From the NCBI RefSeq assembly GCF_964204645.1, contig NC_134027.1:2512485-2576484 (forward strand): a stretch of DNA of 64,000 nt. The letters run 5' to 3'. The position numbers and the translations under genes are program-made. Source of the DNA: Tubulanus polymorphus. Taxonomy: Eukaryota > Animalia > Nemertea. The notes beneath the pieces are model-generated. The model made no database searches, had not been told where the DNA came from, and saw only the letters and a list, made by a program, of their open reading frames with translations. Positions 1-64,000 of this stretch are shown here, piece after piece. The first letter of the stretch is position 1, and every line of letters begins with the position of its first letter.

Positions 1-34
1 CAGTATCGGTCAGAATCGTGATTTCATTTTCCAG

Positions 35-1102
35 GTGGTCGAAGTGGAAAGACACCGATAGGAGCGTTTGAAATGTATAACTTTGATGATAAAAAGTGGC
101 ATAAATTACCAGATTTACCGAGTCGCCGGGTATTTCCAATGTACATAGCATCCAGTACTCATCTATACAGCATCGGAGGCCTGAATGAAAATCCAACTAA
201 CGGGTTTTCTGCCACCTGTGAATTATTCGATTTTGAAAAAGGTAAGCTGGTGATTTATTGATATTACTCAGGGTCCCTACAACTCCTTGAATCCTTGAAA
301 ACTCCTTGATTTTTGAAAATATTTAGTAATACTTAAGTAATACTTGTTAACTTCATGGAACCTCGTAAGAACAAACTCGGACAACGATTCATCTAATATA
401 AAAAACTAGGATTCTTCGAACTCTCGGTTATAAGGCTGAAATTTTCTGGTCCCTTTGAGTTCTCCATCTTATAACAAGCTTCCTTGGTTATTAGTATTAT
501 TAGACATTGAGGAGATGGCTTTATCAGGGTGGCCACTGACCTTGAAAACCTGTTAATAATCCCTCATGCATCACTATGGGTGTACTCTTTTATCAGATCA
601 GAGAATCTGTTTGCCTCCAATATCCGTGAAAATATCCGATCGTGAAACTAAACCACAGTCAGGTTACTGGCTAATTGATATCTATAGCAGAGGTAACATG
701 TTGTAATATTTGGATTGCAGGAGAATGGACCATCGGTGCTTCTATGCCTACTAATAGGGGAGATGCTGCTATTGGATTTGTAAATGATAAAGTCGTAATT
801 GCTGGTGGTTTAGGTGAGATATGTACTGAGATAGTATGAAATGATCGTAAAAACCATTCATTCCTTCAAACTTCCACTGATTTTCAACATTTTAACTTTA
901 AACAGGTAATGCCGGTAAACCATTGGCAACAGTAGAAGCTTACGATATATCTACAGATTCGTGGTCTCAACTTCCCGATATGCCAAGTACTCATTGTTCG
1001 TGTTCATTTCTACAATATAAAAAGTGTCTTCACGTGATGGGAGGTTTATCTGTTAAAGGTCCCAGTGGATACATGGAATCATTACAACAGTGTTCGTCAT
1101 AA
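35..1102 (+). CDS. KLHDC8: Kelch domain-containing protein 8-like, 3' part (exons 35-241, 721-813, 906-1102; 5' end outside window)
   Basis: Spliced translation GGRSGKTPIGAFEMYNFDDKKWHKLPDLPSRRVF...GGLGNAGKPLATVEAYD...LPDMPSTHCSCSFLQ...GPSGYMESL* shows kelch GG/Y/W repeats. It closely parallels the KLHDC8A/B C-terminus as I recall it (LPSRRAF, GGLGNQ, MPTARCSCS). GT-AG introns, TAA at 1100-1102. Confidence 0.8.
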
Positions 1103-1133
1103 AGTTCTATTTTTGCAACGATTATAATATACG

Positions 1134-1278
1134 CAGTAGACTCGGTTTACCTCGAATCTCGCGGGACAAGTTATAATCAGGTCTTTATCACGATGAATTG
1201 GAGTGAAATATTTGTAATACATTGTCGGGGCACGCAATAATCCGAAGTGAACGTCTCCAGAGTAAACCGAGTCTACCG
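1134..1278. mobile_element. Tc1/mariner-type MITE
   Basis: TIRs cagtagactcggtttac (1134-1150) and gtaaaccgagtctaccg (1262-1278), 16/17 match, followed by TA. Same CAGTAGACT termini as the element at 27704-27858. Confidence 0.6.
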
Positions 1279-2367
1279 TATATTGAAATTATATAAATCT
1301 AAAGATACAATTATATTATACCATATTTAAGATTTTAATTAGTAAATCAATTGGTAGCATTGATCATAATGTATATGAATGTCTATATATTGAAATAGCG
1401 GAATTGTTCTTTTTTACATTCGATGTAATGATTTAAGATTTGAGTTTTGCTAAACATTTACATCTATTATAAATGTTTTCATTAATAGTCGCTGCTAACG
1501 TCTCTAATTATTGAAGTCATTGTCTTTAATCTAGTCTTCCTTTGTGACACTTAATGATAAGTAGATAGGTCTCAATTTGGGAGTAAGTCCACTCCAAAAG
1601 TCACTGACTTTGCTTTCTTACTTAGTTTTAACCTTTAATGCTTTTTATGATTTTTTTTTAAGATGATGTGTGAACAATAAAAATCAAATTATTCTTATTG
1701 AAATAAATTCGTTTCTTTTTCGCTTTTGTGACCATACTTTTGCATTAATTGTCTGCTGACTATATGATTACTGCACGGCTTGAAATGAGCATAGTTAATA
1801 CGGATTGGTTACAGGAGACATCTCCCCTAAGGCTTAGTTGATACCCAAATTGTATCCCCTATTGCACTGCTTTTATTCTTAGATTTCGTATTTGAAAATT
1901 TTTTATTTGTTATATTTGACTTTTTAATTTACTGCATACAGGCTAAAAAGTACTTGAAGTTATATATCGTAGGTTCGTTTCGGTAATTAGTATGAATAGT
2001 GTAGGTGGTGCTCTGGTCTATTATGAACACGGAAATTGATGTAAAAAGCGCTTTTTGATTTGTTTTTCGGTAAGTATTATCACGTTTGATTATTTGTTTC
2101 ATTGGTTTGTATGAGTAAACTGATTTTTATTTATTGACACAATAAAAGAATCGGAAAAGACCGATATTTGTTGGGAATAAGCAATGCACAAACTGCATAA
2201 AAACAGAACTGTGTCAGTCAGTGTGTGTTCTTGAGATAAATGATCGGCGGGGAAGAAGGGTAACTCGATGTATCGCAGTGTCTTTCCATTCTAAAACTAA
2301 AGTATTTATTCGTGTTTCATTGTTTACAGTTTAGCTGCTAGAATAGACGCTTTGAGCTGCACGAAAT

Positions 2368-5300
2368 ATGTCTGGAGGAAATTCTAAATCCGAAGGATCG
2401 GACAAATCTGGAGATGGTTCATTCGCATCATTACCGGCTATAACTGACCACGACCGAGAACTGGCGAGTCGGTCGATGCAGGAATTCGAACAAGGACAAT
2501 ACGATACTGCTTTACAAATACTGAATGAACTGTTAAAACTCAGACAGGGAGACGCTAAAATAATGCACAATAAAGCCGTTATAGAATACTATCAGTCAGG
2601 ATTGAAAAAAACAGATGAATTTCGTCAGCATATCAGAAATATTTGTAATCAGGTATTATATGAGTTTCATTTGTAGATATACTCTATTGTGTCATTCATG
2701 GGAGAGGTAGCCTCCCTATGTATATCTCTCCCCCCTTGAAAGAAGTAGCTTTGGTATTAATTATCCCTTGCCTATATCAGTCATCTCTTATGGAAAAGTA
2801 ACATCCAAGCTACTACTAGCACATGGGAGACAACATTCAGACTAGATGCCCATTTGCTCTGGGTTGGAGAGGGGCAATGAGGGATTAGTGTCTTGCCCAG
2901 GGGCACTAGATGGTGATGTAGAGGGTTTGAACCCACGACCTGGCATCCCACAGTCGAAAGCTCTAACCACTTCCACCACCCAAACCACTCCATCCTGTTC
3001 CGAGTATTTACAGATATTCTCCTCGTTGTAGTGTCAAGTGAATTTAGATAACATTGCTGCTATGGATGATGTTGATCAGATTCTACTGTATTATAATCAC
3101 GCTGTAATACTGTATCGTCTACGTCAGTATCATTCAGCTGTCAACATTGTCGATAAATTATTCCAGTTTATCGAACCACTTGGTAAGAATTGATTCCTTC
3201 CCGTCTTTGTTAAAAAGTTTGCGTGTAATTTCATGCAGTTGGAGGATGACATCATTGGCCCGAGTAATTTTAATTTCAGAAGAGAATTTGGCTCGGAAAG
3301 TCAGTTTGTTGTTAGCCCAGTTATATCTCTGCACTCATCAGGTTTGTTTTCACTCGTTGGAGAAAGTATGATCACAATCATATCCGATAAGCTTTAAAAG
3401 GTCGATAAGAGATTTTCTCGTGTGGATACTTTCAGCCGGAGAAAGCGACTGGTTTGTTGAGCTTCATCGAGAAGAGTTTATTCAGTAGCAACGGCGGCAA
3501 TAAAACATCTGAGCGCGAATCTAAAGACGGTTCGCCAGAGTACGGAATGAGTGATGTATGGAAGGCTCGAATAAGCCAGGTAAACATCGTTATCAGTTGT
3601 ACTGTTTGTTGATTTCTTTTTGCTTTACGTCATTTGAATCTCAGTTTTTGCCGCGACTAACCCTATGTATTCTTTCTATCATCTTGTAAAGCCAATGAGC
3701 AAATATAGGCTTTAGGCTGAAACTCAATGAATTATCATTATTATTATTCATCTGCTGTTATTTTCAGTATAAAGCTCGCTGCTATTTGATGCTTAAATCA
3801 ATGAAGTTTTGTAAACGAGAAATAAAGAATCTAATGAATACAATAGGCGTGGTAAGTACTTCTGTAGCCGGATGTCGTCGTGAATTCAGTCGTATGTTTA
3901 AGTGAATTGTTTTCGATATTTTTCTCAGAGCCCGCAATTGGTTTTCTTGAAAAGTAATTTCGAATATCTACGCGGTAATTATCGTAAAGCGATCAAAGTT
4001 TTGAACACAGCAATTCAAGCGAAAGGTCCGATGGAGAATCCGGAGACATTAAACGTCATGTACTTCAACAATATGGCCTGTATTCACTTCCACATGTGTA
4101 AACATCACCTGGGTACATTTTATCTACGTAAAGCATTGGCTGAAAATGAGGCAGTGACCCGCGATCTACGTAAAGCCGTTCTCAGTAAGCTTCTAATTGA
4201 TAACAAAATTTGATCCAAATATTTGATAATACAGTCTAACTCTTTTGAATTACTAAATCGAATTGAAACCGTTTGATAATACATTCTAACTCTTGAATTA
4301 CTAAATCGAATTGGAACTGTTTGATAATACAGTCTAACTCTCTTGAATTACTAAATTGAATTGGAACTGTTTGATAATACAGTCTAACTCTCTTGAATTA
4401 CTAAATTGAATTGGAACTGTTTGATAATACAGTCTAACGCCCTTGAATTACTAAATTGAATTGGAACTGATGGGATGACTGATCCGATGGTAGCTTAACC
4501 GATTTTGATTGTAATTGTGAATATTTTCTAGGTAAATCATTATCAGGTCGACCGGTACATTCACTGGGAATCAGTAAATACTATGAATTGTTGTATAATA
4601 TGGGTATACAGCTATTGCACTGCGGAAAACCATTGGCAGCATTCGATTGTCTGATAGAAGTTATTCAGGTTTTCCCCAGTAATGCGCGATTGTGGTTACG
4701 TTTAGCTGAATGTTGTATTATGTGCTATAGAGAGGTAAATTTAATTGGCGTTTGTGTGTATCATCATTCGATTCATTTAATACAGTTATTTTCATCAGTT
4801 GTTCTATTTCTAGTCAAATGAAGAGGATAGCAGTTTATCAAATCGTTTACAAGTCATTCAAGGATCAGTCGGGTCTGGTGTACATCGTAAACTCATTATT
4901 GGTCCCGGTTTAAAGGAAACAGACAAAATGAGGTATCTTTATCCAGAATATAATGGTCGTGAACTTAACCTGTCTAGAAAATGACTCAGCAATTGAATCG
5001 ATATATCAATCCTTTGTTAGTTTTACTTCGTAATTGTGGGTTTTTTCTTGAATTTAAATTCACGTATTTTCTTAACTAATTGATAATAGCACCGATTCAG
5101 CAGCTATACCAGGAACGACGATTGAATTTGCGTCATTGTGTCTGCAGAATGCTTTATTGAATATTCCTGATGATCCAATCAATGCGGTCCCTACCGATAA
5201 TGAAAATGATACCAGGTTAGATTCTATTTGAACTCTTTGAGAGAATATGCTATGGTACAGTTAACCTTGTTTAACTCGCACAGACTGGGACGGTCAAAAT

Positions 5301-7274
5301 TTGTCAGAAAAATTTCTCCGGTAATTGGAAAATGATTAAGTTTTCTGTGCAAGTTAGTAATCAATCTTGAGTTAAGTCGAGAGGTTTTCTGTACAATGCT
5401 TTCAGGGTCAGTTTTGTGGTAATCTATTTTCTAATAACCATTTTCAGTAAAGTCCATGAACCCCTGACTGTACCAGCCCCACCTGGCAATCCTATGAGAG
5501 GACAAGAAGTTGCTAATCTACGGTAGGTAGATTTCTTAGGGAGTTATTGAAAGCATTTTTAATACGATGAATTATGTAATTAGTGCATGCTTTCTAATTT
5601 CAGTTGTACAATACTTTGTGATAGTGCATATGTAGCACTTTGTTTGAATGACTTTCTCATGGCTTATTACTACGCTGACTTACTCATCAAACAACCGAAA
5701 CTTTCCGGCGCTCACAGGTTCGTGAATTATCAAAACTAATCACAAGGTGTATGCGTTTACATCTCACCCAATCCTCATCCGCGGGCAGCAACTTCAATTT
5801 CTCGATGATGCATGCTTCAAATTTGAATCGTTTCTTCTGAAAGTTGGTGTGAGGGTTGGAGAAGTTGTATTGAAAATGGAGGTTATCTAGCTTCTAAATA
5901 AACTAGTTGTCGTATGCAACATGTGACCTGTCTTTATTTTTTGACTCATTACCGTCCACTTACCTTGGGGAGACTAATACCACATTCTTGTTGATTCTAT
6001 TGGGGTTTTAACCCTTTCAGTGCTGACTTATTAATACCCTAAAGTGCTGGAGATAATTTGAAAAATTCTTTAAAATTCCACCCTAGTGTGTTGAATAACG
6101 GGAATACCACTATAGTGCGTCTACACCGCGGCGCGGTGTATCGTTATTCACTAATATTTTACTATGTTTGACAGGTGCTGCCATCTTTCAAGAGAGATAA
6201 TTAGTAATTACTAATTAAATCAATACACCGCAGTGCGGTGTACTAGCAAAATCCATCACCGATTCGTACACCGCACTGCGGTGTAGACGCACTGAAAGGG
6301 TTAATCAAATGTATAATGTAAACATGATGTATATTTTTAATTGCAGGTACCTGGGACATATGTATATATCGGAAGCTCTTGTAGCGTTGGATAAGATTGC
6401 CGACGCAATTCAACATCTTAATCCTGATCTGATAACTGATGTCAGTCCAACTCCACCTGAGTGTAAACATGAACAAGGTCAATTTGTATTCAATTCACGC
6501 CAAACCAGTTGAGCATGAAATTCAATATCCAGTTGCTGAACGTGTAAAAATTCTTCTTTTTAGAAAAAGACAGAAATGGAGACCTACCAGAAGGAGAAGC
6601 TAAAGGTAGTTATAACCTATTAGTGGATTAATTTGATTGATCACTCAATCTTAAAATGGGCAGCCTTAGAAGTGTTGGCTGCTTACTGTATACAGTCAGC
6701 AGCGCTTGAACCTGCTTGTCATTCGGCGCCATTATTATTGAATGCATCATCAACATGCCTTAATATCCCACTTTCTCAGGAATGGCAGATAGTCATGTAA
6801 TGATGCTATTTTTTTGCTTTAGCCGCTCTGTACAGTTGGTGTCCAAAAGATATCACAAAAGCTAAAGCGATAATGCAATATAACCTTGCAGCTGCCCATA
6901 CCCTGCGAGGCGAGCATGAGAAAGCTATCATGAATCTGGCGAAGGTGAGATAAGTCTGTGCTGCCATCTATAACTACTAGTTATCAGAAATACATATTGA
7001 TTTATCATAGGGCCTATAGATTTTAAAGTTTGAATACATCTATTTCAGAGCACACAAGGAATTGGAACACCATTTCCGGCGCAAATTTACTTCCTTCGTT
7101 TATATTTGGACTTGATGGAAGGTAAATTAGTAACACTTCTTTATTTGAAAAACTCATCCTTTTTTTCTTCAGTTCAAAAATGAGAAATTATTTTTTTGTA
7201 TTTTAGGGCGTCGGAAATTAGCGCAAGGCGTCATTAAGGAACATTTTGGTCACATGACCCCGAATCGAGTTTGA
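2368..7274 (+). CDS. CNOT10: CCR4-NOT transcription complex subunit 10 (multi-exon, TPR-like)
   Basis: Exons join by GT-AG introns into [22 protein letters not shown]...[77 protein letters not shown]. These are hallmark CNOT10 segments. ATG 2368, TGA 7272-7274. Confidence 0.95.
2840..2985 (-). mobile_element. tRNA-derived SINE in CNOT10 intron
   Basis: Minus strand reads an A-box-like TGGTGGAAGTGG and a B-box GGTTCAAACCC, then GTGCCCCTGGGCAAGACAC, a motif typical of conserved SINE central domains. Confidence 0.65.
4222..4469. repeat. Minisatellite, 5 copies of a ~50-bp unit, in a CNOT10 intron
   Basis: Unit tttgataatacagtctaactctcttgaattactaaattgaattggaactg starts at 4222, 4272, 4320, 4370 and 4420. 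Confidence 0.95.
4933..5089 (+). other. Putative U12-type (minor spliceosome) GT-AG intron in CNOT10
   Basis: 5' site GTATCTTT; branch-like TTTCTTAAC ending about 13 nt before the exon; no polypyrimidine tract. Splicing restores the frame (..[11 protein letters not shown]..). Confidence 0.7.
6012..6300. mobile_element. piggyBac-type non-autonomous element (MITE)
   Basis: TTAA on both sides (6008-6011, 6301-6304); TIRs ccctttcagtgc / gcactgaaaggg; three internal palindromes tacaccgcNNNgcggtgta. Confidence 0.85.
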
Positions 7275-10200
7275 TTTGAAGATTGCCTTTCAAGAATATT
7301 TGCTTTTAAAGTGAAAATCTATTGATGCTCGTAGGAAATGTTATATGATAAGTTGTAAAACCAGTTGGAGAACAAAATACAAAACATATTTATCATTGTA
7401 ACTTAAGCTGGATTGCTTAAAATGTCATATTAAAGCATTTAAAATTAGAATGCTGTATTTGTGGTCGAATTCCTTTGAGTCATAGTTTGAAGCAAGTCTA
7501 CTGAGTGCTACTTTTTGGTAAAAATTTTGTTAAGGCCAAGATCAAGAATCAGGACATTAACATTTGATTAGAATTTAATTCGCTTCCTGTGGCATGTGAG
7601 TGAGTCACCATTCTTCGGCCGCTTCAGGATACATTCGCTGAGAAAAGAGTTCTATTGAAATTGGCTTGATTAACGTTTTAAAAAGCAGTTTCCTCTTAAA
7701 TGAAAATTTAAGATTGATAAGATTATTCACTTAAAATGGAAAAGTGTTGGATGATGAATGAAATTGACAATATCTAGATCCCTCGCATGCCACAGCAAAA
7801 TAGCGAGGTCCTGTTCGATCTCAGCCGTTCAGTGCTGCCCCAATGAATAACGATAACGGAATTTCTATGAACTAAATAAAAACGTTCAACAACTTTGGCA
7901 AGTGAGTTGGCATGTTAGTTCACATTTTTCTCGCTAACGTTATACATAGAGGCAGCACTAGAAGGTTAAGAGCTGACCTCGTTCTTTACCGCGGCGGGCG
8001 CAATTGTTTCAGTTATTCCATCAACGCTAAGCTTTATTCAATGAAACTATAAACTCTTAAATAATTAAAACTTTGATGCCACTTTCTAAATAGAAATGTC
8101 AATTTGTTTTATATCATAATGATTTTGGTTGTAAGATAAGAATTAAATCTTATGTATCCGTCAGTGTACGGTAGTTTTTATGGTTAGAAATGATGAGCAG
8201 TTATGGGTCTATCAGGGCGCAGTGCTACTTTTAACCGCGCCTTAAGTACATACTTTTGCGCCTTAAACCTCTCCGGACGCCGTGCAGCACGATTCTTCCT
8301 GCTAAATAATCATGAAAGCCAGGGCTAATGCAAGTGTAGTTTTTAGTACCACCATGACCCAGAATCCCGGCTACGACGATTCATTCATGCAACCCACACC
8401 AAGAAAATCAGAATCTGATCACGGTACATGTGTGATCGAAACCGTGTGATCATATACAGCCAGATCAGGATGTAGTTTAGTTTGTGAAATATCCGATTGT
8501 CAAAGCAAATACCAGCAGCACCACCACACCCTGTAAAGGTTCAACGTGATAATGTCAGGGGTGTTTCCTTCCTCCATTCTTAGAAAGGTCTACAACATGT
8601 CGATGATCCCCCGCAGTGGAGCAGGGCGTATACAAGTAACATGTACCTACGAGCTCCATTCACAACGTACAATATCCATAGCAACGACACTGTTCCACTC
8701 GATTTAAAGTGCAGATCACCCTTGGCATTCAACTCCCCCATTCGAGGTCATCAGATATCAGAAAGGGCACACTGACCCAACATGTGTCTTATGAACTTTC
8801 CAAACGATTGACCCAACTGAGTTGCATCCAGTTGAAAAGTAGAATGGATCACAGGCAAAAAGCGAAACAATGAACTACACGTCTGTAAATAGTCAAAAAG
8901 CACAGGGATGATTTTATTTTTCAGTATAGCAAAATTTTTTATCATTTTACATCAATTTTCAGAAAACTGAACTATGTTTCATACATGTACGCATCCACCA
9001 TTAACATTTTAGTTATTATCAATTACATACTTTTTATCATTCCTACGTACATGCTCAGAAATTACAACATTGGCTAATCGATGATCAAAGCTGGCCAGTA
9101 GTTCTTACATTCTGAATTCTCTGCATGGATATGTACAATCAATGTATAGTATAATTTTAGATCAGAATTAATTATAAACATTTGGAAAATCATTGAGTAA
9201 TTGACTGGTAATTAACCCCTGAATGTATGACCATCACATTACGTCACTATAGCAACTGCCTGAGAACTATCTTGCATAACGAAGCATAAACAGATCAGAG
9301 CTGGCCGACCTAATAACCCTGCCTTCACCATACAACTATACTTGGACAGTGTCCAGCTAAACCAACCAATGTTTGCTCTTCTAAGCAATCAATAGAACTT
9401 CAGATTACATACACACCATGTAGATATAGAGCAGAACATGATTTATTAGCTAATGTACTTTTAAGATCACACTGCGCACCTTCTCGGATTATTAACTACA
9501 GCCATTCATTTATATATGGCAGGTTTTGAATTAGTAAAATAAATCATTTATTCATGTCATGAAAAATACCAAAAGTTTTTAACATTGACCTCCAGGCATA
9601 AGTACATCTAGTCGGACCATCCGATCATTATTAATAAGACAACTGTACTATAATAAAAATCTGAGCTCAAAGCATTCGCAAAATCTGAGGTATAATTCTT
9701 AAAACGGATGATATTCTTAAAGATTCCCTGACTGACACATGAACTCAAGATTGTGAGGCTGAGCCATCATTACACAATATAGAAACTCAAACCTCAAAAA
9801 CTGTTATGAAATAAACTATATGATCCAGATAATTTTTTTGCGATCTACAAAAGGTTTTCGTTTTATGATTTCAATTCCTGAGTTAAAAAGTTCTGTGCGT
9901 TCCAACCTTCAATTTTCTCATTTGAATGTAGTAACATGGAAAAATGAAACGCACAGTTTAGAGGTAATTTCATTACATGCTTAGAGCACAAAGCTAGCAA
10001 CAATACAATAAGCCTAAGAACACCTAAGAGCTTTAATGCCTTCTCTGTAGCAAATGTAACAAGCCGCTTGGAGCGACAAAGCAGATAACTAAATGGGTCT
10101 TGGACCTGAGTATAACAAATTCTTGAGAATTTTACATCAAACTCTTTTTTCACTATGTATTGAGTAGTTATGAATTACCGGTATTTTATCTAGCGTTGGT

Positions 10201-13200
10201 CACGTATTCTTAAAATCACGATTCTCATTAAAATCTGCAAATATGTGTGAGAACGAACCCTATATATGACACAATATCGATCTGCAATATCACAACTTTA
10301 TGTATGACCGGACCCGATTTCATGAAAAGGTATTAGGGCTCAAAATGTCAAAAACTATATTTTCACCATACAGACATGGAGAAGTACCCAATCATATGGA
10401 AAGAAAAAATGTTGAAGTTTTCCATGAATTCGGGCCGATGGTTTCTCGAATCATTCTATGTTTAGAACAGTAGTCTGAACAAGATAACCGGACTTTTTTT
10501 TAACAATAAGCGCTTTCTAATAACTCTAATTACATATATACTTATTATAATACATTCACACAGGCATCAGTCCTAGATTGATTACACAAAAGATCAAACC
10601 TTAAAAAGAAAAATGAATTCTTGCCAAGACGAACAGTAAGAATGTCATGTCAACTGGTTGTTATTAGAATCAAATTGAAGGCTCAAATGATAGAGGACAT
10701 TTGCCTGTGAATGAACTCCACACAAACAATGCTGCCACTATTAAAACTCTACAATATATATATATATATACCGGTATATTTTTTTTTCATGCAACAATAA
10801 AAATAAAGGTCATTATATGAAAAATTAAGAATAAATTTGGTTTGTTGTTATTACAATATCATTATCAATCATATAATAATACATGTTTATCGTAAATATA
10901 TCATCATTAAGTCAAGATCAACACAGGTTAGCATGTTTCATCAGCAACAAATTTTGAAAAATTAACAAGTCTTGTATTTTCTTCAGTTGAATATCAGGGG
11001 TGAAAGGGTTATTGCTGTGACTAAACATAAACCAAACCATTAACCCTCAATCCCTTCAGGCTTTTAATGATATGTCAATCACCAATACTGCAAGGCAGTA
11101 GTGGATCCAAGCCAGATGTACTGCAAGTAATTTAAAGTACAAGTAACCTTTGTATGACCCTGACATTATGCTAGTGGTCAAGAGTACTCGGAGCTATAAT
11201 AGTGTACACTCATGCTCTACATTTTAGCATTCAAATTTGTCAGTGAGCTATCAGTGAAGTTCAGCTATCTATGATAATATAAAACTTAAAATCAAACTTT
11301 AAACCCTTTACCACCTTCAATTTCTAAACTGTATGTACTTTAAGAGTACTACGTATGAGTTGTACGTTCTCCATTAAACAAGAGATGATAAAATTAAAGT
11401 AATCTAAATGAAGCAAAAGTAATTCCGATATAAATACAGTATTCTAAAATCTGAACTTCTGATACTCTTAACCACTATCATATCGCCTCTAAGTTATTAT
11501 TAATGACTTAAAAAATAAATGGCATGGAAATGTGATATTCCGGATTACAAACTACACGGCATGTAAATACGATATCTTACTACTCCGGATTACAAACTAC
11601 CGAATGTAGAAACGTGAAGACAAGACATCCAAAATTCATTTGATGACAAAGAAAATAACCACAAAACATTAGGTACAATAATATACGATCACCTGAAAAT
11701 ATACCCGACACTAAGAAGTACATCAACATATACCAGCTGATGACTAACAATCTTAAATTGCTCAATAGATTTACATGGATATATATATATACCAACCATT
11801 CTCTCAAATTCTAAAAGGGACTTTTTTCACAATACGTTGGTCTAGGACCCTTCTACTCCATAGCACACCAAAGCAAAAGACTGTATCAGATACAGACATA
11901 TCGATACTTTTTAATGGCACTCCACAAAGACGGGATAGTTTTAACTACATTGGAAATGATTATTTAAAAAATAAAATATCAGATTTTCTCAAAATCAACT
12001 GAACTGTCAATTTTGTGCAAAAAATTTTAACAATTAACAGTGTGAAGTTTATATCCTATGGATTAGTTTGTTAAAAGAACTTTTAGTATGCCCTGCTTTG
12101 CTGGAGGGGCATGTAACATACAGATAACTTTTAGCTATTAGACATATTTTCATGCTTAGATTTTCCTGTCTAAATTTTATGACAAAAACATTAAGTAAAT
12201 TTTAAAAGTTCTCGTTTGATACTCACCTAACTAAAATACATCATATCATCACAAAGAACTCTTTCCTTATAAAACGCAAAAAAATTTTAGCGTGGTTCAA
12301 TGAAGATGGCACAACCGAAAAAAGCAAAACCGGGTTTTAGAAAATCATTCATCATAAGCTGCCTTTGTTTGACATATCTTCCTTCAAAAGGAGTTTGAGA
12401 CAAGAATTTTGCGATGGTAGAATATTGTATTACGCGTTTATGGAAGATTTCGTAAGTTTCAAAACATATTCAACGAAACGTCATTTATAACTTGAATGAC
12501 ACTGAAAAAGAGGCAACATTCGATGCAAATTAGCCATCAAAATGTAATTCTATACGAGGGGTTTCTACTCTGACATTCGCAAATTTTTCATAAACTTCAC
12601 ACAAAATACTCTCATTTCAATAGTAATGAATCAAGTCACCGAGATTTAATTGAATACAGGAAAAATTCTAACTAATCCGAGCAGTTTGACGCTTTAGTTT
12701 TTGAACATATCCAGGCCTAAAAAAACTTGTGTCCTAAAAGGCTATTCAGTGCAATGTTATTTTTATGCTTGAAAAATAACTAGGTCAAAACAACAGTGAA
12801 ACATTTTACAGCGATCCACATACATTCATCAGTGAAGCAAACTTTTCCTGAATACCATAGTTATTCACTTCATATCTAAACTATTCTAATCTGTTCGAAT
12901 TACTTTTGCGTTATAAAATCACAAAGGCGTAGAAAACAATACAGCAGACCGTTAACTCCTGAGGTCGTGTGTCGTTTAAAATTATAATCATTAAAGCACG
13001 GAAATCATCACACTGTTTCAACGCGACAATGCAGTTTGTGCCACTATTTTAAGCAATACTGTAGCGGTTACGATGAGCGATTTTTTTTTAGTCGGTTATA
13101 ATAATATTATTAAATATACACAGTTAATTACGTAATATTCAATCTCTAGTTGCATAAAAAAGCAGAGCATGCGTTCGTCGTTTTTTTTTTCTCAAATTCT

Positions 13201-13397
13201 TGACAATCGTTGATATTTTTATACTATGTAAGACCCGTCATAGATTACGTTCAACATGAAGAAGAAAAAGCAACGCGTATGTTAACAATAATAATAAAGT
13301 ACCAATATCAATATTCATAATAATAATAATAGTAATACATATATAATAAGATATATATATATGTATATATAATATACACAAGTGGATTTCCAGTGTG

Positions 13398-13420
13398 TGA
13401 GGTAGAAAGTGTTCACAGTT
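13398..13420 (-). promoter_or_regulatory. let-7 complementary site (8-mer seed plus 3' pairing)
   Basis: Plus strand TGAGGTAG aaagtgttc ACAGTT corresponds to mRNA AACUGU...CUACCUCA, pairing let-7 nt 1-8 and its 3' end (one G:U). Confidence 0.75.
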
Positions 13421-14288
13421 ATCATACTAACTCTACAGTTCCCATGGACAATATCTTCATCGCTCGCGCAATCATTTCAGTTTTAGATCTAGAGGCGACA
13501 CGGCCTACGTAGCAAATATAAGCTACGAGAAGAATTCATTAAAACACCTTTTCAAATTATACACTTTTTTTAAACCACCGGTAATAATCGAATATCCAAG
13601 CAATCAAATTACGATACACAATAATATCTACACATTATCTCAGGTCACGTAAAAACATCCCAACACCTTCGCTGACACCATAAACAAGCCAGGTCACAAA
13701 TATAGAAAAGAGACAACTTTTGAAACCGGGTATCGTTAAAAACTGCATTTCTAAGGGTTAAACCCAAAAATACTACAACAGGAAAATGCCCAGAATAATT
13801 AATCGGTAAAGAATCTAATCTATCCTGCAGGATCAACACGTGTCCATATAAAGCAATTATCTGATATAATGCAGCGTTTTTTCCTCCTCCATAATCTAAA
13901 ATTAACTAATTTTGCACCGGCTCTAGTCACATCATAGATTCAATAAAATAGTGTTCAAATTGGCAACGTAAACTAGCGCAATGACAAACCAACGAAATAT
14001 TTGATAGATTACTGGCATAGTGATAAGCGTAACAAAATCGTCAACAAATATACACGATATATGTATATGTATATATATATATATAAGGCTATTGATTATT
14101 AGAGTAATGTCATGGTAAATGTCGAGAAATTAAAAACAAACGAAAAAACGCGACTGATCAGCGAATCAATCATTTAGAATCAGTATAGGCCTAACTGATT
14201 TACTACGAGGTTAATATGTAACGATAATATACCTATCCCCCCTTCTCTCTTTCACTATCTCTCCGTCTTCAACCGACATTTTAACCTA

Positions 14289-14335
14289 TCCCTGAGTATA
14301 ATACCTGAGCAAAATCATCACGAGCACTAACTTGT
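14289..14335 (-). promoter_or_regulatory. lin-4/miR-125 site cluster directly after the stop codon
   Basis: Plus strand TCCCTGAG (14289-14296, 8-mer), CCTGAG (14304-14309) and CTAACTTGT (14327-14335, equal to miR-125 nt 12-20). Confidence 0.7.
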
Positions 14336-16648
14336 CTAAAACAGATGCACGCGGTTATTACCGAAATCAACAACCGCGATCAGTCCGTCCGGCGTAACGC
14401 AGATACCCGACGGACGATCCAGTTGTCCGCTGCCGGGACCGTGATTTCCAAACCTGCACAAAAAGTTGCCGTTCGGATTAATTATCTGAATACGATAATT
14501 CCTCGAATCAGCGACGATGATATTACCTTCGTGATCGATAGCGACGCCCTGCGGTCGCATGAATTGAACGTTACCCGAACCCTCCGTGCCGAGAAAACGG
14601 GCTCCTTGGAAATCCGGTTGCAGAACCAACAATCGATGATTGTTAAAATCGGTAATAATCGCCTGGCCCGAATTATTAAAACAGACGCCTCTCGGAGAAT
14701 CAAAATGTCTCCACATCGGGCCTTCGAATCCGAATTTGTTTAGAAATTGACCGTCGGTCGTGAATAGTTGTACTCGATGATTGCGAGTATCGGATACGAG
14801 TATCTGACCCTCGCTGTTAGTCGCCACATCCCACGGATAGTTAAACTGTCCGTTTTTGTTGCCTTTCTCGCCGAATTTCGACAGAAAAATACCGTCAAAG
14901 TTGAATATCTGGATGCGATGGTTATCCTTATCGGCGACTATAATACGGTGTAAGTGGTCGATTTCGACTCCCGCAGGTCGATCGAATTGACCGTTACGCG
15001 AACCGGGCGTGCCGAATTTGCGCAGAAACACGCCTTCAGCGTTGAATATCTGCACGCGATTATTACTACGATCGGCGATTACTAAATGACCTTCTTTCGT
15101 GCAGGCGACGCCCCACGGACGACACAGCTTTCCGTCATCTTCTCCTTCGCCGCCGAACGTTAGAACTGGATTTAATCCGATGTTGCCGTAGTTTCGGCCG
15201 CAGCGAACGTTCACGCTGAACGGACTGTCGCAGATATGCTTGCCGCGGATCGTCACGGAAAGAACGTGTACGCCCTCGGTTTGAGGTCGATAGCTCACTC
15301 CGTACGTGCCATTTTGGCGATCGACGATTTCGGCGTGATAAAGGACTCCTTCGGGACTCTCGACTACCGCGCCGACCGGATCACCGCCGATCATACGATT
15401 GTCGCCCGTGTGATCTTTAGCGTGTACGATTATACAGGCGGCTTTGCCTTTCAGCGCCCTCTTTATGCCGTCGCCGGACGCGACCGAGAGCGGAGCGTAC
15501 GCGCTGCTCGATACAAAACCCATCTGACAAATAGCGACGTGTAACGCAGCGTCGGGAGGCGTGAATAAAATAAAATCATCTTCATGAGGTTGGAGGTAGT
15601 TTCGCAGATGACGAATGTTTTGCATTTCGGTTACGATTTTGTCTTGAGTTTTAAGTATTTCGACGTCGCTACCCGTATCGATAACAGTTTCACAATGTTC
15701 AACAGTTTGAGAGAGACTCGCTAGTCCCTGTTTTAACTCTTCCATTTGCAAATGAAGAGTTTTTCCTTTGGCCTGACGTATTTTCTCGACCTGTCGTAAC
15801 AAGTCGTGTTCCCTGGCTTCGAGAGCGGCCATGTGACGATGCGTTATCTGACGGATCTCGGACGCGACCCCCTGCGAACGCATCTCGACATGTTCAGCCG
15901 TTACCTGAGACAAAGATATGCTCTCCTCCAACGCTTTCATCCCTGATTTAGCGTCGGACAGAAGCTTCATCGTTATTGCCTTTGAATTCTCGACCGCGTC
16001 TTGTAAATAAATGAAGTTGTGTCGTTGATGAAGATTCATCGTACATTCCCTGCAGATCGGCTTCGTACACGTATCGCAGTACAGCCGTAAAACTTCAAAT
16101 TCGTGCATTTCGCAATAATTACACGGACGATCGATACCGTTATTGATGTTGAACTGGTGAAGATTATTCAAAGCGATTATCGAACTGTTGTGATTTCGCC
16201 CGTCGAATCGGATGATCTCATGATCCCGGGTCAGACGTACTCTTTGATGGGCGTGTACGCACTTATCGCATAAGTACTCCTTACAGTTGCGACATTGAGA
16301 GGTAGCTTTATTTCCGTCATCGCACGAGTTACAGCTCTGAATCGCCGTATCGTCGAGACCGTCGTCGTTATTACGCAACGGTTCGTATTCTTCTTCCTGA
16401 GTTACGACTACGTCCAAAATATTCGAGATAAACGAATTCGACGGTAAACTTTCCAAACCGTCGTCGCCTAACTGGACCTTGTGGCCGCACGTCGGACATC
16501 GTAAGATACTCTCACCACATAGTTCCCGAGTTAAACACGGCCTACAAAACGTATGCAGGCAAGGCAGAACTTTCGGATCATCTAACTGATCAAAACACAG
16601 CGGGCACGAGGGCTGGTGGTTTCCTATCGGAGTTGGATACGCCGCCAT
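14336..16648 (-). CDS. TRIM71: E3 ubiquitin ligase / RNA-binding TRIM-NHL protein LIN-41, single coding exon (likely start MAAYP at 16648; ORF open from 16678)
   Basis: RING (CPLC..CLHTFCRPC..CPTC), two B-boxes, coiled coil, filamin repeat and six NHL repeats. NHL signatures match TRIM71: GKLCRPWGV, GQFDRPAGV, GQFNYPWDVA, HFDSPRGV. Strong start context gagATGG. Confidence 0.93.
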   Translation of the reverse strand: MAAYPTPIGNHQPSCPLCFDQLDDPKVLPCLHTFCRPCLTRELCGESILRCPTCGHKVQLGDDGLESLPSNSFISNILDVVVTQEEEYEPLRNNDDGLDDTAIQSCNSCDDGNKATSQCRNCKEYLCDKCVHAHQRVRLTRDHEIIRFDGRNHNSSIIALNNLHQFNINNGIDRPCNYCEMHEFEVLRLYCDTCTKPICRECTMNLHQRHNFIYLQDAVENSKAITMKLLSDAKSGMKALEESISLSQVTAEHVEMRSQGVASEIRQITHRHMAALEAREHDLLRQVEKIRQAKGKTLHLQMEELKQGLASLSQTVEHCETVIDTGSDVEILKTQDKIVTEMQNIRHLRNYLQPHEDDFILFTPPDAALHVAICQMGFVSSSAYAPLSVASGDGIKRALKGKAACIIVHAKDHTGDNRMIGGDPVGAVVESPEGVLYHAEIVDRQNGTYGVSYRPQTEGVHVLSVTIRGKHICDSPFSVNVRCGRNYGNIGLNPVLTFGGEGEDDGKLCRPWGVACTKEGHLVIADRSNNRVQIFNAEGVFLRKFGTPGSRNGQFDRPAGVEIDHLHRIIVADKDNHRIQIFNFDGIFLSKFGEKGNKNGQFNYPWDVATNSEGQILVSDTRNHRVQLFTTDGQFLNKFGFEGPMWRHFDSPRGVCFNNSGQAIITDFNNHRLLVLQPDFQGARFLGTEGSGNVQFMRPQGVAIDHEGNIIVADSRNYRIQIINPNGNFLCRFGNHGPGSGQLDRPSGICVTPDGLIAVVDFGNNRVHLF

Positions 16649-16882
16649 CTCATCATTTAAACATGGACCACACTGCATCAGATAATCGGTTATTTACATT
16701 TATTAGAAGAACGGAATTACTCACAGCTGATTTATGTAACCCGCTGACTGTCACTGCTGACACTGTTGTTGTGGAGCTGCACTAGGATTGTCCACAACTT
16801 TTTGAACCATCGGAATTACACCACTGATTACAGGATACCTCACTCGTTTTAGCGCACCAATCCTAGGCAGTCATCTTATCTA

Positions 16883-16897
16883 TGAGGTAGATAGGTT
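16883..16897 (-). promoter_or_regulatory. Extended let-7 complementary site in the putative 5' leader of TRIM71
   Basis: Plus strand TGAGGTAG-A-TAGGTT equals let-7 nt 1-14 with one inserted base. Confidence 0.6.
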
Positions 16898-16980
16898 AAA
16901 ATGATATGAATCTCTCGCTTTTAGTCCATTACATCCATCGTTTGCGAGCGCTTCTCGTGAAAAATGCATCTTGTGAAAGG

Positions 16981-17030
16981 GGCGCCATCTTACTATAAAC
17001 ATGGGCGGAGTTTACTCGTTCAGCCAATCA
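16981..17030 (-). promoter_or_regulatory. Candidate TRIM71 core promoter
   Basis: YY1-type AAGATGGCGCC (minus, 16981-16991), GC box GGGCGGAG (17003-17010) and CCAAT box CAGCCAATCA (17021-17030) cluster within 50 bp. Confidence 0.6.
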
Positions 17031-18195
17031 CAACGCGCAGAAATGGCTCAGTAATTTTTATCAATCAACTCTACGTAGTATCGTCAACTGCCAACGCAGT
17101 TAATAGATGGCGGTATGATCTGCGATGCTGGTTCATGTAAAAGCCGATAGGTGGGGAATGCATCGTGGCTTCTCGCTTAACCTATTCTGCGTATCTGTCA
17201 AAATTTATAATTGATAGATTTTTTTAATTACGGACTATGATTTTCTAAATTACGGACCAACTCCAGTTATAGTCCGAGTCAACTCAAAAGAAATCAAGAC
17301 TTTTATTTTACGCCAAGAACCTCAGACTTGTGTCTGATGTACCACTAGGATCGTAGAGTGACGGAGATCACTGTGTGGGGGGAGGTTAACTTTTTCACAA
17401 ATAATAACAATAAAATCAACATTATTAGTTTAAAACATAACTATATATTTTTCCATGATAATTTAACATATGATCATGTGTATAATCAATTGAAAAAAAA
17501 AAGAATTTGTGCAAATGTGGCATTAATGACACCATATAAAAATAAACAGGCGAAAATCAAACTGACTATATTAATTGTAGCGACCAAATGTAGGAAGACA
17601 AATCATTTCATCCTTGTTCCCTTCGATTCAGAATTTCAGAAACGCTAAACAGAGATTCTAACTATTCTTTACAAGATATCATTAAAGTATCACAGTTCTA
17701 AACAGAATATCACTTGGCAAAGAATCTTCAATACTTTCCTTCAAATAAGAAACAAGAAAACGTTCTAGCTTACATAATACAACGGGTATCCTATGATGAT
17801 TTATAATGAAGGGACCACAATTTCAAGAAGATATGTTTGAATAATGGCAGCATACAGGAATAAATAAAAAAATAAAATGGGACATATCATTAATTATATA
17901 ACAATTATACATTGTTTGCAGATAAATATATATCAAGACTATGTGTGAAGGACTCACAATAAACTGAAAATTCGTCAGTAATTGGAAACTACAATGCAAG
18001 CTATCCGGCCAGATAACGTGATGAGTTCTCAGTCGAAAATTGTCAATAATCGATTTGTGAAAAAGTTCATTTGCTCAATTGAAATGAAGAATAAATTGAG
18101 CTTGGATGAATGAGTACAAACTACTATTAACACCTTGTAGATCCTTGCATGCCATAAGTGGAAACGTCCACAGCAGCGTTTGAGGTTCCCGATTA

Positions 18196-20932
<2,737 letters not shown>

Positions 20933-21149
20933 TTAAATGAATAGTAGATGATCAAACTTGGTCTGGGGAAAAAATATAGACCTCCAAATGAAATGGGCTG
21001 AATAAAATGAAATTGTATTAGATTGAATTTTGAAAGGCCCCGCAAAATGAACAGTACGAGTTTAAACTGTTGAATGCACCAGAAACTATTCATCTTATAT
21101 TCTATAGAACGCTTTAGATTTATCTCATGAATCAGTTTGATTGATAAAC

Positions 21150-21250
21150 TCACCTTTAAGCGGAAAATAGTGAAAAATTCCATTAAATGATCAAGCCGGA
21201 AGTCGATCGAACGGCCCACAATGCACCGTTAGGCTTGGGTTTGATTGAAA
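21150..21250. promoter_or_regulatory. Probable bidirectional promoter between CCDC102A-like and the zinc-finger gene
   Basis: ETS-type CCGGAAGT near 21195 between divergent genes; a minus-strand 5'-UTR donor AAG|GTGAGT lies near 21153. Confidence 0.45.
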
Positions 21251-21997
21251 AAAAGGTTTGAATTTCAGTCAGTTTTTACTCATTTTTCGTATTCAACAGG
21301 ATTGAATTATTGATTGTCTGTTTAAACCGGTTGATCGGAGGTATTTTTAGCGTGTCTATTTTTAATCAGATTCACGCGTTTTATTCAAACAGAACGAAAA
21401 CGACAAATACTGATAAATCAATCCAATTCAATCAACTTAATTGATTTAACATAGACCTAATGGGGAGTTGTTACTATGCAATAATTTCTAACCTAAGATT
21501 TTTGGAAGAAAATGAACATCAATTTTGAGAAGGTTTTTATAAAAAAAAGGCCTGTTGTGCTGTTTCCTTTTTTAAGTAGATTTTTATAAGAGCGAGGCTT
21601 AAAAAGGGCTAACGTTGAAGTGTTAGGCGTTTCCACCAGTTGAGTGGGTGTGAGCGCATCTATCTACTTACACTAGTCTAGTATCTAGCTGTTATTCCTC
21701 ACCGTAACAATGTCTGGTACCGGTATTCAGACCTCTACACACTCATCATCAGCCATCCTCCCTCCTCGTAGTCTTAGCAGGGATTTGAACCTGGCTGCTG
21801 ATTGCGTCGTTAGACTGTGTCGTGGCTTGAATCACCGTAGGCGTAAGGTACACACCTGTACACTTGGGCTAATCATACCACGCGTAGAGTCTCGCAGTGT
21901 CATCAGGTTCAAATCCTTCTTGGGACTGCTGTAAAAAGGAGATTGCGTAATACTTTCACGGTAATACTTTCAGGAGCGTGTGTAAGATATTATAGTC

Positions 21998-24900
21998 ATG
22001 GACGTGAGCACGTCAGAAGAAACAGTTATACTGATTGACAGTCAAGATTCACATCAGAATATTGAAGACAATTCTGGTAATACAGCAGTAGCAGCTGCAG
22101 CTACTGCAGGTACTGCTACTAGTGTTGAACAACCACAGTACGTAACGCTACAGTTAGAAGATGGAACTGAAACTCTAGGACAAGTTGTTCATGTATCTGA
22201 AGATGGTCAAGCAACTGTCACATTTGTACAAGAAATCAATGCCCCACCAGGTTAGTCACTTTTATACCTAACCCAGACTTTCTTTTATTCATTATTCACT
22301 CTCATCAATGAAAGCAGTATAATGATGATTTATTACTTTAAAAGGGCTTTACATTATGAATTCTCACAGCTCTACAAAATATAGAGAAGTATTTAAAAAC
22401 TATTCCTGAACTAATTAATCAATGAAAAGCTTCTCTGAATGAAAAATCTTTTAACTTTTCAAAGCTGGAAAGGAATCAATATTTTGTATTTGACTCGTTT
22501 TTGGTTCAGGGCTTTGATTTTAAGTAAAGCCCGATGGTTAGCACTACATATCCCTTGTAAACATAGCATTGATCATTCATTTATGGTTTACAAGATATGA
22601 AAATATTTATGCTAACTTTCATTTTTCATTTTCTGTGCAGGTGAGCTGAACATTTCACAGGAACAGCAACCAATCGCTGATACATCATTAAAAACCTTCG
22701 ATGAAAAGACGTCAACCCCGGTGTTGGATGTTTATCCACCATATAGTGTCGTTGAGCCGAAAGAAGTTAATTTTCCAGGTACCGCGCGACTATGAAATCA
22801 AATATTTGCTTGTTGTTTGTCTAATTTATTCGATTGTACAGTCGAATTCCAGTAAACCAACACTTCGAAAGAAAGACTAATTGAGACTCCCAACAAGATA
22901 GAAAGTAGAGCCAGCACAGCTCAAGCCAGTTTGAGCCATGACATAAAATTCAACAATAAGGAGGAAAATAATAATATAATATAATTTGATGTTTGGACTT
23001 AACTAATTCTAATAGTCACCTTCAGGAATGGACTGAAAATGATTTTTGATTGTAATCGTTAAGCTGATTGTTTTTTTAGAAGATGAGGAGGAAAACTTTG
23101 AAGGAAGTCCACTTCACAAGGTTCCGGAGAAACGTACCCCCGGCGGTGCTGTGATAATCAGAGCTGAGGATTTAGATTTGGATTCTAACGATGTCGGAAA
23201 TACTGATATAGACCAACATACAACCACTCAGATCGTCCGACAAGCAGTTAAAACTTACAGAGATGGCGATACGGTATGTAACCAATAAAATTGTGCTCTT
23301 CCAGATGTGGAATTATCTTTTTTCCCTTTCGATTGCTACGTTTGAAAATTGCATTATCTCTGAAACAGATATCTCCTATTGGGAGAAGAATGATTGGTCC
23401 ACCTGAAGAGAGCACAATCAAAAAGGGCCTTGTAGCTTAATGAATTGATTTCAAACTTTCAATGCACATTCAAGTCGTCGAAGCTAGGATGACCATTATA
23501 TTGACAAACTATCCAAAAGACGACTTAGTAAAATATATTGGAACTACAAATTGAGACTCAAAATAGTGACGATTAAAGTAGTTTGACGACTTATCCAATG
23601 GCGGCTTAAACAAAATCACTGTAGCGTTGCTCTATCGTTTGCAGGAATTTTCAAAAACGTATCTCAGAGATTATCAAAGTCTCATAAACTTAGTTCAGAA
23701 ATGTAAAGAACCACAATGTGGCTGTCATAAATATCACTGTCCGATGTGTGATGTCCAGCGATTTAAGCCAGCATTTATGCATAAACTAACAAGACATTTG
23801 AAAGTACATTGGGAAAATCGGATTAGCTATAAGGGTAAGTGGTATGTACCGCATGTATGCAATATGAGCATCTACATCTTCGTGGTTCAGAGTGATTGGA
23901 AAATGTGAAATATTGATGTCTGCTTAAAAATTGTGAAAACCTGTGAAATCATCAAAATGTGTAACAAAAATCTATGAAAAATGTCTGTAATAATATTTTT
24001 ACAGTTCATCAATCTGACATCTACATTACTAATGAACTCTTTTCGACAATTTTTTTGTTGAAATGTGAAATTTGTATTTGCAGATGGAGGTATTCTAAGA
24101 TGTTCCAGATCTTGTATCGAAGACCTACGAGGTGTGATCCACTACCACTGTCCCGAGTGTCCTCGACTATTCAAGAAACGCAAGAACATAGTCATCCATC
24201 TTGTGAGAGTGCACGAAGCTCCTCCATCTATTCTACGCAGTCAATCTCAGGATGAACCGACGAAGGTAATTCAATTGAAAGTCATTCATATCTGGATTTT
24301 TAACAGGCTAGCTGCTAGGCCCTGATCAATGTTCTCCATATGCCAGGATTTCAGAGGGGCTTCATTGATTCTGCTGAAGTAACTAAGCTTCTGGTCTCCC
24401 AAAAAATGTTAAAAATTATGCATAATTTTGGAAAGATCTGCTATTTTTGCAGTAACTCATCACTTACCGGTAAATTTGTTGAGTACATGTATTCAAAGAA
24501 TTTACATCAAATTTATATGTAGTAGAGGCATAGAAGATATTTAAAAGGTGGTGGCTGATTTTCAGAGAGGTGGCCGCCCCTTTAAAACCCCTTGTGGAGA
24601 ACATTGAGTTTGACACTTAGAATCAGAAAGTCTGTTACTGATAACAATAATATAACCAGTCGTCTGTAGAGTTTGATGTGGAGTGATTTGAAATTGTTTG
24701 AACTACTTGATATTCATTCATATTGCGTAATATTCATCTTAATTACAAAACGGCTGTTTATTTTATTTTGTTCTTGGTCATAGACAACGACGAAGTCACC
24801 TGCAGGAAACTCCACCGGATTGCTCTCTAACCCTATCAGTTTCGGGAATGAAAATGGTCGAGGAGGGAAATCGGCGAAAGTCAGCAGCGTTCCGTCGGCT

Positions 24901-25509
24901 AAAGTTGTGTCAAATCCAAAAATAGTTATTGGTGAGGACGGGATCGCGAGAATAGTGTCACTGGGATCATCTTCGAGTAACGCCATCGTTAAAAATCTCA
25001 ATACACTCGAGGCATCCGCGTCCGGTAGTTCAATTATTGAAAAGAAAGGTAGTTACCTTCTATTGCCGGTACCTAAAAAATCCGGCAATAGTAAACAACA
25101 ACTTACAAATCTCTCGGTACCACTGCACGGCGAATTCGGATTAGAAAGCGTCATCAGCAGTGAAGGAGATTTGTCATCGGAGACCGAACTTTCTTTACCG
25201 CGAAAACGTAAATTAAGCGAGAAAGATTCTTCTGATTTCGCGGCGAAGCTAATTTGTAAAGAATCGATGATTGATGAAGCCGAGGACTTGTTGAACGCGG
25301 TTTCAGACGAAAACAGCGGCGCCACCTTCGAGAATATCAAATCGAATATAAACGATATTTTAGCCGATTCGGGACTCGACGATATTACAACCGATATGTT
25401 GTACGACGCTATCGAGAAACCGATCAATACTTTAAACAAACGTATTCAGAGTTTAGAAAAGAATCTCAACATCGCCGTCGAACGTCTGAAAAAGATCGAA
25501 CATCAGTGA
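21998..25509 (+). CDS. Uncharacterised zinc-finger protein, isoform A (exons 21998-22250, 22641-22778, 23080-23273, 23645-23834, 24084-24265, 24784-25509)
   Basis: All six exons join in frame via GT-AG introns. Acidic low-complexity N-terminus, then a Cys/His module (CKEPQCGCHKYHCPMC..H..HW..CSRSC..HYHCPEC..H..H), then a C-terminal coiled coil. AATAAA near 25797 and 26018. Confidence 0.75.
24327..24606. mobile_element. MITE (hAT-like termini) in an intron
   Basis: Perfect 12-bp TIR caatgttctcca / tggagaacattg; no clear TSD. Confidence 0.55.
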
Positions 25510-26143
25510 AAGATTGATGATTTATAACAGTCAAACTGCGCTGACTCATCATTGGATAAGTGGTCACATTGAGTCCTAATTTGTATTTGCAATTCATTTT
25601 CAAATGTCGTGTTAGTTATCAACGCGACTATCGTCCCAGCTATGACTGTATAGTCAAACTCAAGCCCTCAAGTAAGTCATGTAATTGTGACAACTTACCC
25701 TATGACTAAAGCAAGTTTGACCATATATTATGTGTAATTGTTGATTTGTTATAATTGTATATATATATATATATATTAATTACATCATTATGTTCAAATA
25801 AACTTTTAGATGCGATGTCGATATTTTACAGTTGGTTTGTAAATAGTTCATTATCTCAGCTCTAAGATACCAGTTTAGACATCGACCAATTTAAATATTT
25901 GGAAGGGGTTTGTTCATTTTTGGTAAACGAATCAATCTTCTATTTGTAACTTGCTTTTATATTAGATATCGCCGACATCATGAATTTGTTTTCACACATC
26001 ATCTCAGTGCATTTATAAATAAAACGATTATTGTATTAAAATAGTACTCAATTTATCTCTCATTTAATTGTCGATTGTGGTGCTTGTGGATGCTTTTTCA
26101 AGATAAAATCCATTCCTCAAAATTGTAGCCTGTTAAGATCCAG

Positions 26144-26281
26144 GGGCCAGTTGCATAGTCATGGCTTAGACTTAAGACCAGTCTAAGACCAACTTAGTTC
26201 TATAGCTAATCTAACAACTTAAGACCAGTCTTAAGATTTAAGACCACTTTTGGACTTAAGTCATGACTATGCAACTGGCCC
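26144..26281. mobile_element. PIF/Harbinger-type MITE
   Basis: 20-bp perfect TIR gggccagttgcatagtcatg / catgactatgcaactggccc flanked by CAG on both sides (3-bp TSD); internal ttaagacca repeats. Confidence 0.85.
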
Positions 26282-26362
26282 CAGATACTATACATATTTC
26301 CAAATGTGAACATGTGAAGTTCATGAACCGCGGTATCTATTTTATCATTTGTTTACTTGTAG

Positions 26363-27652
26363 GTATTTCATACTGTAACGGCTACTATTCTACAGACAGT
26401 ACTTGATTATATCGATGAAAAGGCTACGGATCTGATAGACTTCATTCAGCAGCATTACAACGTAACAGTTTCTCATATCGATGATAAATACATTCTAGAA
26501 GGAAACTTTGATAGTATTACGCAAGCGCATACATATATAAACGACAAATTAATGAAAAAGGTTGCGGCTAAAGATTTGGAATTGTTAAAAGAGATGGAAG
26601 AGGAAGATGAAGATGATAGTAAACAAACTGAATCGAAGTTTCGGTATAAATACACGCGAGCGCGAAGTCGTTTTACTTTACCGGTTCAAATAGAACCTGA
26701 TTCAAACATAGAACAATCTAAAAACAACGATGAACAAAGCTCTAATGACGTGTTCGTTGAAATCGTTAAAGATGATATTTCCAGTGCCGTAGATGAGGAA
26801 AATTCAGCTGAGAAATCGTCAAAGGGCGGTTATCAACTGAAAGATCGAACGTGTAACATGTGCGGTGAAACGTTCCACGGTTTGAGACGATATTCGAAAC
26901 ACATTCGTGAAGTCCATAACGTCAAACGAGCTCCGTCGGAAATGGTCACGTGCGAATTATGCGGAAAATCGTTACGTAAAAAACATTTGAAACAGCACGT
27001 GTTAAACGTTCACAAAAAACAGCGTCCGCACGTGTGTCAAATCTGTAATCGAGGTTTCACCACTAATTCATATTTGCAGTATCATTTAACGACGCACAAA
27101 GACGCCGACGAACGAACCAGGCCGTATTTATGTCCACACTGCGGCCGAGGATTCTACCGAAATACACAATTACAAGATCATATAAACGGACATACGGGTA
27201 ATAAACCGTATACATGTAAACTATGCGATAAATCATTCCCGTATCGTTCCGCGTTACATAAACATTATTCGGTCCACGAAGAGAAACTGTTTCGGTGTTC
27301 GCGGTGTTCAAAAACGTTCAAGAATAACGAACACTTAGAGGATCACATGCGTTCACACGAAACCGATTGTTATCCGTGTTTGCAGTGTGGAGAAATGTAT
27401 GACGACAAACAATCATTAACGATTCATACACAGAATCATTGTACAAATAGTATAACAGCATCGCAGCAAGATTCCAATCAACCTCAGTATATGTGCGGAT
27501 ATTGTCAGAATATATTCCCAGATCTGTCAACTGTTCAGGAACATTTGATCGAGCATGTCTCCGAGTCTTTACAACCCACACAGACATTACTGCAGTCATT
27601 AGCTACTTCATTTGATGAAAGTTTAATCAAACAGCCAATAAATCAATCGTAG
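26363..27652 (+). CDS. Terminal exon encoding eight C2H2 zinc fingers (probably an alternative last exon of the gene starting at 21998)
   Basis: Acceptor tttacttgtag|GTA; the frame is open for 63 codons upstream of the Met at 26552. Eight CxxC..H..H units, including an HTGNKPY linker. Confidence 0.85.
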   Translation, partial: VFHTVTATILQTVLDYIDEKATDLIDFIQQHYNVTVSHIDDKYILEGNFDSITQAHTYINDKLMKKVAAKDLELLKEMEEEDEDDSKQTESKFRYKYTRARSRFTLPVQIEPDSNIEQSKNNDEQSSNDVFVEIVKDDISSAVDEENSAEKSSKGGYQLKDRTCNMCGETFHGLRRYSKHIREVHNVKRAPSEMVTCELCGKSLRKKHLKQHVLNVHKKQRPHVCQICNRGFTTNSYLQYHLTTHKDADERTRPYLCPHCGRGFYRNTQLQDHINGHTGNKPYTCKLCDKSFPYRSALHKHYSVHEEKLFRCSRCSKTFKNNEHLEDHMRSHETDCYPCLQCGEMYDDKQSLTIHTQNHCTNSITASQQDSNQPQYMCGYCQNIFPDLSTVQEHLIEHVSESLQPTQTLLQSLATSFDESLIKQPINQS

Positions 27653-27703
27653 TTGAGCGATGGACATTTGTTGCCTTCGTACCAGACAATTCATTTCTTA
27701 CTA

Positions 27704-27858
27704 CAGTAGACTATGCTCGAGTCAGATATGGTGAATTCATATAAATGTTTAACTCATATGTTTGTTGAAATATCTTTCTGAACCTGACATAAATTTTTAC
27801 GGTTTATAACTGAACAGATTTATACAGTCCAAAGATCTGACTGAAGCGGAGTCTACTG
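27704..27858. mobile_element. Tc1/mariner-type MITE
   Basis: TA|cagtagact ... agtctactg|TA, with further imperfect subterminal pairing (agtcagat / atctgact). Confidence 0.65.
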
Positions 27859-28047
27859 TAGAAGGTGAATCAGAGTAGAATACCCGGTAGTTAAAATCCA
27901 GTACTCGGTGAAAAATCAGGCAAAAACGAATGAAATGTTTAAAACAATTATCAGCCAAACAGTTTAATAAATTCTACAAAATTATATGTTAAATCATTAA
28001 TGATTTGTTTAGCTCATGGAGTCCATATATTATCATAAGGAATAGTT

Positions 28048-29546
<1,499 letters not shown>

Positions 29547-30117
29547 TATTTTCAATGAGAGTTGCACAGTAAACGCCAATTTACCACTTGAGAAACCAGG
29601 AAGTTGTGGGTGGTGAGCGGTGAGCAGTAGTGACTTTTTAAAAAAGTTGTTTGATGGTAATGTAACAAATTGACCCTGAGGTTTCGAATCCCGATCTCAA
29701 GTAGAAAATAAATAGCGGAGTACTCCGCCTATCCTCGCTTGCCAGGGGTCCGGTATCGCTATTATTTATCCGCTCCCCGAACTCACTTAGCGTAGTGGGT
29801 TCGAATCCCTAGACGGGTGGAACCAAATAAGCCCTTAATATTCCGTTCTCACAAAAACTACGGCGAATTGTTGAGACTCAGTACGAAGCCATTTGGGTCA
29901 AATTGATCAAAACAAAACGAATACCGGTATTGTTTGTCATTAGAATTTAATAAACGAGAATCTGGCCCGCCCCAGGCAGAGTGAAAATGTTAGAATGTTA
30001 AATCATTTTTATTACCATAACATAACGTTGAATCCCTGATAACCTTTTGCACATCAAGTCTATATTATGAGGAATAAATAAACTTTTGGTGAAATCTAAA
30101 TCTTCGCTATTTGTGCT

Positions 30118-31946
<1,829 letters not shown>

Positions 31947-32905
31947 TATTCTGAACTTAAGTTCTATGTTCTAAGACAAAGAACTGGCCTGCGTTATACA
32001 GCAAGGAACTTTGGCCCCTATCGGCTATGCTTTTCTATGCTTATCTTATCATCTCTATGCCAACAAATGAGAAAAATGACAGTAATAGAAGTAGAATTGT
32101 TTGATGAAAGAAAGTGTAAGTCTTCGGAGGTGTTAACAACGAAATCATATCCTTGACCCATCTTTAATTTAAACTAAAACAGAATAAGGAAGTATTTCCA
32201 TATTGGATTATATTATCCTACGTACACCTTCTTGCACCTTCCTTGGATCTCAGGGGACCAATAAATTTCTTTCTTTTCTTTCTCCTTTAATAATTATTGA
32301 AAATCTGTAAATTGAATAGCTTGTTTTTTCTCTCTCATCTCTGCATGACAAAATTTGCACTCGAACCTTGATTTTCTGAAGTACTAAATAATTATCCGGC
32401 ATAGCGACTGTCAAAACCAACGATTATCCGTCCAATGAGATCTATCACATTCACAAAATTGATGATTATTTAGAATGGCTACCTGGCCTCACACAACAGG
32501 ACTACAGGACTGTTGTAGTAATTTTAGGGTTTCAAAGGTAGTGACTTGAAGTCCAATGCTTGGAAGGCAGGGTGTATCCTTTCTTCTTATTAATACATTT
32601 GATAAGAAGAGATCTTTTTGTGGAATAAAGAATTAATTGTCTTTGAGAATCCCTGTCTTCGAGTTGCCCTTCTTTTTGTCAATTCAAGGCTAAATTGTTT
32701 TCGAATCCTCCACTTAATTCCAGCTACTGCAGTGTTTCCTCGAAACATCGAAAGAAAAAACACAAAGAGCGTTTAAGAAATTTACAAATTTATTTGATGA
32801 TCACATATACGGTATATACACATGTATGGTTGTTTTTTACAACAGTTAAATGATTGATTAATGAACTATTTGTTGAGATGGTTGTCACTCATGATAGCAT
32901 TAACT

Positions 32906-35900
32906 TTAGAAATGAGCGGTGACACGGTTGACTTCGATTAGATCTTCATAAATCTGGTAAAGAAGAAAAAGAACCCAAAATGAATATACCGCGGTACATG
33001 AATATCTTCATCTGTTTTACACCTTTAACAAATCAGTTATTACCTGTTCTTGCGAAGTACCAATTTTCTTAGCCAATTCTACTCGATCCATAACTGGTAA
33101 ATTGATATACTTCCACAGTAAGTCACCATCTAGTATATTCTTCTGTGCATTAACCAGCATTTTGAAATCATGTTTCACGGCCCTTTAAAAACGAATTTCA
33201 TAGTACATTTAGCCCGTTTGTTCATATATTAGACAACCTGATCAGCAAGTTCCACTACTAACCTATAAGCTTTTGGATTTAGTCCAGCTGCATGAGAAAG
33301 TTGGCTAGTGAGGAAATTCTGCAACATTTGTAGACGCCTGTACACCTTTTCACTTATAGGCAATAGAAATCCAATTCCACCATCTAACGTAGCTGTAACA
33401 TGAACAATGTCATAGTTAGAAAACTTTCAATCCATTTCATGAGAAAGAAATGTCAGTTTGTTGTTAGAACAACTGACTTTCAGAGACATTGTTTATATCA
33501 AAAGCCGGAATCGCTACTGATCCAGAAAAGGTAGCAGAACTCCACAGTTTTCTAGGTTTTACAAACAACTACAGGTAACAGCTGTTCCATAGCTGAGTCA
33601 GAAAATAGATAAATAGTGATATTTACCGAAATAAGTAACGTGTCTGTTGATGAGATGAGGTGCCGGTTTGACACCAGGATTCGATGGGTCGTTCATATTA
33701 CAGTGAATACGGAAGAATGTGTTGATATTACTACCTGCGTTGAAATCAGCACGACGTAACAACTTCTGTCCTCCGTGACTCTCGCGCACTGTCGAAACAA
33801 ACAAACAAACAAACATCATCAAGACTAGAATTCTAGATTCGGTTTTGTCTATGGACGATGAATAAATATACTTACATTCTGGCAGATAGTTGTAGACTAG
33901 AATATTCTTATCTCTGTCGGAAACTGCAATAAACCGTAAAAACATGTAGTCAGCATTAGAATATTCATATATACATAATACAATCCAATGATTAATGGAA
34001 AGAAAAATATTTACCAATGAATCCCAATTGTTTATTGTCTACTAGGTATTCACAGGAGTAAACTTCCAGGGGACGAGCATCCTTCAAAATCATAACATTT
34101 CAAACATTCATAAAGGTTTTATGGTTTGATGAAAAATTCATTGATATCGTTATGTGTAACTTACTTTACTAACAAAGGAAAGAACTCGTACATCTTCCTG
34201 GAATCGCAGCAGTGATATACTCTTCATGATATCAGCAGCTAATATCAATCCTTTCACATTCGTTAAACAATGGATGTACACTTGTGTGTCAATAAATGCA
34301 ATACCACTCAGATCACTGTCTTTCAGTGACCAGATATAAATCTGTATAAAGAAAGAGATTAGAAATTCTGTAACATAGAAATCAACAAATACTGATCACT
34401 TATCATAACTAAGTAAAGCTCATACCTTTTGCCCAATAGCTGATACGAGATATCCATTCACATGGCACATTGCAGTAACTGGCCCCTTCTGTTCTTGATC
34501 ATAGATCACCTATTTTCACATGAAACATTGAATTATTGTAAATTCTGGTTTCATTCAGCAGAGACCAATGACTCAATGTACAGTTACCTTTATCTTATTT
34601 TTTGTCAGCGGTTGACCTGGTTCGGGCACAACTTCAATGATATCCAAAATCAAAATCTGAAATGATCAATGATACATACAGGTAGATGTTTGACATCACT
34701 AGGTGTATTTATTATATCATTTGCGAATTTACTCACCCTGCCTCGAGCGGTCACCTCTTCCCCATAAGCTACTGTCGTTCCTAGTGCAAAATAACCTTTT
34801 AACCCGCTGACGGTTTCCTCTGATTTCAGTAATACGTGTGTCAGACATGTTATATGTTCCCAGTCTTCCATATCAATTCTTAATGAGAACAAATAATCAT
34901 CATATATAACAGAATAATACTATTCATATTCTCAACATCTCAGTATATAACATTTTACTTCATTTCAAAATCAGTTAAGTCGTCATCAGAAAAGAGGTTA
35001 TATTATTTGAGACTTCATCACAATTGAAGTGTAAATTATCATTTGAATAAGTCGTCGATAATGACAGTTCTGTCTATCACGAGTTAAGTGAGTTTGATAG
35101 TATCATACTTCGTATTAGGAATCGGTTCCCAGTTGACTGGCGAGAAAAGCTGGACGGAAAATTTCTGCATCTGTGGCAGCAGAAATCTGTCGTCTTTCTC
35201 GTGCGTCTCAATTTCTCTTTCATCGCCATGAAGTCGAGCGACGCGGTTCGTAGTTTCAAGAGAATTACTCGCAATGCCATACGTCTAAAATAACATACAA
35301 TCAATAAATTCATTTCATAGCATTCCTAGTGAAAATTGGTTACTTTTCATTGCAATTTCAATTAGATTTTTATGCTTCTAAATCCGAATACTATCAAACA
35401 AGTCATCAAATAGAATAGATATGAGATTGACTTTCTCACTGAGTGTATGGTATAGATATCACTGAAAATTGATTTAATAATTAGAAAAGTTGTTAAAAAA
35501 GATTTAGATTTTCTCACCTTGCTATCGGGATGATAGGCAATAAAACTCGGGGTGCATCTCAGAGGTATTTTACGCACAGGCCAATGAGAATCGTATGTTA
35601 AATGCGTCGGAAGGGCACAAATTCGTAGTTGTCCAGCCTTATTGAAATATAGAAATCCTCGTGGACAGTTGATATTGTGGAATGCAGCAAATGAAGTCAC
35701 CGAACCGTCAATACACATTGGATGTAAGCGAAGTTCTCCACGTGATGTCATGAATATCCAGTGTGGATAGGGACCACATACAAACACCTTCAAAAATAAC
35801 AAATTCTCTTTAACATATATGCTGCCGACTATGAGATATCTTGTAGTTTCGGATCGGTCATCATTGACACTACGAGTTATCTCGTAGCTGATCCTTCTTA

Positions 35901-38900
35901 TTCACTGTCTGATATTTGAACTTTGGCACATGGGAACGACACAGTTCCTGATTGGCTGGCAATTTGAACAAACTCAGCTTCATTCTTTTCTCAATGCCCA
36001 ACGGTAAATTTTGAACAATTGCAAACGTTATCTCGTAGCAGCAACTGGGGGCAGCACTGTATAATCAGGGTGGTATTGAACGATAAGAAACTGTTCATCA
36101 TGGCCTTCATATAAAACAAATCAACTTACGCCGGAGTAACCAGCAACATCAGAAAAATAACGAAGCATTTTCACTTGAGTTGGTTTTCCATCCAATTCTT
36201 CATCCTTTTTTTGAGATTTTGTCGCGTTTTGACGTAGAATCAATGGATGCGCAATACGCTTGAATCTAAGCCTCAGATTGTTGTCATTAACCGTCATCGT
36301 TTGGTGGAAAGTAAAAGCTTCGTAAATTAAAAGATCTTCATCCACTTGCGCCTGAATTATTCGAAATAGATAGATTAGTACCAGGTATGAAGTCATGGGA
36401 AATGACACTAGAATCAGCAGAACTACAACTTACCATGAGGAACGGTCTTCTGTTCTTATTGCCTAACCCTACCAATAGAACCTCCTTCAACAGTGGCATT
36501 TCACTAGGTTTTTCAGATCTGAAATAAAGTTACATCCATGTACTGACCATTACGATAATCACCTGCGATTACATATTCAATGAGTTAAATTGAATTGCAT
36601 ATACCCTTTAGTAGTAATATCCTTCATATGACCGCTATCAACCAGTACTTTGTTTCCCATTGGGAAATTCTTCACCAGGAAACATAACGAAAAATCCGGA
36701 ATACTGAAAATCTAAATGAAAATACAAATATAAATAAACACCATGAATGGTGAATAAGAACAAGTGGTATTCATTCATCGTGAATTCTAGGGTTTTTACC
36801 TCAAGAACACCATTTTCTCTCGCTAAAGCGCACCAATACGTCGGTTTTATCTCTTTATCACTTTCAGCTCTGAATTTTCAATCGTAAGCAGTTGAAATAT
36901 AGATGAGAATGAACATATTTACTTTAATGGAAATTAATTCAATAGAAGAAATAACTTACGATTGTGTCGGTTCATCAGTCTTGAAACTGTTATCAAATAC
37001 AGATATGTCACTGACTCCGTATAATAATTCATCTTCATCATCAATAGTCACACTTAAATATAAACCAGGCATAAACGATTGATTGATTAACAGCTGAATT
37101 TCTAAGAATTATTTTTCCAGTAGTCTTAACTTACTCTTTATCGAATTCAACATTGATTTTGAGCGATTCAGCGTTATCAGATTCTGCTGGTGCAGTAGAT
37201 GGCGCCTTTGTAGTGTCTTCATCTTTGTGAACAGCTGCCGTTGTAAACATACCACTGACGTCTTTATAAACGCAATACGTCAACACTTTCGACTTCTGAA
37301 ATAAATTAAAACGTGTTGTTCTCTAACATTCCATTCCCAGAAATATTCATATCTATAATCAATAATTACTGATTTTAGGCTGTAATTAACAGAGTTGTGT
37401 ATATCACGGTCGTCAACTTAATCAACACCGACCCTATAACACCTTATTGATAATCATTACTTGTGACTCAAATAATACTATTAAATACAAACCTGAGTCA
37501 AGTTTGGTTTAGTAACGGACAGTCTTGGACCTAAATCTTGTTCTTCAACCAAAGTTAACATCATGACGGTTCCTTGCTGGCTCATTATGACGATATAAGG
37601 ATCCGCGACGGAACACTGAGTTATGGGTGAACCTACATCTATCGGAATATGCTGAATCTGTTTGACTGAAAATAAGCATAACAAGACATTTGTTCATTGA
37701 CACATTGAAAATAACAAATTTTGATTCGGGCCTGATCTGCGCCGATTTGGCCCGGGCCAACTCGTATGCGTGTGATGGCGTCTGTATAGTAACAATGAAT
37801 GAAAACATGTTTGTAACCATTTTAACGGTGTCAAAAATATCTCCATTGGAACAACACTACTGCACTGCCTTCTAGGTTTGATTGGGTGAGTCAAGGGACC
37901 AGGCCTGTTTCTGAATGATAACAGTTCGTTTAAAAGAATGAAACGCACCTCCATCTAAAAGTCGTATCCCCATAGGAGAAACCTGTAGTATATACTGTTT
38001 ACTACCGATATTTCCAGCGAACACTGTTGGTGCTTGAGTACTAAAACCGCTGTGATCGAGTTCCATTATTTCTTGTCCCGTCTCGAGAACCTGCGACGGA
38101 ATGAATAGAAAATCAATCGAGCACATCCAGCAGTGACTCTTAAAACGGGGGCAAGTACTTTTCAATAAAACGTCTAACGACAACACTTACCATACTGGAA
38201 TCATCTCTACTGAGAATCAGAAAATCATGAGCATTCTTCGGATCAATCAAAACGGATTCTTCCTCTTCATCATCGAGCTTCTCACCTTCCTCTAATTCGG
38301 CCTCCGCCTTTTCGCGTTTCTTCCTTTTTTCTTCAATACGTTCATTTCGTTCTCTCTCTATCTCCTTTAATTACGTAACAATTCAACAGGTAACAATTAT
38401 TCCGATTTTCACATACATATATATTATTGGATTAGCTGGTGGAAATATTTTCTATAATCCTGATTCATTGAAATAAACTTCCAATGATATACCATGAGAC
38501 TGTGATCTTTAAGCTTTTTTTATGATCATGGCATTAACCTATTCGATGAATGATTATATACAAGAAGGATAGTACTTAATAGGTTAACTAGTTCATTTGA
38601 AGTACAAGCTTTCGCTACTAGTGTATATAGTGAAAGCTCGCACTTCAAATAAAGTAGTTAACCTATAAAGTACTATCCATCTCGTCGTCGTATTCAGGAC
38701 TCCTCTACAAATCTTCTCATGATGAATAATTATCAAATTATCTATTTATGATCATGAAGGGTATATTTATATTAGTTTCAGTCAACAACATCTGACATAA
38801 ATGTCAATAGAAGATGCATCCATCAAAAAGCGATTTACTAATAAGATGAATCAATGCCAGGACACGTTTGTTAAATTCAAAATGTTCGATATTCATAACC

Positions 38901-41900
38901 GTAGCATTCCGCATAATTTACCTCATCTGACTTCGGAGGACCTTTAACGGTCCACATATCGTAACAGCCGACCAGCTCACCGGCATCAAACGTCGTGACA
39001 ACCTGAGGTCTGATACTTCTCTAAAAAACATCAACATTTTCAAAATCAGCAGAGATATCGAGGTAGATGCACGCGATATGACTAACTCTGACAGCGGGAT
39101 ACGAAATAACTATTTAACCACTGCCAATTTGCCAGTAAGATTTCGTGTTCAAAGGTAAAGGTAAACCAGACCCGAATAACAATAAATCAGAGAACCATCT
39201 ATTATCGGAGCAATATAGCAGCCCATTAGCTAACAATAGGGTGAATGGAGAACATGCAAGACTGCACCGATGCGGTTACTTTCTATAATTATCTCTTGGC
39301 GTTAATTTCCGGGTATTTTTATAGAATCACGTTATAAACGAGACTCTGGAGCTGTTGTCGATTCTTTCTAACACTTCATTTTCAATTTGCAGCTGTTCAA
39401 TCACGTTACGTGGATCCGCCGGTGAGAGAACCAAACAATAAATTAGCAACATGAAATTCGATTGATATTCTAGTAATTGAAAACTTTCATCTTAGAAGAA
39501 AATGAACGAATCTCCTGCGTGGAAACAACTGTGCAGACATTTCAACTCGAGGCAATGAAAGGAAATGGTCATCAAATAGATTTTCTGCTTCCTCAACATT
39601 TGAGGTTTTGATGTTAAATGACCGCTTCATAATTATTGATAGTGTCAAATAAGGGATTGAGGTCGAATTCTAATCGTTGGACGCGGATTATCTGATATCA
39701 ACAATTTGCTCAATCATTTCATAAAGATTCATTCATTCAGCACTTTTCAAAGACCTAAAACAAAACCCGAATTCAATTCCAATAAAAGGTTTTGATAGAA
39801 CTGTAAAATTTTGCGAGATCCTCTTCGAAACCCTTTAAGCCATTTTCATTGACAAGACTTTAATTTCCTGTACGATGAAGCTTTCGATACAGAATTACTC
39901 AAAAGGTTAAACCATCAAGCGCAGCACGTCTTAAACTGTAGTGGAGATGAACAAATGATCTAAAGGATCAACCAAAAGGCTCTTTGCAAAAAATTGTATC
40001 AATATATTTCAGCTAGGAGGCTGGTAGATGATGCAAGTCAGATTCCTGTTGTATGGTTGTCACATTTACACGGAATGTGATATAAGAGTGAATTGACAAA
40101 TTGATGACGATTCTGGTTTTATAAACCATACGAATCCCTATACATAATTCAAATGGCTATAAATCATAGGGTTGCGTGACAGGTTTCCTTCTGAGATACA
40201 TTCATCAAATCCCGAACTGAATATATCTCATAATAAGAGCAGGCAGTCACACAGAACAGCTGTTTACACCCTAAATAGATTTCAGATTTGTGTGAAAAGC
40301 CATAACGTGGATCACTGTATTCGCGTGAAAAGCTTTCAGTAAACGTAAATCTTTGAAGCGATTTCAAATTTTGACCAAAGTTTGTTCGTCGCTGTCTCTT
40401 GCACTTCGTTAGTTTAACTGACATCTGATCAACTGCTTTCAAATTGCCAGAATTGATAAAGCACTCGTAAGCTGAAGGGTGAATCATAAGGCTCGAATTT
40501 GAATAATAGAAGACCTTAGCAGAATGATGGATGAACTGCGACCAGTAAATCAAAGATAAAATTGTCCGGTATCTCAGCTGATCAGTCAAAATCATTGATT
40601 ACTCTTAAAATGTACTACTTAATTAGACCGCATTTGGAGAGAGAGAGAGAAGAGAGGAGAGAAGAGAGGAGAGACAAGAGAGCTGTTCAAGATCGCACTA
40701 TCCAATATTGTCTGAGAATTCTATGATGAAAATATTGATATTCAACGTTTGTCAATTATTACAGCGATTAATATGCAAATTACAACTAGTAGTGTATTTC
40801 TCGCTTCCATTATTACAGGTATTAAATTAATGCCCATTTTCTCGCAGCAGTAGCCGCGTATCCCGTAGCCCCTTGGGGCTCCTGCGCGTTACAGCGATGG
40901 GTATAGAGTCTATAATCAATCATGAGGTACAGGTGCTAGCGCCGAGAGTGATATTCATGTGAAAAGCTCTGATTCGATCTCGTAACAGATGAATGATTTA
41001 ATCAATCGTAACAAAAACGCAATGGATCTAAACACCTGTGAGATCGGTATGCAACGACCGAATGAAAAGAAAAAAACTAATTATTAATTATTAATTTCAT
41101 TAAACTGCTATTCATTAACTCATTGGGAAATGCACTTTTTTCATCCTTTATCAACCTTTAAGAGCTTGATAGGAAGCAGGTGCGGATCCAGCCAGCAAAG
41201 TGAGCCTTGTACAACACCCTCAAATGTTTTGAGTTGCCTTTTTGGGAATGAGCTCTTTAACTTTTTACTGTATTATTTGTACTTGATCTTATAAACTTCG
41301 CTTGTAATTGATAGGATAAGGCAAGCTTTCTAATTGGAAATTCTGTAAAATGTATCAAACTCATCAAAAATTTTCAAATGCAAGACCTTAGTTGCTAATA
41401 CGCCTCCAACTATGCCTTTTCAATGATCAAAAATGCCATTTATAAGTCACAAGACCTTAAAAGTAGCCCTTGAATCAGCCCCTGGGTAGAGACCCCCTCC
41501 CTAATAACATGGGCTAGCTAATCATAGCAAAGAATTGCAGGACACAGCACAAGTTAATATGGGGAAACAGCCCTGTTTCCCTCATATTGACAGCAATTGA
41601 TAGCATTTTTCAGATTCTGGTCACCGATGTAATGCCTTTAAACTTAAGCGTCTATCTAGTAATACGTGCAACAAGTGTAAAAAGAGCATGATTAAATTGA
41701 ATTAGCAATCGAGTACTAGTGAATGATGAGACAATAATTCAATCAATGTTCGTTGCTGCTTAAATCGCCTGCTTCATTAGAAAACCTGTCAGAACCGAAC
41801 AAAACTAGATAAATCATTTACCTGTAACACGGATAATGCACCATTTTTAGCATAACCAGAAGTTGTCACCAGCTCCAAGTCGGGTTCGTCTGGATGACTC

Positions 41901-41977
41901 AACTCATCTGACAGAAATGCAGGCTCACCCATTTTCATCTGGCCGCAAGGTGCGATATTGATGAGACTATCGGCTAC
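32906..41977 (-). CDS. CPSF1: Cleavage and polyadenylation specificity factor subunit 1 (CPSF160), 3' portion; upstream exons outside window
   Basis: Exons encode [107 protein letters not shown], and the C-terminus RVTAHF* (TAA 32906-32908). Confidence 0.96.
38567..38678. repeat. Imperfect palindrome (fold-back), possibly a Penelope-type remnant, in a CPSF1 intron
   Basis: ggatagtactt..aggttaacta..tttgaagt..agctttc pairs with gaaagct..acttcaaa..tagttaacct..aagtactatcc. Confidence 0.7.
41178..41483. mobile_element. Degenerate Harbinger-like MITE
   Basis: Termini caggtgcggatcca / tgaatcagcccctg form imperfect TIRs. Confidence 0.45.
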
Positions 41978-44121
41978 CTGAAAATACATAGATAAAACTA
42001 ATGATATCATCATCACCATCATCAATTGAGAGGGGACTGTTTTGACGGTCATTCATTCTGTTCCGACAGATATTCTAGACGTTTACCCTGAGTAGTGGCT
42101 TTCGTTCCAGGCCCGTAGCGCGACTAATTTTATTAAAATGAAGACATTTTTGATGGACAGCCTGGATTCTACATCTCCCATGGGAATAAATTCCATTTGT
42201 TGACTATAATGTTAGTATAAATTCATTTGAAAAATGATATTCGATCGTGATTTTCAAAATAGAAGGGGTAGGTGTGAGAGGTTCCTATCAGAACATCAAA
42301 TCGAAAGCATTGACAAAATACCCAACAAATAACTAGGTGTATTTTATTCATAAGTACGGAAATAGCCGTGCCATGGTGAACACCATACGGGCAATAGTTG
42401 TGAATCCATCATCGTTAGTTGCCAATCTCACCGGAAAAACCTGCCATAAAGCACAGGTTTTTTTTGTCGAGCTTATCGGAATGAAGAGACCGACGCTCAA
42501 CGCTCGACGATACATCAACACATGGCTTTGATTTCATACGAAAACGAAGATATCCCGTCACCTTGAACACACAGTAGTTTGCTCGTATAAACTATAGGTT
42601 TAACGTGACAGTGATGATCGTCCGATCAAACAATAAATACACATAACAGCCGCGTAGGGGTGGACGGTTTACACGGAAGTGAGGGTCACTAAACAAGAGA
42701 AATAAATACACATCATGGTCGGAATAAGAATTACTGCAGTCACGACTTTCCCGAATAGACAGAACCCGAGTGGTCTCGGTAACTCGCTAGGATAAGGTGT
42801 GATGCTCAGTGACAAGCGGGTTCAAGTCCTGTCTGGCTGCTGCCGGTTAAATAAACAATCCAAAAGGGTCGGGAAAGGAAAGGTTCGATTCAGGGAAAGC
42901 AAGATCCGAATGACGCATAACAACCCGGAAATATCAGACAAAAACCGTAAACATGAACAACAAGTATGTATACGTGCTAATAGCATGTCAGTGAAATTTG
43001 ATGGCTACAGAGATCGAGGCAGTGGTATTTTTCAGTTGGCAATCAGAAACAATTATCTCAATTATGATGGGGAAGTGAGGAACGGCAGTTTCGCTTCAGA
43101 TGAGAGATTGTGTCAGTTGTGATCTGAAACAAAATGAGAGCCTCGCTGAGAGTCATTGTCACGACGACAATGTTCATAATTATTCGACGTCGCGGAAAAA
43201 TCAAATTTTCTACTCGGTGAAAAATGCACGGAGAAATATGGACAAAATAGAATCATCGGAATCTAATGATGTTTGATTACTAGATCTCATTATCAAAAAC
43301 AAAGAGCTTTTCGAGTCTAAACGTGGTCATATTTCGTGAGTAATTTGCAGAATTCTCTTTAAATCATCGAGATGGAACAACTCAAGTTCGTCGATCACCT
43401 TCGTTCGTTCGTTCGTTCGTTCGTTTGTGCGAGTGGAAAATTCTTCATGATTATCTACAGAATCACCTGCGACTTTAATGATTCAAAAAAAAATACCACC
43501 TGAGATACATAGCAGCTACATGATACGAGGAACGAATGAGGTCACCATGCGGGCAATAAACTTACAATATTTTAAAAAAAATTTCGAAGGTCTTTCCATT
43601 CTCGCTGACAACAATACACGATTTAGAGAAGGAACCAAGTTGGTCGTGCTTCGAGACACTTTTGTAACAAAACAGGATCTAATTCTACAGTTCAAACTTA
43701 AACTCAGTACCGCGGTCCTGGTAACACTTACAGTCGCAACATCGCAACATTCCCATTTTTCATTATTAACGTAGGATTTTTCATGTGTCATCGACCTACG
43801 CACACTAGTAACTAGAACTTAAACGAGTCAAAAACTTCTGGTTCGTCCAGAAGTCAGTTTGGGTCAAACCGGCTACGGTTGTTTAGAGTCTATTCAGAAC
43901 CTTTACAGATTCATATGAAAAAGGTTTCTACAGGTTGATATAAATGGCCACCTAATGAAGACCTAATGAACGAATGAAGACCTAATGAATACTTGTAGCT
44001 CTCTGGAAAACTTGTCAAAACCTACACTTAAATCTACATCCAGACTCATTAGCGCTAATTGTCAACTTATAATGATGTCTAGGTACATATGAACTACTAC
44101 ATAAAACAATACAATCTACCT

Positions 44122-44123
<2 letters not shown>

Positions 44124-44166
<43 letters not shown>
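44124..44166. repeat. (TA)n microsatellite
   Basis: Uninterrupted TA run of about 20 units. Confidence 0.95.
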
Positions 44167-44170
<4 letters not shown>

Positions 44171-45297
44171 CATACTTATCAACAGAAACGGAAAAAACTG
44201 AACAGGATTTTTAATTTACCTCAAATTACTTTGTCACATCGACAACAATTTTCGTATAATTAATGTTCTAAATGAAAGCAACTATTGACGGCAGGTAATA
44301 TCGGTGTGTGTTTGTGTGTGATTGTCAGTAGACAGACATTCCCCAAATAACACATCAGTATTGGCAAATACAACCTGCCATTAAGGGAGACAATGATGAT
44401 GGGCACAAATACTTCCATCTTCCATCCCGCTTCAGGCATTGATATATAGTAAGTAGACTCGCAGGAGTTTCATTCCCGGGACTAATGGTCACTCACGGGC
44501 ACACCTCAATAAAACACTGTAATCCCCTTTAAGAATAACACTAAAAAGCGTCGCAATCTTTCATCTTCAGCTATCAGTGGTATTATCAAAAGGCCAAAAA
44601 CTTGTCGGAAAATCATAAACATGTTGCCCAATGTTTCATGCACGTATAATAAGATACATGTGACAACTGAAGATGTCGAACAGCCACAAAACACAAAACG
44701 AGTATCGTGACTAAGCTGCATCATGGCTAAGCTCAAACATATCATATACATATACTGTTTGTAGCATTTGATATTCATCTACTCAAATCCAGACCAAAAT
44801 ATCTAAACTTTCATGGCTACTAAATGAAGCTATATGTTCACTAAGGCAGAAATGAAAGTTTATGAAAATAAATACAAGGTATTCGTTACAAAAACCACAA
44901 GGAAAAATTATTCAGATCATATTTTCAAAAATTCTGAAGCTTTTACAACAACTGAAATTTCAAGCTATGAAAAAATAATTAATAATTTCCATAACTTTTC
45001 CAGGATTGTACGAATCCTAACATATTCATCATAGCTGTGAGACCCTGACTGGAAGTGAATCAATCAAAATATCTAGTTTTCATCTCAAAGGTGAACACAG
45101 AGTTCAGGTAGAGAGCGAGTTGTGTGAGTGATTAATTTAGAATCTGTCACAGTGAATCCTATAACCATTCATTATACATTGAAAAAATACATGATTTAAT
45201 CTAACAATGGTTTAATCAATGGCTTCTGATATATGCACAAATGTGCTGATTTATTGAACAGTGATGAGCCGCGATCGCGAGTAGATGATTTGGAACG

Positions 45298-45480
45298 GGT
45301 CAAACTGGGCCAGTCAGACCCGAGCCAAATTTTGCCAGTGCCTAATTTGAAGGCGCTTTCACACATAAATCACTCACTAGTTACTAAAACGTTATCAAAA
45401 TGTTCCTGTTGCAAGTGAAGTCACTTCCTGAACCAAGTTAACATTCACAAGCAATAATTTGACTAGGCTAAAATTTGTTA
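45298..45480 (+). repeat. Dispersed repeat, copy 1 (related copy at 48118-48300)
   Basis: Shares ggtcaaactgg..cactcact.gttactaaaa..tatcaaaatg..caagtgaag..cactt..gaaccaa..cattcaca.gcaat with 48118-48300. Confidence 0.65.
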
Positions 45481-48117
45481 AACAGACCTGGTCGAACAGT
45501 TGGTCAGGTAGGGCCCTGGTTGGTACTAGTATGAATGGTGGGAACACTCGTATGATTACAGCTATGTTCTAATGTTCACAGGACACAGGAAAAAGATAGG
45601 TGAAAGTTAACTCAGAAACAACTCAAGTTCTACGATTTATCGACTTAACCCACCGACCTCTGACAAGAGATATAAACAAGAGGAAAAACATGAATTTGAT
45701 ATCATGCAACTAGAAATAACAACCTATAAATATTAGTCCATTTCCTTATTGTTTTACAATATAATCGCGTGACGACATGTTGCAGTATGGCTCGTGGCGA
45801 AAATAAATTGCTTTATAAAAAACCAATTTAGCCAATAACACACTTTGTCCAATCACTAACAGAAAATTGAGTTATGTCACCGCATGACGGGAGTCTTACT
45901 ATAACATGTTACACGCACAGTTCCTGCTCAGCCTGAAAATATCTAGAAAAATACTTCAAAGTAAACATCTTCCCGAGGGGCGAAGCTAATTTCATTTTTT
46001 TCTGACTAACTGCTATACTTTTTTTTTCGGAACTTCAAGTTTCGTAACATGTTCGGATTTAACGACGTTAGAAGATATTTAATCATGTTTAAGAGTAGTC
46101 AGAAGAAATTAATATTTCATCCATCAATTTCACAACGCCTTAAATCAAAATATACATAAGAACCGGACTCTGGTGGTTATCCTTATGGATTTAGAGAAAT
46201 ACATGTTTCTTCGACACCAGAGACTGCGACGATGAGAATTCATTCCGAGCTGTGTTCACTCTTCCTTCAGCCATCTCAATGATTCTAATAGAATAATCGA
46301 ATTATCTTCCGAGCTCAAAATCTAATTTTCTCTAATGAATCACTGGTATTCGTCTTTAAAAATTACGAATATAATATCACAAATCTCTAAACGCATCCGT
46401 GAATCAATTCTAACCTACGGAAAACATGTACTGCACGTATTTGCCTTCTGATGCCATCGAATGTCGTAGATTTATAGTCGTAATAATAAATGGAAATTAG
46501 TAACAAGAGGGATAATGATACAAGGTCAGCATCTAGGCAACTTAATTAATGCTGTGACTTGATGCTAATTAATGTATTAAGCAATAAGAAATTGTGTCTA
46601 CAGCACCTCGTTCAATACATGCCTTCAAATATTTGCTGAACGTCACACTACGTTCTTTAGAACGATCTAAATTCGGCCCGTTAAAATTCAGTATGGACCA
46701 AGTGTTCGCACTAGGAAAAAGTCCTTTCTAAATTGGTCAGCCTTCAAGACTGATCTAGGCCCATTCCAAATTTTGGCCCGTTGCAGGTGCGTACCTATTT
46801 GGAAAGGTTTAACTGCGTGAATGAGGCATTCATCTCTACACATCGCTGTTAATTTCAATCGTAAATAGAAAAATGTTTTCAGACTATCGAACGTAATCCC
46901 TCTTTTCTTTGACTAGGCTTAGGCTTAAAATCATTTCGCGCAGTCATAAAGATTGTTAATCTTAGCGATGTCTTAGTTGAAATGTTCGTTGTATCGATGT
47001 GAATCAAGCAGCTCCTCTTCGGCGGTTAATCCTCTCTAACGCATTCATTTGCTCATCCATCTATATCTATTACAAATTAAAAGTTTTCTGATCTCGTCTC
47101 GACTGAAACAGTTGACTAGACGCCGACCGTCATTTCCAGGCATGTAACGAGTCATAAGTTAATTGCGTATAATTACTATGAATGTATGTATGTATAAAAG
47201 AGACTGATTGGTCTCGCTTCAATGAACAGCTGGAGACAATTTTACCTGGAACAGACCTCAGTCAAATTTGGCCCACGCTTAATAAGAGGAGCTCATTCAC
47301 ATGAAAATCATTCACTCATTACTATCAAAATGCTATAGACGGACATTTTTGTGTTGATTGACATCAGGAGTAACGAACTAATTTCAAAATCATTCTCATA
47401 GGCTTCCATTAGCGAATACAAGGCAGTAAAAGAAGTCAGACCCAGGAAGACCTCCCTGGTTGGACATATCCAAGTAATTACAACTATGCGATGAGCAGTC
47501 CAGGCAGGTGGATAAATTAACACAAATTATGATCCCTAGACGCAGGCTTATTAACCTATGGTTCCTTAGTGTTTGAAGCAGTCACTCGAATAAATTCAAA
47601 TCCTCATTTCACAAATATCGTTTCTTCAAACTAAAAGCTAGATGTATGAATATTGATGTAAGAACCTAGATGAGCTGAGTAGGTATAGATCAGGGGAATG
47701 TACGGGATATGAGAACGTGCAGTGAATTGTGAGCAGAAATAAGCAATCAACGCGAATACACTATAATCATCCACCACAAATGGAAAATTACAAAAAGTTG
47801 CCGGGATAAATCGTATGACACTGTTTTTGTCAAGCACTGAGCCTTAACAGTGTTGATTTATATACGGTCGGTTGCTGCTGCTGATGAATCTAAGATGATA
47901 ATCCTCTCATCAGTCTAAAAACATTGCCACACAAATAAGTGCTTTATCTTTTTCAGATATAGGATTAATACCAGTCAGTCGTTAGCGAATGACTTTTCTT
48001 CCGTACAATCTTACAATCTTACAATACGACGACCTTTTTAAAGCCTAAATCATGTCATCGATTTCCATGGCCGAAGATATAACAGGGTTCTCTATAGCAG
48101 TGGTCGCACGGAGCTCA

Positions 48118-48300
48118 GGTCAAACTGGCCTGGACCAGAACTGAATCAAATTCAGCCCGTGCTTAAGTAGAGAACGCATTCGCACGCAAACCACTCACTC
48201 GTTACTAAAATTCTATCAAAATGATGCTGTGACAAGTGAAGTGAGTCACTTTCAGAACCAATTAGCATTCACACGCAATTATTTGACTTGAACCACAATT
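48118..48300 (+). repeat. Dispersed repeat, copy 2
   Basis: Collinear similarity to 45298-45480. Confidence 0.65.
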
Positions 48301-49476
48301 TGGTATGGGACTGGTGCGATATTTTTGGTCGGAACAAATTTGCCCCTTGTGAAAAAGGTATGGAACCATCTGACACCGAATATGAAAATTGCTCGGTGTG
48401 ATCACGGCTTATAAACGATGACTGAAGGATTGTGATGGTTTTTGAATACTATCGTCTTAAGAAGAGATGAAGAAATCTCAGTTGTAGTAAATTCTGATTT
48501 AACAATGACTTCATGACGCACGAATCCTATAAATATCAATGTTATACGTGATAAAGATACAGATGAATGATGAACGGTAAAAGGATGACCTGAGCTATCG
48601 CGTTATACTTATTCATACCTCTCCGTTTACGCGTGAAAATTATTTGTTTGAGGATAAGAAACTTTATTTTCAAAAGCGAAAACTATTGAAATAAGAAGAT
48701 TAGTTCAAGAGTTCCTACATTAACGTAGGTTTTAATTAAAGGACAGCTGTTATTTCCTTCTATATCATTAATGCCTCAATGATGAGTTTCTAGTTCAATG
48801 AATAATGGAGAAATATATTCATATCTCATGTTATAAGCTGTAATAAATGCGATGAAACTGTAGTGATAGCAGCAGGTTGCATATTGATGAACCCAACAAT
48901 TTGTACATGGCTCAAATTTTTCAGAATGAAATACCAGGATTTTTCACACTTTCTTACATAATATACTTTTTCTAGATTTTTCATATTTTTCACTTCAAGG
49001 TAGAGGAACATAAGCAGTTTCTGATCCCAACCTGAACTCATCGAATTAGAATTTCTCAAAACTTTAACACAGCTTGTAAATAAACTCTGAGCTTTGTGGT
49101 TTTACGGCTTAAAAAGGGCAACTCGAAAGACAACTCATTTTGAATTGTCCACACATTCTCGATGGTTTTTCACAGATTTCTCTAATTTTTCACATCAATC
49201 TGACCGCCTTTATAGTAGAATATGATATTCAGTATCTAGTAATCGGAGCTGCAATAAAAGTGAATTCATACGATGAATGAAAGAATCATTTAGAAGATAG
49301 CGTTGACAGTGAAACTGTCAGTTGTTGTGATTTATTATTAGGCAATGAGATCAGATGTCAATGGTATCAGTAAACAAATATGGCTACTACTCAGTGTAAT
49401 CAGTCAACTACAGTTTTCTTGACGTCGTAAAAACCATTACAATAATGTTTATATACATTGATATGTGTTATAAAGG

Positions 49477-49654
49477 GGTTCTGTGTGAGTCGATGTGCAC
49501 TACGTCATCAATATTGGCGTTTCAAAATAACAATTACAATTGTGAATTTTTTCATTTACTTTGAAAATGCTACTATGCATTATTTAAGTGGTTCTGTGTG
49601 AGTCGATGTGCACTACGTCATCAATATTGGCCTTTCAAAATAACAATTACAATT
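49477..49654. repeat. Local direct duplication of ~65 bp
   Basis: ggttctgtgtgagtcgatgtgcactacgtcatcaatattggc(g/c)tttcaaaataacaattacaatt at 49477 and 49590. Confidence 0.9.
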
Positions 49655-52600
49655 ATAAATTTTTGCATCAAATATATTTCATAATCCTTATCTTATTTTT
49701 GATAAATTCTATTCATTATTTTCTGAGAGGATCAATATATCAATATATACATCATCAATATATCAGGGTAAGACTGGTTGCCGGTCTTCTATTCAATTCA
49801 ATTATTGATTTAATCCAAAATAACTTCATCGATCCTTAATCTATATCACATTATTCATTGTCCACAACATCAAGCGATATATCTGCTATTTTTCAAGGCG
49901 TTAATAAACTTTTAAGTTAGTTTTCTTGTATAAATTTTGCGAATGAAAAAGTATCATACTTTTTTTTTAAAGATTAAAGATTATTGAGACATAGTACATG
50001 CAGTTCATGGGAATGGCCATTCATAGCACATCGAATTCAATAATCTGCCTGAATCTAGTCATCATAAAATCAATGGATTTAAATTATCACGCTAATGGAA
50101 CATTTAAAACGTGACTAGCATTACGACTGACTGAGTTCTAATGAATAGCTGTGAATGAAGCTGGTAACAGTGTAATTGTCTTACAAACACCCATCCCTTA
50201 TACCGCAGTCTTATTAGCAGAAATAAAGACTTGTAACCGGTAGAAAACTATTCATCAGAAAATGATCTATTTCCTGACCACCTAGGCAGAATAATCAACT
50301 ATCAAATGATCATTAAATGTTGTCTTAAGTTGCCTCAAATTGTCTTGTTGTTTCGTTAAAAATAGCTAAAACCATGTTTCTAACATCGCTGGTTTAGTTT
50401 ACCATATAGAATTCTCTCTTTGAGAGAAAAACATTTTCATTTCATGATACATTCATAAAGCCGAACGTATAATTAAGCAGAAGAATTTTTAAGCTTTGAT
50501 GAAAGAAAGTGAAATTTATAGCTTTGTACTAACGTCACACGGCACAGCCAGCTGATTGGATACTAGCATCCCCCTGTAGTCAGATAGCAGTACTAACTAC
50601 AACCAACCAGCTCGCTCTAACTGTTCACAGAATGTGAAAGTTACTGGTCTGAATAACCAGCAAAACTCCTGCAAACAGTTTAATGAGACAGGATTTAAAA
50701 ATGTAGAAGACAATTTGCGAAATTAGATGGAAATTGTGATATAACTAACTAAAGGTAAGATAAATTTGTCATTGTGTAATGATGGATTAAGTCGCTTATC
50801 GATAAAACCACGTCTAATAGTTGGAAGTCACGAGCTTAAGTTGTCAAATAAAAAAGAATCAGAGCCAAAATATTGCATTCACCAATTCATCGCGACGAGA
50901 TCAATTTACGTAGTAAAATAATATTGATAAAATGGCTTATTACCGTTTAGGATATTGTTGAAAAGCCTTAAAAATCCGATGTATTTGTGCAGCGAAAAAG
51001 ACTCGCAGTATGCGAAATATAAGTGTTTATTTTAGAGTATCTGTTTACAAACGAGGGAACGTATTTAAAATGCAATTATCTCGCTATTAGTGCGGATTGC
51101 GTGCAGTATTAATCACTCTCTAAATCAAACAATTCAATCTACATCAAAATCGTGAAGGAGATAAAACTAATGAAATTCATGCGTATTCCGACGGTAACAA
51201 ACGACACAAAAGCAAAGATAAAATTGCTTTCAAAACGCGACAGTAATATCAATTCTATCTTTCGAAATGATGAAACATTTTTGCTTTTATCATCATGCCA
51301 GAATAGCTCGACATTTCATCGGACTCATCATCCACAGGATAATTACTGTGAAGATATCACTGGAAAAATACCACAAACGCGACTTCAATTGTGTCCTCGA
51401 TTATCGCGTTATATTTGTTAAAAACCTAAAACAAATACGAAGATTAGATTCGGCATCTGACGAGTGACTCATTTTAAACTGGCAAATATTTTCAAAATGA
51501 TAATACCGTTTGATTTTGATAAGGGAGGCAAATACGTTTATTTTGACGGAAAACATTTTCGGTTTTTTCCCGAACAACAACGCGTTTCTTGTTACATACA
51601 GCCAGAAGTCACCAGTTTCATGATAACACATCGAGCCTTACAATTATTACGAATTTATGCCGTTGCTTTCAACTTCAAACTACTGACTTTTATGACGTTG
51701 ATATTTCAAGACTTTCATCGCAGGTACATAATTATTCGCGTTAATGAGTAAACCTTTGTAGAAATGAACACTCATTAAGCCACTCTCGAGAGAAACATAA
51801 TATCAAGCCTTCAGTCAGACGTACAGTGGCATCATTTTTTACAAACCAGATAAAAAACACTTCTCTCCACATGAAAGGAAACGTTTATAAGAATATTTGG
51901 CTAAATTAGTGGATGTCACGACGAGGTGGTGGCTTTTTCATTCGGTCATACTCGCGTAATTATATAAATGGATCTGTGACAACTTTTTGGAAAGGATCCA
52001 ATCTAAAGACCGTCGAGTCAGTCGGTTGATTAGTCGACTGCCTCCAGTCAGTGACTGAATATCACGACTATCGTTCCAACGATGAAAACACCAACTATGA
52101 GATGTTGTAGCCGCGCATCTTTGCAAATTGTCACAACTTTGACTGCGACGACGACGGAGCTGGTTTCTAGTGTCTGGTGTATGTGTTCAGTCACTACTGC
52201 GGCGAAGATGACACAAAACACAGCCAGAAAATATGTGACGAGGAAAAATATTCACAGTGGCTTCTCGAATGCCGTCAATTATACTGACTCGAAAATAACC
52301 AGCACAATTTGGCAGAAGTGCGCAATAAATGATCTGAAATCACAAATAATTGTTATTGCCATATTTCATCATCCTAAAAGTTTACACTACTAGAGATTGT
52401 GGAAACAAAACTCCTTTATTTCTGCAAACCGCTGTAGTTTGAAATCCTCTGTTCCCTCTCTGCAATAGACAATGGTAAACAAAGTATCGAAAAACGGTGA
52501 CGCTCGATTGAGCTCGGAATTGATCGATTTCGAGACAGCGGGATAATTTATTGAAATCGATATCGTCCTATATGTCTGGTGTCTCTTATTGACATATATC

Positions 52601-55600
52601 TACCCATAAACTACGCAATAAGAACCACCACGCTCGGTCAAGTATGAAAGTGAGCAGTTTCTAGAAATGATAATAGATAGGACAGGAAGAAGAATTCTAC
52701 CCGGTACGTGCTCTCCTGGTGCTCTAATTCTGAACTAATACTAGATATCAAAGTAAAGCTAGAAACTACTGTCAAGACGCGATAGTCATTATCTTCTCTG
52801 CTAGTGATTGCCTTTACTTAGGTATGATAGGAATTATCGGGTAGTCCATTGAGATGTTGTTTGAGGATGAAATGATAAATCACTTCAAAAACGAACTAAT
52901 CGCAAAGTCGGCTAATTTCAGTTGTAACAGCACTAGAGAGAAACCTGTAAATAGTGTAGTATTTTGTATCATCAATCACCGTTACATAACAGATACAATC
53001 ACAAACATCAGACAAAAACAATTTGAACAATGTTCAACATGAAGTTAACGCCTTAGAGATTGAACGGATGTACACGAGCAGTTTATGAAACCTTCTAATG
53101 TATCCTGTTCTACTGAGGATCAGAAATTGTCCACACCTACATTGAAATACAAGGAAAAATTAATCGAAATGATACCAGGACTCTAAGAGTGCCAGTGTAA
53201 CAAGACTGCAGTTGACGGCATTCAGATCTCAATGGTCACTGGTAAGCTGCTACATATATCGACGAATTAATTTAATTTGATTTGATTTAATTGAAGACAG
53301 CCTGTGTCTAGCCCGAATTTTGATGATACATAATGCGCACATCCACTCATTAATCAAACTACACAAATGTTATTGTTATATTCAAAGGCCAATTTTGACG
53401 ATGTAGCGCATATCGACTATACCCCTTAAGTGACGAATAGTAGTTATCAATATTTTTAATGGTCTTTTGGCGTCAAAGATCTAGACGAATTTTTTTCCTG
53501 AACAAGTAATCAACGAAGGCTCCTGAAGGCCAGTGTAACAATAAGTTAGAGGAATGAATGATAAGTGTACTGCATCCTTCCTGATTCAGAACTCATTTTG
53601 AATTTACTTATCAATCTACTTATCAATCTATCTAATCAGAATTTAACAAAAACTACTTCATGTGTGTGATGCGGCTGATAAAATTATAATCTAAGGTTAT
53701 TCACATCTCAAAGGAATTAAACTTCTCCATCTCAGAGGGAAAAAGTTCCGCAAAATTAACCGCGCAACATTCTCAATAGAGATCACACAGCACTATAGAA
53801 TGTGAAGATATTTCCCTTCGGATTTGGTATTAGAAGCATTCGAAACAAACAATGAACTCCAGTACAAAACATGCATTCAACTAATTAATCAAATGTACAT
53901 TCATGTTTTTAAAACTTGAATATTTCCGAGTTCAGACGTTTTTTAAACCAATTCCAAAGTATCGTATACAGACATAAATTGGATTGGACTTTTTGACAGG
54001 GACCAAATTTGGTACGACTTACGATGTCAGATGCCAAATTTGACTCGTATCTGATCCTGGCCAGTTTGACCCGGGGCAAATCTTTGTCGCGACAAATGTC
54101 ACTGTTTTTTCAAAAATTCAATTCGTTTGGAAACTTTGTACAAAGTACATTATACAAAGAAATGTATTTCGAAAAAAACCTAACATCTACAAAATATGTA
54201 ACGATGAGTTTTGAATTGTGAGTTTCACGTCGATGTAGCTGAAACATATGAGTGATTATCATGAAATGACCAGGTACGGGTTTAAGCTGCTACGATGAGC
54301 CGTATATTTGATTTGGCGCCGACATTGATCGATGTAATATAAAACTAGGTGTTAGTGAGACTGGAGACATTGATGAAGATGAAGACAACATCCGTTTGAA
54401 TTAATAGAGGATTTCGGCAAACAGATTATTGTTTGATGATTTTAGTTTGCGCCGAGCGCGCTCGTGTCTCTGGTCTGTATAGCATAAAAAACAACGATAA
54501 GAACTGGTAAAAAATATAAGTTGCACGCAGGAACTCCTGACACTAAGCTGCTGCTCACGAATGCAGATTTTTCACGATAGGAAATTGTCTTAACAACCAG
54601 CAAGCCGGTGATGTAAATGTTTAAACGAAAAGTCAGGATATTAGGCGCACTCAAATTTCTGAGAAAACACTGGTTTTCGTGATCTGAATTAAATGTGAGC
54701 CATCAGGAAAATCATACACTTTAACACAAAATCCATACAGATATTATGAAGAGTCCATCTAAACGTTTAACCGCTGCTTCATCGCAAAACTCACTACGTT
54801 AAAGAATTGAGAATGATACATCGTACCACGAAGCATGTGAAAATTGATACGAAGCGAAAAGTGGTCGCCGTTTCTCTCCAAGAAATCACCTCAACTATAA
54901 TAAAAGTTATGCACCAAAATGCTATTCACATCTAGACCGTTGTCACAGATGTCGATACTTTTTGCGTGATTTATATGCGAGAATGAGTACATTTCTATTG
55001 ATATTCGCTAAGAAATACTCAATACACCATCATCAAACTGGCGTTATCATCTAAATAATAAAACAGAGACCACTTGTACTGTGCACTCATAGACACTAAT
55101 CAAATACTGGTATAAATGTCCTCAGTGATACGTCCACTGGCTACTGTCGTAACTAATGCAATAAACTTAAAATATCAACTTGTATGTGGTTAGTTCGGAA
55201 CGACCGCACGACTCGTTGAGACTCGTAATGGTGAAATGACATGTTGGGAGGATTAGTAAAAATCTCTCCGAACAAACTTGTGTTTATAATTCCAGGGATT
55301 ATTTGACAAGTTGTGACCATCTTTTAACGTCATACGCGGTCACTCAACAACCATGAATCTATTGACAGATCACTTTATATTCTGTAGAAAACATATTGAA
55401 TAAGCAGTCAACAAACCACTCGTGGTAGCCGTCTACGGAAATGGTTTACTATGACTTCGCCGCGGCAAGTACTGAAAACGGGCATAAGACGAGGTGCGAG
55501 CGATGACTTTCACACGACGACGCAGTCGAGTTATCCGCAATATACTTGACTAAAACACATGACAAGTCGACTAGGGTACGTTATTAATGAAATACCTCAT

Positions 55601-57863
55601 ATTTATTCCATACAAACCTCGCCCTCGCAGTTCTCACTGATGTGTTCTTCACACTGAAGTAATTTATACATTGGAATTTTATGCACATCTGATTCCATGT
55701 ATTCATATTTTGCGACATCAGTTCATATTTTGGGACTGGAATTAGATTCATACATACATACACACATCGTCGTGAGTGATGCTAATAATTATGATTTGTA
55801 TTGTAAGATCCAAATACATCATCAATCAAACAATATACATCGTGTACATACATCACTGAGACACACGAGGAATATGAGAAACCAATAGAATAAACCATGG
55901 ACAGTTAACTTGATTGGGACGGTGCCGATGGAAAGAAGATCTAATCGTGTTGGTTGGCAGAACACGTCTAACTGACTACCTACACGTTCATTATACAACA
56001 TATGTGGGAAAGGAACCACTGATCAGTCATCCAATAACCATTAGCCTTGCAACTCCTGCTACTCCCAGCAATCGGCTGGATTTCTCATAGCTTACACGAT
56101 TCCATTTGAAAATCTTTCGGTTACGATCGCGCGAGCCATCACCGATTCATCACCGATTCGTCTCCGCGCGATTGCGGCTTATATTACAATTTTATTTCGG
56201 ATGAAATGAGTAAAGCCAATAGCACTTCATCTTCAGGTAATGTCGTTAGGTACATGAACACGCACACACCATTAATTCTATAACGGAACTTTTATTATCG
56301 AATTACTCGCAACTACTTCCTAGATATGGGATGACCCGTGAAATAAGGCTAGTGGACGGGCGAGGTGCGGGCGACGTAAGTTCATTAAAGCACCGCACTG
56401 GCTACCAGTCAACCCATTATCTTGGATTAGAATAGACAGTGTAATTTAAGCGTGAGGAAGCAGGGAATCGAGGAATCTAATGATGCAGTACTGTGTTTAT
56501 ACGTTGACCGTTCACTTCTCTCACATTATGAAACGCCATCTTTTCATTAAGTCGCAGTAATACGTGGTCGGAATTCTACCGACGATCAAACGGTCATTTC
56601 TAAAGATTATACTCTTCTCGACCCCATCAGTGAAAACCAATGGTCATAACAGTGTAACGAGGGTCTGGGGAGACAGTGCGCGCAACACAATTCATTCAAA
56701 TGCGAGAGAATCAAATTCATCTCGCGATCAGAAATTCAGTTCCCCTGATGAACGTACAACAGAATCATCAATTAAAGCCATCTTGATTGTGATGTCGCTA
56801 ATTTCTGGATCTGGTGTTGAGTCTATAAACAAATCATTTCATTAACAGTTGTATGAATTGATTCATATATTTATATTCATGTTCTGAAGTTCAAGCAATT
56901 TAAAAGTCTAGACGCAAATTACATCATGATATGGAGGATTCTCTAAGGTTTCATATATAAATGAATCAAATGAAACCAAATGGAAGCTGTGTTGTCAATT
57001 CATTAGTTTGTCCTGATATTAGGATACAATCATTTCACTGGTTACATTAATGCATGATGGAATAACATTGAAGATAGAACTGGTTGACATGATGAATATC
57101 ACAGATTAAACTGATCAAATTACATTGATTGATTTCTTCACACCGTTTCCCTTCATCAGTGCAGATAGTTATCATCATGAATAATATTCATACACATATC
57201 TGTTTTAGTAAAAAATTGTAGTTTTGGTTTGAGCAAATATAAAAGCTGATTCAATATACTTAAACAGTTCATTAAGTTCACTGTAGTACAAACATATTTA
57301 TATCATATTCAAGCACAGCGTTTATAAGTTTCAAGGTGTCACCAATTGAAGTTAGAAAAGACAACTCATTATATACTTCAACTTAAGCATTTTTTGTTGG
57401 AATTCATCATCAGCAACTTTTATTGGGAACGAATAATCCAAACACATAATCATAGTTTATTGACAACGGTAGCATTGCCTTTAGCTTAAAGGAAAACACA
57501 GGAAAACTCTAGACCACGGCAGGTGCTCATGACAGGTTTTCACCATGATATAATGTTTAATTTTAGCGAGCGCTCGGAAGTCTTCAATGATGCATAATGC
57601 ATCCATTTCAAAAAGCCGCTATATTGAATATTCAGTAGAATCTGTAAATTGTGCGCTTGTCTATTTCAGATAACCGTGAAAAGGTCAATCGTTGATTTAG
57701 AGAAGTTGGATAGAGCGAACTGAAGCGAGATGGAGGTTCCGAGAAATCTCGAAACAACCGACGATGTCAACTATCGGCGCAACACGACTTCATTCTCTAT
57801 AACTATATCGGCATAATACACAGGACGAACACGATGTGACCGTAAAATACCAAACAGATAAAC

Positions 57864-59006
57864 ATGGCGTATTCAAATTACGATTATTCGAATTCAACTG
57901 TGGAATTAAATGTTAATGTCAGTAACCACACAGAAGCATCTGTCGGCGACGCAGGATTTCATTTACCAAAGTGGTTCCCGTTGTGTAGTTTTCTCATAGA
58001 TGTTGTCATCGTCGGAGTGCTTATACTCATAGGATTCATCGGTAATACGCTTTCATTTATAGTTCTTCATAAAGACAAGAACTGGTCAACGACGCATTTT
58101 CTACTACAATGTTTGTCAATCGCCGATACTCTGTTTCTCGTCGGGTGTTTGTTGCTGCAAACATTTCATTCCATTTACCCGTACACGAAAACGTTCGAAA
58201 TCTACAACAACAACATATTTCCGCGTATGTTCAAATATCTGTGGCCGTGCGGATTAACGGTGCAAACGGCTCGTAACTGGATTACCGTAACGGTCACCGT
58301 CGATCGGTACATCGCCGTACGGTTTCCATTACGAGCGAACAGAGTGTGCACCGTCAAAAACATGCGCATCGTCATTTTCTTCGTGCTTTGTTTCGCGATA
58401 TTATTCAACGTGCCGAGATATTTCGAAACGACGTCGGTCGAGTTTCTCGACGCGGAGACTAATATCACGACCGTACAAATCAGACAAACATCGCTTCACG
58501 TTAACGATGTATATAGCACCGTTTATGGAATAGTATTATATTTTATATTCATCGCTATCGGGCCGTTGTTGATGCTCAGCGTATTAAACATCAATTTGAT
58601 GATAATCGTACGCAAGTCGAATTTGGAACGAGCGCGCATGGCGCAATGTCGTAACCAACAACAGAAAACGGACGTAAATCGAATGCTTCTGTCTGTAATA
58701 AGTGTATTCATAATCTGTGAAACCCCTGCCGTTGTCTACCAAATATTACTTATGTCTAAAGAACCGATAGCCAGCGCTATAATGCCCTTCACGAACATGC
58801 TAGTTACACTTAATTCATCCGTGAATTTCTTTATATACTGCCTCGCCGGGCAGAAGTTCCGCAAAATATTGCGTAACATCTGCTGCGGGCATCGTCGCCG
58901 TCGGCGATGGGAGAAACTTAGTAGAAACGGCGAACTGGAAAAAAACCCGTCAACCACGATCAGTCTGATGTCGACAACAAGATCGCACAGCGCAAAGGTA
59001 TGGTAA
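57864..59006 (+). CDS. Rhodopsin-class neuropeptide GPCR, FMRFamide-receptor-like, single coding exon
   Basis: Seven hydrophobic segments; GFIGN, LSIAD, WITVTVTVDRYIAVRFPL, FNVPRYFE, CETP, NSSVNFFIYC; N-terminal N-glycosylation sequons. 5'-UTR acceptor tttcag| at 57669. Confidence 0.9.
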   Translation: MAYSNYDYSNSTVELNVNVSNHTEASVGDAGFHLPKWFPLCSFLIDVVIVGVLILIGFIGNTLSFIVLHKDKNWSTTHFLLQCLSIADTLFLVGCLLLQTFHSIYPYTKTFEIYNNNIFPRMFKYLWPCGLTVQTARNWITVTVTVDRYIAVRFPLRANRVCTVKNMRIVIFFVLCFAILFNVPRYFETTSVEFLDAETNITTVQIRQTSLHVNDVYSTVYGIVLYFIFIAIGPLLMLSVLNINLMIIVRKSNLERARMAQCRNQQQKTDVNRMLLSVISVFIICETPAVVYQILLMSKEPIASAIMPFTNMLVTLNSSVNFFIYCLAGQKFRKILRNICCGHRRRRRWEKLSRNGELEKNPSTTISLMSTTRSHSAKVW

Positions 59007-62000
59007 TACAGAGCTACCGTGCGAAACGTTGTGAAACATTAACCACACGGGTATGACACCCCGCTGATCGGTTATTAAATCTTGTTGTCATTTTAATGGT
59101 ATGAGTTCGATGGTAAATGACGGTGTGCGAGATATGAACTGTATGTAATGGTCAAACTCCGTCGTTATTGGATAAGTCGTCCCGACACTTAAGTTGTCAC
59201 TACGATAGTACTTATTTGTATTTCCAATTCAATTTATGAAGCTTATGTCGACTCATAATTACGATGCCAGCTACGACGACTAACGCCCAATGAACACGAA
59301 ACAGTGAAACATGGAAACAGGAGACAGAAACATGTGTCTGAATGTTTCCCTATGTTGCGTGCATTGGGCTTTAATGCGAGTTTGACTCGGACCTAACGTT
59401 GTGAACATGTCTTTGGACCTATCAGTATCCTCTTCCTATCTGTCATTTCTTTCAAACAAATCTTCGGATATCTATCATAAAACTACAACAACTAATGATT
59501 TGAAATGGTACTGTATTTTTCTTCAGTTTTGACTATTTTATCGAGCACACCAGTATGAGTAGTATGTACCTTTCAACCAAGCTCCATTCGATTTAATTTG
59601 TGCGTATCGAATTCGAAAGCGCATTAGAAGAATAGATCAGAATTAGCTTGGTTGTCGGGTAATTTATGTGTTGTTTTGCACATAAGTGGTTTGATCTTAT
59701 CTCTTTTACGTCGGCTGATCGTGAGAATGAAACTAATATTCAAATTATTCTGTGTAATATTGTTGATGATATTTTTTGTATAAAAAAAGGTGTTTCTACG
59801 TACAATAAACCAGGCTTCTCTAAGGCCTACGGTAAACCATACATATAAGAGTAACATCCAGTTTTATCAAGTGCAAAAATTTGAGAGGTTTTGTTCGCAG
59901 AGAAGATAGATATATTCAATAATACGAATTTAAATGATTTCATCTCGGTTACCAGAAAAAATCTCAAACGACACGTATTAAGGCAGGCATAGGTCGAGCA
60001 CAAAGGATCGGTTGCAACTGGTCACAAATGGGCGTAAACAGTGTGTGAGTACGGTGTATGTCTTGCAAATGAAAGGAATGGTCATCACGTGTTTCAATTC
60101 ACGTGCGTCTCATTACGGTTAGCCTCACTGTCACCTCGCAGGTCTTTCCAATGAAATCATGGCTGGTGGTTTCAGGGAACCAGTTTCTGGCAGCCGCAAC
60201 GCTGACCTATGCCTGCCTAGACGCGGTCTTTTTTTGTAGAAAACTTGAAGAACAACTATGTAGTTCGTTCGGTCCACCAGGGTTTACAGAGGGATTCAAA
60301 ACCTGTGAATAGATTCCGATAGACAGGCCTCTAGCGTAATGTGACAAATTCAATAACTCACGGCAAATGAGTTTTAAATTTTAGGCTATCAGCGTCTCTT
60401 AAATGGAAATGTGCTTTTAGGTTTCTTTTCATCTGGAGTCAAAAGCGATTCTCGATGGTTTCCCAATATTCACCGTATAAGTTCTTTATGGCAATCGTAT
60501 CCGATAATTGAATTTCCCTTCCGGCAAAAAGCCAGATTTCAGATGATTGAAACAGGTAGATCTCTAAATAAATTCTACAATATACAGTATTTTAACGTCG
60601 TTACGAATGACGTTACCCTCCTAAACTATCAAAACGCCGCGAAACTAATTCGTGAGAATTTCTCCTGCTGCGAGCATCTGCCCGGGATATGATTGAGACT
60701 CCTCAGGTATGTCTCGTTCGAACCTGTCAATATAAACCAACAAACGTCAACTGACAAAGAAACTGCTATTCAATTTTGCCGTTCGATGTATTTATGGAAT
60801 GCGCCACCTCGAGATTTTTTTCTATTAAATCTGAATCTAACGATGACTGTAAAAGTTACGTACTTTAACAAAATAATGTTAAATCGATCTCTCTGTTAAA
60901 AGTTTTGTTAACTATAAACGGAATAAAGTATGTTGAAAGTTGTTGTAAGATTCTGATTGTTGTTTCATTCAGAGATTGATTGGCATTTGACCCAGAACGT
61001 AACACCCGAGAAAAACTGTTTTTAATAAGCTAATCGTTAAGATTCGCTCGGCGAGGAAACAGTTGTCAGATTCGGTGGCAAATTCTTCGCATATCGACGT
61101 CACTGATTATTACATCAAAAATACATCAAAGATGTCTTTGAGCTATTGATGTACATCAGAATTTAGACACGTTTCAAGGCAGACTTTGAAGTGGCGAAGT
61201 CAAGGAATCAACTCGACGTATTAACGCGTTGTGGAAGGCTAAATTTTTACGTACAAATCAAAGGCAGTTATAAAACGTCTGTATCTTCAGAGATCGGCTT
61301 AAAAACATCAAAAACAATATTTAATTCGGTCTATACTAATGATTTAAGAGGAATTAAAGAGATTAAAACTAGCGATTCAAGTTCACGTTCAAAGCTTTTA
61401 TAATATCAAACAAAATCAGCGTAACCGGCTTAAACTAATGATTCATACAAGAATTCCTCACAACTCCACATTTACATAACATATTCATACGGTTGGTTTT
61501 CTATCTACCGGGTTAAAATATTCCTCACTACATTCACTGGCTTTATAGGGTTTCACATCAATAATTCATATTTCTTTGAAATCACAATAAAGAGAAATAA
61601 GGAGAGTGATGAGTGAGGCTGTAGTGTGGTCAATGAGTTTGAATTATGGAACGAAGCCAAGCGTGATCCAGACATTTTTTGAACATCATCAATCGAGCAG
61701 TTGCGATTCAGAACCGCGTCGCTTCAAAGAACCGCTTACGATTCTCTGATTCTCTGTACGAAAAAAAAATCCGATCCAGTGAAAGCGCTGTTTATTCAGA
61801 CACTGCTACATCAATATACCATGACAATCGTACAATAAAGATTGTCCGATTTCTAATCTCGCTAATAAGATGGAAACGATCTGGGAAATTGAGAAAGTTC
61901 TAGTCGGACGTTATCTTATAAGGGTGTTCGCTCGACCATTCTGTCAATACTTATCTTTATAATGGTTTCATATGAAATACACAGGAAACTGCGCAGGATA

Positions 62001-62387
62001 TGACGCACAACAGAAGGAAATTAACATAACCAACGTGTCGTTCAATCGACTGCAACATCGAACAAATAGTCGATAATTCGATACATTTTTCCGACGCGCG
62101 TTCAATTATCAAGTGGTTGATTTTCATGCTTCCGCAAACCAGCCACAATCCGACTGTCGCTGAAATGCAATTATATCTGCGCGATACGAAACTCTGCGAC
62201 AATCCGGTGGCGTAAATTCGGCCTCGGAGGCCGATATTTCACCGACTAAATCATTTCCACGATTCTTCAGTGACTACTAATGATTCTCAGTTAGTTTCGG
62301 TCAATAATTGCGCAGCGCGATCCGTCGTTCAAATTTCACCGTATGCCCGACACACCACAGCGCCGGTATACCGGTTTAAAGATATCA

Positions 62388-62787
62388 CGGTTCTTACGGG
62401 TTTCAGTAATTTCATTTTACATAACTTTTTCATACCTGGATTATGAATTTTCCATGCCCCTAAGCCACCGTAGAATAGGCAATGTAAGCCTGTTCAAAAT
62501 AAATAAGTTTTAATTATCAATATTACCAAAAATTCATAAAGAACTTTTTTTTATATCAATGAAAAAGTGTTTTCACATAAAGTTTGTAATCAATAATGTG
62601 TACATTTAGGCCTATAGCCTAAAATTCAAAAAAGGAAAATTTCATTTCTAGGCCATTTTCTGATTTTCCATACCTTTCCATAGCTACAGAGAAAAAAAAA
62701 CAAAACTTTCATAGTTTTTCAAGGGCCTGGAAAGAGATTCAAATTTTCTAAAAATTTGGAAAACTTTCCGAAACCTGTAGAATCCTG
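62388..62787. mobile_element. Degenerate non-autonomous DNA transposon (hAT-like)
   Basis: Imperfect termini acggttcttacgggtttc / gaaacctgtagaatcctg with internal tttccata repeats. Confidence 0.4.
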
Positions 62788-64000
62788 GCTAGCAATTAAG
62801 GACGAAACTTTGAGCGCAGGCGTTATCACGCTGAAGCACTATAATTACGAGTTAATTTAAGTTAGGGGTTTGAATGATCTATAAGAGTGAAAGCTTTCAT
62901 GTAGCCTAATAAAAGAAAAAAAAAACATTTCCTTCTTAAAGAAGAAATAATGTCACAGGATATTAACACACGCAACATACAGCGAACAATTCACAATTGA
63001 TCATAGGAAAATATTAGGGAACGTTTATCCTGCACAAGCATTGACTTCGAAATCATACTTCCTTCCGGTGTTAATGGTATAGACACAATATCATACGTTT
63101 ATTCCCGAAAGATCGCGTGAAAATGTGTCGGTAACACAAGAAAGCTTTTATAACGTCACAAATAATAAATATAATGACACACGCAGTCAGTGAAACTGGA
63201 CACAATTACATCATATCGGACTGAGAGTCATGAAAAATGTGAAAAGAGTTTCATCGAAAGACCTAGCACCTGATACAATCACGATAATGAGTGTAGAACG
63301 ATTTCTTTTGAAGGGTCTGTATCGATCAACCAATGTGTGCCTTCGATGAGGACCACGCAATCATACTGTCACAATCAAAGACTCCACTTATGGCCACCAG
63401 GTGCCACTGGTCATTTGATGGTCATCTGCACTTCAATTTCTTCTACACTACGAATCAAGTCAATCGATTATCCATGGAAACTAGATGAAACACAAAAACT
63501 TAGATAATTGAATGTTATATCCTCTAGGCGACTTGTAAGGCATTTGGAATCGGGAGCCTAAAAATTCAGTTGAAGATAATTGAATATGAATTATTCTTAA
63601 AAAATGTATGACCAAATTTTTTCTTTGTTGAGGTAGTCAAAATTGGAACCTGGATTCATCGTCCTTGGCACTAAGTACCGACACGAGATCCAGCATCCAA
63701 CTGAAAATCTCATCTACTCGCGAATTCTTAGTTCTTACTTCGACCAAACAAAACAATTTCACCGACAATACTGCCATCAGATATATCCACCACACAAACA
63801 CTATGAGTTCTTCCGGGAATTTTGACCTGTGTTGATTTCTCTACAACTTTGAAGCTGTGTTTATCGAATTGCGATGTCGCTGATGTGCCGCGTACATGAC
63901 TTCTTCCATTCATACTTACCTCAAAGGTAAGACAAAATGAGATTAGCGATTCTACTACAACGCGAAATCGACGTCTGCATACGAATTGTGACAACACTGT

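Follow-up and report, generated by a model that had tools for sequence, protein, structure and literature searches.

On balance, we favour a reading of this locus in which let-7 and miR-125 repress the intron-free lin-41 gene from both ends, and in which a 14-nt inverted match between leader and 3′ UTR is probably a by-product. The gene lies on the minus strand of the window, the 64,000-nt stretch of Tubulanus polymorphus DNA analysed here, where an uninterrupted ORF (14336..16678) encodes 780 aa from the first in-frame ATG and 770 aa from the ATG at 16648. RING, B-box, filamin and six NHL repeats were found by Pfam in this one protein, which shows 67% identity to TRIM71 of the nemertean Lineus. 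In a quick tree it was sister to that protein (SH-aLRT 98) and grouped with named TRIM71 orthologues. Domain set and grouping agree with the assignment to lin-41 made in the preliminary description of this DNA. Relatives were collected from metagenomes (the best 80 of 398 loci), and six of these fell in the spiralian clade; searches of other contig collections (genome and viral) found only distant NHL-repeat proteins.

The site central to this reading is a let-7 site in the leader (16883..16897, minus strand). It consists of an 8-mer at 16890-16883, which includes the A opposite let-7 nt 1, one extra U, and AACCUA opposite let-7 nt 9-14, including AACC for g11-g14. The 8-mer lies 242 nt upstream of the ATG at 16648, which is not the canonical 3′ UTR position. 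The supplementary AACC pairing, at +1 offset, is common to the window and to the bivalve-like locus L009. We take as given the seed words that assign the 8-mers to let-7 and miR-125, and likewise the let-7 centre sequence used for the 3′ pairing of the leader site, which the preliminary description also used. The 3′ UTR contains, on the same minus strand, a miR-125/lin-4 8-mer (14289..14296) that starts 40 nt after the stop codon, a CUCAGGU word upstream of it (14303..14309), and a second let-7 8-mer (13398..13405) at an ordinary, distal position. This second let-7 8-mer (13405-13398 in mRNA direction) does not figure in the preliminary description. CUCAGGU occurs in eight copies across five of the six spiralian lin-41 3′ UTRs, against a shuffle mean of 0.11. 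The g11-g14 stretch is described as the most potent non-seed block of microRNA pairing (PMC9161110), and the AACC opposite it accounts for much of the 5′ arm of the inverted match without a helix.

Leaders were compared in three independent orthologous loci, all distant, of which two are annelid-like (L001 and L003) and one is L009; the spiralian loci L002, L005 and L008 were dropped for lack of a region before the start codon, and L008 had only 18 nt after the stop codon. In all three loci the 600 nt before the start codon contained a let-7 match of at least 7 nt (L001 at −15, L003 twice, L009 at −23), with shuffle P values of 0.022, 0.106 and 0.030, respectively. Their product, about 7e-5, places the conservation of the leader site above chance. 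The position of the match ranges from −15 to −592, like microRNA sites and unlike core promoter words, and in a multiple alignment of the leaders only the promoter words aligned. The leader site itself is identical at 15 of 16 nt between the window and L009. When no motif was preset, the sole 8-mer common to all four upstream regions consisted of the let-7 match and one further U; a shared 8-mer of whatever sequence appeared in 1 of 3000 shuffles, for a 650-nt span chosen after the L003 sites had been seen. The upstream match was absent from three arthropod-like loci, nine loci of a probably cnidarian clade and 11 more distant loci. L077, which stands outside the tree, was classed as arthropod-like by its N-terminus, and L020, whose upstream let-7-like words are coding sequence, was excluded from the counts.

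Four of the five other spiralian loci, hence five of six with the window (shuffle mean 0.016), carry the miR-125 8-mer no further than 300 nt into the 3′ UTR; it is also present in the leader of two of the three other loci (L003, P 0.009; L009, P 0.002). The bases that follow the 3′ UTR site are not conserved in the spiralian orthologues. Since both recur in distant orthologues, the let-7 leader site and the miR-125 site both look genuine. As the window and the three other spiralian genes with a readable upstream region all carry a let-7 match before the coding sequence, repression of lin-41 by let-7 probably also acts from the 5′ end.

Promoter words point to a likely transcription start near 17000, which would place the let-7 leader site about 100 nt downstream of it. 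The predicted core promoter and start region (16983..17029, minus strand) comprises a CCAAT box (17029-17021), a GC-box-like word (17011-17004) and a YY1/TISU-like word (16991-16983) with an AAGAUGG core at 16991-16985; L009 carries the identical set in the same order, and the distances to the start codon are −343 and −346 in the two loci. TISU/YY1 is described as an AAGAUGG core in one orientation just downstream of the start site, giving efficient initiation near the cap (PMC2518114). In that account it is shown in mammals only and opens the main ORF, whereas the element in the window, with its start site predicted, would open an upstream ORF. This putative uORF1 (16929..16988, minus strand; 19 codons) has A at −3 and G at +4, a strong context, and ends with a stop codon 38 nt ahead of the let-7 seed match. 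A putative uORF2 (16880..16969, minus strand; 29 codons) crosses the 5′ arm of the inverted match and the let-7 site and stops just past the site. L001 has GTG at the position of the first ATG in the other loci, and its let-7 site, 15 nt from the start codon, falls within a uORF.

In the favoured reading, transcription would start near 17000 and the strong first AUG would divert many ribosomes into uORF1, leaving reinitiation or leaky scanning as the ways to reach the main ORF. let-7-RISC would bind the leader site through the seed and g11-g14, and leader-bound RISC would lower initiation further, on top of the ordinary 3′ UTR sites. What is observed are the sequences, the ORFs and the recurrence of the sites over three phyla; from these we infer where transcription starts, that the uORFs are translated, and that RISC binds and represses. 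The loci agree unevenly with a shielding of the site by uORF1, as uORF2 crosses the site in the window and the L001 site lies inside a uORF. Leader microRNA sites are generally held to be weak, RISC being displaced by scanning ribosomes (PMC4031385).

The 5′ arm of the 14-nt inverted match (16890..16903, minus strand) shares eight of its 14 nt with the let-7 site, and the 3′ arm (14277..14290, minus strand) lies 46-59 nt past the stop codon. Plus-strand 14277-14290 was confirmed as the exact reverse complement of 16890-16903, with no Watson-Crick extension on either side. On the mRNA strand the 5′ arm adjoins the let-7 8-mer at 16890-16883 with a 1-nt overlap. As had been described, the helix would cover the part pairing let-7 nt 8-14, and the final 2 nt of the miR-125 8-mer (14296-14289) belong to the 3′ arm as well. 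In 20,000 dinucleotide shuffles, a perfect helix of at least 14 bp linked the 322-nt leader to the initial 250 nt of the 3′ UTR in 0.05% of cases, a share that rose to 0.26% when the leader was set against a 1.5-kb UTR; among real segment pairs of the window, with low-complexity words removed, 33 of 37,355 formed one. The earlier remark that a match landing on both microRNA sites is improbable was borne out, a 14-bp helix touching both being expected 1-2e-6 times with the sites fixed and the flanks random. By shuffles, real segment pairs and the fixed-site calculation, the complementarity of leader and 3′ UTR is thus above chance.

Other origins of the arms were considered and rejected. The 9-nt core of the arm occurs seven times in the window against 1.3 expected, yet the arm has a probability of 1-3e-7 (Markov order 0-5), which does not fit a common repeat word. 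Terminal inverted repeats of a transposon were rejected on the dissimilar flanks of the arms, their lack of extension and the lack of a further arm copy within the window, and a let-7-like microRNA gene on the plus strand because Rfam gave no match, either across the window at the gathering score or in 16600-17200 at E up to 10.

The folding check proposed in the preliminary description gave a divided answer. With the two mRNA ends folded alone, the helix formed with P 0.92, and end-to-end binding reached −17.9 kcal/mol against −9.8 kcal/mol with the arm scrambled, so that the arm contributes about 8 kcal/mol; binding energies were −11.9 kcal/mol for 353 x 300 nt and about −18 kcal/mol for shorter pieces. 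The 14-bp duplex alone amounts to −16.4 kcal/mol, and of 150 segments drawn at random from the window just 2 showed equally strong binding to the leader. In the full-length 2,965-nt fold, by contrast, P fell to 0.007 and other pairings won; opening the arms there costs 5.3 + 9.6 kcal/mol, and closing an unstructured 2.6-kb loop an estimated 12.5 kcal/mol or so. The proposed UTR alignment went against the helix, which had no counterpart in the distant spiralians L001, L003 and L009 (best 6-9 nt against the leader site). Being absent from distant relatives and outcompeted in the full-length fold, the helix is probably incidental. To hold this, the chance of 1-2e-6 must be put down to coincidence, picked out after the fact from a very large number of scanned genes; the dominance of the helix when the ends are folded alone and the scarcity of random segments that bind equally well also speak against it.

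A tentative alternative, to which we give perhaps one chance in several, makes the helix a lineage-specific switch that joins the mRNA ends and hides the first bases of the miR-125 site; let-7-RISC would open it first through its free seed match, displace the let-7-mimicking 3′ arm and free the miR-125 site. Besides the fixed-site improbability, the duplex energy and the contribution of the arm, this order agrees with the seven seed target bases that lie outside the helix as a toehold and with the six pairs, worth −1.3 kcal/mol, that are left after let-7 pairing. Pairing between 5′ and 3′ UTRs has a precedent in p53 mRNA, where complementary stretches in both UTRs are likewise described, with a proposed translational control (bioRxiv 10.1101/2022.07.24.501301). 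As presented there, that duplex is experimentally probed, protein-assisted and not tied to microRNA sites, whereas the helix in the window is predicted from sequence and is unconserved in the orthologues compared. Its absence from all three distant relatives, the full-length fold with its costs of arm opening and loop closure, and a 5′ arm that would be crossed by scanning subunits and uORF2 ribosomes make such a switch doubtful.

It is less probable still that the upstream region lies outside the main mRNA, through a downstream start or a short isoform, so that only the 3′ UTR sites matter on most transcripts. The start site is predicted from promoter words alone, the main start codon has a strong YY1-like context of its own, and a short lin-41 isoform without the regulatory exon is described in C. 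elegans (bioRxiv 10.64898/2026.09.22.750518). Against this, a region that never becomes RNA would hardly be expected to carry a sense-strand let-7 match in all three other leaders, and the promoter words of L009 stand at a matching distance. Splicing at the candidate donors (16838 and 16724) would retain the let-7 leader site, which lies upstream of both. Four sequencing runs (X1-X4, of which X2-X4 are one sample) were compared over the locus, and X4 appears RNA-like, as it contains a spliced contig of the upstream gene. X2-X4 had no contig in the bin that holds the 5′ arm (16739-17105), and contigs of X2 and X3 over the ORF ended at 16726 and 16707; such contig ends cannot mark the start and weigh neither for nor against a transcribed leader. 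X1 covered both arms, with no arm difference among those listed, which is uninformative given about 0.1 differences expected in 28 nt.

The preliminary description had proposed an ordered or AND-type gate in which the let-7 site stays hidden by the helix as long as no miR-125-RISC is bound near the 3′ arm. This is unlikely, and we give it little weight. It shares the improbability and energetics of the helix set out above, and let-7 nt 8-14 do pair with a part of the site that the helix covers. However, miR-125 claims only the last 2 nt of the arm, hence 2 of the 14 helix pairs, and a 12-bp helix at −12.4 kcal/mol stays, while the let-7 seed region lies mostly outside the helix, leaving let-7 a free toehold; the proposed order therefore looks reversed. 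The lack of conservation in distant orthologues counts against this gate as well. Very improbable is a role of the arms in pre-mRNA, looping out the coding region and thereby splicing a leader donor to an acceptor-like word after the stop codon, with a non-coding RNA that has only the microRNA sites as product: the 5′ arm does have donor-like words immediately on its 3′ side, the 3′ arm has acceptor-like CUCAG-G words immediately on its 5′ side, and CUCAGGU recurs in orthologues, but the donors are weak, the CUCAGG core is more simply a miR-125-type match, and in none of the four runs was a splice joint listed in the lin-41 region, contigs crossing the stop-codon region unbroken.

The control of lin-41 by let-7 is a textbook microRNA-target pair, described as 3′ UTR regulation. 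Repression through 5′ UTR microRNA sites is possible, as Lytle, Yario and Steitz (2007) and Lee et al. (2009; miBridge sites) reportedly showed. Those cases reportedly involve engineered reporters or 3′-end pairing of one microRNA, whereas the window and its orthologues carry natural seed sites kept across three phyla. With described lin-41 regulation the locus has in common the gene family, let-7 and miR-125, pairing by seed and g11-g14, and 3′ UTR sites; in the accounts drawn on here the published sites lie in the 3′ UTR, and the window adds a let-7 site upstream of the ORF that recurs in spiralians. Translated uORFs occur on mouse Trim71 (PMC4712605), and in C. elegans let-7 control of lin-41 is described as needing a uORF-bearing 5′ exon 0 (Spike et al., bioRxiv 10.64898/2026.09.22.750518). 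There, likewise, a short uORF in the 5′ region would limit initiation together with let-7; the main text has let-7 bind the 3′ UTR only and describes neither a let-7 site in the 5′ exon nor 5′-3′ pairing.

If functional, the helix would be a natural strand-displacement gate in cis, ordering two co-clustered microRNAs on one target. The favoured reading, let-7 control from the leader, would carry what is described for exon 0 in C. elegans into a further clade, though by another route. Such targeting of a 5′ UTR, deeply conserved in nemertean-like, two annelid-like and one bivalve-like loci, would if true be rare among natural cases, and the uORFs beside the site would make it possible to test directly if such frames enable RISC to act ahead of an ORF.

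The lin-41/TRIM71 ORF runs uninterrupted on the minus strand (16678..14336), and its product, with RING, B-box, filamin and six NHL repeats, has Lineus TRIM71 as its closest named match (67%) and as its sister in a quick tree, which makes a nemertean source likely. With the seed words of let-7 and miR-125, three 8-mers were called on the same strand, a let-7 site in the presumed leader (16890-16883), a miR-125 site (14296-14289) and a second let-7 site (13405-13398). As the preliminary description had stated, 14277-14290 (plus) and 16890-16903 are exact reverse complements. The match does not continue on either side, and the ORF lies between its arms; the 5′ arm (16890-16903) runs into the leader let-7 8-mer, and the final two bases of the miR-125 8-mer begin the 3′ arm. 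A weak local hairpin (-3.1 kcal/mol; 16873-16896, minus) is possible at the leader let-7 site, its loop exposing some of the bases that match the seed; 41 nt further downstream, seven nucleotides (16836-16842, minus) are perfectly complementary to the seed match. Nine nucleotides across the 5′ boundary of the 3′ arm recur at 14231-14239 (minus), 53 nt downstream of the first copy.

Upstream of the ORF, AAGATGGCG at 16991-16983 is accompanied by a CCAAT box and a GC-box-like word, and the bivalve-like metagenome locus L009 carries identical promoter words in the same order, the last of them 346 nt before the start codon versus 343 nt in the window. Elements with the AAGAUGG core (TISU/YY1) are placed just downstream of start sites in a single orientation (PMC2518114). 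Based on the promoter words and this positional rule, the lin-41 transcript is predicted to start near 17000, which would leave about 100 nt of leader ahead of the 5′ arm. In strong context, the first AUG of this predicted leader begins a uORF of 19 codons, whose end falls 38 nt ahead of the let-7 seed match; candidate splice donors are present downstream of the let-7 site.

The best 80 of 398 metagenome loci were taken for comparison; six fell in the spiralian clade, three of them with sequence ahead of the start codon. Each of the three has a let-7 match in that sequence: a 7-mer at -15 in annelid-like L001, two 8-mers at -592 and -579 in annelid-like L003, and an 8-mer at -23 in L009, where 15 of 16 nt are identical to the window (product of the shuffle probabilities, 7e-5). 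The four upstream regions share a single 8-mer, the let-7 match plus one U; a shared 8-mer of any kind was seen in 1 of 3000 shuffles, in a test for which the window itself was picked for its site and the 650-nt span was fixed after L003 had been seen. The robust outcome is that a let-7 site ahead of the lin-41 ORF has been kept across spiralians. The match was absent from three arthropod-like loci (175-600 nt of upstream sequence read), from 11 more distant loci whose upstream sequence was mostly short, and from nine loci of one clade, probably cnidarian, in which neither end has a let-7 or miR-125 match. A miR-125 8-mer also precedes the start codon in L003 (about 175-395) and L009 (about 1660-1990). 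In L003 this miR-125 site and both let-7 sites form a cluster that follows a 5-codon uORF and precedes a strong splice donor, an arrangement like that of a regulatory first exon.

On the 3′ side, and counting the window, five of six spiralian loci have a miR-125 8-mer within 300 nt after the stop (shuffle mean 0.016), as does fish-like L018. The word CUCAGGU occurs in eight copies in the first 300 nt of the 3′ UTR in 5/6 spiralian lin-41 loci (shuffle mean 0.11), at 14309-14303 (minus) in the window and within 140 nt after the stop in L001, L002, L005 and L009, and it invariably precedes the miR-125 8-mer. Candidate explanations are an offset match to miR-125, a site bound by a different microRNA or by a protein, and an acceptor-like word; no account of it was found among the literature matches listed. 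An 8-mer of miR-100 type is located 90 nt after the stop in L011, L014, L016 and L017, which have no let-7 or miR-125 match, and is missing from L006, L010, L012, L013 and L015 of the same probably cnidarian clade. An older tie of lin-41 to the miR-100/let-7/miR-125 cluster is possible.

The helix between the two arms is probably incidental. Perfect complementarity to the region of the leader site extends over at most 9, 7, 8 and 6 nt in all available 3′ sequence of the orthologues, versus 14 nt in the window, and the helix has no counterpart in these relatives. Against shuffled controls, duplexes of the let-7 and miR-125 regions stood out in the window (P 0.0005) and not in L001 (P 0.29, 0.70) or L009 (P 0.75), and a second duplex computation agreed. 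No two loci have the same 12 bases following the miR-125 8-mer, and this holds even for the related pair L001 and L002. This comparison shows the putative helix not to be ancient; that it is idle does not follow, as the relatives are from other phyla. Shuffling produced a perfect helix of at least 14 between leader and proximal 3′ UTR at a frequency of 0.05%, or 0.26% when the UTR was taken as 1.5 kb; among 37,355 real segment pairs of the window, 33 had one, and tens of genes per genome should carry a comparable end-to-end helix of at least 14.

That the helix is a functional switch is doubtful, and this reading keeps its probability mainly because the expectation falls to 1-2e-6 once the helix must touch both fixed sites, an improbability claimed earlier and confirmed here, though the helix was singled out post hoc while very many genes were being scanned. 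The arm duplex was computed at -16.4 kcal/mol, with 5.3 and 9.6 for arm opening; helix probability was 0.92 with the ends folded alone and 0.007 in the fold of the 2,965-nt mRNA. The arm contributes about 8 kcal/mol to end-to-end binding, and closure of an unstructured 2.6-kb loop was estimated at about 12.5 kcal/mol. Given these fold probabilities and the loop cost, the helix would be feasible only with the coding region held open and the leader free of ribosomes. Of the 14 bases in the 5′ arm, 8 lie within the let-7 site, including AACC opposite g11-g14, described as the most potent non-seed block (PMC9161110). Seven let-7 seed-region bases lie outside the helix, and full let-7 pairing would leave six pairs at -1.3, versus 12 pairs at -12.4 after miR-125 pairing, which takes two bases of the 3′ arm; a gate, if any, would thus be opened by let-7. 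The proposed masking of the let-7 site until miR-125-RISC binds is unlikely by these values, which point to the reverse order. The preliminary interpretation is partly supported, as both microRNA sites look genuine from their recurrence in orthologues.

Elsewhere in the window, a same-strand gene upstream of lin-41 (17669-21206, minus) has seven GT-AG introns from a spliced contig of the RNA-like run X4; its long exon has no Pfam match, and the gene may resemble CCDC102. Two short words (17343-17375 and 19807-19839) stand out for their very high contig depth and numerous loose ends and are likely to derive from dispersed repeats. Long or nested inverted repeats at 30624-30856, 26143-26282, 6008-6304 and 38542-38666 resemble small non-autonomous elements or fold-backs.

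In the mechanism proposed here, translation of a uORF would restrict initiation at the main AUG, and leader-bound let-7-RISC would add repression on top of the 3′ UTR sites. Shielding of the leader let-7 site by a uORF would be the weakest step, because a second uORF (uORF2) traverses the window site, a uORF also contains the site of L001, and 5′ microRNA sites are generally held to be weak (PMC4031385). In C. elegans, one study shows let-7 control of lin-41 to depend on a uORF-bearing 5′ exon (bioRxiv 2026.09.22.750518); let-7 binds there in the 3′ UTR, whereas in the window a let-7 match is also found upstream of the ORF, and the exon alignment of that study could bear on let-7 matches in nematode leaders. 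Translated uORFs have been described for mouse Trim71 (PMC4712605) and 5′-3′ UTR pairing for p53 mRNA (bioRxiv 2022.07.24.501301). Among the open-access papers listed, none described a comparable helix or placed a let-7 site in the leader of lin-41, a weak negative. The spiralian leader let-7 site would represent a new variation on the known regulation of lin-41 by let-7.
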